From the IMG/VR virus record IMGVR_UViG_3300044557_000107, positions 75,821 through 139,820 of that record: a stretch of 64,000 nt of DNA; one strand, written 5' to 3'. This stretch comes from a virus (Duplodnaviria; Caudoviricetes). The first letter of the stretch is position 1; every line of letters begins with the position of its first letter. Of the stretch, positions 1 through 64,000 are shown one piece after another. The notes beneath the pieces were generated by a model. The model saw only the letters and a program-made list of their open reading frames with translations. It was not told the origin of the DNA and did not search any database. The translations under genes and the position numbers were made by a program.

Positions 1-2
1 GC

Positions 3-125
3 TCTAATTGTGGTTATGATGATGGTAAACACACATTGGATATTCGACAGTGGACATGTCCTATGTGTGGTACCCATCATGATAGAGATATTAATGCTGC
101 TAAGAACATCTTAGCTAGTGAATAA
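3..125 (+). CDS. tnpB: 3' end of IS200/IS605-family TnpB (truncated by window edge)
   Basis: Frame from nt 3 reads [40 protein letters not shown] (Zn finger plus RuvC-III HDRDxNAA); very similar to the C-terminus of 53100..54245. Confidence 0.93.
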
Positions 126-261
126 CCAATAAAGACAAAGACTAACATGGGCTGGGGCAGCCCTTAGTAAATAGCCATAACCTCTATTTAGTACTCTAGT
201 AGTATTAAACAAGTATGTGGTGTTCCTAGAAACCTGTGTTTTTAAACACAGTGTAGTTCAT
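126..261 (+). ncRNA. omega-RNA scaffold / IS605 right end ending TCAT
   Basis: GGGCTGGGGCAGCCC hairpin, TTAGTAAATAG, GTTCCTAGAAA, CTGTGTT-TTTA-AACACAG hairpin, TAGTTCAT; homologous to 54246-54375. Confidence 0.85.
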
Positions 262-3236
262 TTCGGACGAGCAACATCTCCCGAAAATTTACCCCACCAA
301 TAACTTGTAGTCGCATCAAATTTTGAAAGCCCTGTTGAAGTATTATCAGCAATACACATGTTATTACCGATATATATTCCTACATGCCCCCGGGTTCCAC
401 TAGTATTCCAGAATACCAAGTCACCTTCTTTAAGATTTTTCCAGACATCACTTTTATCGCTTCCACTAACATGAGACAACACGGAGCTACTCCACATACT
501 GTTTGTAGTTCCAATAGTAGAACCTGTTAGTGGATCACCAATGTCTTTATATAACCAACACATTGTGGACGAGCAATCTGCACTGGCGCCCGTTGTTGAG
601 AATATGTCTTGGCTACCCCTACCGGCTCCTATAACATACCTAATAGACCCTTGACCATTCTTATTATAATAGCTTGTGATTTTGCTTACAGCCGCTTGCG
701 CCGCTGCTGTACCAGACTTAGTAGACCCATCAGATGAACTTGAATCGCTAGAGGAGCTACTAGACTCATCAACAGACCATGCCATATTACTAAAGGTAGC
801 TTCACCCATTAGTCCTCCTTGGAAGTCTGATGATTGCCCCCATAGGTTATTAAACCGATATTGGCCACTTTGGGGAAGACCTCTAGTAACACCAAGGGTA
901 GTTTCCCAACCGGACTGAAATGAGAAGCTATGAGAGACGGATTCAATATAAAATTCAAAGGTATCATTATAGTTATTTAGATATACAGTAACACGGTCCC
1001 CAACTCGGTAATCTGGATGACCTACGACAACAATATCTCCGCTATAAAAATTAGGGTTATCGGCATACCAATTGAATAATCTTTGTGTAAACTTTTTAAG
1101 GGAACTAGCAGAGCTATCTATTGTAGATGCATTAGTTGTTTTTGTAGTAGAACCTTTTACAATACTTTCTAGGTCCTTTTTAGATAGCTTATTACCTCCG
1201 TTATGATACTGATCCCATATAGCTAGTAATTCATTATCATCTACATTTTTTAGGGTGGACTTAGCTAATTTCATATAGTCTACAATGTCGCCTTTAGAAT
1301 CACTAATAACCTTTTTTACATTAGACACATTTAAGGCTTTAGTTCCGGTATTAGCATATCCCCCACCTTGTGAAATGTGCATATCGTCATTCCACTTAGT
1401 AGTAGGAAGTTGAAAGTCATTGTTGATATAATCATTAATTAAATTTACAGCCTCTTGTGCTGAAATATTATTAGCACTATTTGTAAGGTTTTGAGCATAC
1501 GTAGCTTTATTAATTCGTAATAAATTACGGTCAATAGCATTTAAGAAGGCTACAGTTGAATCATACGTGTAGGTAGTACCATGTTCAGCACTATCCGTGT
1601 CACCTTTACTATAATCAGAATTACTACCGGATTCTGCATCACCCATGCTGAGATACTGATTAGTTTTTTCAAGGTAGCTGTACCCATACTGATCAACTAA
1701 AGTTTGATTATACTGGGGGTAGGACCCAATTGCTCCTGAGTTATTAGTGATACTGAACAAAGAGTAACTATCAGGATTTACGTTGAATACAGAGTAAGCC
1801 TGTGCATTTGACTGGTTAACAGTAACGTTTTTTATAGACCCAGAATCAATCTCAATAGTCTCTAAAGAATTCCAATCATCAGGATCGAAAGGGGTTCTAC
1901 GTACATTTACATGACACAGCCCCGTAGACTCAAATTCAAAATAGAGTTCATTGAAAGGTTCTACACGAATATCATCCATAAGTTCTAATAGAGATCCACT
2001 AAATGAGGTGTACTGAGTAGAGTCTGTTAGTTTTTCATCAACATCCCAACTTTGAAAATTACTGGTATCTAAAAAGTCAAAGATAGTTTTGGAGCCGTTA
2101 TCATAACTATAGTTTATATAGGGCTTGAAACGTTCTATAATTTCATTTTCAATGGTAGCTACATCATTACCCATAAATGCAACGCCAGTACTATTCTCTT
2201 TTTCGGAGTCGATAGAACTAGAAGAAGCATCTACATTTCCTGATGTAGACCCACTGCTATCGCTACTACCAGAAGATGAACTACTATCATCACCGGAAGA
2301 ATCTCCGCCATTATACTCAGCGTAACCAGTTTCTAGGTTTTTTGTGTAATGAGCTAAGTTATCTCCAAAGTAGTTATGTGCTTTAAGAATTTGGGCAAAT
2401 TGAGGAATACTAGTAGCATTTTGAACACCATCATTATAGAGAGTTGTGGCATAATCACTAGCATAAGCACTCCATGAAGAATATTTATAGCTAGGTCCTA
2501 CATGCATACCTGTTAGATTTTTAGAAGAGTATGCGGGGGCTCCTGGTTGGTCTTTTCCTCCGGATTCTGCCATGATTTGAGCAAATACATATCCCGACTT
2601 AAGCCCAATAGCTTTAGTGACGGCTTTATCAATAGCACGTGCAATAGGCTTACCGGGTCCTGCGTTAGTATCTACATTGACCGTTATTTTTTTACCCGAG
2701 GTTGACGAAGATGTATTTGTAGAACTATCATCGCTATCACCAGATGAGCTAGATTCTGCTTCATAATCCGCATTTGTATCCCATAGCCATCCCATATTTG
2801 AAAGGTTAACTTGGGCTTCTTCAATAAGTCCTAATTTATACTGAGAGAATACTTTAGATAAGCTTTGACCCGTGATTTGATAATATAAATTGTTATTTTC
2901 AAATTCGCCAATAATGTCTATTTCAGAAACCATGCCCACGAAAATAACATTATTATTAACAGTACCAATATTAGCACTTCCAACACCCATATTTGGATCT
3001 GCTCGAATAATAATGATATCGTTTTCATTAACAACATAATCCCACCGGTAGTCTCCAGCAAGCATAACAGAAAATGCAGGGGAATCCAACGACATATCAT
3101 TTGAAGTACTCAATCCAAGCAATCCTTTAGTTAAGGTGTCATTTGATAGGGTGTCGTCTGAATAACTAATCTGGTACCCATTAGACGAACTATGGATTTC
3201 TAATGAAAAGTTAGGAAACATTATGTTGTTTGCCAA
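258..3236 (-). CDS. Tail-associated lysin / baseplate hub with internal lysozyme-like domain and C-terminal NlpC/P60
   Basis: Directly after tape measure; AQIMAESGG lysozyme-like motif between Ser-rich linkers; C-terminal DCSS...GHVGIYIG NlpC/P60 motif. Confidence 0.85.
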   Translation of the reverse strand: MANNIMFPNFSLEIHSSSNGYQISYSDDTLSNDTLTKGLLGLSTSNDMSLDSPAFSVMLAGDYRWDYVVNENDIIIIRADPNMGVGSANIGTVNNNVIFVGMVSEIDIIGEFENNNLYYQITGQSLSKVFSQYKLGLIEEAQVNLSNMGWLWDTNADYEAESSSSGDSDDSSTNTSSSTSGKKITVNVDTNAGPGKPIARAIDKAVTKAIGLKSGYVFAQIMAESGGKDQPGAPAYSSKNLTGMHVGPSYKYSSWSAYASDYATTLYNDGVQNATSIPQFAQILKAHNYFGDNLAHYTKNLETGYAEYNGGDSSGDDSSSSSGSSDSSGSTSGNVDASSSSIDSEKENSTGVAFMGNDVATIENEIIERFKPYINYSYDNGSKTIFDFLDTSNFQSWDVDEKLTDSTQYTSFSGSLLELMDDIRVEPFNELYFEFESTGLCHVNVRRTPFDPDDWNSLETIEIDSGSIKNVTVNQSNAQAYSVFNVNPDSYSLFSITNNSGAIGSYPQYNQTLVDQYGYSYLEKTNQYLSMGDAESGSNSDYSKGDTDSAEHGTTYTYDSTVAFLNAIDRNLLRINKATYAQNLTNSANNISAQEAVNLINDYINNDFQLPTTKWNDDMHISQGGGYANTGTKALNVSNVKKVISDSKGDIVDYMKLAKSTLKNVDDNELLAIWDQYHNGGNKLSKKDLESIVKGSTTKTTNASTIDSSASSLKKFTQRLFNWYADNPNFYSGDIVVVGHPDYRVGDRVTVYLNNYNDTFEFYIESVSHSFSFQSGWETTLGVTRGLPQSGQYRFNNLWGQSSDFQGGLMGEATFSNMAWSVDESSSSSSDSSSSDGSTKSGTAAAQAAVSKITSYYNKNGQGSIRYVIGAGRGSQDIFSTTGASADCSSTMCWLYKDIGDPLTGSTIGTTNSMWSSSVLSHVSGSDKSDVWKNLKEGDLVFWNTSGTRGHVGIYIGNNMCIADNTSTGLSKFDATTSYWWGKFSGDVARPK

Positions 3237-3251
3237 ATTACACCCTTCTTT

Positions 3252-6200
3252 CTATGACTGTTGTGACCAGTTTACTGTATGATCACTTAAGCTACTTTTT
3301 AATTTGGTAGCAATCTTATTTCCGATAGTTGTTCCTGTTGCATTAGCATCATCAATATTACCATTAACATTGACTGTAATTGGAATATTTATCCCACCAG
3401 AGTTTCCTCCCGAGGTAACCCCTGTTTTCTGAGCGGCATAGGCGGCTAGCGCTTTAGAACGTCCACTAGAAGCGGCACTTCCACCAGTAGGAACCACAGT
3501 TTCTTCGGAGTTCTCTGATATCCATGAAAGCGTAGGCTTTTCAATAACATTACCCGTGGCATTAGCCGTGGGTGCTTTGGATCCTGTATTAATAGTCGTA
3601 TTTGCGCTATAGGATGATCCCGATTTGCTTGTGGTAGTCTTTGTTGTGGAAGACGAAGAACTAGAACTAGAACTTTGAGTAATTGCACTAGCATTACTTG
3701 CTTTACCAAAGAAACCGTTTTGGGCTCTAGCTTGTTCTAGCAGTTGGGCTGTTTGATCAAGGTTACGTTTTTCTTTATCTGTGGCCTTGACTTTCTTATT
3801 GTCGTTAATGGTACTTGCCCTACTAATTTCTTTTTTAAGACGACTTCCTGCTTTAGTAACACCATCAAAAGCTTTGGTACCACCAAAGTACCCGGCGATA
3901 CCTCCAATAAGCCCTCCAGCGGCTTCTCCAATCCCGGTCTCACCAAGTACAGGAATAGCCGCACCAATTCCAGCTCCTACTTCACCACCGGCAACTGCAC
4001 CACCCCAACCAGATGCATCACGAGCACCCGTCTTAACAGCTTTTCTTCTGGCCGTTCTTTTCGCGTTTGCTTGTGCTCTTTTTCTACTTTGGCCTTTATT
4101 CTCATTAGCAATTTCAGCAGATTCTTTTGTCGAAGTATAGGTTCCGTAGATATCCATAGCTGTGGTAGCTCCTGCAAGAAGCGCATTCCCTTTACCGCCT
4201 AAAAGTTTAGTCCCTTTTTCAAGAACGCTACCTGTCTTAGTCAGCACACTACCCGTTCGACCAGTCCGAAGCCAGCCACCTGCTTTGGTCCCATATTTTC
4301 CAATGGTTCTACTTAGTCTGGAATTAGTAACTCTTGAGGTAGCTCTATAAGCACGATCTCGGATTCCGCCAGACTTTCCTCCGCCACCACCTACAACAGT
4401 TGTTTTAGACGAAGTACCTTCGCCGGTTCCTCCAGTTTTATTACTAGTATTTTCTCTGGTTTTAGACGTTGTTTCCTTAGTCGCCGTAGTCTCATTATAA
4501 GAACTACTAGTCCCTGTTTTAATAGATTCTGCAATTTTAGCCTCAAGAATTGCTTTAACAATCTGTGCAGTTCCCAGTCCGGTTGCAGTTACGATAGAAG
4601 CTAATCCTGAAGGTAACTTGTTAACCGCAATACTAATACTATTAACATATTTACCAATGGTATTCTGCTCATTACTAATAGATTTCTCATATTGAGCAGT
4701 ACTTTGAAAGTTTGATGAATCTGTAGAGCTATTATAAGACTTAGAGTTTTGATTCTTCCTATTACTACCCGTTATATTGTTTTCTTTTTCCCATTTTTTA
4801 ATATCAGAAGACGTTAGGTCTCCCTTTTCAGTCATTTCTGCTAGGGACTTCGCGGCTTTAGGATCGGATACGAGTCCTAGTTTCTGGTAAGCAAGGGCGG
4901 CTGTAGATACATTTCCTCTGGAGTAATTTTTAACTATTCCAGATATATCTTGAATATTATTAGGGTTTGTAATACCTTCAGAAGCTTGGATCTCTGCTCT
5001 TAAGTATCCACTTTGTCCTTGAAACTTGGTAGGATTTGATTGAATTAAGGATCTTAAAAGAGTACTGTTACCCCCAGTACCCGCGGACTTGAAGGCACTA
5101 TTCATCTGATTAAGATTGTTTCCACCAGCAGTTCCTTTCCAAGAACTACCCCCGTTTTTAGCAAGGTATGTCTGAGTAGCAGATGCTGTTTTAATACCCG
5201 AGGTAGTTACCTTTTGAGTATCCGTTTGATTCTTAACAATTTGGGATAGGTACTTAACCTGTTCTTGTAAAAGCCCTTGCGTATTCGAGTTTTTAGCGCC
5301 CCCAATAGCTTGATTAACAATTGAGTTAACTTGACGGGAGTTAGTAGCCGCACCCCCAGAGATGGCTGTGTTCATAAGCTCATTATAGTTAGATATACCA
5401 AACCCAGAACTTCTAGCATTTTGCATAATAGTCTTTAAATAGGAACTTGATACATTAGGGTTAGAACCATAGTTAGCACCTTGGGCCAATTGCATATAGG
5501 CTAATGAATCGCTCATACCAAACCCGGTTGATCTTTGAGCACCAACATTAATGGCGCGATTACGTGCCGACTGTGCGCTTATTCCCGAGTTGTCTCCGAC
5601 TTGGAACGCTAAATCCGCGGTACGCATATTTAAGTTCTTTCCTTGAGAATACCGTCGAGTAAAGTTACCCGTAGTAGCCCCTAAAACGTTAGACGTAAAC
5701 GATACTGCACGAGATTGGAGAATATCTTGAAAAGACCCTCGTTTAGGGTCTACTGTAGGGTTCGCAGAGTTAACTGAAGCACTGGACTTTGATAAGTTTC
5801 CAGCGGCTTCATTAGTTGCTTGTGAAAGGCTATTCAATGACTTAATCAGCTTTGTTTCAGCATCTTCCTGAAGCTTTAATTTTGCAAGCTGGTTGTTATA
5901 TTCGCTTCCAGAAATATTTCCACTTGCAAAGTCTTGAGTAGCAATACTTCGTTGTTGCTGATACATATTTATATTTTCTTGAGAAGACTGCCGTTGTTGC
6001 TTGATCCAGTCTTGCTGTTGCTGAATCATTTTTGATCCGTCACGGCTATCTCTTGAGAATCTTTGACTATCAATATAAGACATATGCCCAGAGTCTACAG
6101 CCCTATTTGCACGTTCTCTTTGTCTAGTGCCTAAGTTGCTTACTTGACGTTGACGCATACGAATGTTTTCATGAGCTTCTCGGTGAGATATATCATCAGT

Positions 6201-6599
6201 ACTACCCGCATAAGAACGTTTAGCAGAGTTCCAAGCGCCTCTAGAAATTCCAGATTGGCTCTCACTAACTAATTCTTTAAACATTGCTCGGGTAGAATCT
6301 AACTGCTTTTCTAACTGCTGTGCTTGTTGTTGCAAATTAGTAAGTTCTCGGCTGTTACCCGCAGTACTAGCTTGCTGTTGTAGTTTATTTAAGCTACCCT
6401 GAGCAGTACCTGATAAGGTGTTAACTAGTTTCATTTGGGCTACTAAGTTCTGAAATCCAGTACTACTGGTATAGCCACCAGACTTAAGCATAGTTTCGCC
6501 GCGTTCAGCAATACTATCCTGCAATTGACTAATTTGCTCTAATGCTTTTTGTGCTTGGCTTGCATCAGAAGTAACTTCAAAGTTATATTTATTTGCCAC
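3252..6599 (-). CDS. Tape measure protein
   Basis: 1115 aa, coiled-coil N-terminus, Gly/Ala-rich segment, C-terminal ATG..PT..SE..EE.VVP motif; follows tail chaperones. Confidence 0.85.
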   Translation of the reverse strand: MANKYNFEVTSDASQAQKALEQISQLQDSIAERGETMLKSGGYTSSTGFQNLVAQMKLVNTLSGTAQGSLNKLQQQASTAGNSRELTNLQQQAQQLEKQLDSTRAMFKELVSESQSGISRGAWNSAKRSYAGSTDDISHREAHENIRMRQRQVSNLGTRQRERANRAVDSGHMSYIDSQRFSRDSRDGSKMIQQQQDWIKQQRQSSQENINMYQQQRSIATQDFASGNISGSEYNNQLAKLKLQEDAETKLIKSLNSLSQATNEAAGNLSKSSASVNSANPTVDPKRGSFQDILQSRAVSFTSNVLGATTGNFTRRYSQGKNLNMRTADLAFQVGDNSGISAQSARNRAINVGAQRSTGFGMSDSLAYMQLAQGANYGSNPNVSSSYLKTIMQNARSSGFGISNYNELMNTAISGGAATNSRQVNSIVNQAIGGAKNSNTQGLLQEQVKYLSQIVKNQTDTQKVTTSGIKTASATQTYLAKNGGSSWKGTAGGNNLNQMNSAFKSAGTGGNSTLLRSLIQSNPTKFQGQSGYLRAEIQASEGITNPNNIQDISGIVKNYSRGNVSTAALAYQKLGLVSDPKAAKSLAEMTEKGDLTSSDIKKWEKENNITGSNRKNQNSKSYNSSTDSSNFQSTAQYEKSISNEQNTIGKYVNSISIAVNKLPSGLASIVTATGLGTAQIVKAILEAKIAESIKTGTSSSYNETTATKETTSKTRENTSNKTGGTGEGTSSKTTVVGGGGGKSGGIRDRAYRATSRVTNSRLSRTIGKYGTKAGGWLRTGRTGSVLTKTGSVLEKGTKLLGGKGNALLAGATTAMDIYGTYTSTKESAEIANENKGQSRKRAQANAKRTARRKAVKTGARDASGWGGAVAGGEVGAGIGAAIPVLGETGIGEAAGGLIGGIAGYFGGTKAFDGVTKAGSRLKKEISRASTINDNKKVKATDKEKRNLDQTAQLLEQARAQNGFFGKASNASAITQSSSSSSSSSTTKTTTSKSGSSYSANTTINTGSKAPTANATGNVIEKPTLSWISENSEETVVPTGGSAASSGRSKALAAYAAQKTGVTSGGNSGGINIPITVNVNGNIDDANATGTTIGNKIATKLKSSLSDHTVNWSQQS

Positions 6600-6604
6600 G
6601 AGTA

Positions 6605-7264
6605 CTATTCCACCTTCTTAGTAATTGTATTAGCCCGGCTCTTACCAATAGATTCTAGATATTTGGACTTCTCTTGCATTTCTTTCAGTTTTTGCTTAGC
6701 CTCTATATTTTTAGAGTCTAATATTTGCTTTTGATTGTACTTAGTGAAGTTTCGTTCGAAGTCTCCCCCAGCTTTTTCCATGAAGTCCTTCTGTTCTTTA
6801 CGACTAAGTTCTTCTAGCTGAGCTTCAATTTTAGACTTAGACATCCCCTCCGGAATTAGTTCAAAGTCTCCATCTTTGTCTTTCCATGAAGTATCGTCAT
6901 CTCTAAAGCTATTCTGTTCTCCTTTAAGAACTCGACTTCCTTTATTGTCATAACCATATATTTTACGCTTAGAATTTCCAGAAGAATTATCATTAGAATC
7001 CTCTAAAGAATCTTGTGAGTTTTCTAATGCTTGAGATTCTTCAAGTTGCATTTCTTGGTAAGCCATAAGATACCAAGTAACCTGATCTTCTGATAAATTA
7101 TTAATTAAAGGATCTCCAGGAAGTGTATGGGACAAGTACATGACTCTAAAGTAATTTTTAGATAGATTAGTCTTAACTAGTTTGCTTATCTCGGTATTAT
7201 TGTCATTTTTAGAAGTCTTATTAAAGCTGAAACTGATCCTTCCAATTAAGGAAGTCTTCTCCAA
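6605..7264 (-). CDS. Tail assembly chaperone, frameshift extension (gpT-like)
   Basis: Overlaps the upstream chaperone in the +1 frame, no convincing start of its own, precedes TMP. Confidence 0.7.
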   Translation of the reverse strand: MEKTSLIGRISFSFNKTSKNDNNTEISKLVKTNLSKNYFRVMYLSHTLPGDPLINNLSEDQVTWYLMAYQEMQLEESQALENSQDSLEDSNDNSSGNSKRKIYGYDNKGSRVLKGEQNSFRDDDTSWKDKDGDFELIPEGMSKSKIEAQLEELSRKEQKDFMEKAGGDFERNFTKYNQKQILDSKNIEAKQKLKEMQEKSKYLESIGKSRANTITKKVE

Positions 7265-7742
7265 TCACATACAGAATATCTGTATTATAAATATTTTCAG
7301 GATCTTGTAGGATTGCTGGAAGATTTCTACCGTATAGCTCAAGTAATTTCATAGTGTAATAGACAATATATTGGTAATCAGGTATGCCACCAGTTACATC
7401 GGGGAATAGAGACCAGACAAAATTCTTGATAGGGGCTTCTTCTAAGGCGTTAGGTGTTTTTATTTCAATATCGAATTCAACACCCATTTCTTTAAAGTCA
7501 AAATGATGAGTATAAATATCGTTAACACCTTTAAGAATAATACGTAATTTATTAGCGTCATCAATAGTATTCTGTGGATTTACCGTAGTAGTTGTGGTTG
7601 TAACAGTATGTTCTTTTTTAGTTTCTACTTCTTTAGCTTCTTCCAACTTCTTTTGTGAGCTCTCTGGGGCGTCCTTAACTGCTTTTTGTTGGAGTAATTG
7701 ATGCTGTTCTTCTATTTTTGCTTGAATTTCCTTACTAGCCAT
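7221..7742 (-). CDS. Tail assembly chaperone (gpG-like)
   Basis: Lies between tail tube and TMP; ends in CTT TAA shifty stop. Confidence 0.72.
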   Translation of the reverse strand: MASKEIQAKIEEQHQLLQQKAVKDAPESSQKKLEEAKEVETKKEHTVTTTTTTVNPQNTIDDANKLRIILKGVNDIYTHHFDFKEMGVEFDIEIKTPNALEEAPIKNFVWSLFPDVTGGIPDYQYIVYYTMKLLELYGRNLPAILQDPENIYNTDILYVIGEDFLNWKDQFQL

Positions 7743-7796
7743 GTAATTTTCTCACTTTCTTTGTTAGTTTCTAGTTATAATCTAGTTGTTTGAACT

Positions 7797-7826
7797 AAAA
7801 AAGAATCCCTTATTAGGATTCTTTTT
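7797..7826. terminator. Intrinsic (bidirectional-type) terminator after tail tube
   Basis: AAAAAAGAATCC-cttatta-GGATTCTTTTT. Confidence 0.75.
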
Positions 7827-7844
7827 ACTAGGGTTCTTAATTAT

Positions 7845-8270
7845 TTAGCTTCCCGCATTTGCATTAAGGAAGGTAAATTCAATTTCTTCTGTAACTAATT
7901 CATTAGCTCGAATAGTTAGACGGTAGCTATTAGCAGTACAGCTACGGTAAGCGGCGACAACGTTACCAGTACCTTTATCAGTAATGATAACGTCAATGAC
8001 ACCCTTAGTAAGAATCTCATCTGCGCCAATTGCCGCGATACCTAATTCAATTAGATCACTACTCCGGAGACGCATATCTTCCAAAGTTACAGTACCTTGG
8101 TACTTTAAGTAATCTGATTCAACCGGAGCAGTACTACCAATTTGGTATACGTTTGTCGTTCCAAACTCTACTGTTGAACTTGCATCTTGTGCACGACCAA
8201 TGATATTACCAGCAATAGAGATGCTGACAAGATCCGCAGAGAATGTAGTTTGACTAGTTTTATCAGCCAT
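7845..8270 (-). CDS. Tail tube protein
   Basis: 141 aa directly after sheath; IIGRAQ..S...FGT..VYQIGS..P.E motif of SPO1/Twort-like tubes. Confidence 0.85.
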   Translation of the reverse strand: MADKTSQTTFSADLVSISIAGNIIGRAQDASSTVEFGTTNVYQIGSTAPVESDYLKYQGTVTLEDMRLRSSDLIELGIAAIGADEILTKGVIDVIITDKGTGNVVAAYRSCTANSYRLTIRANELVTEEIEFTFLNANAGS

Positions 8271-8288
8271 TTAAATATTCACTCTCCT

Positions 8289-10124
8289 TTAAGATGTTGA
8301 CGTCGAAGTTGACAGGGTTGACTGGTCATATACAAGTCCTAAGCTAACATGCTTAATATTACGACTAATATCAACAACCATGTCTATTTGCCATTTACTT
8401 CCGTCTTGATTGATTGTCGTTACAGTAACGTTTGAAGCGTCATAAGCATAGATAAGTCCATCAGTGATAGCACCATCTAAGAAGCTTAACATTTTGGTTT
8501 TGATTGTTGATGGGCTGTTAGCCGCAACCTTTTGACCAATTAAGTTATTATCAATATAATTATTTGCGGCGGTAACAATCATATCAGAAGCTTCACCTAC
8601 ACCCATTTCAGTATCAACAGGACTAGTAGATCCATTGCTTGCATAAGTTGATACATCATCGGTAATACGGAAGCTCGATGTAGATGACGAGTTACGAACA
8701 TGTTGTATTGCGATAACGCCAGCGCCATCAAGAGAGTTGAGGTCGTCAATATCAAAGGTTACATCGCAACCCACAATATTTAGGTACTTATACGTTACTG
8801 AATCACCTTTTGGCAACCCTGAAGCGATACCCGCAACCATGGCCGCGGCCATATAGGCTGGGTAGGACGCGGTAGTTCCTGTAGTAGCATTCGTAATTTG
8901 AACACTGTTAGCAACTAGGTATCCACGGTCAGAGTCTAGTTGAGCGGCCCGAGAAATAGCTTCTTTCTTGGACTCGCTAATGCCGCCACCAACGATAACA
9001 CGCATAGGGTTTGCTAAATTAGCCTGTGCTTGTACATAAGCATTTGCTTCGGATTGAATAGACTGATCCGCAGTAAGTGGAACAATGTAGAAAGCGCCAT
9101 CTTCATTACTAAACAAGTTAAAGTAATTTGCCCAGCTAGAAGGACTAATCCCCGTACTACCACCCGTTAAGTTGGTTGCACTAAAGTTAGTTACAGGTAC
9201 TTCCGCAGTTTCCGCAGTGGCTGTGATAGTTGCAACACCATTTGACACATTTACGGATACATTTGTAGGTTCTGATACGACTCCTCCAAAAGGATCATAG
9301 GATACACTAACAGTGTTGTCGTATTCTACAGCGTTCAAAATATCCCCAGCAAGAGCTGTAAAGGTGGTTTCGGAAGTTTTTAAAGGAACTTCGTCTGTAG
9401 AATCTAAATAGTAACTATAAATGTTATGGTTACCCACACTAAAGAAATCAGCAGTAAATCCACTGATGTTATTAATGGTATTAATCAAATCGCCTAGTTT
9501 AGGCTGGGCGGAAGATGATCCAAGATCAATAGTAGATACTACAGTAGCAGTGCTTTGGGAAGCCCCAGCTTTAAGTGTTAAAGTATCGGCGTACCCAGTA
9601 TCATCATGATGAACTTGCGCAGAAGCATAGTTAAAAGTACCACTATAAGATAGTACAAGTACATTTCCTAGATTATCGTAGGTAGTATTAACATTGTCTG
9701 TATTGAAGCGAATATTTAATCGTTTGGTATTTGTAATTAAGTTATCAGTTAAGCTAACTTGAATTTCATTTGCCAAGCTACTATAAAGATCTGAGGTAAA
9801 CGTCAAAGGTCCTTCGACAAGAGAGGCTTGAGTTGCTGGTTGTGCACGAGTTGCAAGGATATCTCCAGCATAATAAGTTCCATCTGGAGTTGGATTCCAA
9901 GCTAACTGAATTGCATCAAGCAAATCGCCACTCCGCAGTACGTCTTTTGCGTTACTGTAGTTAGTAAACTTATAAACTACTCCGGGTTCTCCACCTTCGG
10001 AAGTACCTACAAGCATTAATTTCTTGTCGCTTGAACTTGACGTTCCTGTAATGGCGCTGTCATTTACAGTAGTTTGTACGCCCGGGATAGTGTTAGCATA
10101 TTTCGGGTACTTAGTAATTGCCAT
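8289..10124 (-). CDS. Contractile tail sheath protein
   Basis: 611 aa; GG(E)PG.VY....AK.VLRSGDLLDAI.LAWNP motif; AAMVAGIASG...S.TYK. Confidence 0.92.
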   Translation of the reverse strand: MAITKYPKYANTIPGVQTTVNDSAITGTSSSSDKKLMLVGTSEGGEPGVVYKFTNYSNAKDVLRSGDLLDAIQLAWNPTPDGTYYAGDILATRAQPATQASLVEGPLTFTSDLYSSLANEIQVSLTDNLITNTKRLNIRFNTDNVNTTYDNLGNVLVLSYSGTFNYASAQVHHDDTGYADTLTLKAGASQSTATVVSTIDLGSSSAQPKLGDLINTINNISGFTADFFSVGNHNIYSYYLDSTDEVPLKTSETTFTALAGDILNAVEYDNTVSVSYDPFGGVVSEPTNVSVNVSNGVATITATAETAEVPVTNFSATNLTGGSTGISPSSWANYFNLFSNEDGAFYIVPLTADQSIQSEANAYVQAQANLANPMRVIVGGGISESKKEAISRAAQLDSDRGYLVANSVQITNATTGTTASYPAYMAAAMVAGIASGLPKGDSVTYKYLNIVGCDVTFDIDDLNSLDGAGVIAIQHVRNSSSTSSFRITDDVSTYASNGSTSPVDTEMGVGEASDMIVTAANNYIDNNLIGQKVAANSPSTIKTKMLSFLDGAITDGLIYAYDASNVTVTTINQDGSKWQIDMVVDISRNIKHVSLGLVYDQSTLSTSTSTS

Positions 10125-10127
10125 ACA

Positions 10128-10355
10128 TTAGGACTCCTTGTTCAAAAATTTATTTAGGTAAGGAATAAAATCAACGTCTTTAGGAAGAACAGAATTACCT
10201 TGCATAAACGTTTTAAATCCGGCTACTTGCATATAGTTCATGTGGTACATAGGAATTGCTGTCTGTAAGAAAGCATCTATGTCTACCCACGGGGTATCCG
10301 TAATTTTATTCACTTTATTATTCTTTCTATTAGTCATTATTTTCCTGCCTTTCAA
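10128..10355 (-). CDS. Conserved small protein upstream of sheath
   Basis: ORF in the conserved Herelleviridae-type position; late-promoter motif just upstream. Confidence 0.6.
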   Translation of the reverse strand: MKGRKIMTNRKNNKVNKITDTPWVDIDAFLQTAIPMYHMNYMQVAGFKTFMQGNSVLPKDVDFIPYLNKFLNKES

Positions 10356-10366
10356 AAATAATATAG

Positions 10367-11227
10367 CTATGCTAGTGTTGCTGTAGGCTTTGCGGACTGA
10401 ATAGTTTTAATTAAGTCATAATGGACGGTATAGGTGGAAGTATAACTAAAAGATACTTGAATTCCATATACGGGAAGGTCTTTAGGAGTACCATCAACAA
10501 GAGCTACAGCATCTTCTTGATAGCTAGGTAAGTTAAGTCCAAATGGGCCTTCATTGGTTTCTTTGATGAGAATAACAATGAATTTTAGTAAATTATCTAA
10601 GCATCGTAAGACATCCATATTACTAGATATGATATAAATATCCAAGGTATCTTCGATGCTAAATCCTTTGGCAATTCCGGAGTACTTAGAGTTATCACCC
10701 GTAAGCAAAGCATAATAGCTTACACCAAGGTAGTTTCCTAAAATGCTTTCTGAAATGCCCTTTAAGTTAATACGTTTCTGGTTTGAATCATCAAGACTAT
10801 AAACATTATTAGATACCCCCTGAACAGCCGCTAGACTTCCAATAGGATTAGATGTAGCTAGAAAGTATCCTTGTGAGTCTTGTTGAACTTGTAGATTTTC
10901 TTGAGTAATTCCAGTATCCCAATTACTATACTGGGTAACATTATTTCCAATATCACTGTTCTGTTTTTGAGCACCTCCACGTGTCAGTACATAGAGTGCA
11001 TCGAATCCCAGGGTATTATCTGGAAACGTATAATCAACAGTAATATTATGCTCCGGATTAGTTCCCCCAAAGGCTTTCTTAAATGAAGCTACTACGTTAG
11101 GCTCAAGGTCTCCTAAAGCGCTATCTGTAATATAAGTTTCATTATTGGTTCCTACGCAACTTAGTATTTTGTCTAAGTACTCTGTAAGCATTTTCTTGAA
11201 GTAACTATCATAAGATACAATTGACAC
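10367..11227 (-). CDS. Virion neck / tail-terminator-type protein
   Basis: 286 aa in head-tail joining block (synteny only). Confidence 0.55.
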   Translation of the reverse strand: MSIVSYDSYFKKMLTEYLDKILSCVGTNNETYITDSALGDLEPNVVASFKKAFGGTNPEHNITVDYTFPDNTLGFDALYVLTRGGAQKQNSDIGNNVTQYSNWDTGITQENLQVQQDSQGYFLATSNPIGSLAAVQGVSNNVYSLDDSNQKRINLKGISESILGNYLGVSYYALLTGDNSKYSGIAKGFSIEDTLDIYIISSNMDVLRCLDNLLKFIVILIKETNEGPFGLNLPSYQEDAVALVDGTPKDLPVYGIQVSFSYTSTYTVHYDLIKTIQSAKPTATLA

Positions 11228-11847
11228 TATAGGTCACCTACTTTCTCTACCATCTGCTTGAACATTCGATCCATATTGTTAATCATAGTCTTACTAAAGT
11301 TATCTTCGTTAATACGATCACGATTTAGAATCCATGCGGAGGGGCTTGTTTTATCTGATACAGTTCTGAAAGATACATACATAGACTTAGATCCCTGACT
11401 GATCCTTGTAAGATTTTTAGATACAGGTGTGTAATTAGCATAACTAATAGTGCTGTTACTACTTCGGTTCTCATATAAAAGAGACACTGTGGATGTTCCG
11501 GATAGCTTGCTTGGGGGAATAACTATGCTATGAGCTTGCCGATATAATGCGTTGCTCATACCAGCTACCTTGCGGCGAATAGGAACTACTAGATACCACC
11601 CACCTGATTTACTACGCTTAGCAAAGGGACTCGCCTTGAAGAAAGGTTTTAAATCTACTACACCGTGTTTATTTGCGCGTTGTGCAGTTACTTCAAGATA
11701 ATGCGGTGAAACTTTAGGGTTTAAACCGAACTGTGAAGCAACTACGGCCGCTCGATTAATAATGTCTTGGGAAAGATTATCTCCGATGTTTTTTAGATAT
11801 TTATCAGTATTTTCAAATAGATCTGGCTTAGTTACTTTTTCTGTCAA
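11227..11847 (-). CDS. Head-tail joining/neck protein
   Basis: DLKPFF..S..K..GGWYLVVPIR motif typical of this slot in SPO1/Twort-like phages. Confidence 0.6.
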   Translation of the reverse strand: MTEKVTKPDLFENTDKYLKNIGDNLSQDIINRAAVVASQFGLNPKVSPHYLEVTAQRANKHGVVDLKPFFKASPFAKRSKSGGWYLVVPIRRKVAGMSNALYRQAHSIVIPPSKLSGTSTVSLLYENRSSNSTISYANYTPVSKNLTRISQGSKSMYVSFRTVSDKTSPSAWILNRDRINEDNFSKTMINNMDRMFKQMVEKVGDL

Positions 11848-12824
11848 ATATGGAAGCCTTCTTTACTAATGTCAGGGATAGAGCCAATAGTATTATTACC
11901 AGTGACCTCATTTAAGGATTCATTTAAGTTATTTAAAATATCAGAGCTACTTGCAAGACTCTTAGTCGTTTCTCCAATAATACTTTGTTCTCGTGTTAGC
12001 TCACATAACTTTGGCAATGCTTCATAGCGAATATGCTTATCTAGGATACCTCGGCTAGAATACTGATAGCGATTTTCCTTGTCAATATTTGTTATGATAT
12101 ACCTTAAAGTCATATCAAACCTGATGGATATGTTCTGATTTAGCAGGTCTTTATTCAGTACTTTAAATAGTTGATTTTTAGTGTCATAGCTAAAGTCTAT
12201 ATCTTGCTTGAGTTGTTTCTTTGAGTATCCTACATATAGGAATTTGTATACTCGGTAGGGTAATCGAATACCTTTATCTATGATATTTTGTTTAGCATTA
12301 AAGATGAAGGCTTGGATAACGTGAATATCCGGGCAAGTAATTCGGTCCCTTGTAGCTACAGGTGTTTCCATCTGGGTAGTTCCTAAAGCATCACCTTTTT
12401 GGTATACTCCCATGTTATTATAAGTTTCTTTTCGGTTCTGTGATTGGATCATCATTTTAATAGAGACTCCAGGAAGATACGCGCGTCCAGTTCCTCCACA
12501 GATTGGACAATTAATATCTGGTTTACCGGTATCGGGATCTCGGCAAGTACATAAATAACTGCGTTCCCAGATGACTTGCATACCATGATCTTCTACAAAT
12601 TTATACAGATCAGATGTTTCAAAGTCTACACTTAAAGATGAGTTACTTTTCCGTGGTGTATTCTGATCACTTGAGTAGTCATTCTCGCCCTTATTATACG
12701 AATAGGTAGAATTACTCCTTAGATCATTTTCAACGGTGCTTGATGGTAACGTAGGGTACTCTGGAATAGATGTGGCATCGTCTGTCTTAGAGGATTCTGA
12801 AAAGCTGATTGGTTTTTCTCCCAT
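11844..12824 (-). CDS. Head completion protein with Cys cluster
   Basis: WE.SYLCTC......P...CPICGG.G motif; synteny. Confidence 0.65.
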   Translation of the reverse strand: MGEKPISFSESSKTDDATSIPEYPTLPSSTVENDLRSNSTYSYNKGENDYSSDQNTPRKSNSSLSVDFETSDLYKFVEDHGMQVIWERSYLCTCRDPDTGKPDINCPICGGTGRAYLPGVSIKMMIQSQNRKETYNNMGVYQKGDALGTTQMETPVATRDRITCPDIHVIQAFIFNAKQNIIDKGIRLPYRVYKFLYVGYSKKQLKQDIDFSYDTKNQLFKVLNKDLLNQNISIRFDMTLRYIITNIDKENRYQYSSRGILDKHIRYEALPKLCELTREQSIIGETTKSLASSSDILNNLNESLNEVTGNNTIGSIPDISKEGFHI

Positions 12825-12848
12825 AGTTTTTGATAGACTCCTTTCTGG

Positions 12849-13748
12849 TTAGACACTATATAAGGGAACTACGTACTTAGATTTCAAACTAGCTTCAAGA
12901 CTTGCAATATCGTTCCGAACAAGATCAATATCCGCCGCAGAACCAGTATACATAGCACTTTGAGTAGTAACTACTCGTTCACTAATTCCATCCATAGTAA
13001 TTTCTTTTTCGGCGATACCAGCACCTAGAATAAGTTTCCCCCATTGTTCCAGGATTTCAATTAAGCAATATTTAAGGATAAGTTCTTGTAGGGAAGCAGG
13101 TATTTCCCAGTCTTGATTATAATTCCCGTTCTTAGCCGGTAGCATTCCAGCAACGTAGTCTAAACTAAACACTTGAGGAGCATTATTTGATCCTGGAGCC
13201 ATTGCAACACCATACCCATAACCATAAGGGAACATTGCGGCTAACGCGGCGTTATTAAACGTGCTACTTACACCATTTCCAAGTAGGAAACTGGTTAAAG
13301 GGTACGCCTGAATACTGCCGAACAGATTGTATACACGCCACCACTGTGAAGGATATGCCATCATTTGAGTAAGTCCGAACTGCATTTCCATTGATTCAAC
13401 CTGAATAACCGGATGCTTATATAACTTTATATTATTATAAGAGTTAACATCTGCTTCATACATATCGTGTTTTTCTCGTTGAATAAGTCGAGGGAAAATA
13501 GCAATATCCAGCTTGTGTTCTGCAAGTGCAATTTTAGTTTGTATCATTCGCTTATAGAATGTATCTGGAAGTTCTTTTCCTGTATTAGGGTCAACTACGT
13601 TTAGTCCAAATAAGTATGCTTTAATTGCGTCTGGTGTTAAATCATAATCTGCTACTGACAGTGTGTCTAAGTCTGCTAAATTAACATGCTTAGGGTTTCC
13701 TTGAGAATAGGGTGCCGCAGTAGGGTTAGTTAGATCAGTTAAAGGCAT
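12849..13748 (-). CDS. Head-tail adaptor protein
   Basis: WG.LI.GAGIA...TMDGISE...TTQSAMY.G..ADI motif; two genes after MCP. Confidence 0.7.
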   Translation of the reverse strand: MPLTDLTNPTAAPYSQGNPKHVNLADLDTLSVADYDLTPDAIKAYLFGLNVVDPNTGKELPDTFYKRMIQTKIALAEHKLDIAIFPRLIQREKHDMYEADVNSYNNIKLYKHPVIQVESMEMQFGLTQMMAYPSQWWRVYNLFGSIQAYPLTSFLLGNGVSSTFNNAALAAMFPYGYGYGVAMAPGSNNAPQVFSLDYVAGMLPAKNGNYNQDWEIPASLQELILKYCLIEILEQWGKLILGAGIAEKEITMDGISERVVTTQSAMYTGSAADIDLVRNDIASLEASLKSKYVVPLYSV

Positions 13749-13760
13749 TTAGATTCTCCT

Positions 13761-14021
13761 TTACTTTTTATCCGTAGTTTTTGTAGTAGTACTTTTTCGG
13801 GTCCGCGGAGTTCTTGTAGTTTTTTTAGTCGTTGTTTTAGAGGTTACCGTATCAGTTGCTTTAGCCGGTTTCTTGTTAGGCGTAAAAGTGTACCAACGCA
13901 GGTCTTTAAATTCTTGTTCTTGGTCTTCTGTTAGTCCTTTAATAACACCTTGACCATCAATAGTTACTTCTCCAAACTTGGTACCTAATTTCATATTTCT
14001 TAGTACTTTTTGTTTTAACAT
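13761..14021 (-). CDS. Small basic virion-associated protein
   Basis: 86 aa, K/T-rich tail, directly after MCP, GGAGG RBS. Confidence 0.6.
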   Translation of the reverse strand: MLKQKVLRNMKLGTKFGEVTIDGQGVIKGLTEDQEQEFKDLRWYTFTPNKKPAKATDTVTSKTTTKKTTRTPRTRKSTTTKTTDKK

Positions 14022-14045
14022 ATTTTTAATCCTCCTGTATAATTA

Positions 14046-14070
14046 AAAAGGAAGGCATTCCGCCTTCCTC
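14046..14070 (-). terminator. Terminator after major capsid gene
   Basis: GGAAGGC/GCCTTCC stem followed by a T-run on the minus strand. Confidence 0.75.
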
Positions 14071-14095
14071 CTCGATGAACAACACTAGTATTAAA

Positions 14096-15547
14096 TTAGA
14101 ATTGTGGTACTGCTGGAGTGTATCCAACGTTCTTGATGCGAGCGAAACGCTTTGGCGCGATAAGAGCTAAAGCACCATTCCAGATAACTGACCAAGCCAG
14201 TGTTTTGTTTTGTGTAGGCAATGGAAGTGACATCAAAGGTAACAATTCGTAAAGACGAATAGTCAAGTTATTTACTTCACCAACAAAGACATCTACAGTA
14301 GCTGGAATGTTTTCGTTACGATCGACAAAGGTAATTACACCGTTAACAGCTTGGTTAACACCTACTCGGTTGATCAAGTAGTATTGACCAGAAGCGTTAT
14401 CTAAACGGTAGATTGAAGCAAACTTAGGTGTAGCTGTATAAGTTGCAGGAACCGTAATTGCCAATGAAATTGATGAGTCTACCTTGTCTAATGCCGCATT
14501 AACTTCCGTATATACGGATTGAGCTTGATCAGACCAAAGGGTTACTCGATAAGATACCGTCCCAATGTCAGAAGCTGTAAACTTAGCATTGTCTGTTTCT
14601 TTAACAGTTGGAGTAGCAACGGCTGGAGCTTCAGGAGCATTTTGACCGCCTAAGAACTGTGTATCCAGGAACTTATCATTTTCCATTACGGCTGAACCAT
14701 TAAGTTCAATCTGTGAAATAGTAGATGACCATTGGGTTACATTAAGGCCCGCAGTTACTGAATTAGTATTTTGGCCACCAATACCATTTGAGAAGTAACG
14801 AGCATTTGGAATGAATGATGTAGAGAATTTAGATAGAACTCCTAAAGGCATGAAAGCGTCCGTTGGAGTACCATATCCTTTAGCAACATACAAGCAAGCG
14901 GTATTAAGAAGTTCTGGAGTTAAATCTGCTCCACGAGCATCAATAACATTGTTAGGATCAATCTGTTGAGTCAATCCATTAAATTCCAGACCTTCTCCGC
15001 CGCCCATGTTATCTTGAACTTCGTCTGTTAATGACTTGTCACCATAGAACGAAGCCCATTCAATACCCTTAACGACTGAGACAATAGCGTCATCTGTGTA
15101 AATTTGGACAGGTTGGGCAATATTGTCTACGGCTTGGGAGATCAATGATACTGAACGCGTTGCCGATAGGTTCTTAGTACGTACTAAGCGACGATGCATA
15201 GCAGGATCTGATGGGGCACTTAGGCCAACTTCTGTATCGAACATTGAGTGACCTGTCTCACCATGCCGATCAAAGGTTGTATATTCTACTACAGTTGAGG
15301 CTGACTTCAACTTAGGAAGTTTACTGAAGAATACCATAGCTTGAGACGAATAAGACAGTTGACTTACTCGGTTGTCTAAGAATTGACGACGTAGGGCCGG
15401 GACACCCGCAAGAGTTTCAGGATCTACATCCGTTCCTGTTACAGCGGCTTTCTGTACAATTTCATTTAATCCATCGCTATTTACATCAAGCGCTTGAGGA
15501 AAGCTTTTAAGAGCATTTTGTTGTTGTAGGCTTAATTTTTCGCTCAT
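14096..15547 (-). CDS. Major capsid protein
   Basis: 483 aa; ALRRQFLD, STVVEY..F..HG..GH, IEWASFYGD, GYGTPTDAFMP motifs of SPO1/Twort-like MCPs. Confidence 0.95.
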   Translation of the reverse strand: MSEKLSLQQQNALKSFPQALDVNSDGLNEIVQKAAVTGTDVDPETLAGVPALRRQFLDNRVSQLSYSSQAMVFFSKLPKLKSASTVVEYTTFDRHGETGHSMFDTEVGLSAPSDPAMHRRLVRTKNLSATRSVSLISQAVDNIAQPVQIYTDDAIVSVVKGIEWASFYGDKSLTDEVQDNMGGGEGLEFNGLTQQIDPNNVIDARGADLTPELLNTACLYVAKGYGTPTDAFMPLGVLSKFSTSFIPNARYFSNGIGGQNTNSVTAGLNVTQWSSTISQIELNGSAVMENDKFLDTQFLGGQNAPEAPAVATPTVKETDNAKFTASDIGTVSYRVTLWSDQAQSVYTEVNAALDKVDSSISLAITVPATYTATPKFASIYRLDNASGQYYLINRVGVNQAVNGVITFVDRNENIPATVDVFVGEVNNLTIRLYELLPLMSLPLPTQNKTLAWSVIWNGALALIAPKRFARIKNVGYTPAVPQF

Positions 15548-15625
15548 TTAGTTTATTTGCACCTTTCATTAATTAATTAATTACTTTCAGAAATAATATA
15601 GCTAGTTGCATGGTATAGAGGTTGT

Positions 15626-16690
15626 TTAGCCCTTATTCTTCTTGTTGAGGAATTCAAAGACTTCAACTGCGTCCTCATCAGTTGCGTTACCATAGAAAGC
15701 TTTTCCAAGGATGTCTTGGAAATGACGAGTCTTATATCCTAATATATTGCCTTTAGCAAACTCTGTTTCAAATGATTGTTGGAACTCATCCTGGATTTCT
15801 GGAGTTAAAGATTTTGCAGTAATTTTGTCTGTACCACTTTCAGTGGCTTTAGTTTCTTGAACATTTTGGTGTTGCTCAGGAGATAGCCGGTCCACAAAAT
15901 TGACAGATTGTCCATTGGCATCTTTGGCAGATTTTACAGTTTCCTCAGGTGCTTTTACGTCATCTTGGGGATCTTCTGGGATACTAGTAGACTTTTCAGA
16001 CTTTTTATCTTTATCCTTATCAGAGTCTTCTTTTTCTGGTCCTTGATCTTCGGGCTTCATTGAGTCATCTGGTTTATCTGTAGACTTTTTCTTATCTTTG
16101 TCTTCTTTGTGGCTTTCTTCAATATCGTCGTCTTCATCGTCATCTTTGTGCATGTTATCACAGTTTTTATCTGTATCTTTAGTAGCCTTTAAGCTTTCTA
16201 ACAAAGGAACGATTGGTTCAATATGTTTGTTAATTGCTTCATCTAAGTTATTATAGGCTTTAGCAGATAATTCAATTAAATGATTGAAGTCTTCATAGCT
16301 AACACTCTTAGTTACTTCATGATTTTCTTCAAAGCTTCGCTTGAAACTATCGTTTTGACTAGCTGTTTGCTGAGCTAAGTTGTCCAGCTTTGCAGATAAT
16401 ATATCAATCTTTTTACCAAATCCATCAATCATAGTTTTTAATTCTGGTGACATAGGAATATCTGTAACAGATTCTGGTTTATTGCCTTTTTCAAAGTCTT
16501 TCGTATCAGAAGCACCACCATCATCATATTCACTTTTCTTAGCAGTTTCTTTGTCAGAGTCTTTAGTAGAATCTTTAGTAGAATCCTTTACGTCATTTTC
16601 TTTAGTATCTTTCTTATCCGAATCTTCTGGCTTATTATTTAATGACTTTTCAAATTCGTCTAAGATACTGTTGTTTTCTTTTTCTGCCAT
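15626..16690 (-). CDS. Putative capsid scaffold protein
   Basis: Highly acidic/charged 354 aa between protease and MCP. Confidence 0.6.
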   Translation of the reverse strand: MAEKENNSILDEFEKSLNNKPEDSDKKDTKENDVKDSTKDSTKDSDKETAKKSEYDDGGASDTKDFEKGNKPESVTDIPMSPELKTMIDGFGKKIDILSAKLDNLAQQTASQNDSFKRSFEENHEVTKSVSYEDFNHLIELSAKAYNNLDEAINKHIEPIVPLLESLKATKDTDKNCDNMHKDDDEDDDIEESHKEDKDKKKSTDKPDDSMKPEDQGPEKEDSDKDKDKKSEKSTSIPEDPQDDVKAPEETVKSAKDANGQSVNFVDRLSPEQHQNVQETKATESGTDKITAKSLTPEIQDEFQQSFETEFAKGNILGYKTRHFQDILGKAFYGNATDEDAVEVFEFLNKKNKG

Positions 16691-16691
16691 T

Positions 16692-17546
16692 CTAATTTAT
16701 ATCTCCTTCGTTAATAAACTTAATTGCATCCTTTCGACCAATGCCCGCGCCTAATTGCAATAAAACACATTTAGTAGTATTATCTAAGGCTCCTCGTGCG
16801 AGAAGTTCCTTTTCAGTATCTCGAAAAAGGTCTTTAAAGTTATCTCGCCGGATAGCCGATGTTAAACATGAGATACTATCCGCTAGGTTACTAATAGATA
16901 AAACTCCAGAGTGTTGATCCAAGTTCTCAGGGTTAGCTGGAAATCCTGTTTCGTAGTCTTTGTCCAGATGATCTTTAAAAGACTTTTCAAAAGACTCCCA
17001 AGTAGCCTCGGGATTGGCAGGGTGCGTTGTAATAGCTACATTAAGAACTTTTAAACCAGTTATTTTTGTGTTATCATTGGGATCACGACTAGTAATGTAA
17101 CCCTCAATAGAGAATCCAAGATTTCTTTGAGAATCTGCATTTTTCATAGATTTTGATAAGTCCCACATTTCTTGTACAATAGGCTTATCTTTATATAAAA
17201 GCGCAGTAACATGAAGACCTTCGGCGTCTACATAACAGCTATTTGATAAAGGTTCTCCTACAATATCACGAGGAGCTTGTTTGTGGTCAAAATTAATGAA
17301 GCCATAGTCTTTAAAATAACCAATATTTAAACCATTAGGATCTACACTTTCTCCATCAAGGTCTTTATCACCAGTTGAGGCGATTCCCTTAATGTACCAT
17401 TGCTTTTCCTTTGTTGGATTATTGTCTTGAGGCTCAATACTAAAACTGGAGAACTCTCCGGAGCCTACAAATAGTTTTCCTTTAGTGTATACTTGCAAGG
17501 TATCAGTTACCTCTTTCGTTTTAGATTTAATGCAGGATACTCTCAA
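16692..17546 (-). CDS. Prohead protease
   Basis: GIAST...DLDGE, GFINFDH, LGFSIEG, VAIT.HPANP.ATW motifs. Confidence 0.9.
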   Translation of the reverse strand: MRVSCIKSKTKEVTDTLQVYTKGKLFVGSGEFSSFSIEPQDNNPTKEKQWYIKGIASTGDKDLDGESVDPNGLNIGYFKDYGFINFDHKQAPRDIVGEPLSNSCYVDAEGLHVTALLYKDKPIVQEMWDLSKSMKNADSQRNLGFSIEGYITSRDPNDNTKITGLKVLNVAITTHPANPEATWESFEKSFKDHLDKDYETGFPANPENLDQHSGVLSISNLADSISCLTSAIRRDNFKDLFRDTEKELLARGALDNTTKCVLLQLGAGIGRKDAIKFINEGDIN

Positions 17547-17590
17547 AATACTGAGGTGTGGTCCTGCTTTTCAGAAATAATATAGTGCTA

Positions 17591-19240
17591 TTAGCGGAGT
17601 TCTCCATTTTGTTTAACTCCAGCTCTATCTGATGGTTTAGTTTTACCATCAAAGCCATGTTGTTGGTCCTGAAAGTTACTATTAGGTTTATTAGGGTCTG
17701 GATTACCAGCTTGAGTATTACTAGGAATCGTAGCAAATTCCTTAAGTAAATTTATAGTATCCATCGCAAAGGTGTGCTCTACTGTTTTCTCTTGAATAGT
17801 CTGAGCCGCGCGCTGAATAGCATATTGATTAAGTACTACATCGTCCCCAGGAATATGCCCACGGAGTTTCTTTTCCTTCCGTACTTCATGAACAGTTTTA
17901 TAAGATGACAACTCTTTAGCTAGCTTATCAATTTCTTGAAGTTCTGCCGAAGTATCTCCACCAATAAATTTAAACTTATATTCATCACCGAAGTTAGGCT
18001 TTACTAAGTATCGGTTAATCGCATCTTCAATAGCTATCATTAAAGGACGTAATCCACGGTTTTTCGAGTCCTGAATCTTTTGAGATGAGTTTCCTTCATT
18101 AAGAGAATGTGACTTAGTACCAGTAGCTCCTCCCCGATTAGGGAAACCAATTTCTGCGGAGTCAATACCGAAAACAGCAGAGATGATATAAATTAAATAA
18201 TTTAACCATTTTTCAAATTCCATATCTCTAGCTTGCGGTGTTAAGTTAACGTATTGAATATCATCAGGGGCACTAATTACAGGCATTTGCCAAGATCCGT
18301 TAATACCCTGAAGGGATACATTCCACATTCTTTTAAAGTCATCCATAGCTTGACGAGACTGTGCTTGAGTAGCATCGCCACTTTGCTTAAGATTAAGAAT
18401 TCCCCGAGTAGTTCCACCATGAGAGAAAAAGCGATCATTAAATATTTCTGTGTTCTCGTGTGCCATAAATTCTCGGATACAGATCATTAGTTCAGATAAT
18501 CCATATCCAGAACTATAAATATCTGACTGAGGATTTCTGATAACCATTGCCAATTCTTTATCATCGAAGAATCGTCTAACTTGCTGGTCTACTACTTGCA
18601 CATAGCGTTTACCTGAGTTAACTAGCTTTCCATCATCATTAGCTCTAAAGAATATTGTTGAAGGGTCAACCATGGTTGTATACAGCCACTTACCATGCTT
18701 GCTATCATAAACATTTTCAAAGTTTACTTGGTCATAAACATAGGTGTCATGAACAAACATTTTAATAAACTGATGAAGATCCATATGCCGATTTGACGAA
18801 GCAATCCCCATGTTCATTACTTGCTTTTCTAAACGTTTAAACAATTCTCTTTCACGGGCATTTGGCTTCCGATCAATGTCCTCAAAACCGATGCTGAATC
18901 CCACTCCCTGTTCAGATTCTTCAACGGGCTGACAGAAAGTTAATACTTGCCCTGACCGAGTATTTAAAATAGCATTTAGAACTGGATTATTTGCATACGT
19001 TTTTAGCGTAGCATTAACTGATGCAACACCGTTATAAAATGGCTTATCACGGAATCCAGGATTAATGCCCCCAATAGAAATAGAATTGAAGGGTTCTGTA
19101 ATCGCTGTAGTTTTACCATGGTACCCCTTAGTGACATCTGGCATACCTTTAAGTTGATTATCTAGTATTTTTTGGTAATCGTTTAGTTCTTTATTGGTAA
19201 CTGCATCTTTATTAGAAGATGCAAATGGATTAAGTTTCAA
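17591..19240 (-). CDS. Portal protein
   Basis: 549 aa; FNDRFFSHGGTTRGIL and DMEFEKWLNYLI motifs. Confidence 0.93.
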   Translation of the reverse strand: MKLNPFASSNKDAVTNKELNDYQKILDNQLKGMPDVTKGYHGKTTAITEPFNSISIGGINPGFRDKPFYNGVASVNATLKTYANNPVLNAILNTRSGQVLTFCQPVEESEQGVGFSIGFEDIDRKPNARERELFKRLEKQVMNMGIASSNRHMDLHQFIKMFVHDTYVYDQVNFENVYDSKHGKWLYTTMVDPSTIFFRANDDGKLVNSGKRYVQVVDQQVRRFFDDKELAMVIRNPQSDIYSSGYGLSELMICIREFMAHENTEIFNDRFFSHGGTTRGILNLKQSGDATQAQSRQAMDDFKRMWNVSLQGINGSWQMPVISAPDDIQYVNLTPQARDMEFEKWLNYLIYIISAVFGIDSAEIGFPNRGGATGTKSHSLNEGNSSQKIQDSKNRGLRPLMIAIEDAINRYLVKPNFGDEYKFKFIGGDTSAELQEIDKLAKELSSYKTVHEVRKEKKLRGHIPGDDVVLNQYAIQRAAQTIQEKTVEHTFAMDTINLLKEFATIPSNTQAGNPDPNKPNSNFQDQQHGFDGKTKPSDRAGVKQNGELR

Positions 19241-19255
19241 AGTTCCACCACCTTC

Positions 19256-19603
19256 CTATTCATAGTACTGGAAACTATCCTTTCCTAGTACAGTTTCGTC
19301 ACTAAGAAATTCCGTAGTTTTATGCAATTTTTCGATATTCTCAAAGGCCTTTTTCATTACCGTAGCTTCGTGGGTACTGATTGATAATAGCCCATCATCT
19401 TTCAAAACATAAGTAATATCTTGATCTGTATTTGCGAGTACTCGATAGCGGGACTTATTCTCCGTATCTACAACGTACAGTTGAATACAGTTACCACCTA
19501 GTGCATTATAAAGAGTAATAACATAGCACCAGTCGTTATTTTTACCTTCACGCTTGCTTAAAGTCTTTGCTTTGTTCCATAAAGTATCAGTAGTAAAGTT
19601 CAA
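19256..19603 (-). CDS. Hypothetical protein upstream of portal
   Basis: ORF with RBS and late-promoter motif upstream. Confidence 0.6.
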   Translation of the reverse strand: MNFTTDTLWNKAKTLSKREGKNNDWCYVITLYNALGGNCIQLYVVDTENKSRYRVLANTDQDITYVLKDDGLLSISTHEATVMKKAFENIEKLHKTTEFLSDETVLGKDSFQYYE

Positions 19604-19668
19604 AATTCTACCTCTTTTGCTAAAATATTATTAGTTCTTACAATAATAATATAGTTTTCACTTAATTT

Positions 19669-21624
19669 TTAAAAAAGTAACTTACTAATATCTTTAGTTT
19701 CAAAAGCTTCCCGCAAAGGTGTTTTGGTGGGAGTAACTGATGCTTCCGTATTGTTTGCATTAAGCACATCAAACTCAAAGGTTCCTCCAGCATCTAACTG
19801 GTTTTTAAGATAGTCTAATCCTAAAATGCAATATACCATTGATTGAACATAGTGGTCGGCGCCTTTTCTTGAGATAGATTCACGATACTCGCCGCTTTTA
19901 TCTTCAACGTCTTGAATAATAACATTATCAAAATGCTTAATTAATTTATCTACTTCTTTTCCTGTAGGGAATCCTACTTTACCTTGTTTAATTAAGCTTA
20001 CCAGTCGTTTGTTTTGCACCAGTTTATCCACAACTACAATTCGTTTATTCTCATTAAATGATGGTTCAATTTGTTGACTAGCTGTAATAAGTCCACTTGT
20101 AGGAGACGTTGAGTACCTGCAACCAAAGACTCGATTACGACCGTAAACATCCATAAGGTCAATAATCTTGTTACCAGCGTCCCCCACATCGGCCACTACC
20201 ATATCTGGATTATATTGATTGAAAAGTAATCGAATTGCTTGAATGTCACGATCCACTTGAGAACTATCTGTGGCTCCATTATTAGCAACCTGTGTTAGAT
20301 TTAATACATCCATTGCTCCGTTAGACTTGAGCCCCATTACAACAATTGAGTGTTTTTGATTACCCCAGTCAATTCCCATGGTACATAGAGAATAGTCTGT
20401 ACTATCTTCTTTGGGGTCCTTGAAACGAGTATTTCGTTTAATATCTGCCGCAGTTACTTTGGTTTTAGCATCTTCGTAAGGAAACCCAAGGTCATAGTTA
20501 TAGAAGGCTTGCTTACTCTTTGATTGAAGTTCGGCCATTTTAAGATCGTCAGCAGATACCCATACAGCATTCATTTGGCTAATAAAGTATCCTCGTGATT
20601 GGTAGCTTCGACTAGGGTACTTGCAAATCCAATGACCATTATACCAACGGTCTAAAGGACGTCCACATTTACTACATACATATTGGTAAGAACCTGGAGT
20701 AATAATACCCGACATAAGGTCAATTCCATCTTTGTTGACGAGACGGATGTTACCGCCAGCCTGAATACTAGAAGGGTCATAGTCCTCATAACTTAGAATG
20801 TTATCATAGCCGCAATGCGTACATTTATGAGCATAGTACCATTGATCTGTAAGCCCAAATTCGTAAGCAATTCCCCGCCCAGGAACCGATGGAGTACTCC
20901 ATAAATTAAGTCGGTTAAACTTACTAGACTTTAAACTGTTTTGGGCACTACTATAAGCGGCTGGAGTTACTCGATCAAATTCATCTAAAGAGAGATAGTC
21001 TACGGCAATAGATTCCAAACTCTTTGGAGAACTACTAGAAGCAAAGGTAATAAAGGAATTTCTAATCTTTTTTACTTGCTGGTTATCTGTATTCTTATCT
21101 TGTATCTGACCGTAGTACCCGTAGGCAAGTTCTGTATCTAGACGCATTTTAGTCCACTTTTGAAGTAAATTGTTTGTAGGAAAACTGTACAGACAGGCAA
21201 CCCCATTATTATTATGTGTGTCTGCAAAATTGATCATTTTGGCCACCCCAACTTCGGTAAGTCCAAGTTGACGGCTCTTCTCAATTACTAGCTTATCCGA
21301 CTGATCATCTAAAATCTGTTTTTGCCAGGGACGATGCATTAGTGCTCGGTTAGGGTCTCTATTGGGGACTGAAAGAACAAACGGAGTTCCACCTTTAAGT
21401 GTATGGTGTCTTAACGTATAATTAGAAGGAGCAATAAAGTCTAGCGTATAAGCAAGCTGTTCTTCAGAAACACTTTTAAGAGGCTCATCTTCCGTAGCAA
21501 ACATGAGATTCATAATTTCATGAATTTCTTTACCAGAGTATCCGTTATCGCCATAAAGAAGGCCGTTAACTGGATTAGGGGCTTCCCACATACCATCTTT
21601 TGTGTTACTTGTATTATTTTCCAT
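19669..21624 (-). CDS. terL: Terminase large subunit (uninterrupted)
   Basis: Walker A-like KSRQLGLTE, Walker B LSLDEFD, STP motif, C-terminal nuclease GIDWG...DH. Confidence 0.93.
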   Translation of the reverse strand: MENNTSNTKDGMWEAPNPVNGLLYGDNGYSGKEIHEIMNLMFATEDEPLKSVSEEQLAYTLDFIAPSNYTLRHHTLKGGTPFVLSVPNRDPNRALMHRPWQKQILDDQSDKLVIEKSRQLGLTEVGVAKMINFADTHNNNGVACLYSFPTNNLLQKWTKMRLDTELAYGYYGQIQDKNTDNQQVKKIRNSFITFASSSSPKSLESIAVDYLSLDEFDRVTPAAYSSAQNSLKSSKFNRLNLWSTPSVPGRGIAYEFGLTDQWYYAHKCTHCGYDNILSYEDYDPSSIQAGGNIRLVNKDGIDLMSGIITPGSYQYVCSKCGRPLDRWYNGHWICKYPSRSYQSRGYFISQMNAVWVSADDLKMAELQSKSKQAFYNYDLGFPYEDAKTKVTAADIKRNTRFKDPKEDSTDYSLCTMGIDWGNQKHSIVVMGLKSNGAMDVLNLTQVANNGATDSSQVDRDIQAIRLLFNQYNPDMVVADVGDAGNKIIDLMDVYGRNRVFGCRYSTSPTSGLITASQQIEPSFNENKRIVVVDKLVQNKRLVSLIKQGKVGFPTGKEVDKLIKHFDNVIIQDVEDKSGEYRESISRKGADHYVQSMVYCILGLDYLKNQLDAGGTFEFDVLNANNTEASVTPTKTPLREAFETKDISKLLF

Positions 21625-21641
21625 AAATTATTTCAAACCCT

Positions 21642-22091
21642 CTATTCATTATAATCATCTAAGTTATCTTGGTTAATTGATTCTCCCCGGTCTTTAAGGA
21701 GACTATTAACATCGTCTTTAGTTAGACTATCAATGTCTTCTACATTAATAACTTTTTCTTCGTGAATATTACCTTGAATATCCGTAGTATTTTTACGATG
21801 TACTTTAACGTGCTTTTCTAGGGATAATTCTTGATTAACGGTTAATGCAGGTATTTTACCAGAAGACTCTTCGGAATTAACTGATATTTCATTAATGTCT
21901 AAGAACATATTGTAAAGATCTTTATAATCTCGAACGGTATCCACTGTAAAGGTACCATCATCGACTTTTTTAAGAAAGCCTTCCATAAGCCGCATGGCCC
22001 CTTTATTAAAGTTCTGGGCTAGTTTCTTCTTAGCTTTCTTATTACTTTCTTGCTCTTCAGTAAGAGCTTTTATGTTACTAGCGACACCCAA
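21642..22091 (-). CDS. Probable terminase small subunit
   Basis: 149 aa immediately upstream of terL (synteny only). Confidence 0.5.
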   Translation of the reverse strand: MGVASNIKALTEEQESNKKAKKKLAQNFNKGAMRLMEGFLKKVDDGTFTVDTVRDYKDLYNMFLDINEISVNSEESSGKIPALTVNQELSLEKHVKVHRKNTTDIQGNIHEEKVINVEDIDSLTKDDVNSLLKDRGESINQDNLDDYNE

Positions 22092-22097
22092 AAGTTA

Positions 22098-22373
22098 TCA
22101 TTCCTTTCTACTATGATTTTTGCAACTTCTAATATCCTTACAAATACATACAGGAATCCCCCATGTATTATTAAACTTATAATGGGATATAATAGTTATA
22201 AATTTATCCGTGCGTATGTTATACTTAACTAATAAACGCCCACAAACAGCACAGTACCGGGTTTCTTTAGGGCGCTTATCATTTTTATTAAATTGGTATC
22301 GATGTGTGTTCCGGTTAATAAAGAAAAGCAATTTACGTTTATTTTTTATGCTGTTTACTGACATTGTTCTCAA
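22098..22373 (-). CDS. Small Cys-containing (Zn-binding) protein
   Basis: CAVCGR...ICKD..SC. Confidence 0.6.
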   Translation of the reverse strand: MRTMSVNSIKNKRKLLFFINRNTHRYQFNKNDKRPKETRYCAVCGRLLVKYNIRTDKFITIISHYKFNNTWGIPVCICKDIRSCKNHSRKE

Positions 22374-22707
22374 TCTTGCTTTCTCGGTCGTTATACGACT
22401 TAATTTCTTCTGCGGTCATATTCATTTTCTCAAACATAGTTTCCTTAAGAAGTTCTAAGCGGAGTTCCCACTGTAGAAGACGAATACCTGTAATTTCAAT
22501 AATGATTTGGTTTCGTCTATTTTTGTGGAAATCATATATTTGAAAGACTAATACGATAGTAATTACATTGGCTAGCACATAAATGGATTGATACACCGGA
22601 GTTCTACTTATTTCTAACGATATAAACTGTGATATAAAATAAAAAGATACTACAACAAGTTCTACTAATCCTAGCTTATATAAAGTGTCTTTATAACGTT
22701 TAAACAC
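22339..22707 (-). CDS. Membrane protein (2 TM)
   Basis: Two hydrophobic helices; late-promoter motif upstream. Confidence 0.6.
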   Translation of the reverse strand: MFKRYKDTLYKLGLVELVVVSFYFISQFISLEISRTPVYQSIYVLANVITIVLVFQIYDFHKNRRNQIIIEITGIRLLQWELRLELLKETMFEKMNMTAEEIKSYNDRESKIENNVSKQHKK

Positions 22708-22795
22708 ATATATTCAACTACCTTTATTTAATATTTTCGTCTAGTTTCAGTAATAATATAGGTTTTGCGAGGATAACTACATTATTATTGAAATA

Positions 22796-23125
22796 ATGAT
22801 TAGGTGGTTTTGTGGTATGAATAAGGAGGACCTGCACGATAGCGCATCTAATGAAGTTTTGGAAGAAAGAATTAAAGAACTGTTTCACCAGTTAAACGAG
22901 CAAAAGGAAAAGTCAAATAGACTAGAAGAACGTTTAAGAGATTTAGAAATGGTTCGGGGGGCTCAACAGGATTTAAAAGAAAGAATTCAAAGAACCTCAA
23001 GGATGCTTCAAGAGCTCAAAGAGCAAACAGAAAATGAACGTAAAACAAAATGGTATGATCTTAAACAAATAGGGCTAGTAGTTGTTGGTGCTATTTTAAG
23101 TTATGTCTTTAGTAAATTAAATTAG
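22796..23125 (+). CDS. Coiled-coil protein with C-terminal TM (XhlA/holin-like)
   Basis: Heptad coiled coil followed by IGLVVVGAILSYVF. Confidence 0.5.
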   Translation: MIRWFCGMNKEDLHDSASNEVLEERIKELFHQLNEQKEKSNRLEERLRDLEMVRGAQQDLKERIQRTSRMLQELKEQTENERKTKWYDLKQIGLVVVGAILSYVFSKLN

Positions 23126-23134
23126 AAAGTGTGA

Positions 23135-23527
23135 GTGTTTATGTATTTGTTACCCGCAAATGGAAAAGAGAAAGTTATTGAAGTAAATCTTAGTGATGGA
23201 ACACAAGCATATGTTTATGGGAAATTATTAGGTAACCGTCTACAGGATCCACATGATATTGTTACAGGATCTAATAAAGGCTATGCTAATGGGTTCTATG
23301 TAAAGGCATTTAAAACGAATGCTCGTACAGGGGATCCTATTGAAATTAATACTATGCAGATTACGTCTTTTATAGTAACATCAGTGGATCTTCCAAATAA
23401 CATTGTCACTTATATTGCTACTATTCGCGATTATGATGCTAAAGTTTCTAAAGGAGAAACTCCTGAAGATACTGAGACAGCTTCTTATAATGAAGCAATT
23501 TCGTATATTAATACGTATTTTAACTAG
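23135..23527 (+). CDS. Hypothetical protein
   Basis: 130-aa ORF followed by terminator. Confidence 0.6.
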   Translation: MFMYLLPANGKEKVIEVNLSDGTQAYVYGKLLGNRLQDPHDIVTGSNKGYANGFYVKAFKTNARTGDPIEINTMQITSFIVTSVDLPNNIVTYIATIRDYDAKVSKGETPEDTETASYNEAISYINTYFN

Positions 23528-23536
23528 AAATACTAA

Positions 23537-23564
23537 AGGAGTTCCTAAAAAGGGGCTCTTTTTT
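23537..23564 (+). terminator. Intrinsic terminator
   Basis: GGAGTTCCT-aaaa-AGGGGCTCT then TTTTT. Confidence 0.65.
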
Positions 23565-23617
23565 AGTATAATTAAATAGCAACAGCTATATTATACATGT
23601 AAGGTGGTGAAAATGGC

Positions 23618-24451
23618 TTGAAAGGCGAAAATTTAGTAAATAAAGCAATTAAAAAGGTCTATGATGACCACGAAAACGATACAGACTTACAGTTAATTAA
23701 GCTACCGTTTTTAGAGGGGCTTTCAGGGCATCAAGGATTAAATTATGCCTATGTAAAGAATCATAATAAAGAAATTACAAACAGAAATAAGCTATCTATT
23801 GAGTTTTTAGGATTTAAGTCTTTTGAAGATATGTATTTACTAGCAGTAAGCAATGAAAACGAATCGCATAAAGGGACTCCAGTAACTATTCCATATTTTA
23901 AAAGTACCTTAGACTTAGTAGTTCCCGAAGAAACATATAAAGCAACTATGGGGAATAGCATGAGTGTCCAGGAAAAGGACCACAGCAAAACACATTCCGA
24001 TGATGAATCCTTAATTCCTACGGAGGTCTCTGATAGTATCAGCTTAGAATTTACAGGAGAGTCTGAAAATCGTTTAGTTACTCTTCCTAACTACCAAGAT
24101 TCTAAATGGAACACCCAAGGAATGATAAGCAAGGCTAAGGGTACCCAATATTTAGTTTACTATAGAAATAGTGTTCCTTGTGGAATAGTTTCTCTAGTTA
24201 ATCAGGACGCAGATTATATTGTAAGTGGCTGGAGTACCAAAGATAACTTAGAAATACGGATCATCAGTGACTTAGTAGTAAAAGCTATCAAAAATCAATT
24301 TAAAGTTATTTTAAACGCCAAACTATTTTCTGATAAGGTGCCACCATTCTTAATAGGAATGGGGTATACGAAACAGAGTGATGATATTTATGTGTATTCC
24401 GGTGAGAACTTTCCAGAGTACTTAAAGGTGGTAATAGATAATGTATTTTAG
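23618..24451 (+). CDS. Hypothetical protein
   Basis: 277-aa ORF; CTATATTAT motif at 23586 and AAGGTGG RBS. Confidence 0.6.
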   Translation: MKGENLVNKAIKKVYDDHENDTDLQLIKLPFLEGLSGHQGLNYAYVKNHNKEITNRNKLSIEFLGFKSFEDMYLLAVSNENESHKGTPVTIPYFKSTLDLVVPEETYKATMGNSMSVQEKDHSKTHSDDESLIPTEVSDSISLEFTGESENRLVTLPNYQDSKWNTQGMISKAKGTQYLVYYRNSVPCGIVSLVNQDADYIVSGWSTKDNLEIRIISDLVVKAIKNQFKVILNAKLFSDKVPPFLIGMGYTKQSDDIYVYSGENFPEYLKVVIDNVF

Positions 24452-24602
24452 CTTTATGATGATAATGATAGGAATACTAATTTTAGCCACGATTGCTATA
24501 GCAACGCTAATGACCAGTTGGTACTGGGAAGCTAAAATGAAAGAATACAAGAAAAAGGTCCACAAATTAGCCTACACAATTACAAAGGAAAGACAGGTAT
24601 AA
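24441..24602 (+). CDS. Small membrane protein (not in ORF track)
   Basis: AAGGTGG RBS; MYFSFMMIMIGILILATIAIATLMTSWYWEAKMKEYKKK... 53 aa. Confidence 0.6.
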   Translation: MYFSFMMIMIGILILATIAIATLMTSWYWEAKMKEYKKKVHKLAYTITKERQV

Positions 24603-24607
24603 TAAAA

Positions 24608-25141
24608 GTGAAATTAGAAGATATTAGGATTGACGCGTATTTAGCAAAGTATGGAGAAACGATGCCATCTATTGGGCATATTATAAAATCAAAGCCACGT
24701 AAACGGGAAGTAAAGCTACTTTCACACTTACTTTTAAATAATATGAAGAATCTCCTTCGGGAATATAATTTTCAATATACAGGCGTCCCGTCACAAATGG
24801 GATACGCAGTCACTTTTGTCTGTGGAAAGCCTTGCTATGATGACGGAGAAGAAGCCTCTATTCTAAGTATGAGTAAGTTTGCTAAAGGATTTGGTATTAA
24901 AGAAGAGGATCTTGGAAAAGAACTAGAAAAAGAAATTAAGCAAGGTGGTTTGAAGTTGGGGGATACTGTGTTAGTATCTACTATGGTAGGACCTTTTGAA
25001 ATGGACCCGAGTGGAACTCAAGGACAGACAGTTGTTCGAGTTTTCGTTCAAGACAAATCCGAGTACCTAGAACAACAGGAAAAACAACAAAGGATCCAGC
25101 AAGCAGTAGACGCGGCTAAGAACACAGAAAGTGGGGAATAA
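24608..25141 (+). CDS. Hypothetical protein
   Basis: 177-aa ORF in operon. Confidence 0.6.
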   Translation: MKLEDIRIDAYLAKYGETMPSIGHIIKSKPRKREVKLLSHLLLNNMKNLLREYNFQYTGVPSQMGYAVTFVCGKPCYDDGEEASILSMSKFAKGFGIKEEDLGKELEKEIKQGGLKLGDTVLVSTMVGPFEMDPSGTQGQTVVRVFVQDKSEYLEQQEKQQRIQQAVDAAKNTESGE

Positions 25142-25144
25142 ATA

Positions 25145-25651
25145 GTGGCTCAAGAAACTTTAGATAATGCTAATAAATATGAAATGCAACATCTAGCATA
25201 CATCAATGTGCTTTCAGACCTACATCGAAGCTATCAGAATCATAAGGATGAAGAAGTTACTTTTAAGAACAGTGACGGGGAAGTCACGGGTAAAGTTCCT
25301 AAGGAGATTAAGCTAGTCTATCCCTTTAAGGAAAGCTTAGTTAATAGTTTAAGTGGCGAATACGATAGTCAGACAGCGTACTATAGTTCTTCTTTGATTA
25401 CGATCTTTCGGATGCTTTCTGATGAACTTCCATGGTTATCTTTTAGTCTAAATAGTGTTAAAGAAAAGGTCTATGATACTAAAGCAGAAGCTACCGAAAC
25501 TAGTCGGGAAGTTGAAGAAAATGGAGATACCGTAGTGTCTTACTCTAAGCCATTTCGAGAGATCCCAACAATTAACTTAGAAGCTCGGTTTAACAACAGT
25601 AGTTATGACGAGCAAGCTATCAAGCGAGTTCTGAAAGACTTCAAAGAATAA
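25145..25651 (+). CDS. Hypothetical protein
   Basis: 168-aa ORF in operon. Confidence 0.6.
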   Translation: MAQETLDNANKYEMQHLAYINVLSDLHRSYQNHKDEEVTFKNSDGEVTGKVPKEIKLVYPFKESLVNSLSGEYDSQTAYYSSSLITIFRMLSDELPWLSFSLNSVKEKVYDTKAEATETSREVEENGDTVVSYSKPFREIPTINLEARFNNSSYDEQAIKRVLKDFKE

Positions 25652-25654
25652 TAT

Positions 25655-25693
25655 TGTAACACTACTGTAATACTTCTGTTAAGGTTATGTCAT
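25655..25693 (+). promoter_or_regulatory. WalR(YycF)-type direct-repeat operator array
   Basis: TGTAAC-N5-TGTAAT-N5-TGTTAA-N5-TGTCAT against consensus TGTWAH-N5-TGTWAH; extended -10 TG-G-TATATT follows. Confidence 0.65.
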
Positions 25694-25823
25694 AATCATG
25701 TGGTATATTATATTCGTAAAGTAAATTAACAGTTTGCCTTACGAATATAAACTAGGAAGGGCTTCTTCGGTGTAGGAACCTTACGTAATGTAAAGCAATT
25801 ATCGGCTAAGAAGCACATTATTT

Positions 25824-26513
25824 ATGACTATTAAGAAAAATCTTGGAGTTACTTTGATGACCTTTGGTGCAACTTTAGCACTAGGACTGGGAGTTAGCTC
25901 ACAAGTACACGCAGATACTCAAGTGAATGCAAATACGATTAAAGTTACTCAGGGTGATACACTAGGTGCTATTGCTAAAGAACATGATACGACTGTAGCG
26001 TCTTTAGCTAACGCTAATGGACTAGCTAACGAGAATTTGATTTATGTAGGAGACCAATTAACACTGCCAACTACGGGGACTTATCAAGTAACTGCTAGTG
26101 TCCCACATAAGAATGCTACAAATAGTACCTATAAAATGCCTACTTCAGGTAATGCAAGTAACAGTGTAAGCACATCAAATAGTTCAAGCAATACCACAGA
26201 AACTACAGCAGGCAGTCAAACATCAAGTACATCTAGTTCCGTAGCTACGCCTACAAGTACTACAACAGCATCAACTAGCACTGTAAGTGCTGAACAAAGT
26301 GCTAAGGATTGGATTGCACAGAAGGAATCTGGAGGTTCTTATACAGCAAGCAATCCATCAGGAGCTTATGGAAAGTACCAGCTAATGAGCTATAACTTAA
26401 AGTGGGGTACTTCGATAGACGCCCAAGAACGTGCCGCCTCGGCGTATATTCATAGTCGATATGGTACATGGACGAATGCTAAAGCGTTCTGGATGCAACA
26501 CGGGTGGTACTAA
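25824..26513 (+). CDS. Secreted LysM protein with Apf-like (aggregation-promoting factor / lysozyme-like) C-terminus
   Basis: Signal peptide (VHA-D), LysM (V.QGDTL..IA...N.I.VG..L), S/T linker, AK.WIA.KESGGSY...YGKYQL...RYG.W..AKAFW..HGWY. Confidence 0.88.
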   Translation: MTIKKNLGVTLMTFGATLALGLGVSSQVHADTQVNANTIKVTQGDTLGAIAKEHDTTVASLANANGLANENLIYVGDQLTLPTTGTYQVTASVPHKNATNSTYKMPTSGNASNSVSTSNSSSNTTETTAGSQTSSTSSSVATPTSTTTASTSTVSAEQSAKDWIAQKESGGSYTASNPSGAYGKYQLMSYNLKWGTSIDAQERAASAYIHSRYGTWTNAKAFWMQHGWY

Positions 26514-26689
26514 TATATAACAGTTAGATAAAATTAGAGCCGTGTAGGTGGCACCTACAAAATGAATAAGGGAAGTCTGGTAGCTCTTTAAAACACTTCC
26601 AAGTGGTTATCCTCTGTGATTGGTGCTTATAAGCATTAAATGATAAGATATTTAGGGGACTTAGCACGGGTCTTCGCCCCACACAAAAC

Positions 26690-26760
26690 GCCTCTATAGT
26701 TCAATGGTAGAACACTAGTCTTGTAAACTAGGAATAGAAGTTCAATTCTTCTTAGAGGCA
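26690..26760 (+). tRNA. tRNA-Thr(UGU)
   Basis: Cloverleaf; anticodon arm CTAGT-ctTGTaa-ACTAG; GTTCAATTC T-loop. Confidence 0.85.
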
Positions 26761-26805
26761 TTATAGTATATAGTTTGTAGTGATAGATAGGGGGGTGGAA
26801 TCGCG

Positions 26806-26907
26806 TTGGACAGTATATCTGATGTAGCTTTAATTGCTTTGGTAGGGTTTCTAATTTACACAACTCATGTGTGGGCGTGGGCGTGGCTCCTAATATTTGT
26901 TCTTTAA
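26806..26907 (+). CDS. 33-aa hydrophobic peptide (not in ORF track)
   Basis: G-rich RBS, TTG start; MDSISDVALIALVGFLIYTTHVWAWAWLLIFVL. Confidence 0.55.
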   Translation: MDSISDVALIALVGFLIYTTHVWAWAWLLIFVL

Positions 26908-26926
26908 ATAGAGAGTAGGTGGTATA

Positions 26927-27052
26927 TTGGATAGAAACACGGCAGTCACCATATGGAACATCGGAGTCTTATGTTTCTCAGGATTCCTTGTACGGACCAC
27001 TAATAACCCATGGTGGGCGCTGATAGGATTACTAGCGTGTGCGCCATCATAA
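26927..27052 (+). CDS. 41-aa hydrophobic peptide, paralog of preceding ORF
   Basis: AGGTGG RBS, TTG start; MDRNTAVTIWNIGVLCFSGFLVRTTNNPWWALIGLLACAPS. Confidence 0.55.
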   Translation: MDRNTAVTIWNIGVLCFSGFLVRTTNNPWWALIGLLACAPS

Positions 27053-27070
27053 AATTATTCAAAATAAACG

Positions 27071-27285
27071 TTGACATTCTGTTTAACTACTAGTATACTA
27101 AGAACCATAAAGAACTTAGGTAACCATAGATGCGAAAACCAAGTATCTTAATAAGTTACTTAAGGATCTTTAAGTAAACTGGGCTGGGACAGCCCTTAGT
27201 AAATAGCTGTAACCTATAGATACTTTAGAGTATCCAAGTACGCAGTGTTCCTAGAAGCTCGTCACTTTAGTAACGAGCAGTTCAC
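27071..27285 (+). ncRNA. Orphan omega-RNA copy 1 with own sigma-A promoter (no tnpB)
   Basis: TTGACA-17-TATACT, 5' stem-loop, then GGGCTGGGACAGCCCTTAGTAAATAG...GTTCCTAGAAGC-hairpin-AGTTCAC homologous to scaffolds at 126-261 and 54246-54375. Confidence 0.8.
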
Positions 27286-27453
27286 TGCCCACCAGTACCT
27301 CCTGTCAAGGGTTATTGAAAACTGGTGTAAAACTAATATGTCGCGTCCAGTAATATGACTGGGGTGGGATGACTAAGGGTTGACACCTAACAAGACTGTC
27401 CGTTATCCTACATATTAGCAGGTAACCTTTGAGAGGCTTTGGGTTACCACAAT

Positions 27454-27541
27454 GGATAGGTACTCAAGTGGTTAAGAGGGTTGCTTGCTAAGCAATTAGG
27501 TCGTATAATGCGACGCGTGGGTTCGAATCCCACTCTATCCT
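27454..27541 (+). tRNA. tRNA-Ser(GCU)
   Basis: Cloverleaf with long variable arm; loop ttGCTaa; GGTTCGAATCC. Confidence 0.88.
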
Positions 27542-27572
27542 TTAAAATTATTAATAGGGAGGTGAATTGTAC

Positions 27573-27683
27573 ATGTACATGGAAGATGATAATATTAAGA
27601 TAGATCATAGTATTTTAGATACGGAATCGTGGTTAACCGATGAGGATATTTACAATATGTTCTTTGAGGAATCTATAAATTAA
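27573..27683 (+). CDS. Small acidic protein, 3' end altered by mini-element insertion
   Basis: GGAGGTG RBS; MYMEDDNIKIDHSILDTESWLTDEDIYNMFFEESIN*. Confidence 0.5.
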   Translation: MYMEDDNIKIDHSILDTESWLTDEDIYNMFFEESIN

Positions 27684-27921
27684 ATTTAAGAAAACATGTT
27701 ACTTTAGTTGACATTCTGTTAACTAGGGGTATACTAAAAACTATAAAGAACTTAGGTAACCATAGATGCGAAAACCAAGTATCTTAATAAGTTACTTAAG
27801 GATCTTTAAGTAAACTGGGCTGGGACAGCCCTTAGTAAATAGCTGTAACCTCTATGTGCTTTAGGGTACTCAAGCATGCAGTGTTCCTAGAAGCCCGTTA
27901 CTTTAGTAATGAGTAGTTCAC
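27677..27921 (+). mobile_element. tnpB-less IS605-derived mini-element carrying orphan omega-RNA copy 2
   Basis: Degenerate left-end hairpin (AAGAAAA-CATGTTAC-TTTA-GTTGACAT) after TCTAT, promoter TTGACA-16-TATACT, scaffold identical to copy 1 over ~100 nt, ends GTAGTTCAC. Confidence 0.72.
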
Positions 27922-27935
27922 GGAGGACATATAGT

Positions 27936-28091
27936 TTGAAATTAGATACGGATAAATTATGCCAGGCTATTGAAGATCTGGGATATACACCAGAGTTAAA
28001 CTATAGTAATCCCGGAATAGAAGTTGATGGGAAGCATATAGACTGGGAAGATATTGGAACAGTATTAGATGTAACTTCAAAAGTAGTATAA
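27936..28091 (+). CDS. Small hypothetical protein
   Basis: GGAGG RBS at 27922 then TTG; LKLDTDKLCQAIEDLGY... Confidence 0.55.
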   Translation: MKLDTDKLCQAIEDLGYTPELNYSNPGIEVDGKHIDWEDIGTVLDVTSKVV

Positions 28092-28100
28092 AACCAGCTT

Positions 28101-28830
28101 AATGCCATCCAAGGTTGCTATTAGATCTCAATGTAATTGAAGTTTAATAGCATCTCTGGATGCACGATCAGCGGCATAGCCGTGTAGACTGCGTGGGCCT
28201 GAAACATGGTCATTAAGATAACTCAATCGTTATCTTGGGGTAGTTAAGCCTAGCAACAGAATTTAGCCGTCTCCGAAGGTAGCGGGACGTTAATTTAGAA
28301 TACTATCTAATTGCATGATATAGACCGCAACGTCTCTAAACTATGGTACTAGTGTTAAGCGTGTGTATGAGGAACTATCAGTTTCGCCACGTCTAAGATC
28401 CATATTTTAAGTAAAAACGCAGTCGTCGGGTGAGGATACCCATCAGGTTACTGTCTCGTTAACTGTAGTAGTCAGCGGGTAGGCAAAAGAAAGTCTAGTT
28501 TGTGGGGTCTTAGGGGATAAAATGGAAGAATAAGGTACTTACGGAGTGGGGCACATAATATTCCAGCAACAGCAAATATGGCTTAACAACCATAGAACCA
28601 AAGTTGTACGTTAATAAGTGTCTTTGCTGTGATAGGACTAATAATCCCTATAACACTCCAGTAAGGTTTTAGTAGGTCAAGGCAGAGGCAGATAAAACTT
28701 GAAAAATAACTTAACTGCTAATGATGACTGAAAGATGGTCGGTAGATAATCCGGGCCCAGTTCTTGTGAAGGTAGCTAGAGCATGCAAATGACGGTTTGT
28801 GTGTTAGCCTAGCTAAAACTGTAACCTAAT
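28101..28830 (+). ncRNA. Large ornate structured RNA, most likely GOLLD (ROOL not excluded)
   Basis: ~730 nt without a long ORF, GC-elevated, inside a tRNA cluster; long-range helices 28102-06/28173-77, 28187-94/28417-24, 28445-51/28821-27, 28538-48/28654-65, 28569-76/28623-30. Confidence 0.6.
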
Positions 28831-28878
28831 AATTCGCACATTAAGATTACCCACCCAAGCCAATGGGAACACTATTAT

Positions 28879-28969
28879 ACAGGTGTAGCATAACGGCAGT
28901 GCAACTGGTTTATAACCAGTATTAGCTGTAGATTTCAGCAAGAAGTGGGTTCGACTCCCTCCACCTGTA
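28879..28969 (+). tRNA. tRNA with UAU anticodon (Ile) and long variable arm
   Basis: ACAGGTG/CACCTGT acceptor; ACTGG-ttTATaa-CCAGT; V-arm GCTG-tagattt-CAGC; GGTTCGACTCC. Confidence 0.8.
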
Positions 28970-29037
28970 TTTTAGCAAATGTAGAAATATTTGGGGAACC
29001 TATACCCCTTTATAGGAATATTTTGAAAAGCTAAAAT

Positions 29038-29160
29038 TGGAAGTACCCAAAATTAAGGTATCCCAAGTCTTATCAATATAAGATCAATATTGAGAGGAGC
29101 TAAAGAGTTAGAATAGCGATGCAGGTTCTAGCTTATGCAGGTTTAAATCCTGCCTTCCAC
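29038..29160 (+). pseudogene. Degenerate tRNA-like remnant
   Basis: TGGAAG/CTTCCA ends and GCAGG-tttaaat-CCTGC T-arm, but no valid anticodon arm. Confidence 0.35.
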
Positions 29161-29162
29161 AT

Positions 29163-29711
29163 TGTCCCGTAGTTGAGTGGTAACTATGTCTAAATAAGCT
29201 GGTGAAAAATGATAAATGGTAACTATATAATGGAAGTAGCCCCTAAAGAATATCCCTATAGGCTTATGCGTGGTAAATACGCTTACTCTCATAAAGTAGC
29301 ATATTGGAAATATTACGGATGTATACCAGAGGGTTTTGAAATTCATCATAAGGACGGAAATAAGCATAATAATGATATATCAAATTTATGTGCGGTTTCT
29401 AGAAAGCAACATCAGATAATTGAACACGTAATAAGAGGAAAAGTTCAAGTTCTTGTTAAATGTCCAGTATGTAATTCATTATTCATTATAGATAAACGCA
29501 AGACTCATTTGATAAACTCCAATAATAAAGTAACCTGTTGTAGTAGAAGCTGTTCTGGTAAATTTCCCTCACTAACTAAAATTGAGCAAGATAAAGGGAT
29601 TAACGAGAATATTATAATGGAGTTTACAAATCATGTATTACCATAAATATAAAACATTAATGTTTTATAAAACTAATGCGGATATCACAGGTTCGAATCC
29701 TGTCGGGACAG
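29163..29711 (+). pseudogene. tRNA gene split by an HNH endonuclease ORF
   Basis: 5' TGTCCCG-TA-GTTGAGTGGTA at 29163; 3' TGCGG-ATATC-ACAGG-TTCGAAT-CCTGT-CGGGACA-G at ~29677-29711; perfect 7-bp acceptor pairing. Confidence 0.65.
29209..29646 (+). CDS. HNH homing endonuclease
   Basis: HKVAY.......IHHKDGNKHNNDISNL HNH motif; C-terminal CPVC...CCSRSC. Confidence 0.88.
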   Translation: MINGNYIMEVAPKEYPYRLMRGKYAYSHKVAYWKYYGCIPEGFEIHHKDGNKHNNDISNLCAVSRKQHQIIEHVIRGKVQVLVKCPVCNSLFIIDKRKTHLINSNNKVTCCSRSCSGKFPSLTKIEQDKGINENIIMEFTNHVLP

Positions 29712-29726
29712 TTTAAAATACAATTT

Positions 29727-29814
29727 AGAGGGGTGTCAGAGTGGTCTAATGTGTCGGCTTTGAATACCGATGATCGTGATGAGCGATCCGTGGGTTCGAA
29801 TCCCACCCCCTCTG
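29727..29814 (+). tRNA. tRNA-Ser(UGA)
   Basis: AGAGGGG/CCCCTCT acceptor, G73, loop ttTGAat, long V-arm. Confidence 0.85.
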
Positions 29815-29822
29815 TATTATCA

Positions 29823-29893
29823 CGCGCATAGCTCAGCTAGCCAGAGCACCACGTGTGGTTGTGGAGTATGCCGGTGCAAATCCGAAGCGCGCG
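29823..29893 (+). tRNA. Degenerate tRNA (Pro-like, TGG), probably pseudo
   Basis: TAGCTCAG...AGAGC D-arm, CCAC/GTGG stem with 8-nt loop, imperfect T-arm. Confidence 0.4.
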
Positions 29894-29905
29894 ATAAAAT
29901 AAGTA

Positions 29906-29958
29906 TTGACTTAAGGATACCTTAGTGGTATCCTTATTTTAGTTAAATGAAAGAAGGA
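29906..29958 (+). promoter_or_regulatory. Repeated promoter/RBS cassette with palindromic operator (copy 1 of 3)
   Basis: TTGACT-TAAGGATACC-ttagt-GGTATCCTTA-TTTTAGTTAAATGAAAGAAGGA; near-identical at 42133 and 50499. Confidence 0.8.
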
Positions 29959-29965
29959 AATCTTA

Positions 29966-30421
29966 ATGGCAATTATGAGTGCAAAACAATATAGGAATCA
30001 ATTGAATAGTAAAGTACAGGATTCTGACAGTAAACTATATGAAGATGGATTAGCAAGGATTGAAAAAGCAATAGATGAAAGATTAAAGAGTGCTTACCCC
30101 GGTTGGTATGTAGAGGTATTTTTAGATACTGACACGATGCGGGGGAATGCTCTTAAAAATATTCGATTGAAACTAGAAAATCTGGGATATTTAGTTATCA
30201 CCTGCGAGAAAGATCCGCTGAATCCCCTTGTACGTGATCTATTTATGAAAATCATAGTTCCGGACCCAGATGAACCCACAATTTATTTCAAGAGAAGAAT
30301 TCAAAGTTTGCTCCCACGAAATGACCATTCCCAGCGAATTATGTTAAATAGTCACATGGATGAAGGGAACTCCGGACTAGTATTAGATATTCTCCGGGAA
30401 ACTATTAGAAAAGGGGAATAA
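29966..30421 (+). CDS. Hypothetical protein
   Basis: 151 aa directly after promoter cassette. Confidence 0.65.
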   Translation: MAIMSAKQYRNQLNSKVQDSDSKLYEDGLARIEKAIDERLKSAYPGWYVEVFLDTDTMRGNALKNIRLKLENLGYLVITCEKDPLNPLVRDLFMKIIVPDPDEPTIYFKRRIQSLLPRNDHSQRIMLNSHMDEGNSGLVLDILRETIRKGE

Positions 30422-30423
30422 AA

Positions 30424-32154
30424 ATGATCGATAAAGTTCAACTAGATAAGTATATCAGTGATCATCTCAGTGCCTACTCAGACACCAACGAGTACCGTTT
30501 AGCACTAGTAAGTCAAACACATGGAGTTTACTCTGGAATTGTCTCTATGACTAAATCAGGTAAGGATAAGAAACGTTATTTAGACTTCATCCTAGACTTT
30601 ACTGATCGTAGCCTAACCATCTCGGGGATTAGTGGTAAACAGTTAAAATCCACAACAGGATTACTTAATGAGATCTTTAATAATGGAGACTATGCGTTAG
30701 CAGAAGGACTCAGTGAAACTTCTGTTCAGACTTTAGATACTATTAAGTACTTGGGTATGTTATATGGGTCCTTGGGACGTGAGCCTATTAGTCATATGAA
30801 CATTGGACGAGGACTTCTTCGGGCCCTTCATACTTTCCCAGTAGCAGAATCCTATGTTAAGGAATTCTCGGATAAAATGAAGGATCTTTTTGTAGAGATT
30901 CATAAAGGAACTTTGATGTTTGAGTCTGCTAAGAGCTTCTTTTCTAGGGTAATGTTTTCCCATTGGAATCTTATTAGTTATTATCAAGAAGAGTGGGATA
31001 AAGGTAAACATAAGCCTTTACAGAAGGTACTAGGAATCTCTAAGGATACCTATAATAGATTAAAGAAAGAAGACTTATTGAAAGACAGTATGGGATTTCG
31101 TTATTATGACTTTATAGAATACAATAATTACTTGTATGATAAATGTGATGGAGATAACGTATATCGTTTAAAAAATACTGTTGATAGCTATTATTCTTTC
31201 CCTATATCGTTTATTAAAAAGGCTAATGAGGTTAACTGGAATCGGTTAGAACAAACTCTAAAAGATGTTGATGATGAACGAGGGTACCATAATTATAAGT
31301 CCTTTTATGATAGCATGCGTTCTAATATGAGTCGTTATGTGGCTTACAATTCAGAATATCCGATGAATAGTGGTTATCCAACTATTAGTGATGTTGCAAA
31401 CATGGGAAACACCGATATTTTTAATTTATCTCGTTACCTATACGCAAGTTGTTACCACCAACAAGCAATAGATTTTGAGAATGCTCTTGAAATTCTTAAG
31501 GATTACTATAAAATGGTTGCAGATGTCCCACACTTTGTTAAGTTCCCCCGCTACTTAAAGACCGCTCATGATATTGCTTCACGAAATGCAGAGGTCCTCG
31601 GTAGTAGCTCAGATATTCTTGCAGTTCACAAGGTGTATACACACAACCAGAAGTTAGAAATGAACTTCAAAGATTACTCTATGATCTTAGCAGCATCTCC
31701 TAAAGAAATTGTAGATGAAGGGCAACTCCAGCATAACTGCGTAGGTTCTTATGTAAATGATGTTGTGAAGGGTACAAGTATTATTCTATTTTTACGAAAG
31801 AAATCGGATATTTATCGATCATGGGTTACAGTTGAAGTCCGTAATATTGATGGAACATTAAAAGTTGTTCAAACATTTGCTACATTTAATGATGTGCTTA
31901 ATGATGAACAGAAGAAAGCTCTAGCAACTTGGATGAAGATTAACAAAATACAGCTTGGAGATAGCGTTGGTGGGGTTGGACGAGTTTCTAATGATGAATT
32001 ATCTAAGTTAGCTGTCAAAACTGCAAATATTCACAAAATTGATATGGAATTTCATCGGGATTCCTTTGATAAAATTGCGGAACAGAAGAGTAAGATGGAA
32101 TCAGCTAAGAAAGAATTAGAAGTAAATAGTTTAAAAGTTAAGAAAGCATCTTAG
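30424..32154 (+). CDS. PcfJ-like domain protein
   Basis: DYYKM...FP..LK.AHD...EG.LQHNCVGSY...V..G...ILFLRK...W.TVEV. Confidence 0.8.
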   Translation: MIDKVQLDKYISDHLSAYSDTNEYRLALVSQTHGVYSGIVSMTKSGKDKKRYLDFILDFTDRSLTISGISGKQLKSTTGLLNEIFNNGDYALAEGLSETSVQTLDTIKYLGMLYGSLGREPISHMNIGRGLLRALHTFPVAESYVKEFSDKMKDLFVEIHKGTLMFESAKSFFSRVMFSHWNLISYYQEEWDKGKHKPLQKVLGISKDTYNRLKKEDLLKDSMGFRYYDFIEYNNYLYDKCDGDNVYRLKNTVDSYYSFPISFIKKANEVNWNRLEQTLKDVDDERGYHNYKSFYDSMRSNMSRYVAYNSEYPMNSGYPTISDVANMGNTDIFNLSRYLYASCYHQQAIDFENALEILKDYYKMVADVPHFVKFPRYLKTAHDIASRNAEVLGSSSDILAVHKVYTHNQKLEMNFKDYSMILAASPKEIVDEGQLQHNCVGSYVNDVVKGTSIILFLRKKSDIYRSWVTVEVRNIDGTLKVVQTFATFNDVLNDEQKKALATWMKINKIQLGDSVGGVGRVSNDELSKLAVKTANIHKIDMEFHRDSFDKIAEQKSKMESAKKELEVNSLKVKKAS

Positions 32155-32165
32155 GAGGATTAATA

Positions 32166-32627
32166 ATGGATGATAATGCTAGTTTTGGTAGCTGTGGAAG
32201 AACAAAAGAAGTAGTTCTAGGAGAAGATTATAGTTTTCTTCCCTTGTTAAGACTCATAAGGAACTCAAAAGGAATTAATACTTATGAGTATACAGTTGAG
32301 GATTTTGAGGAAAATGATAATGATGAACTATGGATAAGAAACTCTAATACAAGAGTTCCTTACAAGCGTATTTTTACCAGCAAAGACTTTGGAAGTACTT
32401 ATAAAGGAGATTTGATAAAAAATTGTGGTAAATCCCATATTATTTCGACACAACTAGAAGACTACCGAGAAGATAAGGACTTTATTGAAGTTCTTAAGAG
32501 TAACCCAAAGTATCTTAGATATGCCTTTAGAATTGTTGAGATCCCTATTGACTATAATTATGTGGTAGTAGCAGATGAGATGGGTAGTGAAACTATGTAT
32601 GCGGGAAGAGGACTAATTGTTCTTTAG
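32166..32627 (+). CDS. Hypothetical protein
   Basis: AGGAGG RBS, 153 aa. Confidence 0.6.
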   Translation: MDDNASFGSCGRTKEVVLGEDYSFLPLLRLIRNSKGINTYEYTVEDFEENDNDELWIRNSNTRVPYKRIFTSKDFGSTYKGDLIKNCGKSHIISTQLEDYREDKDFIEVLKSNPKYLRYAFRIVEIPIDYNYVVVADEMGSETMYAGRGLIVL

Positions 32628-32871
32628 TAAGAAAGAGGGAAGTCATATTATGAATAAATTAAAGAAAGATAAAGAACTTAAACGCAGGCCGTGGCAAAAG
32701 GATATGCCAGAGGATGGTGTGGGTGCTAATCTTAAAGGACGTGCTTTAGGACTTACAGAGGAACCCGTTGTCCCTAAGTACCATATGAACCCTAATTTTG
32801 ACTATACTTCTTATCTAAATGAATTAAAGGAATTACCAGAAGTAAAAGAGAAACTATCTAATTTATTTTAA
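32617..32871 (+). CDS. Hypothetical protein
   Basis: ORF; probable start at the internal Met. Confidence 0.5.
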   Translation: MFFSKKEGSHIMNKLKKDKELKRRPWQKDMPEDGVGANLKGRALGLTEEPVVPKYHMNPNFDYTSYLNELKELPEVKEKLSNLF

Positions 32872-32937
32872 AGCACCCTATTGACAGAATATCTCAAAAG
32901 AGGTATTCTTTTAGTACATAGAAAAGAGGGATATAGC

Positions 32938-33216
32938 ATGAATAAAAGACAACGTAATAAATATATTCTAGTAAGCACATCGGATGTTCTGGGATACTAT
33001 GAGTGTAGTTCGAAGAAGTATAAGGACATTAAGTATAATTTAAATGTAAACTTAGACGGTTATCTAGTCCTTCATAAAAGGTTCTATTTGAAAGAGATAA
33101 TTAATAAGGGATTATCTTGGCTAATTTTGCAAGATTCTAAGATTAAGCATCCTAGATACATGAATTATTTGAAGGTAAATGTAAAGTATGATAGGTTGGT
33201 GAACTTGGGTGAATAA
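32938..33216 (+). CDS. Hypothetical basic protein
   Basis: Promoter TTGACA at 32881 and GAGGG RBS favour ATG at 32938. Confidence 0.5.
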   Translation: MNKRQRNKYILVSTSDVLGYYECSSKKYKDIKYNLNVNLDGYLVLHKRFYLKEIINKGLSWLILQDSKIKHPRYMNYLKVNVKYDRLVNLGE

Positions 33217-34057
33217 TGGATACTTAATTGTTAGTGATATTCATGGAAATTATCAAGCTCTTAAGCACATGGTTGATATTCCAGAGTTCTCAAATTCTAA
33301 GATTATTTTTGATGGAGATTACATCGATGGCTATGGAGTTAATGATTCTGATAAAGTAGTAGACTTTATTGCAGATCAGTACCAGCGTAATAATGCTACA
33401 GTTCTGCCGGGGAACCATGAATTACTATTATATAAGTATATCTATGGTGAACGAAGAGACTGGGAATTATATAAAGCTAATGGAGGGAAGCGTACAGTAA
33501 AGTCCTTCCTAGGAGAAGCTACTCGTAGCTCGGTTTCTAATAAGGTAGCACTAAGGGATAATAAATATTGGAATCAACTAGATTCTATGATGGATCACTG
33601 TTTTGACATTCGAGATACTGTAGTAATGTATGAAGACTCTAAACTGATTACAGTCCATGCAGGTTTAAGTTATATTGCTGAGGATTACCATAATACCAAC
33701 TTGTGGGATAGCTTATGGATGCGAGAGGATTATTTCTATGGACTTAATACGAAGTACCATAATGATAACTACTTTGCACGTAATAAGTTTCACAAGCCCA
33801 TTGTGGTAGGACATACTCCCACGTGTACTTTAGAAGGTATCTTACCTACAGGAACTCAGTTACACTATACTAGGGGTGATTTAGAGTGTCCCGTGGTAGT
33901 ATCTAAGTATGAAGATGAGGAACCACGATTCTTTATTGACGGAGGGAGCCATGGAGCTACCAATTCATTAAACGTTCTCTACTATGAAAGCGAAGATAAC
34001 TACGGAGCTTACAAGCTAACTCCGGATGGTCTTACAGAAGGGGAGATTGTGAGCTAG
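33209..34057 (+). CDS. Calcineurin-like metallophosphoesterase (Ser/Thr phosphatase family)
   Basis: SDIHG, GDYID, GNHE, VHAG, GHTP motifs. Confidence 0.9.
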   Translation: MNNGYLIVSDIHGNYQALKHMVDIPEFSNSKIIFDGDYIDGYGVNDSDKVVDFIADQYQRNNATVLPGNHELLLYKYIYGERRDWELYKANGGKRTVKSFLGEATRSSVSNKVALRDNKYWNQLDSMMDHCFDIRDTVVMYEDSKLITVHAGLSYIAEDYHNTNLWDSLWMREDYFYGLNTKYHNDNYFARNKFHKPIVVGHTPTCTLEGILPTGTQLHYTRGDLECPVVVSKYEDEEPRFFIDGGSHGATNSLNVLYYESEDNYGAYKLTPDGLTEGEIVS

Positions 34058-34200
34058 TCAATTGCCCTACTAAAGTAGGAAGCTTGTAACTCAATCCCAT
34101 AGGGGTAGTGGTATTAACGTTCTATAGAACTTCCACTTAAGGTTACATCATCGGGTGATTGACAGCACCCGTTTAACTATTAGAATATGTCCAACAGTTA
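34057..34200 (-). ncRNA. omega-RNA / right end of IS1341-like element ending TTGAC
   Basis: Minus strand GGGTG-ctGTCAAt-CACCC loop complementary to terminal TTGAC; CAAG-CTT-CCTAC-TTTA-GTAGG hairpin. Confidence 0.8.
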
Positions 34201-35388
34201 TTATTTAGTAATTTTAGTTGTATCTCCAGTTACCCAGTTAGTTCCTAAGTATTGAATATTCATAGCACCAATGCGGTCATCATTAGACTTATAACCACAG
34301 TTGGCACACTGGTACTCATGAATATCATGTTTTCTGTTATTTTTATTGACAGATCCACATTTAGGACAACGCTGGCTGGTATACTGAGCACTAACCTTAA
34401 TAACTTTAGAACCATTAAGTTCTGCTTTATAGGTTAGAAATTGCTCAAACTGGTAGAAAGCCCAGCTAACCTGCTCGTAACGATTTGTTTTAGCAACTTT
34501 CTCCGTAGCAAATCGAACATTGGTTAAGTCTTCTAATACAAAGAGAGTGTCTTTACCATATTTATCAGTGAGTGTCTTAGTTATTCGATGATTAATATCA
34601 CTCATCCAGCGGTTTTCTCGCTGACCAATGGCTTTAAGTCTTCTTTTAGCAGACTTAGTACCCTTACTTTGTAATTGTTGTCTTAACTTCTTGTACTTTC
34701 TACGTTTTGCTGTAATAGCTTTACCATCTATAAAGGAAGTTTTACCTTTTTCATCATAAGTGGTTGCTAAAAAGCGTAGACCTCTATCTATGCCAACTAC
34801 ATGTTTCAAGTCATCTTTTTCAAAGATACGAGGTTCTACAGTAGCAGAGATATGCAAGAAGTAATGTCCATATGATTTAACAAGTTTAGCAGTGCCTAAT
34901 TTACCATCTAAGTATTGTTCAAAGCCCTTCATAGAAAAACCCATAATTTCACGGTTACCTAAGGTATTAAGAGATAGCTTACCATTCTTAAATGACCAGT
35001 CACGTATAGATACTAAATCACACTGAGGTCTTTTAAAGCTAATAGGCTTTTGTAACCATGATAGGTCACGCTGAGCGGTATACCAAGTATCAGTGTTGTT
35101 ATCTTTATAGTGGTATGGCTCTTGTTTAAGCTGTGTTTCTACAGTTCTATACCTAGCAATAACTGTTTTAAAGACAGATTGTGTCATTTGTGCCTTAAGA
35201 CCAAACTTGTCCCTAACCTTATGATACAAATCTTTATTAATATCTTTTTGCTTAGGTATAAAGTTATGGTCAAAGTAGTACTTAGATACTAAATTACAGG
35301 CATTCCTATACTGTTGCATAGTAGCTAGTAATAAGTTACCTTGTTCAGATGTAGGATATATTCTTGCTTTAATAGTTACAGTTGTCAT
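34201..35388 (-). CDS. tnpB: TnpB (IS1341-like), RuvC intact
   Basis: VVGIDRG, FVLEDL, CPKC/CANC, NDDRIGAMNI; GAGGTG RBS before MTTVTIKARIYP. Confidence 0.93.
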   Translation of the reverse strand: MTTVTIKARIYPTSEQGNLLLATMQQYRNACNLVSKYYFDHNFIPKQKDINKDLYHKVRDKFGLKAQMTQSVFKTVIARYRTVETQLKQEPYHYKDNNTDTWYTAQRDLSWLQKPISFKRPQCDLVSIRDWSFKNGKLSLNTLGNREIMGFSMKGFEQYLDGKLGTAKLVKSYGHYFLHISATVEPRIFEKDDLKHVVGIDRGLRFLATTYDEKGKTSFIDGKAITAKRRKYKKLRQQLQSKGTKSAKRRLKAIGQRENRWMSDINHRITKTLTDKYGKDTLFVLEDLTNVRFATEKVAKTNRYEQVSWAFYQFEQFLTYKAELNGSKVIKVSAQYTSQRCPKCGSVNKNNRKHDIHEYQCANCGYKSNDDRIGAMNIQYLGTNWVTGDTTKITK

Positions 35389-35492
35389 TTGTGTTTCACC
35401 TCTTCCCTTCACTATATAATATAGCCGAGTATTTTAGTGAAGTATAGAGTATTAAAATGTTATAATAATTAGAAAGGAAGTGCACTCGTTTA

Positions 35493-35690
35493 ATGAATAA
35501 AAATTTGAGGACTGAAAAGCAAATTGAAGAGACATTTGATAATATTCTACAGTTAGTAGATGACTCACTGGATGCTATGGAAGAATATAAGGATTCTAAG
35601 AATAGTAAACAGCAAGATCTGTATAGACTTTTACAGTTTAACTTAAATGCAGTTCGATACACGATAGATACTGCTATTAAGGTGAAGTAA
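35493..35690 (+). CDS. Hypothetical protein
   Basis: 65 aa, AAAGGAAG RBS. Confidence 0.5.
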   Translation: MNKNLRTEKQIEETFDNILQLVDDSLDAMEEYKDSKNSKQQDLYRLLQFNLNAVRYTIDTAIKVK

Positions 35691-35712
35691 GTAAGTAAGT
35701 AAGTAAGTAAGT
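35685..35712. repeat. (AAGT)7 microsatellite
   Basis: Seven perfect AAGT units. Confidence 0.9.
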
Positions 35713-35720
35713 GGTCTAAA

Positions 35721-36008
35721 ATGACTAAGAATATTAAAAAGAGGAGTAAAATGATGACTAAAATAATGACTAAACACAGCTACATGTTTTCTTACTCAGC
35801 TATGGACAAGAATGGAAATATGGAAGTGGGACGCTATACGTTTACAGGGGAAGAAACATTGCATCTACTTGCTGATATTTATGGGAACGCTATTGATGTT
35901 GATGTTGATGCTATTCAGGCATTAGAAAAGGAGATAGAAAAACGAATAGCCTTTACTGATGTTACCGTGATTGGAATTACTGATTTACCAATGAAGGTGA
36001 AACGATAA
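35721..36008 (+). CDS. Hypothetical protein
   Basis: ORF; GAGGAG RBS favours ATG at ~35751. Confidence 0.55.
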   Translation: MTKNIKKRSKMMTKIMTKHSYMFSYSAMDKNGNMEVGRYTFTGEETLHLLADIYGNAIDVDVDAIQALEKEIEKRIAFTDVTVIGITDLPMKVKR

Positions 36009-36080
36009 GAAACAATGTAGATAGAAGCTATGATTTAGTACCTGTTAAGCCTTGTGGGAGGTACTTAATGAGAGAAGTAT

Positions 36081-36155
36081 AAGAAAGGTCATTCAAACAA
36101 ATTGGGTGATCTTTCTTATTTTGGGTGTTGACACTGAGCTAAATTGTGCTATTAT
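36081..36155 (+). promoter_or_regulatory. Terminator plus sigma-A promoter cassette (paralog at 45035-45107)
   Basis: AAGAAAGGTCATTCAA..TTGGGTGATCTTTCTTATTTT then TTGACA...TATTAT. Confidence 0.7.
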
Positions 36156-36195
36156 AATAAATGTAAATAAATAAAAACGAAAGTAGGAATACAAA

Positions 36196-36768
36196 TTGAA
36201 TAAGAATGTAAAGAAGACTTTAGTAGGATCAGCAGTTATTTTAGGAATGTTTGGAGCAGGAATTAGTGGAGCAACCTTAGCGGATAACTTTTGGCAAGGT
36301 CACCAAAACATCTTAGATACTAAGTCTAATATTGATAAGTTGAGTGCTAAAATTGATGCACAATCACAACAACTAAAGGATGCGCAGTCACAACTTAGTG
36401 ATGCTAAGAATGAACTAGCACAAGCAAAGTCGGATCTTGCAACGGTTCAATCTCAAGCAACTAATTCAGATAACCAAAATAAGGCACTTCAACAGCAATT
36501 AAGTGATCTTCAAAATAAGTACAATGCAGATACTCAAAGTTTACAGCAACAAATTCAACAAAAGATCGCTGAGGGTCAGCAAGCAGTCAATCAAAAGCAA
36601 CAGGAAGTTAATGCTAAACAGCAAACAATTGATAGTCTTACTCAGCAACTAGAACAATCTAAGAACCAAAATACAAGTACTAACAATGATCTTAACCAGG
36701 CGATCCAAGACGCCCAGAGCGTTAAGGACTATTCAGACCAAGCAGTTGCTAATGCTAACGCTAACTAA
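36196..36768 (+). CDS. Secreted/membrane-anchored coiled-coil protein
   Basis: N-terminal signal peptide, Q-rich heptads. Confidence 0.7.
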   Translation: MNKNVKKTLVGSAVILGMFGAGISGATLADNFWQGHQNILDTKSNIDKLSAKIDAQSQQLKDAQSQLSDAKNELAQAKSDLATVQSQATNSDNQNKALQQQLSDLQNKYNADTQSLQQQIQQKIAEGQQAVNQKQQEVNAKQQTIDSLTQQLEQSKNQNTSTNNDLNQAIQDAQSVKDYSDQAVANANAN

Positions 36769-36785
36769 GAAAGTAGGAAATACTA

Positions 36786-37115
36786 ATGATTAAAACAATT
36801 ACACTAGAAGACGCTGATGAACTACGTTGCCAAGGTAGCACAGATAAATTTACATTTGTGGCAGAAGAGGCCGACCAATCTGATCGCTGGTCAGAACCAG
36901 TTACTGTATACATCAAAGAAAATAGCACTGGTAAAATTTATGGATTTGATTATAGTCGTGGACTAACTGAAATGCAGGAAAGCACGATTAGTACGGTTGA
37001 AGGATATGAAGATACTTTTTATGGATCAAATCAAGACCATCACGTGGAACTAACTCACTATGAAGAAACAACACGAGTTATTCATACGTTTGTAGTAGCT
37101 ACGGAGGAAGATTAA
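36786..37115 (+). CDS. Hypothetical phage protein
   Basis: DRW......GLTEMQE motif. Confidence 0.6.
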   Translation: MIKTITLEDADELRCQGSTDKFTFVAEEADQSDRWSEPVTVYIKENSTGKIYGFDYSRGLTEMQESTISTVEGYEDTFYGSNQDHHVELTHYEETTRVIHTFVVATEED

Positions 37116-37540
37116 TGAAAACTAGTGAAGCAATTAAAAAGATTACAGGGTTAAGCAAACACTACACAGCATATACCAGGGACTCTTTGTTTTGTGTAAT
37201 GTACAAAGGTACGAGTGCCATTCTGGTATCGGACTACAATGAATACTCTTTTGGATTGACCGACACACCAGATAACTTCCATAAATTGCCATATTCTAAT
37301 AAACTTTATATGATTCTGGCGGAGTACGCAATGACACCTATTGAAGAACGTAAGGATAAATCTAAGAAGTATTATGTTAAAGTACCCTATGCAGATGATG
37401 CATACTATTGGAAGTTTAAAGATGGTGTGTTACATGTTACTAGTAACCTTATTTGTTACCTTGAGGATAAACAGTTTACAATGAAAGAGATTAAAAAGCT
37501 AGGTCTTGAAAATTATGAACTTGTGGAGGTTGAAGAATGA
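37115..37540 (+). CDS. Hypothetical phage protein
   Basis: YAMTPIEER..KKYYVK...FT..EI motif common in LAB phages. Confidence 0.6.
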   Translation: MKTSEAIKKITGLSKHYTAYTRDSLFCVMYKGTSAILVSDYNEYSFGLTDTPDNFHKLPYSNKLYMILAEYAMTPIEERKDKSKKYYVKVPYADDAYYWKFKDGVLHVTSNLICYLEDKQFTMKEIKKLGLENYELVEVEE

Positions 37541-37824
37541 GAAAAGATCGTAAATATGTATTGATGACTGTGAAGCATGGAACTAAAGCAAAACCTCTAT
37601 TTTGGGGTTCACTCACAGCGGATGAAGATGAGCGATCTTTTGGAGGCTATGGCAGTGATCCTAGACTAGCGGAACGGTATTCAATGGCTGAAATTACCCA
37701 TTATTTTAGAGAATCCTTATCGTTGCTTGACCCGTTACCAATTGACAAAGGCTGGGGCCAGGTACGTGAATGGGATTATTATGATTGGCACAAGCAACCC
37801 AAGTTTTCAGAAGACATTTTGTAA
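37537..37824 (+). CDS. Hypothetical protein
   Basis: ATGA-coupled ORF. Confidence 0.55.
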   Translation: MRKDRKYVLMTVKHGTKAKPLFWGSLTADEDERSFGGYGSDPRLAERYSMAEITHYFRESLSLLDPLPIDKGWGQVREWDYYDWHKQPKFSEDIL

Positions 37825-37872
37825 CGCCAATGGATGTTGCGATGGATTATCGAAGTTCATGGAGGAATTAAA

Positions 37873-38301
37873 ATGACACCAGAATTTAGAGCATGGGATA
37901 AGAAGCGAAAAGAATATTTCCATATTACTCAGCTATGGAGTGGTGGAACTAAAGAAGATAGTTTTACCTTTGATGGGTGGAAAGATAACTATGGTAATAG
38001 TGGCTTTATGGACACTGTCCTCCTTGAGCAGTATACCGGATTGAAAGATGTCAACGGCGATAAGATTTTCGAAGGAGATATTATTCATTTTTCTTATGAT
38101 CACACTGATTTTTATTCAGAAGTTGTTTTTAACGGTGGAAAATTCTTTGGGCAAACATGGACAATTCCAAATTTAGATTTAACAACTATGCCCTTGGGAT
38201 CTGGTTACCATTTTAATTCACCATTTGAGTATTATTATGATGATATGTATGTAATTGGCAACATTCACGAGAATCCAGAGTTGTTAGGGGAGGAAAAATA
38301 A
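37873..38301 (+). CDS. YopX-family protein
   Basis: FRAWD...QYTGLKD.NG..IFEGDI...VIGNIHENPELL. Confidence 0.9.
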   Translation: MTPEFRAWDKKRKEYFHITQLWSGGTKEDSFTFDGWKDNYGNSGFMDTVLLEQYTGLKDVNGDKIFEGDIIHFSYDHTDFYSEVVFNGGKFFGQTWTIPNLDLTTMPLGSGYHFNSPFEYYYDDMYVIGNIHENPELLGEEK

Positions 38302-38675
38302 TGGCACCAGAATTTAGAGTATGGCATCCGAATACAGAAGAACTTGAATACCTAGAATTAAAATCTTATGACTACGGTTCATTTACAGGACTGGTTGATA
38401 AATTTGGGGATGATCAAGCAATTTGGGAACCTTACACAAGGTTTAAAGATAACATGGGTGAAAAGATCTATGAGGGGGATATTGTAAGTATCTTGAATCA
38501 TCCATTTCAAAAATATATAGGTATTGAAGGAAACTATAAGATTAGCTGGGGTGACCGAGATCTATCTTGGTTAGCCGGTCCTTGGAAGTGTTCTGAAAAT
38601 AGACCCTATCTTACTGTAATTGGAAACATTCACGAAAATCTGGAATTGTTGGAGGCTTTAAATGATCCCAAATAG
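38301..38675 (+). CDS. YopX-family protein (tandem paralog)
   Basis: FRVW...KD..G.KIYEGDI...VIGNIHEN.ELL. Confidence 0.88.
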   Translation: MAPEFRVWHPNTEELEYLELKSYDYGSFTGLVDKFGDDQAIWEPYTRFKDNMGEKIYEGDIVSILNHPFQKYIGIEGNYKISWGDRDLSWLAGPWKCSENRPYLTVIGNIHENLELLEALNDPK

Positions 38676-38994
38676 AGCAACACGTACTAGATACTTTAGA
38701 GTTAAATTAAAACGAGATGAATACGTCGGTTACTTAAAGGTACGGATTAGCAACAATACGCGTCCAAATAGAGTCATGAGTCAAATTATGGAAGAAATTG
38801 AAGATGGAGATTTTTTACCAGAAGAGGGCTTAAACCCAGAATATAAGTTCTATCCTGATAGGAACAACAGCTATTATATTAGCGTAGTTTTAGAAAACCC
38901 TGATGGCAATAAGCGTACGTTTGAAGACAATGTAAATAATCTAAAATATTGGGTAACTGGAATTGAACTAGCAGACTTGGAGGTAGACGAATGA
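38662..38994 (+). CDS. Hypothetical protein
   Basis: GGAGG RBS, 110 aa. Confidence 0.6.
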   Translation: MIPNRATRTRYFRVKLKRDEYVGYLKVRISNNTRPNRVMSQIMEEIEDGDFLPEEGLNPEYKFYPDRNNSYYISVVLENPDGNKRTFEDNVNNLKYWVTGIELADLEVDE

Positions 38995-39167
38995 AGTATG
39001 TATTAGTAACAACTTTAGGGGGCACTGAGTTCTACATGGGGAATAATGACCGGGCTACCACAGAGCTCTTACAAGCTCATACAGAGCCTTCTGTAATCTT
39101 AGCACTTAACTATGGGGAGAACCTTAATTTATCATCACAGTGGCACGTGAAGGGCATTCAGGACTAA
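38991..39167 (+). CDS. Small hypothetical protein (not in ORF track)
   Basis: GGAGG RBS, ATGA coupling, 58 aa MKYVLVTTLGG... Confidence 0.5.
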   Translation: MKYVLVTTLGGTEFYMGNNDRATTELLQAHTEPSVILALNYGENLNLSSQWHVKGIQD

Positions 39168-39180
39168 GGGAAGTGATTAC

Positions 39181-39660
39181 ATGCTGGAATCCTTAGAAGT
39201 AGAACGCGTAGGATATACAAAATCATTGAAAATTGGGGATATTGTTGGCTATCATTCAGCAACATATGTTCTTATTGAAATATCCAGTGTAGCCGTTGTA
39301 AGTGCCCAGAATGGACCTTTAATGTCTGCTAAGATTATTGTTCAAAAAGTAGGATCTAAAATGATTTCAAAAAGTGGATTTCAGTCTTCTCAAATTTTAA
39401 AGGCAAGCATCAGGGAAGATACTCGTAAGCTTAGCAATAGACAGTTTACTAAAACAGTTGGAATAGTTGAAAGGAACCCAAATAGTGGGGTTCTATATAG
39501 GGTAGCTGGCATTGAAAAATTATACTATGACTTTACCGATCTCATTGTTAACTATTGGGTTCAGGAAATACCTGAATGGTCCGACCAGGAAATCAATAAG
39601 GTACTTAAAGAAGATAAACTAAACAAATTTAAAGTAATAAATGGAGGAAGTAATGAATAA
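39181..39660 (+). CDS. Hypothetical protein
   Basis: 159 aa. Confidence 0.6.
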   Translation: MLESLEVERVGYTKSLKIGDIVGYHSATYVLIEISSVAVVSAQNGPLMSAKIIVQKVGSKMISKSGFQSSQILKASIREDTRKLSNRQFTKTVGIVERNPNSGVLYRVAGIEKLYYDFTDLIVNYWVQEIPEWSDQEINKVLKEDKLNKFKVINGGSNE

Positions 39661-40408
39661 TATTAAATGGAACTTTTTAGGTGAAGGGGTTAAGGAAACC
39701 TTCTCTCCTAAACGTAACTTAAAGGAATTTTTGGAGTTTAACTATAAAGAATACATTCTTATGGCACTTATGGTAGGTGCTTCAATCGTAGCATTCATCT
39801 ACGGAAGGGACTATTCATGGGTTGGCTGGATTGGTGGTCTTACCAGTATCGCAACGGCCATGAGTCTAATTTTAGTTGATAAAGGTAAGCTTACAAACTA
39901 CATGTGGGGTACTATTGGTAGTATTGCATGGCTAGTAGCTTCCATTAATAACCGATTAATTGGTGATATTGGTTCCCAAGTATTCTATACAGTTATGCAA
40001 TTTGTAGGTATCTATGTGTGGTATAAAGCACTTAAAGGTAACAAAGAAGGACAAGATACAGTTACTAGTAAGAAAATTACACTAGGTATGGCAATTTTAA
40101 CATTCGTAGGTCTTCTAGTGCTATACAGTCTTAACGTTTGGATTAGCTACAAGCTACACGGTAATCAAATTTGGTTAGATGCTACCCTTCTCCCACTAGG
40201 CATTGTTGGGCAAATTTTAATGACTTATGGATACCGGTCTCAATGGGTTGCTTGGATTACCTTAGATGCTATCAATGTTTGGATCTGGTTAGTTCAATTG
40301 CATAATGGCGGATCAGCCGCTACTAGTATGTTTGTGCTCCAAGTTATCATGTTAATCAATGCATTATATGGAACCTACTGCTGGTATAAGAAAGAAGGTT
40401 CTAATTAG
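39653..40408 (+). CDS. pnuC: PnuC-family nicotinamide riboside transporter
   Basis: ~7 TM; NY.WG, GI..W, DA..L...VGQILM...Y..QW..W. Confidence 0.85.
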   Translation: MNNIKWNFLGEGVKETFSPKRNLKEFLEFNYKEYILMALMVGASIVAFIYGRDYSWVGWIGGLTSIATAMSLILVDKGKLTNYMWGTIGSIAWLVASINNRLIGDIGSQVFYTVMQFVGIYVWYKALKGNKEGQDTVTSKKITLGMAILTFVGLLVLYSLNVWISYKLHGNQIWLDATLLPLGIVGQILMTYGYRSQWVAWITLDAINVWIWLVQLHNGGSAATSMFVLQVIMLINALYGTYCWYKKEGSN

Positions 40409-40965
40409 TGAAGCAACTAACCGATTCAGACTTTAAGATTGTATCAGATAAACTTATTAGTAAGTGTAGTCCTGCCTTTAGTCTTTATGAGGCTCAAATT
40501 GAAGGTCCTCAAGGAACATTTACTCGGCAGTATATTCACCATAATCCTGTTGTAGCTGTATACATTAAAAATAAGGGTAAAGTTCTTATCACTTCAGAAT
40601 TTCGTATTGGCGTCAAAGGTGTTTCTAAAGGAATTCCCGCAGGATATATGGAAGAGGGGGAAACTCCAGAAGAAGCCGCTATTCGAGAAGTTCAGGAGGA
40701 AACTGGAATCGTTTTATCTAAGAACAATTTAGTTAGCTTAGGAAGTTATAGATCCTCCGAAGGATTTACTGATGAGGTAGTTCACCTGTTTATTGTAGAT
40801 ACGGGAGATAGCTCTTTAAGTAATAAAGGTACACATTTTGATTCTGATGAAATGGTATCTTATAACTGGGTTAAAGAAAGCAACGAAATAGACGAGATAT
40901 ATGACAGTGGATTAGGATTCCCCTTAGCATCAGGGCTACTATGGAGTGCTATAAATAACGCTTAA
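40408..40965 (+). CDS. Nudix hydrolase (ADP-ribose pyrophosphatase-like)
   Basis: PAGYMEEGETPEEAAIREVQEETG Nudix box. Confidence 0.9.
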   Translation: MKQLTDSDFKIVSDKLISKCSPAFSLYEAQIEGPQGTFTRQYIHHNPVVAVYIKNKGKVLITSEFRIGVKGVSKGIPAGYMEEGETPEEAAIREVQEETGIVLSKNNLVSLGSYRSSEGFTDEVVHLFIVDTGDSSLSNKGTHFDSDEMVSYNWVKESNEIDEIYDSGLGFPLASGLLWSAINNA

Positions 40966-40992
40966 ACTCATTTAGTTGGAAGGAATATTAAG

Positions 40993-42123
40993 ATGAAAGA
41001 ATTAATTACAAAGAATCGCTTACACGGAGATAATATTGGAGTATTTTTTGGCACATTCTCTCCCTATCACATTGGGCACTTACAAGATCTTTATAAAGCA
41101 TTAGCTGTTAATGATGGTGTTGTTTTAGTTGTTAGTGGATACGATAATGACCGAGGAGATAAAATTGGTCTTCCATTGTATCGCCGTTTCCGATATCTTC
41201 GAGAGTTTTTTGCAGATGAACCCAATGTAGTTGTAGCTATGCTAGACGAGAATAAAATTCCACGGTATCCAGATGGGTGGGTTCCTTGGTTAAATAGACT
41301 GGAAGAAATTGTAAAGACCGCAGTTCCTGAATATGATAAAACAAATATTACGTGTTACTCTGGTGAAAAAGAATACACGGATATGATGAACAAGCTGATT
41401 CCATCATGGAATATTAAAACATTTGACCGTACAGATCTACCTATCTCTGCTACTATGATTCGTAAGGAGCCTTTCCGATACTGGAATTTAATTAATAAGG
41501 TATACCGCCGTCACTTTACTTTTAAAGTCCTTGTAGCAGGTGCAGCGTCTACTGGGAAGTCTACGTTAGTTAAGCACTTAGCGCGTTCACTTGGAGCCCC
41601 CTTTAGCACTGAGTACGCACGGGACTATGAAGAAGACTATAATCTAACTGATGCAGAATTAACAGTTAATGATTATACCCATTTCTTTCAGGGACAGTAT
41701 GAGGCAAACCAAAAAGAAATTAATAGTCCTTCAAATCAAGGAGTAGTTTTCTGTGATACCGATGCCATGGTTACAGAGGTATATTCTAAGATGTACTTAC
41801 CCAAAGATGACTATAAGAAACTTCATGGTATCTACAATAATGTAATTAAAAATGAAGAATGGGATTTAATTTTGTTGGTTCCTCCTGTGACTAAGTATGT
41901 AGACGACGGGTTCCGCAATATGGACTGGGCGGATAGCACTGATGAGTTCCACAAAGAACTGGTTGCAGAAATTGAGAAGCAAGGATTTGGGGATAAAGTA
42001 GTCTTGCTAGACGATCAAGGTAACGATAGTGATCCTCAAGGGTTCCTAGCTCGATATAATCATGCCATGGAAATTCTAAAAGGTAGCGCAGATATTGGCA
42101 AGCAGTATTTCCTAGAAAATTAA
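40993..42123 (+). CDS. nadR: NadR-type bifunctional NMN adenylyltransferase / ribosylnicotinamide kinase
   Basis: GTFSPYHIGH (HxGH), ISATMIR, P-loop GAASTGKS, EYAR, FCDTD. Confidence 0.9.
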   Translation: MKELITKNRLHGDNIGVFFGTFSPYHIGHLQDLYKALAVNDGVVLVVSGYDNDRGDKIGLPLYRRFRYLREFFADEPNVVVAMLDENKIPRYPDGWVPWLNRLEEIVKTAVPEYDKTNITCYSGEKEYTDMMNKLIPSWNIKTFDRTDLPISATMIRKEPFRYWNLINKVYRRHFTFKVLVAGAASTGKSTLVKHLARSLGAPFSTEYARDYEEDYNLTDAELTVNDYTHFFQGQYEANQKEINSPSNQGVVFCDTDAMVTEVYSKMYLPKDDYKKLHGIYNNVIKNEEWDLILLVPPVTKYVDDGFRNMDWADSTDEFHKELVAEIEKQGFGDKVVLLDDQGNDSDPQGFLARYNHAMEILKGSADIGKQYFLEN

Positions 42124-42132
42124 AATAGTCAG

Positions 42133-42185
42133 TTGACATAAGGATATCTTAGTGGTATCCTTATTTTAGTTAAATGAAAGAAGGA
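42133..42185 (+). promoter_or_regulatory. Repeated promoter cassette copy 2
   Basis: TTGACATAAGGATATCTTAGTGGTATCCTTATTTTAGTTAAATGAAAGAAGGA. Confidence 0.8.
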
Positions 42186-42192
42186 ATATAAA

Positions 42193-42501
42193 TTGAATTA
42201 CGTTAAATCAGTAGAAGCATGGGCTAAAATCCGAGGATTGGATAAGTCTAACAGTGACAAGCAAATGATTAAGCTCATGGAAGAGGTTGGAGAACTTGGA
42301 GAGGCGCATAATAAAGGATGGAAAGATAAGCAAATTGATAGTCTAGGCGATATCTTTGTAGTGCTTACAATTTATGCTTTACAGAATGGGTTGTCATTAG
42401 AAGACTGTATTGCAGAAGCTTACAATACAATTAAGGACCGTGAAGGAAAAATGGTAGATGGCGTATTTGTTAAGGACGAAGATTTAGTAGAGGATAACTA
42501 A
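42193..42501 (+). CDS. MazG-like nucleotide pyrophosphohydrolase
   Basis: KL.EEVGEL...DSLGD..V.L...AY..IKDR.GK..DG.FVK. Confidence 0.88.
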   Translation: MNYVKSVEAWAKIRGLDKSNSDKQMIKLMEEVGELGEAHNKGWKDKQIDSLGDIFVVLTIYALQNGLSLEDCIAEAYNTIKDREGKMVDGVFVKDEDLVEDN

Positions 42502-43103
42502 TGAATAATAGTGATAGCAAAGATAAATACCTTAGAAGCTTTACTTTTGTATCCCGTAATAAGGATAATAAGTCTCTATTAGAGCATAATATTGATTATA
42601 AACAGCGAAGTCATGGAATTGTGCTACACACAGATTACACTGGAATACTTCTCTGTGAGATACTTAACGAGAATTTTTGGGATAAAATAAAACCCTTATT
42701 TGATGAATTTGTACACCAAGGATTACCCGGAGAAGTATCTCGCTTGTACTGTGGTATCAATGTTATTGAAAAGTCTGTTGTTAAAAAGGATTTGCAACAC
42801 TATCTGCTAGACAATGATGATGTTGATTTAACTAATATGAATGCTTTAATCGCTCGGCTAGTAGAAAAGGGGCATCCTAAAGCAACTAAACACTGGTTGT
42901 TTGATATTGATACTACAGACCAAGATACTGTAATGGAATTTGCTGCTCAAGTTCCATCGCGCAGTCAATTGTTTAGAACATTGCATAACTATGCTGTTAT
43001 TAGCGAACATGGATTTGATACTCGTGAGATACTTAAAAGATTCCCTTGTGTAACTTTGAAGAAAAACAGCCCTGTATTTGTATTATCTGGAATAAATAGC
43101 TAG
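42501..43103 (+). CDS. Hypothetical phage protein
   Basis: SRNKDN...WLFDID...T.HNY...HGFDTR conserved-looking motifs. Confidence 0.6.
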   Translation: MNNSDSKDKYLRSFTFVSRNKDNKSLLEHNIDYKQRSHGIVLHTDYTGILLCEILNENFWDKIKPLFDEFVHQGLPGEVSRLYCGINVIEKSVVKKDLQHYLLDNDDVDLTNMNALIARLVEKGHPKATKHWLFDIDTTDQDTVMEFAAQVPSRSQLFRTLHNYAVISEHGFDTREILKRFPCVTLKKNSPVFVLSGINS

Positions 43104-43123
43104 TAAAAGGGGTAATTAAGATA

Positions 43124-43576
43124 ATGAGTAATTACGTATTTTTAGTATCTACTAGCGTTGACGGGAGTAACCCGATGATATTTACGGGGGACGCCCCACT
43201 AATTTCTTTAGCTCAGAGTATATCTGGAAGATGCACTCTATTTATTCAAAATGACGGAAGCTTTTCACCACATTACAATACTCCCCAAGATAGACGAGAT
43301 GAGATGTGTGAGGATGTACTACAACGAGGCGTATCTTTCAAAGTAGCTTGTAGACGTAAAAGTTCTGTGCCTGAGGAGTTTAAGTATGTTAAAATAATAA
43401 GGGTTTCCAGAGCTATCCAGCTCATTAACAGATTACCTTTAGATAGGCATCCCAACGAGAAAAAGTTAATATCCTATAGAACTGCAAGCCGTTCTTTTGA
43501 GAATCGAATATACTTTCTTAGAAGTCAACGTGAAGGTCAGGCAGGAATACACAAGGGGAGGGAACTAAATAGTTGA
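43124..43576 (+). CDS. Hypothetical protein (distant paralog of 48472..48972)
   Basis: Both begin MSN.YVFL and share VS.K.A.R and I...A...IN..PL. Confidence 0.55.
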   Translation: MSNYVFLVSTSVDGSNPMIFTGDAPLISLAQSISGRCTLFIQNDGSFSPHYNTPQDRRDEMCEDVLQRGVSFKVACRRKSSVPEEFKYVKIIRVSRAIQLINRLPLDRHPNEKKLISYRTASRSFENRIYFLRSQREGQAGIHKGRELNS

Positions 43577-44256
43577 TTTATATAATTGGATCTATTGGAG
43601 CCGGTAAAAGTAGTCTAACAGAACTCCTTGCAAAGGATTTAAACGTACCTTATTACTTGGAGTCGGTAGATAATGGACTTATCAAAGGAATGCTGAGAAA
43701 ATTCTATTCCGCGGGAAAGGAGAGCCGCTCACAAGTCTCTGCTATGTTGCAGGTAGCTTTTCTAACAGTACGCTATCAGCAGTTAAAGCAGGCAATTGCA
43801 GAACCAAATGCAGTTTTAGATTCTAATTTGTTATCCGATCATATCTTAGCTAGGAACCTATATGACCGAGGTGAAATGGATAAAGAAGCTTATAACGTGT
43901 ACCTTACGTTAAACCAAGAAATGCAGTCAAATGTTAATGGGAGTCCTTGGAATGGTTTTCCAGATCTTATCGTGTATATTGATATAGATCCTGAGCACGA
44001 GATTGAGATGATACAAAGTCGCAGTCGGGACATGGAAGACATTCGTAAGGACGCAGGACTTATTGATTATTATCGGTCAGTTAACGACGCGTATACTCGG
44101 TGGTACAATGGTTTCACACAGGCTCCAGTAATACGCATAGACCGTGAAAAGTACGATTTTGTAAATAATAAAGATGATCAGAAGCAAGTGCTTATAGATA
44201 TTAAGAACAAGCTGTATGAACTAGGAAAATTAGATAATAAGGAGATTTCAATTTAA
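43573..44256 (+). CDS. Deoxynucleoside kinase
   Basis: GSIGAGKSSL, L.KFY, LQ.AFL..R..Q, PDLIVYI. Confidence 0.88.
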   Translation: MIYIIGSIGAGKSSLTELLAKDLNVPYYLESVDNGLIKGMLRKFYSAGKESRSQVSAMLQVAFLTVRYQQLKQAIAEPNAVLDSNLLSDHILARNLYDRGEMDKEAYNVYLTLNQEMQSNVNGSPWNGFPDLIVYIDIDPEHEIEMIQSRSRDMEDIRKDAGLIDYYRSVNDAYTRWYNGFTQAPVIRIDREKYDFVNNKDDQKQVLIDIKNKLYELGKLDNKEISI

Positions 44257-45029
44257 TGGATAACACAAGTAAATTAGTAGATAACACAGGAAAATTCACA
44301 GGGAATTACTTTCAATGGCTAAAGGTACAGCTAACTGGCTGGGATAGTCTTCCATGGGCGCTATTTGGTTTTGCCTTAGGTATGCAGGGAATGAGTTTTG
44401 CGTTAAACCCAAGTACATGGATTAGTGTAGTATCACTAATTGCGACGTTATTTGGTAGTCTATGCACTTGTGCTATGATGGCCGCGGGGAAAGATCCTAT
44501 TACAGGAAAACGTGTAACCTCAAGAGCTATTAATGGAGCTTTAGGTGCAGTTTCCGTTATTGGGTTTGTAATTGTCAACGCTACTATGGGCCACTGGTGG
44601 AGCGTTCTTGATCAGCTAGTCTTCTTTGTACTGATTGACGTAGAACTCATGTTTACATGGCGCACATGGGGCCGTGGCAAGAATACTGAAATTAAGAAGC
44701 TATCTAATAAAGGATATGTCTATGCTACTGTAGCAATTCTTGTTGCTTGGCTAGTCTTGTACTTTGTGGGTATCCAACTAGGAGATCAGCAACCTATTTT
44801 TGACAGTCTCGTACTGGCTATGGGTGCCGTAGCGTCTTGGCTATGTTTCCGCCGGTATTCCTTAACTTACAAACTATGGCTACTTGCAGATGTCGCACAA
44901 ATTGCTTTATTCGTAGCTACTATGATCCAATCAGGTGTGACTGGTGCTTCAATGGCTCTGGCATTAAACTATGCGTTCTATTTGCTTACCAGTATTGGAG
45001 GCTTAGTAAACTGGAAGCCTACTAAATAA
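44256..45029 (+). CDS. PnuC-family transporter (probably deoxynucleoside-specific)
   Basis: Multi-TM, INGALG, D.QP.FDS, .W.....QI.LF; coupled to dNK. Confidence 0.75.
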   Translation: MDNTSKLVDNTGKFTGNYFQWLKVQLTGWDSLPWALFGFALGMQGMSFALNPSTWISVVSLIATLFGSLCTCAMMAAGKDPITGKRVTSRAINGALGAVSVIGFVIVNATMGHWWSVLDQLVFFVLIDVELMFTWRTWGRGKNTEIKKLSNKGYVYATVAILVAWLVLYFVGIQLGDQQPIFDSLVLAMGAVASWLCFRRYSLTYKLWLLADVAQIALFVATMIQSGVTGASMALALNYAFYLLTSIGGLVNWKPTK

Positions 45030-45034
45030 CACTA

Positions 45035-45110
45035 AAAGAAGTTACTCAAAATAAATTGGGTGACTTCTTTATTTTTGTGTTGACAACGAGTATCAGTGTG
45101 CTAGTATAAT
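45035..45110 (+). promoter_or_regulatory. Terminator plus sigma-A promoter for CRISPR-associated TnpB
   Basis: AAAGAAGTTACTCAA..TTGGGTGACTTCTTTT hairpin, TTGACA at 45080, TAGTATAAT; paralogous to 36081 cassette. Confidence 0.7.
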
Positions 45111-45138
45111 AAGTATACAAAGTAAAGGGGAAATAGAT

Positions 45139-46527
45139 ATGAAAGAAAAGTTAAACAAGGGGATTAAGGTCAGAATATTTCCTAATGAAGAGCAAGTGGG
45201 ACAAATTAGATTATCATTTATGTGGGCACGGAACTTTTATAACTATCTGGTTGAATACCAGAAAGACTACACCAAAGCTATCTGGATTATGCGAGATCGA
45301 GAAGGTGGATATAGAAAAGATAAGAATGGTAAAGTTATACTATTTGACAAGAAGGGTAATGAAAGTAAAACTGGTAAACCTCAGTTTAAGTATAAGGGAA
45401 ATGTATATCTAAGTAAGTTTGACTTGATGAAGTTAGCTTCACCTTATCGAAAGTTTCATAAAGATGCAGGTGCAAGTAAGGTGGACAGCCACGTTTATGA
45501 AATGACGGCCACTTCATTTTATCAAGCGATTCAAAATCAATATAATCCTAGAATGATTAATGCAAAAGCACCTAAGAAGCATAAATGGGTTACTTCATAT
45601 ACTAGTAGATACACACAAGCGTCTAAGTTTTCATCAACAAAGAAAAGTGGTTCTGTTCCAAGCATGTATAGTGTAACAAAACATTGGGTAAAGGTACCAA
45701 AGTTAGGCATGGTTAAATACTCTGGTTCACAATCATTGAAAAATATTAAGCCAAAGAACTTTACTATTACAGAGGATAAAACAGGTAAATTCTACATGAG
45801 TATTATTATTGAATATCATAAGGATATTAAATCTGTTAAGCCTGTAAAAGTAGTTGGGATTGACTTAGGGTTAGATACTCTAGCTATTACTAGTGAGGGT
45901 AAAAAATATAAGATTATTCCTTTCACTAAGAATCATGAAAGAACCCTAGCAATTAAGAGCAGAAAAGCAAGTAAGAGAAGATTATTCATGGAAACGGTTA
46001 TTGGATCTTCTAAGAATAAGGCAAAGCTGTTTCCACTTACTCAACATGATTTTCCTAGTGTTAATGAAGCATACAGGGGAAGAGCTTTAGTATATAAGCA
46101 CACTGCAAATCAACGAAATAACTATCTTCATGAAGTAAGTAGAAGCATTGTAGATTCTGCTGATGCAGTGGTTGTAGAAGACATTACCGCTAGTTTCATG
46201 ATGAAGGGTGGTAAAAGTAAGAAAACAGGTCGTAAGACTAAGAATAAGAGCGCCAAGAGTGCTAGTAATGCTAGTTGGAACAAGCTATTAGTATATCTAG
46301 AATACAAGTGTAAGGAAGATGGAAAACAGTTTATTAAAGTAAGCAAAAACTATACTAGTCAGATTTGCCATGATTGTGGTTATTTATATGAAAACTTGGG
46401 TGTACCAAATGGTGGTGACAATCGTTCTGTTCGTGAATGGGACTGCCCTAAATGTGGGAAACATCATGATCGTGACATTAATGCGGCTATCAATATTAAA
46501 AATAGAGGGTTAGAAGTTATTGATTAA
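45139..46527 (+). CDS. CRISPR-array-associated TnpB / miniature Cas12-like nuclease (RuvC intact)
   Basis: IKVRIFPNEEQ N-terminus, [32 protein letters not shown]; 462 aa with insertions; no IS ends seen. Confidence 0.85.
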   Translation: MKEKLNKGIKVRIFPNEEQVGQIRLSFMWARNFYNYLVEYQKDYTKAIWIMRDREGGYRKDKNGKVILFDKKGNESKTGKPQFKYKGNVYLSKFDLMKLASPYRKFHKDAGASKVDSHVYEMTATSFYQAIQNQYNPRMINAKAPKKHKWVTSYTSRYTQASKFSSTKKSGSVPSMYSVTKHWVKVPKLGMVKYSGSQSLKNIKPKNFTITEDKTGKFYMSIIIEYHKDIKSVKPVKVVGIDLGLDTLAITSEGKKYKIIPFTKNHERTLAIKSRKASKRRLFMETVIGSSKNKAKLFPLTQHDFPSVNEAYRGRALVYKHTANQRNNYLHEVSRSIVDSADAVVVEDITASFMMKGGKSKKTGRKTKNKSAKSASNASWNKLLVYLEYKCKEDGKQFIKVSKNYTSQICHDCGYLYENLGVPNGGDNRSVREWDCPKCGKHHDRDINAAINIKNRGLEVID

Positions 46528-46542
46528 TTTTAAAAATAAGTA

Positions 46543-46571
46543 TTGACATAAGGATTATTAAGAGGTATTAT
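46543..46571 (+). promoter_or_regulatory. Promoter for scaffold/array RNA
   Basis: TTGACA-17-TATTAT; shares AAAATAAGTATTGAC.TAAGGAT with promoter at 29906. Confidence 0.75.
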
Positions 46572-46577
46572 AATAGA

Positions 46578-46811
46578 TGTAAGTAAGTCATAAGGTTAAT
46601 CAAGCCTACTAAGAAGTGCAAGTCTTCTAATGACTATATGGGGTTTCTCAATCCTTGGTTAACTACGGGTTCCGTGAGCTATAGATGTTTTATAGACACT
46701 ACTCAGCATACCCTAAAAACATGATAGGTGTTAATCAAAGCTCAATTTATTGAGTGGGTAATAGCCTATTGAGACCTAGACATTTTAATAGTATAAGTAT
46801 ACTAAATAGGG
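46578..46811 (+). ncRNA. tracrRNA-like / split omega-RNA scaffold with anti-repeat
   Basis: Several hairpins; GGG-TTTCTCAA-TCC-TTGGTTAACTA echoes omega-RNA GGG..CCC-TTAGTAAATA; ACCTAGACATTTTAA (46774-88) is complementary to repeat AAAATGTACTAGGT. Confidence 0.65.
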
Positions 46812-46830
46812 TTTATTAGTCTTAATAACT

Positions 46831-47065
46831 CCCTAGTATGTACTCAAAATGTACTAGGTATGAGATAATTGTAACATAAATTTAATTTACTACTTACCCT
46901 AGTATGTACTCAAAATGTACTAGGTATGAGATGGGCGGTTCACTGGTGTTTATGTACAGTGACTCTAGTATGTACTTAAAATGTTACTAGGTACAAGACA
47001 TTATGTTTGATACGTATTTTAAGGCGTTCCCCTCGTATATATCCAAAATGTGCTAGGCATGAGGT
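46831..47065 (+). CRISPR. Mini CRISPR array: 4 repeats (36-37 nt), 3 spacers (30 nt)
   Basis: Repeat CCCTAGTATGTACTCAAAATGTACTAGGTATGAGAT at 46831 and 46897 (identical), degenerate at 46963 and 47030; unique 30-nt spacers 46867-96, 46933-62, 47000-29. Confidence 0.88.
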
Positions 47066-47100
47066 TTAAAATAAATAAATAATAAGAAAGCAGGAATATA

Positions 47101-47424
47101 ATGGCAATTAGACCAGAATACTATAAAGGCAAATCAGGACATGATATTTTCTGGGATATGGAAAATGGTAAGTACCCTGTGGAATGGGCAATCGGGTTCT
47201 GTGAGATCAACGCGGATAAATATGAAAGACGCCTGGGTAAGAAAACTAAGGATACTACGCTAGACGAGGCTAAGGCCCAGACTTACCGTGAAGAAGCTAG
47301 AAAACTCCGCGAAATTTTTGCAGACGTGCGTAACCGAGGTGTTATTGGTAGAATGTTGCATACGATAAAGATAACACTAGGGAAATTATTGGGAACACCT
47401 CGAAGAACACGAAGAAACAAGTAA
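47101..47424 (+). CDS. DUF3310-like phage protein
   Basis: RP.YY...GFC..N..KY..R.GKK....D..KA..Y. Confidence 0.7.
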   Translation: MAIRPEYYKGKSGHDIFWDMENGKYPVEWAIGFCEINADKYERRLGKKTKDTTLDEAKAQTYREEARKLREIFADVRNRGVIGRMLHTIKITLGKLLGTPRRTRRNK

Positions 47425-47456
47425 TGGAAAATTGAGTATAATAGGAAGAAGGATAC

Positions 47457-48011
47457 ATGTTGACAGCAAAGAAAAAGCAGAAGAATAAAGTAGTTACTAA
47501 GAAAATTACTTTAGAGGATCTGTACAAGGCAGGGTGGGGGAAGCACGTAGTAGAGAACTCTCCAGGACACAAAGTAGAAACTTGCCCGGTGTGCCAAAAG
47601 ATTATCAAGTTAGGGCACCAGCTAAACGCTCAGATGACCGCAGAAGAACGTGCAGAGCGCCCCAAGATTGAGCGTCGTAATGTTACTTTAGAAGAATATA
47701 AGACAATGAAAGAACTAATTAAAGATCGGTGGACACCTCGAGAGATTGCCGAGTGTTTAAATCGGTACCCAGAGACAATTAGACTATATCTACGTCAGAA
47801 GAATCTTCCAGTATACACCATTAAAAAGGCATATATTGTGACTAATGAAAAGACTAATAAGGTACATAAAGTATGTAGTTTAAAATCTGTAGGTTCTTTA
47901 ATTGGGCTTTCTCCTTCTCGATTAAGTACTTTAATTAATTTAGGAGACACTGAAGTTCATGGATATAAAATTGATATTGAAAAGTCTAGAGTTAAAGTAG
48001 GTGAGAAATAA
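47457..48011 (+). CDS. Putative DNA-binding protein (CxxC plus HTH motifs)
   Basis: CPVC; TPREIAECLNRYPETIR HTH-like; NUMOD1-like C-terminus. Confidence 0.55.
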   Translation: MLTAKKKQKNKVVTKKITLEDLYKAGWGKHVVENSPGHKVETCPVCQKIIKLGHQLNAQMTAEERAERPKIERRNVTLEEYKTMKELIKDRWTPREIAECLNRYPETIRLYLRQKNLPVYTIKKAYIVTNEKTNKVHKVCSLKSVGSLIGLSPSRLSTLINLGDTEVHGYKIDIEKSRVKVGEK

Positions 48012-48013
48012 AT

Positions 48014-48454
48014 ATGTTAAAAGCAATCTGTATAGGAGTTCTTATATTTCATGCGTTATATGCATTAAAATTAACATGGCATGTAAAAGATAAACGGGTC
48101 CAAGAAGAAAATTTATCAGAACTGGAATTTTGTGAGAGATTTTTTGGACAGCAATTTTTATACTACGTGATTATGTTTACGTTGGTAGTCTCTTATGGTA
48201 TTCTTATGCTCTCTACAAGGTATCTATATCGTTATGGAAACTACGGAGGACTTACTAGATACTTATTGAGCCTTACACTATGGTTCTTATTAGTAGATTT
48301 TCTAATATCTATTATTGAGTTATACCAGAATAAGTCTGCTACAAGTTTATTTGAGAAACACTTAACAGTTCCTAGCAAATTAAATCGAGCATGGGACGGC
48401 TTAGATATTGCATTATTCCTTACTACAGGAATTCTTTGTGCCTTATACTTTTAG
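48014..48454 (+). CDS. Membrane protein
   Basis: About four hydrophobic helices. Confidence 0.65.
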   Translation: MLKAICIGVLIFHALYALKLTWHVKDKRVQEENLSELEFCERFFGQQFLYYVIMFTLVVSYGILMLSTRYLYRYGNYGGLTRYLLSLTLWFLLVDFLISIIELYQNKSATSLFEKHLTVPSKLNRAWDGLDIALFLTTGILCALYF

Positions 48455-48471
48455 GATAGGGGTGATTATTA

Positions 48472-48972
48472 ATGAGTAACAAATATGTATTCTTAATTGA
48501 GGATAGGGCTAAAGGCATAGTTACATTGAAGAACCTAAAATTCGCCATGTCCCATTATGGAGGTCGTCTATGGATGATGACTGTAGTTCTTCCTCAAAAG
48601 ATTGGGGGAGGTTGGTATGAATCTTTGGATTATAAACTCCACTATATGTCTCCAAAAGAGAATAAAAATAATGTAATTAAGATGCTTACAAGGGATTCAG
48701 TTTCGTTAAAGGAAGCTATGCGAGCTAAACATAATTACTTATCGTCCTCTGGTAGAGAAAATCGTAAATTAAAATTAAAAATTATACCTTTACAATCTGC
48801 GAAGAGTATAATAAATAGTATTCCCCTAGAAGTAGAGGAGCCTCAAGGGCTTGGAAGAACTATACACCGTTTAAGAAAGATTAAGGAAAAGCAAAAAGAA
48901 AGATCGAGAGATAAGCAAAAAGAAAGATCGAGAGATAAGCAAAAGCAACATGGTCTACACCCTAAATTTTAG
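48472..48972 (+). CDS. Hypothetical basic protein with KQKERSRD tandem repeat
   Basis: 24-nt tandem repeat near 48889-48945. Confidence 0.6.
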   Translation: MSNKYVFLIEDRAKGIVTLKNLKFAMSHYGGRLWMMTVVLPQKIGGGWYESLDYKLHYMSPKENKNNVIKMLTRDSVSLKEAMRAKHNYLSSSGRENRKLKLKIIPLQSAKSIINSIPLEVEEPQGLGRTIHRLRKIKEKQKERSRDKQKERSRDKQKQHGLHPKF

Positions 48973-48987
48973 AAGGGAAGCATTAAT

Positions 48988-49311
48988 GTGAAACTAAAGG
49001 CAGAAGTTGAAGTTCTTGGAGTAACATATAAAATATTTACAGAAGTTACAGACTCGGATAATCCAAGGATTAAAGGACTTGATGGTTACTGTGACTGTGT
49101 TAATGAACTCGGGCACAAGATTTACATTGCGTATTTTTCAGAGGAGCGTAAGGCTTACGAAGCCGAAGTAATTCGTCATGAGCTAGTTCATGCATTCTTG
49201 TACGAGTCTGGCTTAGATACTCAGAGTACATGGGCAAGAGATGAGGAACTAGTTGATTGGATTGCAATCCAGTTTCCTAAGATGAGTAAAGCTTTCAAAA
49301 GTATTTCTTAA
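48988..49311 (+). CDS. HExxH metallopeptidase-like phage protein
   Basis: DGYCD...IRHELVHAFLYESGL...EELVDWIAIQFPK. Confidence 0.7.
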   Translation: MKLKAEVEVLGVTYKIFTEVTDSDNPRIKGLDGYCDCVNELGHKIYIAYFSEERKAYEAEVIRHELVHAFLYESGLDTQSTWARDEELVDWIAIQFPKMSKAFKSIS

Positions 49312-49386
49312 AACCACTTGACACACAGAAGAAAGTACAGTACACTGTAATTAGCAACAAAATAATAAAGAACAGAGGTAAGTTAC

Positions 49387-50490
49387 ATGCAAATTATTGA
49401 TGATGGAAAGCACTTATTAGTTTACTCAGAACCTTTAAAGTCTTCCAACAAGCTTAACGCAAAAAAGAACTATGAAGTTCACTTTGAAGGTGGTCCGAAT
49501 GGGGTGGGTTGGCACCTTACTCGCAGTGAACCATTCTCGAAACCTGAATTTAAAATTTACGGTAATCAAATTAGTACCGTAGATGATGTCTTAGACTCCT
49601 TTAGTAAGTCCAAAAAGAGTGTTGGTGTAATTTTATCGGGTGACAAAGGTACCGGCAAAACAGTATTTTCTAAGTTATTATCTTATAAAGCCCATAGTAT
49701 GGGAATGCCTACGGTGCTTGTTAATGATAATAGTAATCCAGGAGTTGCTAACTTCATTTCTCGGATTGACACATCATCTGTTGTTATGTTTGATGAGTTT
49801 GAAAAGAAATTTCAAGATACTATGCAGGGAGTTAACCAGGATACTCAAAATGATCTTTTAAGCCTTTTCGATGGGGTCCTTGGTGGAAAGAACTTATATG
49901 TAATTACTGTTAATGATATTATCAATCTTTCTCCGTATATTTTGAATCGTCCAGGTCGTTTTATGTATTCTATTCGAATGAATCAACCTACACCAGAAGA
50001 TATTCAAGCGTACTTAACCGATAAACTTATGGGAAGTCTTGAAAGCAAACAAGAAGAAATTGATTTAATTACTCGGTTTAGCTTTAAAGTACCTTTAAGT
50101 TATGATATTTTGGATACTTTGGTATTCCAAATTAATAACGGGCATAAGTTTGCGGAAGTACTACCTTCACTAAACTTGATGAACTTTGGCGATATGGACT
50201 ATAGCTTAACCGTAGTCTTTTCAAGTGGCTATGAATATCATGTACCTTCTACAGATATTGATTTATTTGCTGAGGATGTTAAAGTTAACACTGATGATAT
50301 TAATTTTGATTTCCGATCTAAAGACTTTGAAGTTACAGATAAGTTCTTACAAGTTTCAGGTGATAAAATTAACCGTGTTCATGTAGATGACATGCTCAAG
50401 GAACATGTTCAAAGTGGGATGCGGGTAGAAGATATTGACCATATTGAGATTAAGCCAGTCCGCTCGGATAACTTTGGGTTTAATTTATAG
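49387..50490 (+). CDS. AAA+ ATPase
   Basis: GDKGTGKT, VMFDEFEK, LLSLFDG, NRPGRF. Confidence 0.9.
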   Translation: MQIIDDGKHLLVYSEPLKSSNKLNAKKNYEVHFEGGPNGVGWHLTRSEPFSKPEFKIYGNQISTVDDVLDSFSKSKKSVGVILSGDKGTGKTVFSKLLSYKAHSMGMPTVLVNDNSNPGVANFISRIDTSSVVMFDEFEKKFQDTMQGVNQDTQNDLLSLFDGVLGGKNLYVITVNDIINLSPYILNRPGRFMYSIRMNQPTPEDIQAYLTDKLMGSLESKQEEIDLITRFSFKVPLSYDILDTLVFQINNGHKFAEVLPSLNLMNFGDMDYSLTVVFSSGYEYHVPSTDIDLFAEDVKVNTDDINFDFRSKDFEVTDKFLQVSGDKINRVHVDDMLKEHVQSGMRVEDIDHIEIKPVRSDNFGFNL

Positions 50491-50498
50491 TGAACACA

Positions 50499-50548
50499 TT
50501 GACTTAAGGATACCTATGTGGTATCCTTATTTTAGTTAAATGAAAGAA
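50499..50548 (+). promoter_or_regulatory. Repeated promoter cassette copy 3
   Basis: TTGACTTAAGGATACCTATGTGGTATCCTTATTTTAGTTAAATGAAAGAA. Confidence 0.8.
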
Positions 50549-50561
50549 AGAGGGAGATACA

Positions 50562-50846
50562 TTGAAACTATATCACGGAACAACGGACAAGCTACCCATT
50601 AAGAATTTTGTATTACCTGCGAGTCAGACTAGGGTGCTTAGAGAAGACTTTCGAAACTACAATATCGGAGTAGTCTTTCTAACAAGCAGTCTTCCTAGTG
50701 CAGAAAAGTACGCTAAAAAAGCGGCTTCTAAATTTGGAGGGAACCCCGTAGTCTACGATTGCATTCCCATAGGTGCTTTATCCAATAATAACAATCATGA
50801 GACTCTCTGTCGTAAAGCAGTAGTAACTGGAAAGGAATCTAATTAA
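50562..50846 (+). CDS. Small ADP-ribosyltransferase-fold protein (Arr-like)
   Basis: LYHGT...VFLTSS...A.KYA...GG.PVVY. Confidence 0.6.
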   Translation: MKLYHGTTDKLPIKNFVLPASQTRVLREDFRNYNIGVVFLTSSLPSAEKYAKKAASKFGGNPVVYDCIPIGALSNNNNHETLCRKAVVTGKESN

Positions 50847-50848
50847 CT

Positions 50849-50992
50849 ATGCAGATGATAACTAAAGTCTTTGTAGTCTATGCTAAACAGCCTATTAAAG
50901 CATTCACAGATAAGCAACTAGCAGATAGTCTTGCTCACAAGTACCCACAAGCTAAAGTGGAAACTGTACAATTAGCTATAGATTCTTTGTAG
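50849..50992 (+). CDS. Small hypothetical protein (not in ORF track)
   Basis: 47 aa MQMITKVFVVYAKQPIKAFTDKQLAD... Confidence 0.45.
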   Translation: MQMITKVFVVYAKQPIKAFTDKQLADSLAHKYPQAKVETVQLAIDSL

Positions 50993-51060
50993 GTAGTGCT
51001 TGACAATCTTGGCAATAGGAGTTAGTATTAGAGCATAGAAATAGAAAGTAGGTAGTTTAA

Positions 51061-51786
51061 ATGAGTGAAAAAGTCTATAAAGTTGGGGACAAAGTTAGAA
51101 TTAGAAAAGATTTAAAAAAATTATACATGAATGGGGAAAGTGACTATGGAGTAACTCATGGTATGCTACATTATGCCAATAACGTAGCTTTTATTACAAA
51201 GGTGTTTTCGGACGGTTCTTTCCATATTACCCTAGATGGTGGTCGTTGGTGTTGGGGCGCTGATTGTACTTCAGAGACATCCGAAGAAAACGATCTAGTT
51301 GAGGTTCCCCAATGGTTTGATGAATGGTATAATACTCTTAAAGGACTAAATGTTTATCCAAAAGAAGTTAAGTTACTAGCAATCCATAAGCTTACTCAGC
51401 AAGGATATGGTTGTGGTTTTACAGATCCTCTAAAGATCTTGGATGGTACTGATGGCTGTCCTTGGGAGCAACACTCAGAGGAGGATCTGTATACTGCTGA
51501 GCGTGCAGGTTATGTGAATAGTCATAAACTAGATCTAATTAGTGCAGTAATTAATGGATATACTGTTATTAAGGAACCTGATTTGTATAACATTCCACTT
51601 CCTTATCTGACAACATCAGAAGGCGACCCTCAGTATCTATCCGCGAGAGGACTTCCTGGGTCAGAAAGTGTGTCATTCTTTGCCTGTCCTAAAAACGCAA
51701 GGCTTAAGCAAACTTTCGCAGAAGAAGAGTTAAATTACATTCCGAGTGACTACAAACAGTATGCAAAGAAGGTGCAAGATGACTAA
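51061..51786 (+). CDS. Modular phage protein (DUF1642-like parts)
   Basis: KVGDKVRI N-terminus, VEVPQWF..W, A..NGYTV.KE.LY.IP. Confidence 0.6.
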   Translation: MSEKVYKVGDKVRIRKDLKKLYMNGESDYGVTHGMLHYANNVAFITKVFSDGSFHITLDGGRWCWGADCTSETSEENDLVEVPQWFDEWYNTLKGLNVYPKEVKLLAIHKLTQQGYGCGFTDPLKILDGTDGCPWEQHSEEDLYTAERAGYVNSHKLDLISAVINGYTVIKEPDLYNIPLPYLTTSEGDPQYLSARGLPGSESVSFFACPKNARLKQTFAEEELNYIPSDYKQYAKKVQDD

Positions 51787-52228
51787 ATACATCAAAACAG
51801 GAACAACCGAGTTTGAACAGTTTGATGGTTCAGATGAAATGTGCGAAAAGTATAGCATTAGAAAAGACACAGAATACCTGATTTCTGATGACCCGCTGGA
51901 ATACCAGATAGCCCCATATCAGATAGAATCATTAGAAGGTTGGTTAAATCTTAACGTTGGTGATTGGATTGCAACAGGAGCCGAAGGTGAACACTGGCCA
52001 GTCCACGATGAGACTTTCAAAAAGGCCTACAAGAAGTTGCCAAAGTTAACTAGACCTGTGTCGCGATATCTTGAATATTGTAAGGAACATTGGAGTCTGA
52101 ATGACGCATTCTTAAACGCGGAATATCTGGTGCCTAGTAATGGCGCTCTAGAAGTATTTGACTATCTTAGCGAGCACCCCGATGATTTTGCGCGTGCATG
52201 GCTAGATGGTTACGAGGTAGTAAAATGA
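51779..52228 (+). CDS. Phage protein with GDWIATG..GEHWP motif and DUF1642 C-terminus
   Basis: QFDGS, VGDWIATG.EGEHWP, FARAWLDGYEV. Confidence 0.65.
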   Translation: MTKYIKTGTTEFEQFDGSDEMCEKYSIRKDTEYLISDDPLEYQIAPYQIESLEGWLNLNVGDWIATGAEGEHWPVHDETFKKAYKKLPKLTRPVSRYLEYCKEHWSLNDAFLNAEYLVPSNGALEVFDYLSEHPDDFARAWLDGYEVVK

Positions 52229-52377
52229 TTGGAGATTGGTTGCAGTGGTAGGTCGTTGAATTTAAGCAAACGTTTTGTTGGCACGACTATAAATTTGACG
52301 GCATCGTTCCGGTTGGGGTGGATACTCGGTACGCCTACGAGTGTACTAAATGTGGTCGGGTCAAAATTAAAGTATAG
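52225..52377 (+). pseudogene. Small Zn-finger phage ORF with in-frame TAG at codon 9
   Basis: ATGA-coupled MIGDWLQW*VVEFKQTFCWHDYK...ECTKCGRVKIKV*. Confidence 0.5.
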
Positions 52378-52395
52378 AAGGGGCAGTGATCTAAC

Positions 52396-52839
52396 TTGGA
52401 TGATAAAAGCTTTAAGTGCCTGAATCAAGAAGAAACAGAAGAGAGTTCTGCATTATATGAGGCATTCTCCCACATGAGTGAGGAATATGATACACTATTA
52501 GCAAGATACTCTCTTATTAGAAATAATGAGAAGATCACTAATAGTATCTTTCTAGGAAGACAGTTTCTGTTTGATGCCTCTCAAGATATGCGATATGATC
52601 CAGAGGATATTAAAGGTCCCAGCCATGATGATTTTTCTGATTTATTTCCTAATACTATTATCAACTATGCTAAAACTAGAAAGTCTAGTGGAGATGCCTT
52701 AGCAGACGCTCTGTGTAATACAAGCAACTGCGAGTACTTTACTGAATGGCTCTACCAAGGCGACTATAAGAACAAACAGATATATAAAAAGAATCAAGAG
52801 AAGTTTGCTAAACTATGGATTTATCTTGATGCAGGGTAG
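52396..52839 (+). CDS. Hypothetical protein
   Basis: 147-aa ORF. Confidence 0.55.
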   Translation: MDDKSFKCLNQEETEESSALYEAFSHMSEEYDTLLARYSLIRNNEKITNSIFLGRQFLFDASQDMRYDPEDIKGPSHDDFSDLFPNTIINYAKTRKSSGDALADALCNTSNCEYFTEWLYQGDYKNKQIYKKNQEKFAKLWIYLDAG

Positions 52840-52994
52840 GAAGGAGGATATTATGTTCTTTAGGAAGAAAAAGAAAACCAAACATCGGTATCACATAGTT
52901 ATGGACTCTAATGGTTACAGAGTTCAGGCGGAGTTTAGCCTAGATGGGGAAATAACAAATGGGGACCAAATGAGGTACTTAGTCAAATATTTAT

Positions 52995-54375
52995 TTGTTT
53001 AGGGCAAGAAGACACGTTATTTCAATAACGTGATGAATTACTGATTGACAAATATAGCAATAGTAGTATAATAGAGATAAACAAAGGAGGTGAGAATATA
53101 TGTATAAAGGAATTAAACTTCAAATATATCCAAACTTAGAACAGCAACAACAGATAGTTGATAACTTTGGTTGTTGTCGGTTTGTGTGGAATCAGATGTT
53201 AAACATGCAGATTGAAAGGTATAAGAATAACCCAGATAGCAAATTCTTAAATGGATTTGCTATGAATTTTCTGTTAAAACAATTAAAATCTGAACACCCA
53301 TGGTTAAAACAAGTAGATAGTACATCATTACAAGATACTTGTGAAACTCTAGCAGTGACATACCAAAGGTTCTTCAAACATATTGGTAGTTATCCAAAAT
53401 TCAAATCTCGTAAATACCCTAAGAAAAGTTATAAAGCTAAAATGATTACTAATAACATTAGATTAGTGAATAATCATTATCTCAAATTACCTAAGTTAGG
53501 GGTTATGAAGTTTAAAGGTCGCTTAACTACTGACAAGATTAAATCTGCTACAATTAAACTAAGTCCAGCTGGTAAATTCTATTGTGTTTTATTGACTGAA
53601 TGTGAAAACCAAACATTATTTGATAAAACTAACAAGAACGTAGGTTTGGATATGGGTGTAGCAGATTTGGTTATTACTAGTGATGGTATTAAATACCCTA
53701 CTATTAGATTTGATAAAATCTTAGCTAAAAAGAAACATTATTGGGAGAAAAGATTAGCTAGACGTAGATTACAAGCTCAAAGAGAAATGGCAGGGGATAA
53801 ACATAATAAGGTACTAGAGCCTCGTGTATTAGCAGATTTTAAGAATGTTGAGAAAGCTAAAATCATGGTTGCTAAATACAGTGAAAAGATAGCTAATCAG
53901 CGAAAGGATTATCTGCATAAGATAACTACGGATCTAGTTCATCAATATGATGTGATCAAAATTGAAGATTTGAAAACCAAAAATCTTCTAAAGAACCACA
54001 AATTAGCTAGAGCTATTGCAAACCAAAGTTGGAGAGAACTCCGAAGTATGCTGGAATATAAATGTGAGTGGTATGGAAAACAGTTAGTCACTGTTAACCC
54101 TAGAAAGACTAGTCAAATTTGTAGTAACTGTGGTTATGATGATGGTAAGCATGAGTTAAATATTAGACAGTGGACGTGCCCTAAATGTGGTACCAACCAT
54201 GATAGAGATATAAATGCAGCAATTAATATCCTACAAGCATCATAAATACAAAGACTAACATGGGATGGGACAGCCCTTAGTAAATAGAGTAAACCGCTGT
54301 TTAGTATTACTAGTAATACTAGATAAGTTATGCTTGTTCCTAGAAGCTCGGTACTTTAGTACCGATGTAGTTCAC
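52995..54375 (+). mobile_element. tnpB-only IS200/IS605 element inserted 3' of TTTAT
   Basis: Left-end hairpin AAGA-CACGTTAT-ttca-ATAACGTG; right end GAAG-CTCGGTAC-ttta-GTACCGA...TTCAC; no tnpA. Confidence 0.88.
53100..54245 (+). CDS. tnpB: TnpB, RuvC intact
   Basis: [40 protein letters not shown]. Confidence 0.95.
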   Translation: MYKGIKLQIYPNLEQQQQIVDNFGCCRFVWNQMLNMQIERYKNNPDSKFLNGFAMNFLLKQLKSEHPWLKQVDSTSLQDTCETLAVTYQRFFKHIGSYPKFKSRKYPKKSYKAKMITNNIRLVNNHYLKLPKLGVMKFKGRLTTDKIKSATIKLSPAGKFYCVLLTECENQTLFDKTNKNVGLDMGVADLVITSDGIKYPTIRFDKILAKKKHYWEKRLARRRLQAQREMAGDKHNKVLEPRVLADFKNVEKAKIMVAKYSEKIANQRKDYLHKITTDLVHQYDVIKIEDLKTKNLLKNHKLARAIANQSWRELRSMLEYKCEWYGKQLVTVNPRKTSQICSNCGYDDGKHELNIRQWTCPKCGTNHDRDINAAINILQAS

Positions 54376-54446
54376 CGAACTTGTGGAGTCTACCCGATGG
54401 GCATATTCTAAGTATAGTTAGGATTGAGAAGGAAGGTGATTAGAAT

Positions 54447-54638
54447 ATGCAAAGAACTTTTAGACATAAATATGTGTACTATGTAGTTTTTGAAAGTCAA
54501 AATGAGAAAAATACTTTTGAGATTACTAGGCATACCCCACTGAATTCTCGGTCAAAACTAGATGCACTAACGGATAGTCTTTTGAAGGAACTAAAAGCAT
54601 CAAGCGGAATAATTACTAATGTAACTCGGCTTAATTAA
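54447..54638 (+). CDS. Small hypothetical protein
   Basis: 63 aa, GGAAGGTG RBS. Confidence 0.55.
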   Translation: MQRTFRHKYVYYVVFESQNEKNTFEITRHTPLNSRSKLDALTDSLLKELKASSGIITNVTRLN

Positions 54639-54653
54639 AGGAGAAATTATAAA

Positions 54654-55394
54654 ATGAGAACATATAACCTATATCAATATCAAGAAACAGAACAGAGTAG
54701 TCATGTATTGACCCTAACTAATACGCAGTACTTGGGGTTTGAAAGTAGTGATACTTCCGCCATTGTTGATGAATATGTAGACAAATTATATGAAGACTTT
54801 TGCCGTGATTGGAAGTCTAAATTTGTTCATCGTAATGAGTCCAGTGATAGTAATGTTCTGTATCATGTATCCTTTAAAGCTTACGATGATGAGAATGAAG
54901 GAAATGTTTGTGCAGTAACAGAGTTTACCCTTGCAGATGGAATGGGACCCGCTCATGAAGACTCGAATTCGAAAGAAGATGCTGTTAAAGAACGGGATGA
55001 AGACCGAGATGGATGTATTAGCATTCCTTTGAGTGATGTTGTAAAATTATGGAACCTTCATGAAACTCAAGACTATGCCCCTTCCTTAGTTTCTTATAAA
55101 TCATCTGGAAGTCTTTCCGATGGAGTAACTCCACGAGAAATTCATGCTGTTATGCATATCAAAGATAAATGCACAGGAACTGACTACAATTGCCCCCTAT
55201 ATGTTCCCGGAGGATCTGACAACACGATTCCCCTGGTTATTACTACCTCTAATTTATTTTCGCTTGCTATGCCCACATCAGGAAGCCACATAATTTCTAC
55301 TGATGGATCACTTAGTAAAGAAAGCCCTGAGTATTTAACTGCATTAGCTGGGGGACTCGGAAACGAGTACGTGACTTTTAAAAAGACTATCTAG
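54654..55394 (+). CDS. Hypothetical protein
   Basis: 246 aa, AAGGAG RBS. Confidence 0.6.
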   Translation: MRTYNLYQYQETEQSSHVLTLTNTQYLGFESSDTSAIVDEYVDKLYEDFCRDWKSKFVHRNESSDSNVLYHVSFKAYDDENEGNVCAVTEFTLADGMGPAHEDSNSKEDAVKERDEDRDGCISIPLSDVVKLWNLHETQDYAPSLVSYKSSGSLSDGVTPREIHAVMHIKDKCTGTDYNCPLYVPGGSDNTIPLVITTSNLFSLAMPTSGSHIISTDGSLSKESPEYLTALAGGLGNEYVTFKKTI

Positions 55395-55432
55395 TCCATA
55401 TTGCGTCGCTAAAGAATCAAGGTGATCTATAT

Positions 55433-56704
55433 TTGAAAAGTACAGCTAAGAACTATAAATCAATTACTGTTCGACTATACCCTAGTAAATCTCAAGAAGA
55501 TAAATTAAATCTAATCTTAGACCTTACTAAAGATTATAATAATACACTTATTAGGACTTTTAAAGAACGCCGTAGAAATATTGAGAGAAGTCCCTTGGAT
55601 AGAAAGTTAAAGCCCCGATTAGTACCAAATAAGATTAGCTTGTCCTACGTAAACACCGAGTATCTAAAAGAGTATCCGGTTTTTGAAATCGCCGGAACGA
55701 TCAACATTAAAGAAACAGCTAATAACGTTCTTGATGGATTCCTTAAGTATTATAGCCATACCCCGCATTTTAAAGTGTCCCCACCCGTGATTAAGAAAAG
55801 TAGTTACTCATATAATACTCGATTAGGTAAACGCAAGCACCTAGTAGTAGCTGATGCTAACAGTAAGTACCTACAAATTTCATTACCGAGTCTGGGGTTA
55901 GTGGCATGTACCAACAGTTCCCGACTTGCAAAGTTACCAGGAAAAGCCTACTTTTGTACTGTCTACAAGAATCGCCTTAATCATTTTTACCTAGCAATTA
56001 ATGTTCCGGGTGAGGTCACAAGTACAAAAAAGTGTCTTCCAGGGACTTCATTAAGCACTTTAAGTAAATCTAATAAAGTAGCCACCGTTGTGCTAGGCGT
56101 TAATCCTATGGCAAAAGTCTATGTTAATCAACAATGTGTAAAAACGTATTATCGTAGATCTAGTAAATATAATAGTCAGGTACAACAGTATAAACACCAG
56201 TTAGTAAAGTTTCGCAAGTCGGGCAGTAGTTCTCACTCTAAGCGGCAGATTAAGCGGTATCAAGAGACTTTAAGATTATATAACAAGTATTGTTTGAAAG
56301 AGCTTCATAGTAAACAAGATTACCTGCATAAAGTCTCTAAGGAACTTAGTCAAACCTATGATGTGGTTATTATTAACCGACCATATATGACGCATGATAA
56401 CGCTAAAAAGCTCCCTATTAGACTAACGATGGCTCGAAAACAGACCGGACTAAACATGCTCATTAAATATTTGGAATACAAAATGAGTTCATCCCATAAG
56501 ATACTTTTAAAAGTAACCTATAAGGATATTAGTAAATGGTCTTGTTCAGTATGTGGATTTAACAGCCAATACAATTTGATGTTAGAACCCAAGGAACTAA
56601 TCCAAATAACTTCATGGGTCTGTCCCCATTGTGGAACCCGACTGGATGTGAAGGACAATCTGGCGGCAAACATGCTTAAGTATGTAAACAAAACTATATC
56701 TTGA
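55433..56704 (+). CDS. Nuclease-dead TnpB homolog (TldR-like)
   Basis: ITVRLYPS..Q, LPSLG.V, DYLHKVS..L...YD, L..YLEYK, CSVC/CPHC; RuvC positions read ATVVLG (D>V), IINR (E>N), DVKDNLAAN (D>K). Confidence 0.75.
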   Translation: MKSTAKNYKSITVRLYPSKSQEDKLNLILDLTKDYNNTLIRTFKERRRNIERSPLDRKLKPRLVPNKISLSYVNTEYLKEYPVFEIAGTINIKETANNVLDGFLKYYSHTPHFKVSPPVIKKSSYSYNTRLGKRKHLVVADANSKYLQISLPSLGLVACTNSSRLAKLPGKAYFCTVYKNRLNHFYLAINVPGEVTSTKKCLPGTSLSTLSKSNKVATVVLGVNPMAKVYVNQQCVKTYYRRSSKYNSQVQQYKHQLVKFRKSGSSSHSKRQIKRYQETLRLYNKYCLKELHSKQDYLHKVSKELSQTYDVVIINRPYMTHDNAKKLPIRLTMARKQTGLNMLIKYLEYKMSSSHKILLKVTYKDISKWSCSVCGFNSQYNLMLEPKELIQITSWVCPHCGTRLDVKDNLAANMLKYVNKTIS

Positions 56705-56757
56705 CTTTTTCAAAACTATGTGATAGTATAGCTAGTAAACAAGGGGAGGAATCAATT

Positions 56758-57381
56758 ATGGATAAGTCTAGCCAATTATCAACGGATAATGTTTTAGCAG
56801 TAATCAAAGAAGACTTTGGAAACGAAGACACCCAGTATAATGTCCTAGAAAATCCAGGTATTTGGGAAGCTAACAAGGATTCTTATCAGGACGAACAGAA
56901 GTTCTGCCAGAAGAACTTAGAGGTCCTTTCTAAAATACCTTTACGGGATATTTGGATAGCAACACCCGCGGATTTTCGGGAAGACTACACAGGGGATGTT
57001 ACTTTTGAAGTGCTATATCTAAATACAGATAAGCTACTTAATAGTATTTCAGATGAGCAACTCCTAGATATTTTAGAAACCGAGTTAGGTACCCATAGTG
57101 TTACTTTTGAAGAGGGTGACGGATGGTATGATGGAGAAACTACTGTTCTAAGCTATGACCCCGATACCCATAACTTCAAAGTATCTTATGACGAATGGCG
57201 AGACTATGGCACCGAAGAGGATGAATGGCATGGTGGAACCGAACATTTTTCAAGCGAAGACATTGTACCTGCAATGGAACTCATCAACTATCTACGAAAG
57301 CGTAACTTTGGTTCTATTGAATCGGAAAAGACTTTTAAGGAATCTTTAAAGGTGTTATTGAAAGACTATTTAGCCGGTTAA
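56758..57381 (+). CDS. Acidic hypothetical protein
   Basis: Promoter TTGACT at 56701 and GGAGG RBS favour ATG at 56758. Confidence 0.6.
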   Translation: MDKSSQLSTDNVLAVIKEDFGNEDTQYNVLENPGIWEANKDSYQDEQKFCQKNLEVLSKIPLRDIWIATPADFREDYTGDVTFEVLYLNTDKLLNSISDEQLLDILETELGTHSVTFEEGDGWYDGETTVLSYDPDTHNFKVSYDEWRDYGTEEDEWHGGTEHFSSEDIVPAMELINYLRKRNFGSIESEKTFKESLKVLLKDYLAG

Positions 57382-57396
57382 GAAAGGAATAATAAA

Positions 57397-58122
57397 ATGC
57401 GAAAAGAATACAAAGAAATTAATGATAAGATACAACGTAGAGCAGAAGAGCTTAATGGTTACATGTTAGAAGCTCAAAGAAAACACCTAAAGAATAACGC
57501 TTTAAAGGATAAGTCCAAATTAAAGGAAGACGTTCTAAAGGCACGTTTTGCCCAAAACGAAGACTACTATGATGACCAAATAGATGATATTATTAGTCTA
57601 CTGGATACTCTTGAAGATACTCTTCGAGCGGCAGTATTAAGTAAGAGCTTTAATCAGTATCCTTACAATGATACTAAAGTATACTTTTTGGATAACCATT
57701 ATGACTATCCTGCTGGAAACTATCATGGAGAAGAAGGAACGTCCAAGGCCCAGCAATATCTTAATTTTAAAGATACTAATTTTATTTTGAGCCATGGAAA
57801 TAAAGTATTTGTTTCTTTAGATGACTCTATTTTAGATAGCTTATGGCGCTATCAGGGTCTAGTTGCATCTTATTTTAATTTACAGAGTAGATTGAACTCG
57901 GCTAATTACACTTGGTACCGAGAAGCATCCGGGGATTTAGACCCTAGTAATCTTAAAGATACTCCTAAGTATCCGCTAAAGTTTATTCATAAAAAATTGG
58001 AAGAACTAGAGATTCGTCATCCAATGGTAATCAGAATGGACTTACTAAATAGGGATGAAGTCCAAAAACGTGTATGGGATCAAGCCGTGTCCTTGCGGGA
58101 TAATGGTCAAAGACTTATTTAA
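57397..58122 (+). CDS. Hypothetical protein
   Basis: 241 aa, AAAGGA RBS. Confidence 0.6.
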   Translation: MRKEYKEINDKIQRRAEELNGYMLEAQRKHLKNNALKDKSKLKEDVLKARFAQNEDYYDDQIDDIISLLDTLEDTLRAAVLSKSFNQYPYNDTKVYFLDNHYDYPAGNYHGEEGTSKAQQYLNFKDTNFILSHGNKVFVSLDDSILDSLWRYQGLVASYFNLQSRLNSANYTWYREASGDLDPSNLKDTPKYPLKFIHKKLEELEIRHPMVIRMDLLNRDEVQKRVWDQAVSLRDNGQRLI

Positions 58123-58622
58123 GTTATCCCAAGATCTAAGCAAGAATCCATTAAGGGGCGGCTAGTGTCCCCACACATAACTACAGTGTATCTACACTAG
58201 TATATATTAAGAGTTTCAAATAAGGAGCTTAAGGGTATCTCAGTGAAACAAAACTGGGGTACCTTTTTGATTACCCAAACCTAAGTACCTAAGGCAGATA
58301 TTACAAAAGGACAGGGTGGGGGGTCTTCTATGTAAACAGGGGGGTGGGGGTTCTTATTAAGGTACTTTATTAAAGGTACTCGATAGGATCCTTAGAGAAG
58401 AGACTGCAAGGTTCTCTGTTTCACCCCGAGTATTTTATGCGTAAATTTAGAGGGTTTAAAGGGTACCCCAGGTAGACAGACAGGGTAGGCAAAATAGCAG
58501 ACCCCCTAGGATGGCCAAAAGGACAGGTGGGGGGTCTGCTAGGTACCTGACAAGGACCTACGCACAACGAAAGTACTTTGTCAAGGACTTTTAATAGACT
58601 GTAAATAAACTTTAAAGGACTG

Positions 58623-58955
58623 CTAAGCACGTGCATAGTACACGATCTCTTTAGTGATCTGATGGACGTTACCCATCGGATACTTAACCGCGAGCGTTCC
58701 CATGCAGTCCGTTGTAGTCACAATGCAGGACTTGCCAGTACAGTATACTATAATAGTATCATAGTGGACTGATGAGCTGTTAGACGACTTGTATGGGTTA
58801 TCTAGTAGTTCGATCTGCATAGCTTGCTTGTAGTCATCCCCATACACCTTAATGTATCTGATAGAGGTATTCAAGCCAGCAAGTGCATAGCGTATCTGTT
58901 GATAGACTTGATGAGACTTAGCTAAAGCGCCTCGATTGATAGTATCAGTTTCCAT
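58623..58955 (-). CDS. Early-region hypothetical protein
   Basis: AAGGAG RBS, 110 aa. Confidence 0.55.
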   Translation of the reverse strand: METDTINRGALAKSHQVYQQIRYALAGLNTSIRYIKVYGDDYKQAMQIELLDNPYKSSNSSSVHYDTIIVYCTGKSCIVTTTDCMGTLAVKYPMGNVHQITKEIVYYARA

Positions 58956-59202
58956 AGTAGTTGCTCCTTAGTTTACTTAGTAGACTTGTTGCGGTTCCGT
59001 GATAGATTGCTAGCAGACTGGCTTCTTTTAATTGCTAGCTTCTCATTGTGTTCTTTAGTTTTGATGCGGGCTCTCGATAGTGAAATAGCGGTAATTACGA
59101 AAATAACTAATAATGTATGGATCATGATGATAACTTCCTTTTCTTTATTTGATTGTTTTAATTATAGTCTATTAACTAGACTTTGTCAAGTACTTTTTGT
59201 AA

Positions 59203-59391
59203 CTATGAGTTCATGCTTTGCATAAACATAAACGCGTAAATGATATAGAGGACTAGCGAGACCAGTGTAACCCCGTAAAGGACTTTGCGAACCTTAACGC
59301 GGGTACTTGACGGGTGCACGTTGTGAGACCGTTCTGTAATCCCTTGTGAGACCTCATAGCAACTTGCTAGAATTAATACAGCAATAATCAT
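59203..59391 (-). CDS. Small membrane protein
   Basis: AAGGAGG RBS; two hydrophobic segments. Confidence 0.55.
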   Translation of the reverse strand: MIIAVLILASCYEVSQGITERSHNVHPSSTRVKVRKVLYGVTLVSLVLYIIYAFMFMQSMNS

Positions 59392-59583
59392 TGTAGTACC
59401 TCCTTAGAATAGTAAAAGACTGATAGCATTAACTGATAGCAGTAACGCGGTAGTAACCCCGAACCCATTAAAGAACTGTTTTTTATCAGTGACTTCATGT
59501 TTATATAGCAGGTACATCCCCGCAAGGTACATTATCCATAGCATAGCGCAAGCGAACCAGTATAGCATATTTATAACCCCCCT

Positions 59584-59844
59584 TTAGTACAATACTTGAT
59601 TAGTAATATTTGTATCATAGATAATAATTTCTAGGTTATCATCTATTAAACTTAGATTAGACCCCCAAGCACGCCATTCAAAATCCCCAAAGTCATCTAA
59701 ATCATCAGTTAAATAGCCTTTGTAGTCTTTTCTAAGATACACCGTTTTAGTTGTGTCCTTGATAGGATTGTAAAACTCAATTTTAGTGTCTGTTGGTTGA
59801 TCCTGACAATTTGCTTTAATCCAGTTCTTAATAGTAGTTTTCAT
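59584..59844 (-). CDS. Early hypothetical protein
   Basis: Own promoter and RBS. Confidence 0.65.
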   Translation of the reverse strand: MKTTIKNWIKANCQDQPTDTKIEFYNPIKDTTKTVYLRKDYKGYLTDDLDDFGDFEWRAWGSNLSLIDDNLEIIIYDTNITNQVLY

Positions 59845-59924
59845 GTTAATTACTTCCTTTTCTTTATTTGTTATACTTAGTATAGTCTATATACCGTACT
59901 TTGTCAAGTAATTATTTTAATATT

Positions 59925-60191
59925 TTATGCTAGGGCTGTGTAATACCAGTCAGTCAAATTATATTGAAAGTCTTTAATAGTTTCACCCATCTCATCTAGG
60001 TAAGTGCTGTTAGTAACCACTTTAAGTAGCTTATTCTTATAACCATCAATAGTCGTTAATTTAATATTAAGCCGGTAGACATACCCATCCATATCACTAA
60101 ATGATACTTGCTTAAAACTAGTGATTTTAAAGTCCTTAATTAATTCCTTATTCCCACTCATAAACTGATATACGGTATCTAATGTAAGCAT
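59925..60191 (-). CDS. Early hypothetical protein
   Basis: Own promoter and RBS. Confidence 0.65.
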   Translation of the reverse strand: MLTLDTVYQFMSGNKELIKDFKITSFKQVSFSDMDGYVYRLNIKLTTIDGYKNKLLKVVTNSTYLDEMGETIKDFQYNLTDWYYTALA

Positions 60192-60320
60192 ATTAATTAC
60201 TTCCTTTCTTATTTATGTACTTAGTATAGTCTATTAATCGTACTTTGTCAAGCACTTTTTAAAATAAATTAAAAGCCTCCTGAAATTAATCAAGAGACTT
60301 GTTAGGCTAATTAATGTTAT

Positions 60321-60917
60321 TTAATAGGTACGTACGGGAGTAACCACATAGACCATCTTACCATACTCCACCGTAAAGGGACGTAGTGGACTCGTAAAGT
60401 TAACTGTAATATCTCCATTATAGCTAGAACGTTCTGCCTTGTGTAATCTATCAAGGTACGCTAAGGCATTGTAAAGGTAGCTTGCATTAAAGCTTAGTTC
60501 TAAGTCTTCACCTTCCCAGTCAACGGCTTGTGAGTAACTCATCCCCGTATTATCCTTTTCCTTAAGTAGTAACTCCCCATGATTAATACTAAGTGTTACA
60601 ACTTGCTTCTTACATGCTTTTAGATAACTTACTAGTCCTGTTAAGTCGCTAGGATCCTGGAAAATGAGCTGTGTGGTGCGAGTTGTTGGGATGATCCGAT
60701 CTGTTTCCGGGTAGTTAAGTCCTGTAATAGGTAAGTACGTACTTAGATCAATCGTAGCATTCATTTTAGTATCTTCATTGATATCCGAGAACTTAACTAG
60801 CTGATGACTATCAGTTGCCACGACGTTCCCATTTTCATAATGGACCCCTTTCAGTACGGGACGACTCTCTAACTTGGAAACCACGTTATCTAAAATCTTC
60901 TTGTAAGCACTAATCAT
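60321..60917 (-). CDS. Truncated DNA polymerase III beta-clamp-like protein
   Basis: SRPVLKGVH....VATDSHQL, YP.T.RIIP, .FN..YL..AL, SPLRPF, V.TPVR. Confidence 0.75.
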   Translation of the reverse strand: MISAYKKILDNVVSKLESRPVLKGVHYENGNVVATDSHQLVKFSDINEDTKMNATIDLSTYLPITGLNYPETDRIIPTTRTTQLIFQDPSDLTGLVSYLKACKKQVVTLSINHGELLLKEKDNTGMSYSQAVDWEGEDLELSFNASYLYNALAYLDRLHKAERSSYNGDITVNFTSPLRPFTVEYGKMVYVVTPVRTY

Positions 60918-61016
60918 ATTTAAAACTCCCTTTCAGATTGACTTTTTATCAATTACAATTGAATATTTATTACATTACTTAGTATAGTCTATCTAATGGA
61001 CTTTGTCAAGCACTTT

Positions 61017-61262
61017 TTAATTAAAATAGATACAATTTAGTTCGTCGTCAATTTCAATTGGTGAATCTTCTGGATAGACTGCAACGGTATTACTGTAATT
61101 GTCTGTGTATAGTACCCCGTTATCATACATCTTTAAGTACACTTCATATTCTGTTTCAGTATTCTCAATAAGTACCCGGAAAGTTCCATCATAAGCCGCT
61201 TTAAAGTGCTTGCTGTTCTTTTCGAGTAACGTTGGATCATAGAAAAGCTCCATGATTGTCAT
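61017..61262 (-). CDS. Early hypothetical protein
   Basis: Own promoter and RBS. Confidence 0.6.
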   Translation of the reverse strand: MTIMELFYDPTLLEKNSKHFKAAYDGTFRVLIENTETEYEVYLKMYDNGVLYTDNYSNTVAVYPEDSPIEIDDELNCIYFN

Positions 61263-61731
61263 AATTACATCCCCTTATTAACTTTATGCACTTATTATAG
61301 CACCTTAGATAGACGTTAGCAACCCTTGAAGCACTTTAATTTAATCGAGAGTACACTATAAAAGCAAACTAGGCTAGTTACACCGGAATACCTTACAAGG
61401 TACTTCACGATTGTTTTAGAATACTTTAAAATAATGCTTGACAAAGTACGATTAATAGACTATACTAAGTACATAAATAAGAAACACGGGTACATAGTCC
61501 AACCCTTACTAGATATGTTTAGAGTAATCTGGAATACTTTATAATTTTACTCTATATCTCTATGAGTATATTTTAGCATACTCTGTGTTACTTGTAAAGT
61601 CTATTAAGTGAACTTTAATAAATTACATTTTAGTTTCTGCTATTGACTTAACGAGTAAACTCCTGTATAATTAAATTGAGAGACTTAAAAGTTTACTTAA
61701 AAGCAAATAAAAAGGTACCCGCTAAGGTACC

Positions 61732-61953
61732 TTAATTTAACCATTTATTGTAGATATTATCATAAGACACATTTATGATTTTAGCTAGTTTATCAAATAC
61801 CCGTTCACGTACAAGACTATCATCAACCCCTAGTAATTCGTAGACTCCTGGTAGTCCCTTGTAAAGTTGCTGGAAGGTCATTGACCGGTTTAATAACTGC
61901 CCTAGTTCATCAGTTGGGTATTGTTGCGTGTACCACTGTTTAATTGTTTCCAT
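61732..61953 (-). CDS. Early hypothetical protein
   Basis: YPTDELG...TF....G..DS..RER.F..LA motif; terminator hairpin 61710-32 follows. Confidence 0.65.
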   Translation of the reverse strand: METIKQWYTQQYPTDELGQLLNRSMTFQQLYKGLPGVYELLGVDDSLVRERVFDKLAKIINVSYDNIYNKWLN

Positions 61954-62411
61954 TAGTCCCAATCCTTTTCTAGTAAGTCCTCTACTAGTTCTGATAGTTC
62001 CACAACCTTTTGTAAGTCTGCTTGATTATTAATTAAAGTATTACGCTTAACGTCGTCCCCAATAAAGTCTACAATTTTATTATTGAAGCCTTGTTTAACT
62101 GTTAGTAACTTATAAAGTGCTTGGTAAGCTAAATACTCCATTAGATAACTAGGATCATCACCGTTATTAACAAGTAATTTATACAATAGTGTATCATCAT
62201 GATAAAAGGCAACTAAATCACTTAGCTTATTAAATAAGTCTAAACCGGATAGACTGCTGAAATATAAATCCACGGTTTCATCGTCCCAATAAAATACATC
62301 ATTAGTATTACTTAATAAGTCTTCGAAGTCTGTAATGGCTGGTTCATCATCAATGGTTGAAATTAAGTCTTTCATAACTTGCTTTGTAAGTTGCTTATCT
62401 ACATTTAACAT
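61953..62411 (-). CDS. Early acidic hypothetical protein
   Basis: GGGGGT RBS. Confidence 0.6.
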   Translation of the reverse strand: MLNVDKQLTKQVMKDLISTIDDEPAITDFEDLLSNTNDVFYWDDETVDLYFSSLSGLDLFNKLSDLVAFYHDDTLLYKLLVNNGDDPSYLMEYLAYQALYKLLTVKQGFNNKIVDFIGDDVKRNTLINNQADLQKVVELSELVEDLLEKDWD

Positions 62412-62425
62412 GTTAGTACCCCCCT

Positions 62426-62791
62426 TTAGTCTTCCGTGTAAATATCAAGGTCTTCTACTGTTTCCGGGTCATATTCTAAGGCACTGGCAATCCATTCAAT
62501 TGCTTTTTCATCCCCAATGAGTTCCGTAATACTGTCACCAGTAGTGCAATCCCGGTAGTAGATACCTTCTTTAATGTAATTATCATTAATATCAAAATGA
62601 TCGCTTTGTTGTACAATCTGGACTAATTCCGCGTTGTTGTCAAACTCATCTAACCATTCCCCCAGGTCAAAAATAGGTTCCCCGTTAGTATCTGCTAGAT
62701 CAATTAAGATATTTTCTAGTAATACCCAGTTGTTTTCCTTGTTAAAGTTATATAGTTTAGTTGCTTGTTCTTCATAGTTTGTAGTTGTCAT
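62426..62791 (-). CDS. Early acidic hypothetical protein
   Basis: Own promoter, GAGG RBS. Confidence 0.65.
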   Translation of the reverse strand: MTTTNYEEQATKLYNFNKENNWVLLENILIDLADTNGEPIFDLGEWLDEFDNNAELVQIVQQSDHFDINDNYIKEGIYYRDCTTGDSITELIGDEKAIEWIASALEYDPETVEDLDIYTED

Positions 62792-62857
62792 GTTAATTAC
62801 CTCTTCCTTATTTGATTGTCTTTAGTATAGTCTATATAATGGACTTTGTCAAGTGCT

Positions 62858-63220
62858 TTATGAAAATAATTTATAATACTGTGGCGTAGTCTGTTGTAAT
62901 ACATTCTGAATGCTGTAAGCAACATTGTTATGGATTGTATCAGACCCTTTTGTAGCAAACTGAAAGGAAAAATCATGCTGGTGGCGTCTTGTGGTGGCAC
63001 TATAATCGTCATCTTGAATATAACGCCCGTCGCTTGTAATCATTGCTACGATTGTTTCATAGGAACGTAATAAGCGTGCCCCGTTCTCTAAGGTAATTAC
63101 ATAGGCTTTTTTGTAGAAACTTTTACGTGTATCATAATGGGGTTCTAATTCATCGACTGATAGTACCTTGCTTGATAATTCGTTGTAAACGTTGTATGCT
63201 AAGTCTTTATAATTTGTCAT
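62858..63220 (-). CDS. Early conserved phage protein
   Basis: KSFY.KA.V...L.SY.T.VA...YSATT.RH...F motif. Confidence 0.7.
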   Translation of the reverse strand: MTNYKDLAYNVYNELSSKVLSVDELEPHYDTRKSFYKKAYVITLENGARLLRSYETIVAMITSDGRYIQDDDYSATTRRHQHDFSFQFATKGSDTIHNNVAYSIQNVLQQTTPQYYKLFS

Positions 63221-63303
63221 GTTAGTTACTCCCTTTTCTTTTGTCTTTAGTTGCTTAACTTTATGTTCTTATTATAGTCTATATAATGGACTTTGTCAAT
63301 ACC

Positions 63304-63561
63304 TTATTTGTATTCTTTTTGATAATCTTTTAAAGTCCCCACAATTTGCTCTAAGGTCATCGCGTGACGCGTGTTCTTTTGTAAGGCCTCTAAGATTCTT
63401 AAAGATAGGTACTCCACTGGTTGCCGTTTGTAGACTACACTGTACATAGTAGATTTTGGCACGTAGTTAGTCCTACCAATTTCTTCTAAGCTCCTGTTGT
63501 AACAATGGTTCTTAATAAATAACTCTAACGGTGTTTCTACGGCTTTGCGTTTGTTTGCCAT
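63304..63561 (-). CDS. Putative HTH DNA-binding protein
   Basis: SLEEIGRTNYVPKSTMYSV...L.ILEAL, XRE/Cro-like pattern. Confidence 0.5.
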   Translation of the reverse strand: MANKRKAVETPLELFIKNHCYNRSLEEIGRTNYVPKSTMYSVVYKRQPVEYLSLRILEALQKNTRHAMTLEQIVGTLKDYQKEYK

Positions 63562-63627
63562 ATGCTCCCCCTCGTTTCTTGATTGTCTTTAGTATAGTCT
63601 ATTAATTAGACTTTGTCAAGTGCTTTA

Positions 63628-63930
63628 TTAAAAGTAATTTCCAAAAAAGAACCCTGTAAGGAAGTCAAACATGCCAGACTTTTGTCTTTTAGGCTCCTCC
63701 ACATAATGCTCCCGAAACTCCCCATCGTATTTAATATCTTGCCAATGATCCTCGGCGTGCTGTTGGCGCAACTCTAAGCCCTCTAATGGTTTAACTTCCT
63801 GGTTACTCCAATTCTCCTCGATCTGCCGAAAACTTTCCATACCTGACAAAGTTCTTTGGCATTCTTCCCGGGTTGCCTTGCGTAACGCAAAGGTACCATA
63901 ATCAGTTATAACCCGCGGCGGATCACTCAA
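63628..63930 (-). CDS. Early hypothetical protein (start uncertain)
   Basis: ORF ending FDFLTGFFFGNYF. Confidence 0.45.
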   Translation of the reverse strand: MSDPPRVITDYGTFALRKATREECQRTLSGMESFRQIEENWSNQEVKPLEGLELRQQHAEDHWQDIKYDGEFREHYVEEPKRQKSGMFDFLTGFFFGNYF

Positions 63931-64000
63931 AAAGTACCCGTAGTCATTTAATGAGTTTAAATCTGCTTCGTGTGGATCTTTAAAAGTGTAACCCGTTTCA

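Follow-up and report, generated by a model that had tools for sequence, protein, structure and literature searches.

Omega-RNA cassettes lacking tnpB in the tRNA island of a Herelleviridae-like phage

Guide-only loci, the effector of which is encoded elsewhere, are known in viruses as mini-CRISPR arrays or solitary repeat units, and often target related viruses. Among transposable elements, PATEs often encode omega-RNAs to be served in trans (Meers et al. 2023, PMC10055086). The PATE-like elements of Geobacillus stearothermophilus reported in the same work are protein-less, and feature the ends of resident TnpB insertion sequences; they carry an omega-RNA which needs a TnpB from elsewhere and has the right flank as guide, and are inserted 3' of the TAM (the motif next to the target) without target duplication. 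The same traits are found in the phage elements described here. Two cassettes of the tRNA island, called sa1 and sa2, fall in this described class of omega-RNA-bearing PATE-like elements. The two are quite probably PATE-like, tnpB-less mini-elements derived from the IS1341-type elements of the IS200/IS605 family which populate this phage lineage, and their RNAs would be loaded in trans for homing.

The window, i.e. the whole stretch of 64,000 nt which was analysed, corresponds to positions 75821-139820 of a phage record which is 139,820 bp long and ends in direct terminal repeats. The phage is Herelleviridae-like; its large terminase is ~44% identical to Herelleviridae homologues from Enterococcus, Staphylococcus and Listeria phages. 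The host is probably a member of Lactobacillaceae, because the omega-RNA scaffold family discussed below is also present in Lactobacillus myophages, and in genomes of Lentilactobacillus, Secundilactobacillus and Liquorilactobacillus.

Anatomy and RNA family of the cassettes

The original prediction, that two stand-alone, promoter-driven omega-RNA genes without tnpB reside in the tRNA island, describes the two loci well. Their components, in window coordinates, are:

27071-27099, plus strand: sa1 promoter, TTGACA-17-TATACT; the -35 box (27071-27076) is resident, the -10 box (27094-27099) comes from the mini-element
27108-27172, plus strand: sa1 5' stem-loop, identified by folding, with which the transcript is predicted to begin
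27180-27285, plus strand: sa1 omega-RNA scaffold; its last hairpin and GTTCAC are the transposon right end
27286-27305, plus strand: sa1 guide, the insertion-site flank and leader of the resident tRNA-Ser transcript
27454-27541, plus strand: tRNA-Ser(GCT), found by ARAGORN and Rfam, downstream of sa1
27672-27707, plus strand: sa2 left-end remnant; TCTAT, a TAM in degenerate form, is followed by ~18 nt and by the left-end hairpin, of which the left arm and the loop remain
27708-27735, plus strand: sa2 promoter, TTGACA-16-TATACT; its -35 block does not differ from the resident block found at sa1
27744-27808, plus strand: sa2 5' stem-loop, identical to that of sa1
27816-27921, plus strand: sa2 omega-RNA scaffold and right end, matched by the covariance model
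27922-27941, plus strand: sa2 guide, a flank which spans the RBS and the start of the next small ORF

The cassettes are 636 bp apart. Either promoter matches the sigma-70 consensus at 11 of 12 positions, and the two rank first in a promoter scan of the 3.5-kb tRNA island (26500-30000). Near-consensus promoters had been correctly foreseen, but the -35 box of sa1 is not part of the element: it is that of a promoter already resident in the phage. Both scaffolds are without an attached tnpB, and no protein-coding gene was found inside the cassettes in the ORF lists. The predicted identity of the long 5' stem-loop extends to a 108-nt sequence shared without a single change (27110-27217 in sa1, 27746-27853 in sa2). 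About 15% of the positions differ over the 3' 68 nt, and the 20 nt downstream of the scaffolds, i.e. the guides, are different, again as anticipated. No terminator was found between sa1 and tRNA-Ser, and the tRNA is probably co-transcribed with the cassette. A search with Rfam at gathering thresholds returned the four tRNAs only.

The assignment of the 3' part of the cassettes to a known type of RNA is based on a covariance model trained on 11 tnpB-attached scaffolds only. Both cassettes are matched at full length (model positions 1-125 of 125), sa1 at 27168-27285 with 110.5 bits, sa2 at 27804-27921 with 104.2 bits. As a term of reference, scores of 121-142 bits are obtained for the training members, and of 80.5 bits for a derivative in the related Lactobacillus phage Lbab1, the decay of which is visible. 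RNAalifold analysis of 15 scaffolds, taken from this phage, from others and from metagenomes, identified 32 base pairs, and compensatory changes occur in 18 of them. The variable stem differs between sa1 and sa2, and pairing is kept in both, confirming that the 3' halves have diverged in a manner that preserves the fold. All the 47 invariant scaffold columns are kept in both sa1 and sa2. The RNA part of the two cassettes is a true member of the structured omega-RNA family of TnpB.

Mini-elements and full elements in the phage genome

Homology to the RNAs located downstream of tnpB genes had been noticed at the outset, and holds; one detail, a GTTCAC end for the copy at 136-261, does not, as this copy ends in GTTCAT. 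Similarly, the cassettes had been regarded as two. Two are indeed found in the tRNA island, but the whole genome hosts eight scaffolds, three attached to tnpB (elements A, B and C) and five stand-alone (sa1 to sa5); BLAST E-values for the scaffold within the genome range from 1e-89 to 1e-11. The additional members of the set, and the tnpB loci relevant to this work, are:

48883-49138 of the genome, minus strand: stand-alone scaffold sa3
61870-62125 of the genome, plus strand: stand-alone scaffold sa4
39137-39388 of the genome, minus strand: stand-alone scaffold sa5
1-261 of the window, plus strand: 3' end of tnpB B, which ends at 125, and its omega-RNA (136-261, end GTTCAT)
52995-54375 of the window, plus strand: full element A, including left end with hairpin and promoter, tnpB (53100-54245) and omega-RNA (54249-54375)
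55433-56704 of the window, plus strand: nuclease-dead TnpB E, which has lost two of the three RuvC residues in the alignment to ISDra2 TnpB

Seven TnpB-like loci were counted in the genome. The RuvC D/E/D triad is kept in TnpB A, B, D and F, C is missing the first ~30 codons, and one locus is reduced to a C-terminal fragment. TnpB A has Pfam and PDB matches, and a phmmer E-value of 2.5e-59 against ISDra2 TnpB. TnpB B is 378 aa long with an intact triad, and its omega-RNA scores 135.6 bits with the covariance model. A Y1 TnpA (PF01797) was searched for in the phage, with no match; in phage Lbab1 a tnpA gene lies beside a tnpB carrying the same scaffold. Two additional observations may be recorded here. 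Element A breaks the 3' end of a small gene (window 52805-53002), the product of which is 65 aa long in this phage and 77 aa in a relative. The intact TnpB-like D (45139-46527) is followed by a promoter, ~250 nt of non-coding DNA and then hairpin repeats of ~36 nt (window 46528-47065).

The ends of full and stand-alone elements are built alike. At the left end of A, B and C, a motif of the TTTAT/TTTAC type is followed by ~18-22 nt, an imperfect hairpin, a conserved ATGAAT block, the promoter and tnpB. The left end of sa3, sa4 and sa5 is as in full elements, with TTTAT before it; the promoter is then followed by the 5' stem-loop and the scaffold. The right end consists in all copies of the terminal hairpin plus 9-10 nt, ending with GTTCAC (GTTCAT in sa5 and B), and the hairpin sequence is similar to that of the left-end hairpin, as in IS608-type elements. 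A mini-element comprises a left end (TTTAT, ~18 nt, hairpin), a promoter, a 5' stem-loop in which a relic of the tnpB 3' end is retained, and a complete omega-RNA scaffold, and has as guide whatever DNA adjoins its right end. The last codons of tnpB can be aligned with the apex of the 5' stem-loop, and mini-elements are therefore internal-deletion derivatives of full elements. They are not private to this phage. The same mini-element occurs twice in phage contig G001, and a shorter one is found in phage G003, 600 bp from the parent tnpB, with the same hairpin loop and a different stem. The short element of G003 was derived independently. In both G001 and G003 the left-end hairpin is kept, with TTTAT before it. 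Among 185,579 species genomes, none contains the 25-nt mini-specific sequence used as probe; a single metagenome match of the 25-mer was discarded as a chance match within a coding region.

Recombination has plausibly contributed to the set. sa5 is nested in a left end of the B/C type (genome 39137-39470, minus strand), and the 3' half of its scaffold, as well as the GTTCAT end, are of the B/C type too. This suggests that sa5 is a recombinant, made of the 5' part of a mini-element and a B/C-type 3' end, and that scaffold-to-scaffold recombination may have removed a tnpB. sa5 is identical in a relative. At the sa3 locus (genome 48540-49160, minus strand) a 62-aa C-terminal fragment of a different TnpB, along with its 3' non-coding sequence, comes directly after the right end. 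The arrangement suggests that a deletion took place beside the right end. The notion that this fragment belongs to the same family as the TnpB of a relative was dropped, being unsupported at the DNA level.

Compared to sa3-sa5, the pair in the tRNA island is worn out at the left. In sa2 the hairpin is altered and preceded by TCTAT, and the remnant is still homologous to the TTTAT-plus-left-end region of sa3-sa5; in sa1 the left end is absent. sa1 and sa2 are degraded members of the mini-element class. sa1 is a mini-element which lost the left end, and the -10 box of which was fused, at an AAC microhomology, to the resident -35 box of the tRNA operon. The loss of the left end makes sa1 immobile, and would have it transcribed as leader of tRNA-Ser. 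The 14-mer around the -35 box is found in the window only at 27070 and 27707. The 108 identical nt and the captured -35 block which sa2 shares with sa1 would most simply be accounted for by gene conversion. On this reading conversion spanned the 5' 108 nt, and the divergent and yet paired 3' halves are two older scaffold variants; they denote mosaic ancestry, and are no evidence of selection on sa1 and sa2.

Occupied and unoccupied sites in related phages

Parts of near-identical phages were fetched via cluster members of flanking proteins, and made it possible to compare occupied and unoccupied sites. One case is element A. A 137-kb ENA relative (L052) carries an exact, scarless unoccupied allele, in which TTTAT is followed by the sequence starting at 54376. 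From this empty site it follows what the TAM is, that the right end is cut after GTTCAC, and that guide and flank are the same. For sa4 the unoccupied allele was found in two relatives, where GTTAT is followed by the guide, either perfect (L067) or with 2 mismatches (L068). The left junction of sa4 includes 21 extra bases (L066:4850-4870, genome ~61849-61869) after the shared GCCAA(T/G)TTAT, which are missing from the unoccupied alleles, and could represent flanking DNA of the donor, taken along from a TTTAT located upstream. sa3, together with the remnant of another TnpB element, makes up a 611-bp insert absent from a close relative.

At the site of sa1, 3/3 relatives lack the element; the -35 box and the sequence upstream of it are the same as here, and are combined in every case with a TATAAT of the relative itself. 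In one of the three (L055) homology restarts exactly at 27286, the first base past the right end, and the resident promoter leads into tRNA-Ser. The 5-mer beside the unoccupied allele is AATAT for sa1 and GTTAT for sa4, neither of which is TTTAT. No unoccupied allele of sa2 was found among the fetched loci of relatives. Insertion occurs 3' of the TAM with no target-site duplication, as is exact for A; in the case of sa4 and sa1 it is the right junction that is exact. Guides are insertion-site flanks, because they are collinear with the unoccupied alleles of relatives.

The guides were compared to other sequences as well. For those of sa1 and sa2 there is no second match in the phage genome at ≤3 mismatches in 16 nt, and all 8 guides, searched against the genome and the fetched loci, gave self matches only. 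In L055, where the element is missing, the resident promoter is followed by sequence identical to the sa1 guide. The flank, and the guide with it, may change. In a groundwater metagenome (X3) sa2 is present, and is joined at the right end to 28029; the 107 bases left out in between (27922-28028) end with TTGAT, and the guide is different. This junction may be the product of a transposase-type adjacent deletion. TTGAT at the end of the skipped bases is a TAM-like motif. In the same metagenome 27087-27431 is replaced; what stands there is no divergent cassette, but the alternative allele which L054 carries as well. Position 27921 is exactly where several metagenome contigs break off or diverge, and contigs encoding an identical flanking LysM protein break inside sa1. 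Searches of IMG/VR for related loci with the LysM protein and with TnpB E retrieved no relatives, and megablast and blastn against GenBank phages matched the scaffold part only, in Lactobacillus myophages, with no close relative.

Other insertions were encountered along the way. In two relatives the position of sa1 is taken, after the resident promoter, by ~258 nt of unrelated, GC-richer and hairpin-rich sequence (L054:6373-6630, L057:6265-6348). Rfam found no match in it, and it may be an undescribed small RNA. The tRNA island of L055 is much shorter, and includes a gene for a NUMOD4 homing endonuclease of the HNH type (L055:6423-7064). A full TnpB element is found in the tRNA island of the 137-kb relative (L054:6840-8233). 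The tRNA island stands out as a hot spot where mobile nuclease elements of several kinds are inserted. In L052:4946-6369 a TnpB element of another family follows an AAA ATPase gene, and the corresponding site is unoccupied in this phage (window 50548-50555). TnpB insertions are reciprocally polymorphic between this phage and the 137-kb relative.

Explanations and comparison with known systems

The favoured reading, that sa1 and sa2 are PATE-like mini-elements served in trans, can be spelled out as follows. The RNAs would be transcribed from the cassette promoters, sa1 as leader of the tRNA-Ser transcript, and the 5'-terminal hairpin possibly protects them. An intact TnpB of the same phage, B or A, would load the RNAs in trans. 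The scaffold of C is the nearest to those of the mini-elements (85-88%), and B, which is ~90% like C as judged by eye, is the close intact relative of C; this makes TnpB B the best candidate nuclease. In a co-infecting related phage the complex would cut the unoccupied allele, made of TAM and guide, and recombinational repair would copy in the element and neighbouring markers, resulting in RNA-guided homing or marker exclusion. The cassettes had been envisaged as trans-acting guides for the TnpBs of the type encoded at 53100. The need of a TnpB in trans, should the RNAs act at all, is supported, with A or B as plausible supplier, but the idea of dedicated guide genes is not, as the guides are flanks. 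sa1 is unable to transpose, and its persistence could be neutral.

It is unlikely that the cassettes are inert relics, i.e. young deletion derivatives which had no time to decay, and are relevant, if at all, as promoters or leaders for tRNA-Ser and a small ORF. sa1 is interposed between the tRNA promoter of the phage and tRNA-Ser, with its own -10 box in place of the resident one; similar deletion derivatives are visibly decaying in Lbab1 and G001, and sa5 is altered at three near-invariant scaffold positions. Across the seven mini copies 94.8% of the cells of the 5' stem-loop are paired, with one double change only, and covariation is not significant among copies so similar. Against inertness, sa1 and sa2 have retained every invariant position, and score within ~10-30 bits of the attached copies. 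The mini architecture recurs, moreover, in three diverged phages with different stems. Mini-elements are also multi-copy, and abundant in a fermentation metagenome (X4), where the depth over the mini-specific 5' stem is ~20 times that of the flanks. In an RNA run (X6), analysed at the contig level only, other family members are found at high depth; one near-identical contig begins upstream of the sa2 promoter, and denotes neither a transcript start nor expression of sa1 or sa2.

The suggestion that the RNAs guide the dead TnpB at 55433 fares worse. In E the first Asp is changed to Asn and the Glu of the triad is lost. The protein is under purifying selection (pN/pS 0.15 in the comparison with a 96% identical relative), and is a TldR-like candidate in a virulent-type phage. 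E is unlikely to be the partner of the sa1 and sa2 RNAs. It is only ~25-32% identical to the TnpBs owning this scaffold (32% over 136 residues with A), is encoded 27 kb away from the cassettes, and no link between the two was found; its own flanks are coding, with no adjacent non-coding RNA. That sa1 and sa2 are domesticated, purpose-built guide genes, with guides selected to direct a nuclease TnpB or the TldR-like E to host or phage targets, is very improbable: the strong promoters, the missing left end which fixes sa1 in place, and a conserved dead TnpB which has no RNA of its own and lies at such a distance would fit, but the collinearity of the guides with the unoccupied alleles of relatives marks them as flanks rather than acquired spacers, they match nothing else in the phage genome, a 107-nt flank deletion suffices to swap the sa2 guide in X3, and E is too remote from the TnpBs to which the scaffold belongs.

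Extending the favoured reading from single elements to the whole lineage is more tentative. Intact TnpBs, and full and gene-less omega-RNA elements, could possibly form a multiplex system of RNA-guided homing or exclusion directed against sister phages, though we hold this for less probable than the contrary. Were it so, the guide from each occupied site would be aimed at the corresponding unoccupied allele of competitors, and sa1, placed on the promoter of a tRNA operon, would be a step toward a fixed guide gene beneficial to its host. The value of the locus lies in the system that surrounds it, which includes four intact TnpBs, one conserved dead TnpB, five gene-less guide elements, and near-identical sequenced relatives. 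Since occupied and unoccupied sites are known to the base, RNA-guided homing between phages is directly testable. Such homing has been proposed before, and no demonstration of it was found in the literature. The lineage illustrates how tnpB may be lost from full elements, as in the recombinant-like sa5, and sa1 how a guide gene may be fixed by capture of a resident promoter. The combination of promoter, 5' hairpin and scaffold may also serve as a compact format for the expression of TnpB guides.

Set against the PATEs of G. stearothermophilus (PMC10055086), the elements described here differ in several respects. They reside in a virulent-type phage genome without tnpA, and carry a sigma-70-type promoter and a 5'-terminal stem-loop; in sa1 and sa2 the left ends are degraded, and sa1 has captured a resident promoter. 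With the canonical omega-RNAs of IS605/IS1341 elements (ISDra2 type; 8EXA, 8H1J) they share the location of the scaffold at the right end, its conserved multi-stem fold, and the position of the guide, which follows the scaffold immediately. In contrast to canonical omega-RNAs, the part overlapping tnpB is reduced to a hairpin, and a promoter, rather than excision from the tnpB mRNA, would define the 5' end.

The resemblance to TldR systems (Wiegand et al., PMC10705468) is confined to the presence in this phage of a dead TnpB homologue under selection. TldR guides are encoded beside tldR, and match a distal TAM-flanked promoter, whereas the sa RNAs are 27 kb from E, match their own flank only, and belong to another TnpB lineage than E (compare PMC10705468). 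Phage homing endonuclease genes, such as T4 SegB in a tRNA region, offer a parallel: the predicted cut of an unoccupied allele, the copying of element and markers, and the tRNA island as hot spot are in common. The predicted outcome is of the kind which a 2026 review names 'transposon non-restorative homing' (PMC13565253). The elements differ from homing endonuclease genes because recognition would be entrusted to RNA, and mini-elements lack a nuclease gene of their own. Lastly, while the spacers of mini-CRISPR arrays are acquired from their targets, the guide of a mini-element is set by the site of insertion.

Follow-up and report, generated by a model that had tools for sequence, protein, structure and literature searches.

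Introduction

Intermediates between TnpB and Cas12 that carry short arrays and no adaptation genes have already been described, including in phages, as the V-U6 to V-U45 branches (Altae-Tran et al. 2023, PMC10691335; see also PMC12669027). The arrays of these branches are thought to originate from serial duplication of omega-RNA segments (PMC10691335). The same kind of system has been described in the TranC clades and CauTranC9 (10.64898/2026.03.27.714800) and in Cas12p (10.1101/2025.01.20.633832). TranC is a transposon-CRISPR intermediate (Jin et al. 2025, as reviewed in 10.64898/2026.03.27.714800, PMC13565253 and 10.1101/2025.09.28.678669), and its members include the phage-borne CauTranC9 (~414 aa) and LaTranC, the structure of which has been solved (PDB 9jfo/9jfq).

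The DNA analysed here, referred to as the window, is a stretch of 64,000 nucleotides from the complete genome (139,820 bp) of a large phage of lactic acid bacteria. We put at roughly three in four the probability that one of its loci encodes an RNA-guided DNA nuclease system resident in the phage and of the TranC / type V-U kind, in which the omega-RNA appears to be split into a scaffold and a short guide array. In our reading, the assignment is to TranC / V-U generally and to no named clade, the comparison having been made mainly with published descriptions. Because short-array, adaptation-less intermediates between TnpB and Cas12 were already on record, phages included, the preliminary description of this locus overstated its novelty.

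Results

Organization of the locus

The features of the locus are collected in Table 1. The promoters P1 and P2 are the two best promoter-like sites in 44900-47300. P2, the top site, is near-consensus, starts 15 nt past the stop codon of the nuclease gene and is conserved in the relatives L007 and L009. P1 is kept in L007 and also in a paralogous cassette of the same phage at ~36070. On its left side, the stretch in common with L007 is bounded by the terminator hairpin, homology beginning at 45033. A terminator search of 44900-47300 detected none between the scaffold and the array, nor between the array and the next gene, and the transcript from P2 may be no more than a long leader for the genes that lie downstream. 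The next gene begins at 47101, and its ribosome-binding region comes after R4.

Table 1. Features of the nuclease, scaffold and array locus (positions in the window).
Feature	Position	Strand	Description
Intrinsic terminator hairpin	45035-45070	+	Closes the upstream operon; sole terminator-like site in 44900-47300
Promoter P1, nuclease gene	45080-45107	+	TTGACA, 16 nt, TAGTAT, TG extension; 10/12 consensus matches
TnpB-derived nuclease gene, 462 aa	45139-46527	+	RuvC D242/E347/D446; CxxC...CxxC zinc ribbon
Promoter P2, guide-RNA transcript	46543-46571	+	TTGACA, 17 nt, TATTAT, overlapping TATAAT; 11/12 matches
Scaffold RNA, ~250 nt	46578-46830	+	Predicted tracrRNA-like, omega-RNA-derived; between P2 and array
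First conserved hairpin	46640-46663	+	Loop TCTCA 46646-46650, then CCTTGGTTAAC motif; stem covariation across 7 scaffolds
R0, terminal CCTAGA-hairpin-tail unit of scaffold	46775-46812	+	Repeat-like; from alignment with L007
Repeat R1	46831-46866	+	36 nt; hairpin CCTAGTA...TACTAGG; tail TGAGA
Spacer S1	46867-46896	+	30 nt; unique in genome
Repeat R2	46897-46932	+	Identical to R1
Spacer S2	46933-46962	+	30 nt; unique in genome
Repeat R3	46963-46999	+	37 nt; partly decayed; tail CAAGA
Spacer S3	47000-47029	+	30 nt
Repeat R4	47030-47065	+	81% identical to R1; tail TGAGG

The left-end hairpin was considered as the left end of an insertion sequence, as it resembles the repeat at 15/19 nt. This candidate was rejected, since the hairpin carries a T-run and the terminator-promoter cassette has its paralogue at ~36070, which indicates a generic phage cassette. 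The preliminary description, which had proposed such a cassette with a paralogue in place of an IS left end, was correct in this respect.

Searches for the locus as a whole produced no matches. An Rfam scan of 44000-48000 with E up to 1 was negative, as were megablast and blastn searches of 50,697 phage records with the locus as query. Scans of IMG/VR with single-protein peptide patterns and the repeat core likewise gave nothing, in a scanned set that possibly excludes the window's own record.

The genome contains neither a mobility gene nor an adaptation gene of the types sought. Y1 TnpA was not found in the complete 139.8-kb genome, IS ends are absent, and both the repeat and the scaffold occur in a single copy, the repeat at no other place in the genome; the hallmarks of IS200/IS605-type mobility are thus lacking. 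Cas1 and Cas2 were not found in the complete 139.8-kb genome either, which extends to the whole phage what had been noted for the window, and the Cas1-Cas2 adaptation module that marks full CRISPR-Cas immunity is missing.

The nuclease gene and its product

The protein belongs to the TnpB family, scoring above curated profile cut-offs. It reaches 224 bits with NCBIfam guided_TnpB (cut-off 100), and three Pfam domains are recognized: HTH_OrfB_IS605 at residues 5-46 (24.5 against a cut-off of 21), OrfB_IS605 at residues 222-355 (44.5 against 30.5) and Cas12f1-like_TNB at residues 380-453 (86.6 against 26.3). The RuvC motifs GIDLG (D242), VVED (E347) and DRDINAA (D446) all fall at conserved columns. 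In an alignment of 76 sequences D242 is invariant, E347 and D446 are at least 90% conserved, and the zinc-ribbon cysteines 410, 413, 436 and 439 are invariant. The 462-aa gene with a RuvC triad and a zinc finger, as first reported from the letters of the DNA, is thereby borne out by both profile matches and conserved columns.

Compared with TnpB proteins of ~385 aa, the product has ~77 extra residues over four insertions (~51-90, ~161-180, ~351-380 and in the zinc ribbon). An AlphaFold2 (AF2) model has a pLDDT of 88.8, and the closest folds are the ISFba1 and ISDra2 TnpB structures; sequence and fold are both nearest to solved TnpBs. The gene is intact and under strong purifying selection, with dN/dS of 0.055 against L007 and 0.051 against L009.

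The scaffold RNA and its terminal unit

The scaffold is 90.6% identical to that of L007, against 71% at the third codon positions of the gene. Among 70 predicted pairs compared with L007, 3 show compensatory changes, 8 are changed on one side and 0 are broken; the folding z-score is -2.3. Core motifs of the scaffold are common to L016, L011, L017 and L014. When seven scaffolds were folded together by RNAalifold, only the first hairpin emerged, the remainder of the fold being lost to the divergence of the alignment.

The repeat tails are predicted to form a pseudoknot with the loop TCTCA of this hairpin. The 4-5 nt preceding each spacer are complementary to the loop, and this complementarity co-varies in five lineages, the loop/tail pairs being TCTC(A)/(T)GAGA, CTTG/CAAG, CCTT/AAGG, CCG(T)/(A)CGG and GCAG/CTGC. 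In most repeats the sequence complementary to the loop follows AGGTA at a constant position; in the distal decayed copies it is partly eroded. In solved omega-RNAs, the pairing of the guide-adjacent end with the upstream scaffold forms a pseudoknot. The scaffolds of the window and L007 also hold an internal TTGAGAC (46769-46775 in the window), which RNAalifold pairs with the loop TCTCA, so the loop may be occupied in cis.

The repeats resemble the last ~40 nt of the scaffold, sharing CCTAG, a hairpin, AGGTA and a tail. In L007 this terminal unit, R0, is intact; it ends in GGTGTGAGAC and is followed by its own 30-nt spacer and then one full repeat. In the window, R0 is 14 nt shorter than in L007 and TGAGA has been lost from its tail. 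An RNAduplex search for an anti-repeat was dominated by palindromic hairpins pairing with R0, so that R0 as a repeat and R0 as an anti-repeat are inseparable by this search.

The array

The array is very short. The preliminary description had listed a promoter 15 nt after the stop codon, ~250 nt of structured RNA, four repeats of 36-37 nt and three unique 30-nt spacers, and all of these are present. The identity of R1 and R2 and the distal decay of R3 and R4 were confirmed as well. This polarity, in which the scaffold-proximal repeats are identical and the distal ones decayed, is seen in the window and in L017a, L017b and L016. S1, S2 and S3 have no mutual similarity. The identity of R1 and R2 on either side of spacers that are unrelated rules out a duplication followed by drift.

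Relatives and linkage of the array to the gene

Relatives at 92%, 73% and ~33% protein identity retain the gene, the scaffold and an array of 65-66-nt period, and all of their spacers differ; the proposal that relatives would keep the repeat and vary the spacers thus held over this whole range. Close clusters are two only among 5.8 billion proteins, both with the same repeat type and other spacers. The distant relatives (P0121/L017/L012-15, P0122/L016 and the truncated L011) combine repeats of 35-37 nt with unique spacers of 28-31 nt, again at a period of 65-66 nt. Repeats and unique spacers of these sizes occur at seven distinct loci in three protein sublineages. Since an array of 65-66-nt period stands beside every close or distant relative fetched, the pattern is more than chance. 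The array-linked proteins are tentatively placed in a single clade, on long branches and with an SH-aLRT value of 87. At L011 the array lies next to a truncated nuclease gene, which means that decay does occur.

TnpB relatives on virus and metagenome contigs mostly have no repeat-spacer array near the gene (155 of 160). The array is lacking in 79 of the 80 from IMG/VR, L017 being the exception, and in 76 of the 80 from metagenomes when periods of 55-75 are scanned. Arrays adjoining the gene at other periods (71-78 nt) exist in L162 and L168. Eighty cellular TnpB relatives gave two period hits, and the one inspected, L258, consists of two repeats. Four other TnpB loci of the same phage genome (L002-L004, L006) have no array.

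In the window as in L012 and L017, the module formed by gene, scaffold and array has dNK and PnuC-like genes as neighbours. Positions 1-150 of L014 carry a second array, with repeats resembling those of type I-E.

Spacer matches

The best outside match of S1 is to the head maturation protease gene of an Enterococcus myophage, with 26/30 identical and the first 18 nt exact; its E of 0.2 is at the level of chance. S2 matches a gene of Enterococcus raffinosus megaplasmids (E 0.01), where its first 22 nt together with the 3 preceding repeat bases are exact (25 nt) and the overall agreement is 24/30. S3 agrees at 27/30, in frame, with a gene after parA near a small terminase gene in a Lactobacillaceae genome, with E 2.3e-5 per genome and ~0.01 when corrected for the 401 genomes searched. 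The three best near-matches all lie in Lactobacillales mobile or accessory DNA (phage, plasmid-like and megaplasmid), and each is borderline. No common 5′ flank, as expected of a target-adjacent motif, was found at the three near-protospacers.

The phage, plasmid and IMG/VR collections contained no exact protospacer. Exact 20-nt seeds of the spacers gave one unrelated hit for S1 in IMG/VR and none for S2 and S3. The arrays of L017 had no credible hit in the phage collection. Comparison of the spacers with the fetched relatives or empty sites produced no match, and no convincing host match appeared in the 401 Lactobacillaceae genomes except the partition-locus gene. The spacer search suggested earlier, in Lactobacillaceae genomes, plasmids and phages, thus provided three near-matches and no exact protospacer.

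Targeting of the phage's own genome by the spacers was rejected, the best ungapped self matches being 19-21/30. Partial spacer hits of 11-16 nt at 23110-23523 look like chance in AT-rich DNA.

Discussion

The reading of the locus as an intermediate between TnpB and Cas12, put forward in the preliminary description, is supported by the purifying selection on the gene, the conserved structured RNA, the co-varying pairing of loop and tail, and the absence of an IS left end, TnpA and a second copy. In the mechanism that we propose, P2 would drive the scaffold separately from the nuclease gene. Each repeat-spacer unit would then dock on the scaffold through the loop-tail pseudoknot, possibly in cis within the long transcript or, once processed, in trans, and docking would restore a complete omega-RNA bearing a different 3′ guide. 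The protein would use its RuvC domain to cut double-stranded DNA that matches the guide beside a target-adjacent motif. As the R0 tail is lost in the window, the guides must in this scheme come from the array. In the 92% relative, L007, the intact R0 would supply its own guide, in addition to that of one array unit.

The targets are likely non-self mobile DNA in the same hosts, namely competing phages, phage-plasmids and plasmids. To state that a lytic phage uses the system against competitors or the host, as was done initially, is to go too far, both in the use asserted and in the word lytic.

A selfish role in homing or marker exclusion is unlikely; it would employ the same machine, with guides directed to allelic or neighbouring sites of related co-infecting phages. 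Cleavage and recombination would spread the module and its flanking genes, as for free-standing phage homing endonucleases and TnpB-driven IS homing. Homing is the ancestral role of TnpB, several further TnpB loci exist in the same phage, and the DNA after the last repeat is plain flanking DNA, as for the guide of an omega-RNA. Between the window and L007 the flanks of the module differ but the module itself is 87% identical, which suggests local gene conversion or shuffling, and the best near-match of S1 is in a conserved structural gene of Herelleviridae-type phages. Nevertheless, the best matches of S2 and S3 are in a megaplasmid gene and a partition-locus gene and not in relatives of the phage, and the fetched relatives and empty sites are without a spacer match. 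The synteny kept down to ~33% protein identity also argues for long residence rather than frequent spread.

How polarised arrays are kept up in a virus without adaptation genes is a question raised by the guide-array reading. It is conceivable, if quite improbable, that spacers are renewed without Cas1-Cas2, with either the TnpB-derived complex or recombination functions of the phage carrying out the acquisition. The idea arises because four loci are polarised, spacers are ~30 nt long and differ even at 92% identity, and adaptation genes are absent. If true, spacers would be captured in this clade by a new route, and a CRISPR array would here be in the course of arising from the 3′ end of an omega-RNA.

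Alternatively, the virus could carry a mini-array that serves a Cas effector of the host, for example of type II-A, and that merely adjoins the TnpB gene. Arrays of type II-A have a geometry of 36-nt repeats and 30-nt spacers, the same as here. The second, I-E-like array on L014 suggests that these phages may borrow arrays of host type, and the polarity of repeat decay suggests an integrase-type acquisition, although the phage is without Cas1 and Cas2. However, the repeats resemble the 3′ end of the adjacent scaffold, changes in the scaffold loop are matched by changes in the repeat tails, and the type of array tracks the TnpB lineage over 33-92% identity. Moreover, such a repeat array is not found in the 401 Lactobacillaceae genomes, where scans with the paired-repeat pattern and with its reversed control returned 1 and 5 hits, respectively, and the repeat core is absent from the IMG/VR scan. 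A borrowed array is accordingly very unlikely.

There is less chance still that the locus is a decaying IS200/IS605-type remnant, its repeats derived from local duplication and without present function. R3, R4 and R0 are degenerate, the gene in L011 is truncated and no target has been found; on the other side, dN/dS is 0.05, the catalytic residues are kept, the scaffold exceeds synonymous sites in conservation and shows compensatory changes, R1 and R2 agree fully although S1 and S2 are unrelated, and the architecture persists in deep relatives. Just as poorly placed is an RNA-guided regulator like TldR or Cas12m, which would bind phage or host DNA without cutting and control transcription: the array transcript is predicted to run into the downstream genes, but the RuvC catalytic triad is complete and conserved, as is the zinc ribbon, the phage genome holds no spacer match, and the host genomes offer nothing convincing outside the partition-locus gene.

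Understood as an array-guided nuclease, the locus adds to the known intermediates a clade that is well defined and phage-only, made up of very small array-guided nucleases (425-462 aa) of phages of lactic acid bacteria. The footprints of array birth from an omega-RNA are unusually legible, in that the terminal hairpin and tail persist, the repeats resemble this unit and the pairing co-varies. The pairing of loop and tail provides a concrete and testable RNA design, scaffold plus repeat-spacer, and the proteins are candidates for compact editors. Our study suggests RNA-guided warfare or homing between phages and plasmids of food and gut lactobacilli.

Comparison with known systems

By sequence and fold, the nearest systems are the IS200/IS605 TnpBs, such as those of ISDra2 and ISFba1 (PDB 8exa, 8h1j, 8iaz). 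As in these, the gene is followed by its guide RNA, which would bear the guide at the 3′ end, and the guide-adjacent RNA end is predicted to pair with an upstream part of the scaffold. Unlike them, the present locus has no Y1 TnpA, no IS ends and one copy; the scaffold begins past the stop codon under its own promoter; several guides in an array take the place of one flank-derived guide; and the protein is enlarged by the four insertions.

Miniature RuvC effectors with short arrays also include Cas12f (V-F), the Cas12p 'hacker' (10.1101/2025.01.20.633832), CasPhi/Cas12j and CasLambda. Some of these are phage-encoded and thought to act on rival DNA, and Cas12f and Cas12p use a tracrRNA. The protein falls outside the Cas12f subtype, with 82 bits for CRISPR_Cas12f2 against a cut-off of 450 and 70 bits for c2c8 against 350. 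Cas12f chains in the PDB were matched at E 1e-4 to 1e-5, and the structural TM is only 0.5-0.6. The protein is also smaller than Cas12p (500-700 aa) and far smaller than Cas12j or CasLambda.

The likeness to TranC lies in an effector of TnpB size (~300-600 aa) with an intact RuvC domain, a short CRISPR-like array (3-20 repeats of 32-38 nt) without adaptation genes, and a guide RNA derived from the omega/reRNA and functionally split into a scaffold and a repeat-borne guide, a split that is putative for the present locus. Certain TranC members are likewise encoded by Caudoviricetes. The solved TranC is distant, however, being matched at E 1e-12 over the RuvC half only with a TM of 0.56, compared with E 1e-26 and a TM of ~0.8 for ISDra2 TnpB. 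Unlike TranC, the scaffold here keeps a terminal repeat-like unit, intact with a guide in L007 and decayed in the window, and relatives of the protein bear scaffold-plus-array units that flank the gene on both sides.

The V-U6 to V-U45 branches are similar in being TnpB branches with an acquired downstream array and without cas1, cas2 or cas4 (the search here covered Cas1 and Cas2). Short arrays, few spacer matches and a modest growth of the protein are further points in common. In comparison with these branches, the locus in the window shows direct sequence footprints of the origin proposed for their arrays, namely the resemblance of R0 to the repeats and the co-varying tail.

The locus in the phage genome

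The feature is genuine, and comparison with relatives (their arrays, the conservation of the scaffold RNA and the covariation of its loop with the repeat tails) supports the proposed reading of a TnpB-to-Cas12-type system, in which a TnpB-derived nuclease would be guided by an array. The virus record is complete, with 139,820 bp and direct terminal repeats, and the window is its right-hand 64 kb. A few window genes are 65–70% identical in DNA to those of large Lactobacillus myophages (LP65, Lpa804, Bacchae). The preliminary description is correct in every testable detail: the TnpB-family gene, the flanking terminator and promoters, and the four repeats with three unique spacers were all found. 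The spacers, S1 to S3, are each 30 nt long and mutually unrelated. No further copy of the repeat occurs elsewhere in the 139,820-bp genome.

Features of the nuclease-array locus (window coordinates). R0 is the scaffold's own terminal repeat-like unit; the tail is the last 4–5 nt of a repeat.
Feature	Position	Strand	Remark
Terminator-like site	45035–45070		only one within 44900–47300
Sigma-70-like promoter site ahead of gene	45080–45107		one of the two best in 44900–47300
Nuclease ORF	45139–46527	+	462 aa
Sigma-70-like promoter site after gene	46543–46571		starts 15 nt past the stop; one of the two best in 44900–47300
Scaffold stretch between gene end and array			about 250 nt long
R0	46775–46812		tail and 14 nt lost relative to contig L007
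Repeat R1	46831–46866		identical to R2
Repeat R2	46897–46932		identical to R1
Repeat R3	46963–46999		decayed
Repeat R4	47030–47065		decayed

Relatives and their arrays

Only two close clusters of the nuclease exist among 5.8 billion proteins, P0001 (92% identity, 462 aa) and P0002 (73%, 453 aa); beyond these, matches fall to ordinary TnpBs of about 385 aa with 30–40% identity. The P0001 contig L007 is 87% identical in DNA to window 45033–46804, a stretch that takes in the terminator, the gene with a promoter on either side, and the scaffold. After R0, with which its scaffold ends, come a 30-nt spacer and a single full 36-nt repeat, and then flanking DNA. The P0002 contigs carry two repeats and a 30-nt spacer immediately upstream of the gene, with a promoter and the start of a scaffold downstream.

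Arrays also accompany distant relatives: L012–15 and L017 (P0121 type, 434 aa), L016 (P0122, 425 aa; three repeats) and L011 (a truncated gene with a four-repeat array). At L011:1466–2608 only the C-terminal half of the gene is left, beginning at RuvC-I, while scaffold and array are retained. In L017, which comes from a 108-kb IMG/VR contig of a related phage, each side of the gene bears a scaffold and a five-repeat array. The two sets (1975–2470 and 3805–4240) flank one 434-aa gene and differ in their loop/tail pair: CCGT/ACGG for the first, GCAG/CTGC for the second. The upstream one directly follows tRNA-like sequences and lacks a gene of its own. Directly upstream of the TnpB-type array of the related phage contig L014 lie three 28-nt repeats with 33-nt spacers (positions 1–150, period 61), which by their sequence look like type I-E, so that one locus holds two kinds of mini-array.

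A check had been suggested on whether related phages keep the repeat and vary the spacers. Repeats in the relatives measure 35–37 nt and spacers 28–31 nt (30 in most cases); no two spacers are alike, and what lies between the repeats changes from one relative to the next. The array also goes with this TnpB lineage. None is present at four other TnpB loci of the same phage (L002–L004, L006), near the gene in 79 of 80 IMG/VR TnpB relatives, or, by period scan, in 76 of 80 metagenome relatives. Two metagenome relatives, L162 and L168, have arrays with other periods. L162, an unrelated metagenomic TnpB relative, carries four perfect 37-nt repeats with 36–41-nt spacers (2303–2565) and is another independent TnpB-array link. 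Among 80 cellular relatives the scan flagged two loci, and inspection covered L258 alone, on a Levilactobacillus chromosome. Here (2303–3883) a 444-aa TnpB-like gene is followed about 145 nt downstream by two 38-nt repeats that lie 66 nt apart; the locus may be a cellular relative of the array design, and its branch in the tree is long.

Scaffold RNA and its predicted pairing with the repeats

The structured RNA described ahead of the array is supported by conservation and folding. The scaffolds of the window and of L007 share 90.6% identity, whereas third codon positions of the gene share only 71%. Their two-sequence consensus fold keeps 70 of 70 pairs, three of them with both bases changed and eight with one, and single-sequence folding gives a z-score of −2.3. 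Core motifs recur in all lineages: the first hairpin, C(C/G)(T/G)TGGTAA, GTTCCC(A/T)(A/G)AA and a terminal ATAGGTA.

The repeats resemble the last ~40 nt of the scaffold. In L007, R0 consists of CCTAGA, a hairpin and TACTAGGTGTGAGAC, and the array repeat of CCCTAG, a hairpin and TACTAGGTGTGAGAC. Each spacer is directly preceded by 4–5 nt with complementarity to the loop in the first conserved scaffold hairpin. Loop and tail covary: TCTC(A)/(T)GAGA in the window, L007 and the P0002 contig L009; CTTG/CAAG in L016; CCTT/AAGG in L011; CCG(T)/(A)CGG in the upstream set of L017; and GCAG/CTGC in its downstream set and L014. Non-cognate pairs mostly reach 1–2 nt of complementarity, and 3–4 with the long L011 loop. 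The partner 4-mer stands right after AGGTA in most repeats and is partly eroded in distal decayed copies, such as R3 and R4 of the window.

Structures of ISDra2 TnpB and Cas12f show a pseudoknot between an upstream part of the scaffold and the omega-RNA or crRNA repeat at its guide-adjacent end. The loop-tail pairing fits this element, and each repeat-spacer unit would dock in this way, bringing its own guide to the scaffold.

The docking is subject to one caveat: an internal TTGAGAC of the window scaffold (46769–46775) is complementary to the same loop and able to pair with it in cis. The motif is confined to the window/L007 lineage and may be a cis competitor or a relic of an older repeat tail.

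The nuclease

The nuclease matches the Pfam families HTH_OrfB_IS605, OrfB_IS605 and Cas12f1-like_TNB, and passes the cut-off of NCBIfam guided_TnpB. The RuvC triad and zinc finger noted at the outset were located: D242, E347 and D446 and four zinc-ribbon cysteines occupy conserved columns in a 76-sequence alignment. The dN/dS of the gene is 0.055 against L007 and 0.051 against L009, a pair in which dS is saturated. The AlphaFold2 model (pLDDT 88.8) is closest to the solved TnpBs of ISFba1 and ISDra2 (target-normalised TM 0.76–0.81) and less close to LaTranC (0.56), Cas12p (0.54) and Cas12f (about 0.6). As judged from alignments and the predicted fold, the protein is still a TnpB.

Four insertions distinguish it from the ~385-aa TnpBs: about 37 aa after residue 55, about 16 aa at 165–180, a lysine-rich 11 aa after E347, and 7 aa within the zinc ribbon. 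The first and last are partly common to P0121 or P0122.

Probable residence of the module

The gene had been said to lack an IS left end and to sit behind a native phage cassette. At the left boundary there is indeed a phage terminator-promoter cassette of a generic kind, which has a paralogue at about 36070; the genome has no Y1 transposase. Aligned over three cassettes, that of L007 included, the paralogue (36070–36190) gives a mean column identity of 77%; the cassette is a predicted reusable phage transcription signal. The module adjoins dNK and PnuC-like genes in the window, L012 and L017, despite nuclease identity of only about 33%. In L007 it directly follows a homologue of window 42501–43103; in the window, three further genes separate the two. 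Because of the missing Y1 transposase, the generic cassette and the conserved dNK/PnuC-like neighbourhood, we read the module as a probable long-term, domesticated resident with local shuffling.

In trees, the six array-linked proteins group on the same side of one branch (FastTree support 60; IQ-TREE C20 mixture SH-aLRT 87), a grouping that is open to long-branch effects, as they have long stems. Their tree neighbours are TnpBs of LAB phages and Lactobacillaceae IS elements.

Spacers and their acquisition

The polarity claimed for the window array, with identical scaffold-proximal and decayed distal repeats, recurs in both L017 arrays and in L016. Spacer length is held near 30 nt although Cas1 and Cas2, first noted as missing from the window, are absent from the complete genome by searches for both. 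A search of 401 Lactobacillaceae genomes yielded no host-type array built on this repeat.

S1 to S3 match nowhere in the phage genome, the best ungapped self matches being 19–21/30. The longest partial self-matches of S1 and S3 and one of the longest of S2 (11–16 nt) fall within 23110–23523, at the boundaries of two small genes (22796–23125 and 23135–23527); this clustering is probably chance in AT-rich DNA.

The proposed search for targets gave near-matches and no exact protospacer in phage records, plasmid records or IMG/VR. S3 matches 27/30, in frame, a small gene of a Lactobacillaceae genome that follows parA and lies close to a small terminase gene (borderline, E 2.3e-5 per genome, 401 genomes searched). 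The first 22 nt of S2 plus three repeat bases are exact in a gene that Enterococcus raffinosus megaplasmids carry (borderline, E 0.01). For S1, the head maturation protease gene of Enterococcus myophages matches exactly over the first 18 nt and at 26/30 positions in all (borderline, E 0.2); at this site the protease of the present phage is different. The three near-matches have no common 5′ flank. They give only a hint that the spacers may derive from Lactobacillales mobile or accessory DNA.

Comparison with known systems

Type V effectors arose repeatedly from TnpB, and 40 candidate V-U branches have short downstream arrays and no adaptation genes; duplication of omega-RNA segments has been proposed as the origin of such arrays (PMC10691335; PMC12669027). 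TranC systems are presented as such intermediates, with proteins of ~300–600 aa and 3–20 repeats of 32–38 nt per array, and a phage-borne member, CauTranC9 (10.64898/2026.03.27.714800; 10.1101/2025.09.28.678669). Cas12p is a phage-encoded miniature effector (10.1101/2025.01.20.633832). A literature search returned nothing on such arrays in Lactobacillus-type phages.

The present locus is predicted to work like V-U, TranC and Cas12p systems. The nuclease falls below the cut-offs of the Cas12f and c2c8 profiles by a wide margin. The putative docking of repeat-spacer units resembles the 'functional RNA splitting' reported for TranC systems, as outlined in 10.64898/2026.03.27.714800 and PMC13565253. 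The locus adds to the TnpB-derived array systems already known, and among them it carries unusually clear footprints of array birth.

What the first reader, a model, noticed from the sequence alone, without database searches (positions are those of the whole stretch)
46578..46866. The RNA ahead of the array looks like an omega-RNA split into tracrRNA plus repeat
Seen: the omega-RNAs of one family in this window share GGG-loop-(G)CCC-TTAGTAAATA ... CCTAGA-[terminal hairpin]-GTTCA(C/T). The pre-array RNA has GGG-TTTCTCAA-TCC-TTGGTTAACTA (from ~46641) and CCTAGA-CATTTTAA (46775-88). Its loop TCTCA is complementary to the repeat 3' end TGAGA, just as the loop GTCAA pairs with terminal TTGAC in the 34057 element. 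ACCTAG-ACATTTT pairs with repeat AAAATGT-A-CTAGGT. Inference: the terminal hairpin of the ancestral omega-RNA was split, so each repeat supplies its 3' arm and the pseudoknot strand. Pairing to the 3' half of the repeat fits type V geometry (handle 5' of spacer). TCTCAAT can also pair in cis with ATTGAGA (46768-74), a possible alternative fold.
Basis: partly seen in the sequence, partly recalled or inferred. Interest (0 to 1): 0.85.

Follow-up and report, generated by a model that had tools for sequence, protein, structure and literature searches.

The report
Phage TnpB guide RNA, split form
A large phage carries a small transposon-derived DNA cutter whose one-piece guide RNA has been opened in its last hairpin, so that the repeats of a four-repeat CRISPR-like array supply the missing strand; sister phages still carry the unsplit RNA, which lets the split be mapped to the base, but the principle itself was published in 2025 (TranC).

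Summary

- **Conserved RNA:** 46578-46804 is a promoter-driven structured RNA with 92% of cells paired, 8 compensatory pairs and 0/500 shuffles reaching the observed score.
- **Unsplit relatives:** two metagenome contigs (L017, L018) carry the same scaffold (139-159 bits to my model) as a one-piece omegaRNA. It ends in a 5-bp terminal hairpin, a TGAGA tail and a guide.
- **The split:** the window differs by a 70-nt insert inside that hairpin's loop (46779-46848). The upstream RNA keeps the 5' arm. Each repeat's last 18 nt are the old loop, 3' arm and tail.
- **Other forms:** sister phages show the split form and two different re-fused forms.

Weak points:
- The anti-repeat pairing alone is only marginally above chance (p about 0.03-0.1).
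- Both inter-RNA helices are invariant, so they show no covariation.
- The likeness to the window's own omegaRNA family is not detectable with a covariance model.
- There are no expression data and no spacer target.
- The cis ATTGAGA occurs only in this clade.

This is a new lineage of the known TranC kind (Jin et al., Cell 2025). The scan has already followed up at least eight similar phage loci on other DNA.

The parts
45139..46527 (+). 462-aa TnpB-derived nuclease (P0001). The RuvC residues D242, E347 and D446 and the zinc finger are intact. It carries four insertions relative to roughly 380-aa TnpBs.
   Evidence: The Pfam hits are OrfB_IS605, Cas12f1-like_TNB and HTH_OrfB_IS605. The closest solved structure is ISDra2 TnpB at E 5e-26, while LaTranC reaches only 1e-12.
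46543..46571 (+). Sigma-70-type promoter of the scaffold RNA, TTGACA-17-TATTAT.
   Evidence: It matches 11 of 12 consensus positions, and no terminator-like site lies in 46400-47200. The same promoter sits ahead of the RNA in L001, L012, L014, L018 and L011.
46578..46636 (+). 5' extension domain: an outer helix (46585-91 with 46630-36) enclosing two small hairpins.
   Evidence: helices 1-3. It is present in RNA types A and B and absent in type C (L017, L015).
46641..46654 (+). Stem-loop 1: a 4-bp stem with the loop TTCTCA (46645-50). The loop is the proposed pseudoknot acceptor.
   Evidence: It is paired in all 10 sequences, with one A-U to G-U change (helix 4). In the unsplit RNA the loop is complementary to the tail TGAGA, and in the window to repeat positions 31-35.
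46655..46738 (+). Long-range helix P2 (46655-63 with 46730-38) enclosing the P3 three-part hairpin and P4 (46712-15 with 46725-28).
   Evidence: P3 has 4 pairs with compensatory changes and P2 is 98% paired.
46740..46767 (+). Hairpins P5 (46740-45 with 46750-55) and P6 (46756-59 with 46764-67).
   Evidence: In P5, 4 of 6 pairs change on both sides and all cells stay paired.
46768..46774 (+). ATTGAGA, a 7-nt cis complement of the stem-loop 1 loop. It is found only in RNA type A.
   Evidence: helix 1: paired in the 4 type A sequences, with 4 of 7 pairs broken in L017 and L018. L011 has AAATAAA at this position.
46774..46786 (+). Anti-repeat. ACCTAG is the 5' arm of the ancestral terminal hairpin, and ACATTTT is an extension of it.
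   Evidence: Duplex with repeat positions 16-29, -14.4 kcal/mol. The cofold minimum-energy structure contains it. The same strand forms the hairpin in cis in L017, L018, L001 and L014.
46789..46804 (+). Small A/U-rich hairpin after the anti-repeat.
   Evidence: A hairpin of different sequence sits at the same place in L011. It is not a terminator by the scan.
46805..46830 (+). 26-nt stretch between the scaffold and repeat 1. It is either a leader or the decayed remains of a first 3' arm, tail and guide.
   Evidence: It is identical in L012 and L013. In alignment A8 it lies opposite the 3' arm, tail and guide of the unsplit and fused forms.
46831..47065 (+). Array of four repeats (46831-66, 46897-932, 46963-99, 47030-65) and three 30-nt spacers (46867-96, 46933-62, 47000-29). 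The last 18 nt of each repeat correspond to the old loop, 3' arm and tail. The last repeat is degenerate.
   Evidence: The consensus of 12 repeats from 6 loci conserves CCCTAGT, AAATG and CTAGG and varies at positions 8-16.

Best explanation
**What it is.** 46578-46804 is the scaffold (tracrRNA-like part) of a TnpB-type guide RNA. Its terminal hairpin has been opened by a 70-nt insert (46779-46848).

**Proposed mechanism**
1. The RNA is transcribed from the promoter at 46543-71, probably together with the array.
2. It supplies stem-loop 1, P2-P6 and the 5' arm of the terminal stem (46774-86).
3. Each repeat supplies, in its last 21 nt, the 3' arm (AAAATGT-A-CTAGGT) and the guide-adjacent tail (TGAGA).
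4. By analogy with ISDra2 omegaRNA and Cas12f, the tail pairs with the stem-loop 1 loop (46646-50) to form the pseudoknot.
5. The 30-nt spacer that follows is the guide for the 462-aa nuclease at 45139-46527.

**Shown:** the conserved fold, homology with unsplit RNAs, the exact breakpoint and the complementarities.

**Inferred:** that the pieces act in trans for repeats 2-4, the pseudoknot, processing of the transcript and DNA cleavage.
For: - **Structured, conserved RNA.** 92.1% of cells are paired against 32-49% when partners are slid. Eight pairs change on both sides. The covariation score is 0.076 against at most 0.035 for the slid versions, and 0/500 shuffles reach it. The figures are similar on the six full-length sequences. 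Only ORFs of 28 aa or fewer lie here.
- **Unsplit homologues.** L018 scores 159 bits and L017 139 bits to the scaffold model. They end in a 5-bp hairpin, the TGAGA tail and a guide.
- **The breakpoint.** Both the window and L011 carry exactly 70 nt between ACCTA and ATGTAC.
- **Same site in sister phages.** L018 (unsplit) and the L011 upstream copy (split) are 91% identical in the scaffold. They share a promoter and both lie right after the PnuC gene.
- **Natural cis fusions.** L001 and L014 show that the two strands form one helix. The junctions share only 5-7 nt, too little to be assembly artefacts.
- **Repeat conservation.** The repeat consensus conserves AAATG and CTAGG, which pair with the anti-repeat, while the middle of the repeat varies.
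- **Energetics.** In all 12 repeats the duplex with the cognate anti-repeat is more stable than the repeat's own hairpin. The cofold minimum-energy structure contains both proposed helices.
- **Nuclease.** It is intact and syntenic in relatives, and the complete phage genome has no TnpA.
- **Published precedent.** The architecture is described in PMC10097598 (pseudoknot formed by -5..-3 with -103..-105; stem 4 corresponds to repeat:anti-repeat 2). RNA splitting in TranC is described by Jin et al. 2025, as cited in PMC13565253 and PMC13639567.
Against:
- The anti-repeat duplex alone is only marginally better than chance.
- Both inter-RNA helices are nearly invariant, so they carry no covariation.
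- The proposed pseudoknot is only 4-5 bp.
- Each repeat can fold on itself (-5 to -16 kcal/mol), and its arms are conserved.
- In this clade a better cis partner for the loop exists (7 bp, 46768-74).
- No protospacer was found, and the phage has no cas1 or cas2.
- Sister loci show that such modules decay (L011 downstream copy, L020).
Confidence: 0.7

Rival explanations
1. The pseudoknot is made in cis in this clade. The tracr's own ATTGAGA (46768-74) occupies the stem-loop 1 loop, so the repeat contributes only the 3' arm of the terminal stem and its TGAGA tail is a vestige. Alternatively, the cis pairing is a placeholder that the crRNA displaces. This is a variant of the main explanation and does not exclude it.
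For: The cis pairing is 7 perfect pairs, against 4-5 for the repeat tail. RNAalifold chooses it for the four type A sequences. The 8-nt stretch differs at 4 positions from types B and C, in an otherwise 75-79% identical RNA, and the result is an exact complement of the loop.
Against: It is absent from the unsplit RNAs and from the split L011 form, which must use the tail if they form any pseudoknot. Internal repeats keep the (G/A)AGA tail, while all four terminal repeats have lost it. In ISDra2 the pseudoknot strand is the one joined to the guide (PMC10097598).
Confidence: 0.2
2. The repeats are self-contained hairpin handles, as in tracr-independent Cas12 crRNAs. In this view the complementarity to 46774-86 is only a by-product of the repeat's palindrome, and the upstream RNA joins through protein or the short pseudoknot alone.
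For: Each repeat folds into a 6-10-bp hairpin. Both arms (CCCTAGT and CTAGG) are conserved while the loop middle varies. L014 repeat 1 has lost the AAATG extension but keeps both arms.
Against: AAATG, which lies in the loop under this model, is conserved in 11 of 12 repeats. The position that is bulged in the duplex model varies freely (A, G, C, or one extra T), while it would break a hairpin pair. The unsplit and fused forms show that the tracr strand is the hairpin's natural 5' arm. TnpB-size proteins need the long scaffold (PMC10097598).
Confidence: 0.1
3. Only a cis guide works. The read-through transcript folds as one long omegaRNA with spacer 1 as its guide, and repeats 2-4 are inert duplications or a decaying relic.
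For: No terminator or promoter lies between scaffold and array. The minimum-energy fold of the read-through RNA pairs the anti-repeat with repeat 1. L001, L014, L017 and L018 are cis forms. Related modules decay.
Against: Spacers are uniformly 30 nt and differ among near-identical phages. One spacer is shared and one is present as a diverged allele. Internal repeats keep handle and tail while only the last repeat degenerates.
Confidence: 0.08

Closest known systems
TranC systems (transposon-CRISPR intermediates). Source: Jin et al., Cell 2025, pmid 41027434. The paper is not held in the library; I know it through PMC13565253, PMC13639567 and bioRxiv 10.64898/2026.03.27.714800.
   Same: [quoted passage not shown] Repeat length (32-38 nt) and repeat number (3-5) are typical. 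Phage-borne examples are already known (CauTranC9).
   Different: The effector is a separate lineage: LaTranC matches only at E 1e-12 over the RuvC C-terminus, and ISDra2 TnpB is closer. Only two close protein clusters exist among 5.8 billion sequences. Here unsplit, split and re-fused versions of the same RNA are found in sister phages. I could not compare it with the other published clades because their sequences are not on hand.
ISDra2 TnpB omegaRNA (PDB 8H1J, 8EXA; PMC10097598).
   Same: The order of elements matches: 5' stem-loop, long-range helix with an internal domain, terminal hairpin, short tail pairing back to the 5' region (pseudoknot), then the guide. The unsplit L017 and L018 RNAs have exactly this layout.
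   Different: There is no detectable sequence similarity. The RNA here has its own promoter after the stop codon instead of overlapping the gene. In the window the terminal loop carries the 70-nt insert and an array follows.
Cas12f (Cas14a) tracrRNA:crRNA (PDB 7C7L).
   Same: The repeat's guide-proximal end pairs with an internal tracr site (repeat:anti-repeat 1, the pseudoknot). Its more 5' part pairs with the tracr 3' end (repeat:anti-repeat 2), as described in PMC10097598.
   Different: The protein is only distantly related (E 8e-5, zinc-finger region only). Whether this nuclease forms a dimer is unknown. The repeats here are palindromic.

Membership tests
TranC (transposon-CRISPR intermediate) | Effector of TnpB size and fold with an intact RuvC. 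| tested here: met
   The protein is 462 aa with the three TnpB Pfam domains. D242, E347 and D446 are invariant in the alignment. The best solved relative is ISDra2 TnpB.
TranC (transposon-CRISPR intermediate) | An adjacent CRISPR-type array, with no transposase and no transposon ends. | tested here: met
   There are four repeats of 36-37 nt and three 30-nt spacers. The complete phage genome has no Y1 transposase. The gene sits at a fixed syntenic site after dNK and PnuC in relatives.
TranC (transposon-CRISPR intermediate) | A tracrRNA that is a split omegaRNA/reRNA, with the repeat carrying the remaining part. | tested here: met
   This rests on homology to the unsplit L017 and L018 RNAs and on the 70-nt breakpoint. 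It is sequence evidence only.
TranC (transposon-CRISPR intermediate) | Nuclease activity guided by crRNA plus tracrRNA (and by reRNA). | not testable with these tools
   This needs an interference or cleavage assay.
TranC (transposon-CRISPR intermediate) | Placement in one of the published clades. | tested here: inconclusive
   Only LaTranC is available (PDB 9jfo), and it matches weakly at E 1e-12 over residues 313-453. Sequences of the other clades are not on hand.
Canonical type V CRISPR-Cas (e.g. V-F) | An adaptation module (cas1, cas2) in the locus. | tested here: not met
   The complete 139.8-kb genome has no Cas1 or Cas2. This is also common in phage-borne and TranC loci.
IS200/IS605 TnpB-omegaRNA element | A one-piece omegaRNA overlapping or abutting the gene's 3' end, followed by a single guide at the transposon end. 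| tested here: not met
   The RNA has its own promoter 15 nt after the stop codon, and its terminal hairpin is interrupted and followed by an array. Four one-piece omegaRNA copies of another family elsewhere in the window serve as a contrast.

The most novel reading that the evidence does not exclude
In this phage lineage the step from omegaRNA to tracrRNA plus crRNA is a single, still ongoing and reversible indel in the terminal loop. The same RNA occurs in four states:
- unsplit (L018, L017);
- split (window, L012, L011);
- re-fused at one junction (L001);
- re-fused at a different junction (L014).

These lie at one syntenic site, with scaffolds up to 91-99% identical. If so, natural populations sample single-guide and dual-guide forms of one nuclease. 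In addition, the type A scaffold has evolved its own pseudoknot strand (46768-74), acting as a placeholder or switch that the crRNA tail displaces.
Probability: 0.3. Interest if true: 0.65.

Novelty: new member of a known kind. Interest (0 to 1): 0.5.

Why it matters
The origin of tracrRNA and crRNA by splitting a transposon guide RNA was proposed from structures in 2023 and demonstrated for TranC systems in 2025.

This locus adds a very recent natural example:
- The breakpoint can be read to the base.
- The unsplit, split and re-fused states coexist in closely related phages, together with ordinary TnpB/omegaRNA paralogues in the same genome.

That makes it a convenient system for three questions:
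- How little change converts a single-guide nuclease into an array-guided one?
- Can one nuclease use both forms?
- What does a phage do with such a system?

It is also a compact (462 aa) candidate editor with a ready-made natural single-guide design (L014, L001, L018).

Tried and rejected
- **Rfam:** a search of the whole window found only four tRNAs.
- **In-window omegaRNA family:** a covariance model of that family gave no hit on the pre-array RNA, and the reverse search was also empty. Homology to that family is therefore not claimed.
- **Pairing across the whole repeat:** RNAduplex pairs the whole repeat with 46773-46812 (-24.3 kcal/mol, top 5% of shuffles). I rejected this as a conserved feature because repeat positions 8-16 vary within single arrays while the tracr is fixed.
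- **Spacer targets:**
  - No self match in the phage genome.
  - Nothing credible in 50,697 phage records.
  - No exact hit in IMG/VR for two spacers.
  - A 27/30 match of spacer 1 to the Enterococcus phage Revolver protease gene is chance-level (E 0.3), and the spacer has two stop codons in that gene's frame.
- **Collection scans:**
  - IMG/VR scans for the stem-loop 1 motif and for the nuclease found nothing.
  - A scan for the repeat tail gave 5 chance hits.
  - The metagenome and genome scans gave 3 true and 5 chance hits.
- **Protein structure:** the AlphaFold model of the nuclease was poor in the N-terminal half (pLDDT 64.6, pTM 0.44), so I did not use it for fold searches.
- **Direction of change** (unsplit to split, or the reverse) could not be settled:
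  - The compact junction is shared by RNA types B and C.
  - The split junction is shared by types A and B.
  - The RNA and nuclease modules recombine.
  - L001 and L014 are most simply derived from the split form by deletions at 5-7-nt microhomologies. This is parsimony, not proof.

Full report
**Setting**

The window is the right-hand 64 kb of a complete 139.8-kb phage genome with terminal repeats. Its large terminase is 44% identical to those of Herelleviridae-type phages of Firmicutes. Its TnpB paralogues are closest to those of Lactobacillaceae and their phages.

The genome encodes six TnpB-like matches and no Cas1, Cas2 or TnpA.

The gene at 45139-46527 encodes a 462-aa TnpB-family protein with the RuvC residues D242, E347 and D446 and the zinc finger intact. 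It is followed in order by:
- a strong sigma-70-type promoter at 46543-71 (11 of 12 matches);
- about 250 nt without any ORF longer than 28 aa;
- four 36-37-nt repeats separated by three 30-nt spacers.

**Checking the observation**

Taken alone, the anti-repeat pairing is weak evidence. It is 13 bp with one bulge, -14.4 kcal/mol. It is matched or beaten by 2.5% of shuffled handles, 4% of other genomic 169-mers and 10% of random genomic 21-mers.

The proposed likeness to the window's own omegaRNA family (copies near 150, 27180, 27816 and 54262) does not survive a test:
- A covariance model of that family scores its four copies at 124-142 bits and finds nothing in 46578-46830 at E<=10 with filters off.
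- The reverse search is equally empty.
- In that family the CTAG of CCTAGA pairs with the TTAG after stem-loop 1. Here CCTAG turns out to be the 5' arm of the terminal hairpin.

**Relatives**

Among 5.8 billion proteins only two clusters are close to the nuclease, at 92% and 73% identity. Everything else is at most 40% identical.

Their contigs, plus three JGI metagenome contigs found with the stem-loop 1 motif, give ten copies of the RNA. By scaffold identity they fall into three types:

| Type | Copies | Note |
|---|---|---|
| A | window, L001, L012, L014 | 88-99% identical to one another |
| B | L018, and the copy upstream of the nuclease in L011 | 91% identical |
| C | L017, and the partial copy downstream of the nuclease in L015 | 95% identical |

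Decayed copies lie downstream in L011 and L020.

**The RNA is real and structured**

On the ten-sequence alignment my model has stem-loop 1, a 9-bp long-range helix enclosing two inner elements, and two further hairpins. The counts are:
- 92.1% of cells are paired, against 32-49% when partners are slid by 1-3 columns.
- Eight pairs change on both sides.
- The covariation score is 0.076, against at most 0.035 for the slid versions.
- No shuffle out of 500 reaches the observed score.

On the six full-length sequences the figures are 94.4% paired, 8 compensatory pairs and a score of 0.215 against at most 0.108. Hairpin P5 (46740-55) changes at four of its six pairs and stays fully paired. The promoter is conserved ahead of every intact copy.

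**The split, mapped**

L018 and L017 carry the scaffold as a one-piece omegaRNA. After P6 come the hairpin ACCTA-ATGTAC-TAGGT, the tail ATGAGAC, and then unrelated sequence that serves as the guide. The minimum-energy fold of the L018 RNA pairs the stem-loop 1 loop with that tail and forms the terminal hairpin.

In the window, and independently in L011, exactly 70 nt lie between ACCTA and ATGTAC. These are 46779-46848 in the window and 4824-4893 in L011.

The insert contains four parts:
- a 7-8-nt extension of the 5' arm, which pairs with the AAAATGT now preceding the old loop;
- a small hairpin;
- about 26 nt of spacer-like sequence;
- the 5' part of repeat 1.

Hence the last 18 nt of every repeat are the former loop, 3' arm and tail, identical to L018 except for the final base. 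The upstream RNA keeps the 5' arm.

L018 (unsplit) and the L011 upstream copy (split) lie at the same place, directly after the PnuC gene and behind the same promoter.

**Fused forms**

In L001 and L002 the small hairpin runs straight into the 3' arm and tail. A 30-nt guide and one full repeat follow.

In L014 the scaffold joins the 5' part of a repeat, giving anti-repeat, a 14-nt loop, then repeat. This is a natural single-guide form, and four more repeats follow.

The junctions share only 5-7 nt with their parent sequences. They cannot be k-mer assembly artefacts, and L001 was assembled from two runs.

Because the split junction occurs in both nuclease clades, the simplest reading is that these two forms arose from it by deletion. 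The overall direction (unsplit first) follows from TnpB ancestry and from the identical compact junction in types B and C. Recombination between RNA and nuclease modules blurs the tree: window and L014 are 97% identical in the gene but 90% in the RNA, while L001 and L014 are 87% in the gene and 99% in the RNA.

**The two inter-RNA helices**

Across 12 repeats from six loci, the conserved blocks are CCCTAGT, AAATG and CTAGG(T). Positions 8-16 vary even within one array.

Several points favour pairing with the anti-repeat:
- AAATG would sit in the loop of the repeat's own hairpin, so its conservation favours pairing with ACATTT of the anti-repeat.
- The residue that is bulged in that duplex varies freely.
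- In every repeat the duplex with the cognate anti-repeat is more stable than the repeat's own hairpin.
- The cofold minimum-energy structure contains both proposed helices.

The tail is (G/A)AGA in all internal repeats and is lost (GG) in all four terminal repeats. This fits a functional guide-adjacent strand and the leader-proximal orientation.

Both helices are otherwise invariant, so there is no covariation test. The L011 loop change (C to T) keeps the pair only as G-U.

**The cis alternative**

ATTGAGA at 46768-74 pairs perfectly with the loop of stem-loop 1 (with its 3' neighbour) in the four type A RNAs. Types B and C have A(A/G)ATAAA there, which breaks 4 of the 7 pairs.

It is therefore not part of the ancestral fold and is not needed for a split form. 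Four substitutions producing an exact 7-nt complement suggest selection, perhaps for a self-folded scaffold or a switch. I cannot decide between this and a trans pseudoknot.

**Transcription**

No terminator-like site and no good second promoter lie between the scaffold and the array. The primary transcript therefore probably contains the scaffold, repeat 1 and the rest of the array, and repeat 1 can still close the terminal stem in cis. That the scaffold acts in trans on repeats 2-4 is inference.

**Array biology**

Spacers are uniformly 30 nt and differ among near-identical phages. Window spacer 3 is identical to an L014 spacer. Window spacer 2 has an L014 counterpart that differs by six transitions, four of them synonymous in one frame. 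No protospacer was found.

**Comparison with what is known**

The layout matches the ISDra2 omegaRNA and the Cas12f dual guide, as described in PMC10097598, which also proposed the splitting hypothesis. Functional splitting in natural TnpB-to-Cas12 intermediates (TranC) was published by Jin et al. (Cell 2025; cited in PMC13565253 and PMC13639567). Phage-borne TranC systems are reported in bioRxiv 10.64898/2026.03.27.714800.

The effector here is a separate lineage, nearer to ISDra2 TnpB than to LaTranC. The scan has already followed up at least eight comparable phage loci on other DNA.

I therefore class this as a new member of a known kind. It is made more useful than most by the side-by-side unsplit, split and re-fused states.

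**Limits**
- There are no RNA data, no activity data and no target.
- Only about ten RNA copies are available, in three closely related types.
- Several contigs are short and end inside repeated sequence.
- The paper defining TranC was not available to read.

Noticed in passing
window 46933-46962 vs L014 2449-2478: Window spacer 2 and an L014 spacer are alleles. They differ by six transitions, four of them synonymous in one reading frame (A-V-H/Y-W-C-L-C-T-V). This suggests the same site of a protein-coding target was sampled from two diverged genomes. The order of the shared spacers also differs between the two arrays.
   Followed up: partly
L018 2107-2447: A stand-alone, promoter-driven, unsplit omegaRNA with a guide lies directly after the PnuC gene. 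No nuclease gene is next to it, although the window has its nuclease at this place.
   Followed up: partly
L011 4560-5000 and 6366-6541; L003 1-121 and 1484-1576: In the 73% clade the nuclease gene is flanked by two RNA modules. Upstream is a scaffold plus a two-repeat array, with different spacers in L011 and L003. Downstream is a second scaffold with its own promoter, which is decayed in L011 and L020.
   Followed up: partly
L017 7545-7830 (minus strand): The unsplit omegaRNA starts immediately after a tRNA-like gene that ARAGORN does not call; its acceptor and T arms are visible. The 11-nt tail motif AGGTATGAGAC recurs 22 nt downstream, just before the terminase start codon.
   Followed up: no
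window 142-266, 27174-27290, 27810-27926, 54255-54380: In the other omegaRNA family, the 5-7 nt just 5' of stem-loop 1 seem to co-vary with the 3' tail next to the guide: AACAT with (A/G)TGT in two copies, AACTG with CAGTT or TAGTT in the other two. This would be that family's pseudoknot. Two of the copies are stand-alone genes inside the tRNA cluster.
   Followed up: no
window 45139-46804 vs L014 and L001: The locus is a mosaic. Window and L014 nuclease genes are 97% identical but their scaffold RNAs only 90%. L001 and L014 scaffolds are 99% identical but their genes only 87%. This points to recombination between the nuclease and RNA modules.
   Followed up: partly
window 47030-47065; L014 2565-2599; L011 4945-4980; L003 61-95: All four terminal repeats keep CCCTAG, AAATG and CTAGG but have replaced the GAGA tail with a GG-containing end. 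All eight internal repeats keep (G/A)AGA.
   Followed up: partly
window 55433-56704: A fourth TnpB-like ORF (423 aa) has only weak Pfam matches (Cas12f1-like_TNB at 30 bits) and no room for a downstream RNA. I did not examine it.
   Followed up: no

Follow-up and report, generated by a model that had tools for sequence, protein, structure and literature searches.

Nuclease-dead TnpBs (TldRs) are a natural counterpart of CRISPRi. Cas12k of CASTs, dCas12f-sigmaE and Cas12m are likewise TnpB-derived, and carry out RNA-guided DNA binding without double-stranded DNA cutting. A TldR is defined as a TnpB-like protein with at least two mutated RuvC residues and with no tnpA or LE/RE, and proteins of this kind are polyphyletic (10.1101/2023.11.30.569447). 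Three clades have been characterised, which are associated with fliC_P, oppF and csrA, respectively (Wiegand et al., 10.1101/2023.11.30.569447; Xiao et al., 10.64898/2026.09.22.753285). In all of these the gRNA lies directly downstream of the gene (10.1101/2023.11.30.569447).

The gene that we compare here with these systems is located in IMGVR_UViG_3300044557_000107, a complete phage genome of 139,820 bp with direct terminal repeats, the nearest nucleotide matches of which are TnpB ("transposase") genes of large Lactobacillus phages. The window, i.e. the whole stretch of DNA analyzed, is the right-hand 64 kb (64,000 nucleotides) of this genome, and all positions refer to it. The phage, which has four tRNA genes, also encodes active TnpBs, stand-alone omega-RNAs and a TranC-type array; the latter is found 8.4 kb upstream of the gene under study and goes with an active protein of 462 amino acids. 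The gene and its immediate surroundings are as follows:

54447–55394 (+): genes for 63- and 246-amino acid proteins, upstream of the dead TnpB in the same strand block; no known family; syntenic in a sister phage
55419–55425 (+): ribosome-binding site AAGGTGA, 7 nt ahead of the TTG start
55433–56704 (+): intact gene for a nuclease-dead TnpB of 423 amino acids, TTG start, TGA stop; from the ORF list and the sequence, with family and fold searches; the same 423-amino acid call in sister contig L001
56758–58122 (+): genes for 207- (ATG at 56758) and 241-amino acid proteins, downstream of the dead TnpB; no known family; syntenic in the sister phage
58231–58270 (+): strong hairpin with a U-run behind it, probably terminating the plus-strand block (z = -3.05 for 58123–58270)

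Gaps of 38 and 53 nt separate the dead TnpB gene from its upstream and downstream neighbors, respectively, and a promoter scan of the 38-nt gap revealed no promoter-like site. The orphan genes around it form a plus-strand block (54447–58122) that ends at a terminator, and the dead TnpB gene, being part of this block, is probably co-expressed with them. This context gives no functional hint: the 246- and 207-amino acid products had no homologs among 50,697 phage records, and a PHROG search matched none (0/4) of the four neighboring genes. With orphan genes on either side there is, unlike in the TldR clades, no guessable target pathway.

An earlier reading of this DNA, made from the sequence only, had described a full-length TnpB in an intact frame of 423 codons, and both parts of this description held: the frame runs from 55433 to 56704 on the plus strand, and the DYLHKVS and LEYK motifs and both CxxC pairs (C371/C374 and C397/C400) were all found in the sequence and its alignment. 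Among the family profiles, Cas12f1-like_TNB of Pfam was matched (4.9e-7) within its cut-off, and OrfB_IS605 failed its own. The match to NCBIfam IS200_TnpB (6e-21) covers profile positions 2–357 of 360 and reaches 75 bits, versus 381 bits for the active TnpB upstream. PHROG 506, annotated as "transposase", was recovered at 1.5e-24, and HMMER related the protein to the ISDra2 TnpB structures 8bf8 and 8h1j (E 4e-13). A search of the ESM Atlas returned generic TnpB clusters only. The AlphaFold2 model (pLDDT 78.9) displays the complete WED-REC-RuvC-zinc-finger order, and its best Foldseek matches are the TnpB ternary complexes 8h1j, 8iaz and 8exa, with TM scores, normalised by target length, of 0.65–0.73. 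Domain order and fold are those of active IS200/IS605 TnpBs (ISDra2, PDB 8exa/8h1j, and the TnpB of a resident IS), and homology and fold also agree with those of TldRs. Cas12k, dCas12f-sigmaE and Cas12m, which the protein resembles in being TnpB-derived and nuclease-inactive, appear among the fold-search matches as well; those proteins have a CRISPR array, tracrRNA and partner proteins nearby, whereas no partner or array is present at the dead locus. While many TldRs are C-terminally truncated, the present protein is full length, and its zinc finger is intact:

56543–56632 (+): zinc-finger (TNB) part, with C371/C374 and C397/C400 intact; from Pfam and a 24-sequence alignment

The RuvC active site, with which active IS200/IS605 TnpBs cut, is a different matter, since both the D/E/D triad and the RuvC-III H/R are gone. 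The positions concerned are:

56090–56092 (+): codon V220, at the position of the RuvC-I Asp (ISDra2 D191), in predicted strand 216–221; from 24- and 120-sequence alignments
56375–56377 (+): codon N315, at the position of the RuvC-II Glu (ISDra2 E278), at the end of predicted strand 311–315; from pairwise, 24- and 120-sequence alignments
56651–56653 (+): codon K407, at the position of the RuvC-III Asp (ISDra2 D361), with the invariant H and R nearby replaced by L404 and V406; from HMMER and the alignments

All three substitutions (D>V, E>N and D>K) had been claimed in the sequence-only reading, and V220, N315 and K407 are agreed upon by pairwise comparison with the neighboring TnpB and by the alignments of 24 and 120 sequences. 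HMMER alignment to ISDra2 placed D361 opposite K407 and E278 opposite P317 (N315 if a two-residue gap is omitted), with no acidic residue there; around D191 the register of this alignment is off and the posterior probability low, and the V220 call comes from a motif match and the alignments. In RuvC-III, the replacements extend to the invariant His, Arg and Ala, which have become L404, V406 and L410. The AlphaFold2 model has V220 within its strand, N315 closing its strand and K407 opening the last helix, as expected for RuvC. In TnpB-like proteins a catalytic residue may shift to an alternate position (Wiegand et al., 10.1101/2023.11.30.569447). Residues 195–277, however, contain no D or E in either allele, and there is therefore no substitute first aspartate. 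The TldR definition calls for two mutated RuvC residues; here all three are changed in both alleles, with no alternative acidic residue. These alignments show the nuclease site to be dead.

The D/E/D triad is present in 115 of the 120 nearest full-length homologs, and among the 120 aligned sequences all three residues have been lost only in the dead TnpB and its allele. The inactivation is therefore specific to this lineage, in agreement with the independent derivation that had been proposed for it. From 46 columns conserved in at least 85% of 22 active-type homologs, the protein retains 25, namely the N-terminal YP..Q strand, P118, Y127, P152/G155, DxxHK, LEYK, Cys4, W395, N409 and N413 among the retained positions, and every lost column that is invariant in 22/22 homologs falls in a RuvC motif. 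On this alignment, the loss of conserved residues is selective.

An exhaustive HMMER search of 1.84 billion representative proteins revealed a single cluster with more than 50% identity, which is the protein's own (P0001, 96%); the next-best match has an E-value of 1e-10 and 28% identity. Scans of IMG/VR and of JGI metagenomes yielded no further allele, and a word-index search gave P0001 only. P0001 is encoded at nucleotides 10001–11272 of the 137-kb sister-phage contig L001, in the same position and with the same orphan-gene flanks. The sequence of contig L002 equals that of L001. This shared synteny, together with the differing places at which the true IS copies are found, bears out a fixed, non-transposon locus. 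As with TldRs there is no tnpA and no LE/RE, and the gene holds a stable place among non-transposon genes; its origin is independent of theirs. Its GC content (0.361) and codon usage are at the phage average, and by these measures it is a resident phage gene. Phage carriage is also a trait of the fliC_P clade, whose TldRs occur in temperate phages; in contrast to prophage TldRs, the dead TnpB is encoded in a phage genome of 140 kb that has tRNA genes and direct terminal repeats. We consider a full-length, RuvC-dead TnpB at a fixed, non-transposon phage locus to be a well-supported annotation.

Between the dead TnpB gene and its P0001 allele there are 36 synonymous and 20 non-synonymous changes, amounting to 17 amino acid differences, and no indel. 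The resulting dN/dS is 0.138 (P=4e-12 against neutrality for this one allele pair), the lowest among five adjacent genes, the others ranging from 0.20 to 0.76; for the WED/REC part it is 0.10. Because only two independent alleles exist, the evidence for selection is a single pairwise comparison, and, as measured by that pair, it shows purifying selection. A neutrally evolving relic, left by an IS that had become immobilised and in the course of being lost, might well look like this locus in that the ends, the RNA and the active site are gone and divergence is very high. Such a relic would hardly have kept its 1272-nt frame open in both alleles when 56 substitutions separate them, with a dN/dS of 0.14 (P=4e-12), nor do a composition ameliorated to the phage average and the selective retention of non-catalytic invariant residues fit it, and we regard this explanation as most improbable. 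That the gene is not a decaying copy is upheld by the same single-pair test and by the two intact frames.

The amino acid replacements are unevenly spread, 7 of the 17 falling in residues 322–340, the place of the RuvC lid (binomial P=5e-6):

56387–56452 (+): lid-like segment, approximately residues 319–340; pLDDT below 50 at 319–333; 7/17 allele differences

A lid that is disordered, poorly conserved and not needed for repression has been described for the oppF-associated TldR (10.64898/2026.09.22.753285). The lid-like segment is relaxed here as it is in that TldR, as would be expected of a protein that binds but has ceased to cut. The protein is, moreover, very basic (pI 9.95; 74 K+R versus 26 D+E; net charge approximately +48), its active relatives being less so. 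From this charge, the intact zinc finger and the constrained WED/REC part, we infer that it can still bind nucleic acid; judging from its residues, it probably binds rather than cuts.

Apart from P0001, the dead TnpB is distant from everything to which it was compared. It occupies the longest branch, 1.89 substitutions per site, in a tree of 120 homologs, and shares 21–26% identity with every other relative, including the source proteins of our omega-RNA models. Its N-terminal half, which corresponds to the RNA/TAM-binding part, scores at most 26 bits against any homolog, and with the TnpBs resident in the same phage only 4–13 bits (ranks 9, 57 and 60), no closer than with unrelated TnpBs. Three candidates for closer kinship were rejected. 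P0109, its sister in the tree (support 0.78), is an IS607-type TnpB beside a serine recombinase and not a distant dead relative, and the grouping is probably due to long-branch attraction; the 403-amino acid TnpB encoded at 34201–35412 (-) shows no significant similarity; and the 462-amino acid TranC-type protein is 22% identical.

A complete IS, 1 kb upstream, provides a contrast to the dead gene:

52995–54375 (+): complete IS of 1381 bp; a clean insertion relative to the sister contig
53045 (+): perfect promoter TTGACA-16-TATAAT at the left end of the IS; from a promoter scan
53100–54245 (+): active TnpB of the IS, within 52995–54375
54261–54375 (+): omega-RNA scaffold of the IS, ending exactly at the insertion boundary; member of the covariance family

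In the sister phage the site is empty, and the sequence across the junction is TTTAT/CGAAC, TTTAT being the TAM. This omega-RNA family is represented by seven scaffolds in the genome, and four of these have no intact tnpB alongside. Compensatory changes affect 19 of the 33 base pairs, 96.9% of cells are paired, and none of 500 shuffles reached the score; the resident omega-RNA family is a real structured RNA. The LE/RE, the TAM-flanked insertion, the internal promoter and the omega-RNA by which an active IS200/IS605 element is recognised are all absent at the dead gene.

The sequence-only reading had proposed that the dead TnpB lacks both IS ends and an RNA of its own, and BLAST, covariance models, folding and the comparison with the sister contig concur. 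When the flanks of the dead gene were compared with the genome by BLAST, they matched only themselves, with no homology to the resident IS ends. Omega-RNA covariance models score 41–126 bits at true scaffolds (90–126 bits for the resident copies); the R1 and R2 models, run with filters off over 54400–58600 and built from proteins that are only 21–26% identical to the dead TnpB, gave 5.4 and 6.2 bits (E 1.6 and 1.3). Their best hit, 56513–56601, was rejected as chance, having E >1 and lying inside the ORF in sequence homologous to TnpB coding sequence. In an alignment of the 3' flank with those of relatives the scaffold is absent at the dead locus, folding z-scores are approximately 0 at 56590–56757 versus approximately -2 for true scaffolds, and Rfam has no match within 52900–57000 even at E <=1. 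On these searches we accept that the dead TnpB has no adjacent guide-RNA gene of the type of its clade; as the protein is only 21–26% identical to its relatives, a strongly diverged RNA might have escaped them.

The same reading had placed the promoter of the next gene over the stop codon of the dead TnpB and concluded that no room was left for an omega-RNA. A promoter-like site does exist there:

56701–56729 (+): promoter-like TTGACT-17-TAGTAT with TG before the -10, over the stop codon; a consensus match only; unchanged in the sister phage

It matches the consensus at only 9 of 12 positions, and such matches are no commoner here than in shuffled sequence. Nor is the argument from lack of room a strict one. 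The gap to the next gene is 53 nt, but the guide RNA of a TnpB may share sequence with the 3' end of the ORF; it is the negative searches, rather than the size of the gap, that speak for absence.

What the 3' end does contain is a tract without a single difference between the two phages:

56480–56730 (+): 251-nt tract with zero differences from the sister phage, made up of the final 225 nt of the ORF and the 26 nt that follow its stop

Approximately 5.7 synonymous changes would be expected in it and none was observed, and it stops exactly where the promoter-like sequence ends. TnpB and TldR guides are normally transcribed from the ORF 3' end (10.1101/2023.11.30.569447). It is conceivable on these grounds that the tract is a scaffold of a new type together with its guide, i.e. 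a cryptic RNA of the gene's own, in which case the promoter-like sequence past the stop would serve as the guide and mirror the promoter of a target. Against this, the covariance models found no match, fold signal is absent from the tract (z -1.9 to +0.9 in 120-nt windows, approximately 0 at its end), and the sequence past the stop (56680–56765) shares no stretch of 14 nt or longer with the rest of the phage. The tract is, in addition, the second-longest identical stretch in the 13.8 kb aligned; the longest, elsewhere, is 289 nt, and mosaic recombination can therefore explain the shorter one also. We find a cryptic RNA quite improbable and treat the tract as a weak lead.

A guide might instead come from the resident omega-RNA family, the sequence-only reading having suggested either trans guides (orphan omega-RNAs or crRNAs) or an RNA sponge. 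An RNA of this family was located by the covariance model just past the stop codons of the P0009 (58 bits) and P0113 (41 bits) genes, both from other metagenomes. P0009 is the best full-length match to the dead TnpB, and P0113 the best match to its N-terminal half; each is 40–46% identical to the source proteins of the models. An ancestral link between the dead TnpB and this RNA is therefore plausible. Because the N-terminal half is so strongly diverged, retained recognition of the resident RNAs cannot be assumed. If the dead protein did load the stand-alone omega-RNAs in trans, the same RNAs would direct cutting with the active TnpBs and binding or repression with the dead one, giving a two-effector, shared-guide system in one phage; we judge this form of TldR-like binding to be unlikely. 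An equally doubtful proposal is that of a competitor or sponge, which would bind resident omega-RNAs or TranC-type RNAs without cutting and so temper or redirect the active TnpBs. Such a role has in its favor that the genome contains seven covarying scaffolds belonging to a single family, of which four have no intact tnpB next to them, and that this family also occurs beside P0009 and P0113. The N-terminal half, on the other hand, is no nearer to the resident TnpBs (ranks 9, 57 and 60; 4–13 bits) than to others, and the sister phage keeps the dead gene although the 21 kb of its contig that were scanned contain no complete scaffold of the family (best 17 bits).

With its RNA/TAM-binding half extremely diverged and its branch the longest in the tree, the protein may also have shifted in function away from RNA guidance. 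Its basic zinc-finger TnpB scaffold would then have been reused as a plain DNA- or RNA-binding or protein-interaction protein in an accessory programme. That no test found a guide RNA, and that the omega-RNA which directly follows the stop in P0009 and P0113 is missing at the dead gene, agree with such a role. Set against it is the retention, at a dN/dS of approximately 0.1, of the whole WED/REC/RuvC/zinc-finger architecture that holds guide and heteroduplex. To our knowledge, no TnpB-family protein has an RNA-free function. We rate an RNA-independent role as possible, if on balance rather unlikely.

The explanation that we prefer, and hold tentatively, is that the dead TnpB could well be an exapted, TldR-like protein that binds DNA under RNA guidance without cutting it, its guide coming from elsewhere. 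An RNA-guided nuclease of the IS200/IS605 type would have become a resident phage gene, losing on the way the transposon ends, its own omega-RNA gene and the whole RuvC active site, and retaining the WED, REC and RuvC scaffold, the zinc-finger architecture and a very basic surface. The product would still bind nucleic acid and act without cutting. Working in the manner of TldRs, it would bind DNA under RNA guidance and so block transcription or another DNA transaction, with a putative guide RNA that is encoded at another locus or has an unrecognised form. On its predicted features, the protein qualifies as a TldR under the published operational definition. Since the guide gene directly downstream is missing (one would be expected within approximately 500 bp, normally downstream; R1 and R2 reached 5.4 and 6.2 bits over 54400–58600), we name it TldR-like and not a member of the TldRs.

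The combination seen here is unusual: triple catalytic loss, an intact zinc finger and no guide gene, in a genome that has active TnpBs, orphan omega-RNAs and a TranC-type array. If the protein is TldR-like, exaptation would have gone one step further than in the described clades, in that effector and guide are uncoupled; alternatively, the TnpB scaffold would be reusable without RNA, and either outcome is informative. With active and dead paralogs and orphan guides together in one 140-kb genome, this phage offers a natural test bed.

One kilobase upstream of the nuclease-dead TnpB gene lies a complete TnpB-only IS, its exact bounds being set by the empty site, TTTAT/CGAAC, in the sister-phage contig (L001). 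The scaffold of its omega-RNA runs up to 54375 (…GTTCAC); the adjoining sequence, CGAACTTGTGGAGTCT, is the guide. This scaffold belongs to a single omega-RNA family with seven scaffolds in the genome and window, and a different 'guide' comes after each of them. The seven show strong covariation (compensatory pairs 19/33). The same family is found 3' of the TnpB genes P0009 and P0113, the best full-length and best N-terminal-half matches to the dead gene, on unrelated metagenome contigs (L012 and L010).

Resident IS and omega-RNA scaffolds
Window 52995–54375, complete IS, 1381 bp
Window 53045–53072, perfect promoter of this IS, TTGACA-16-TATAAT
Window 27180–27285, scaffold
Window 27816–27921, scaffold
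Window 54261–54375, scaffold
Whole genome (G000) 10489–10595, minus, scaffold
G000 48883–48988, minus, scaffold
G000 62020–62125, plus, scaffold
G000 75968–76081, plus, scaffold
L012 2707–2830, scaffold behind P0009
L010 2732–2849, scaffold behind P0113

Over 251 nt (window 56480–56730), a tract including the dead gene's 3' end and a promoter-like site, there are zero substitutions relative to the sister phage; the tract may stem from recombination, or a functional element may overlap the sequence here. At the downstream end of the plus-strand gene block, the 241-aa orphan gene (57397–58122) has a dN/dS of 0.54, faster than its neighbours, with about 100 differences within 57600–58050; diversifying pressure may be acting on it. 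Where the block ends in untranslated 3' sequence (58123–58270; z = -3.05), a conserved hairpin (~58161–58201) precedes a strong terminator made of a hairpin and a U-run (58231–58270). Further on, the sister contig has an extra ~950 bp (L001 13038–13983 versus window 58417–58470) with a 213-aa gene. Two copies of a 54-bp sequence, present once in the window, flank this stretch, which looks like another small mobile insertion.

Other TnpB genes
Window 34201–35412, minus, 403-aa TnpB, subfamily quite distinct
L001 2013–3236, 407-aa TnpB
L001 5047–6183, 378-aa TnpB

The 403-aa protein, whose gene has a structured 3' flank of its own (window 34000–34200), is not significantly similar to the dead TnpB. 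Identity between the 378-aa sister-phage protein and the TnpB type resident in the window is just 27%. Since the window has no TnpB at either sister-phage position, TnpB turnover between these near-identical phages is fast, while the dead gene keeps its place.
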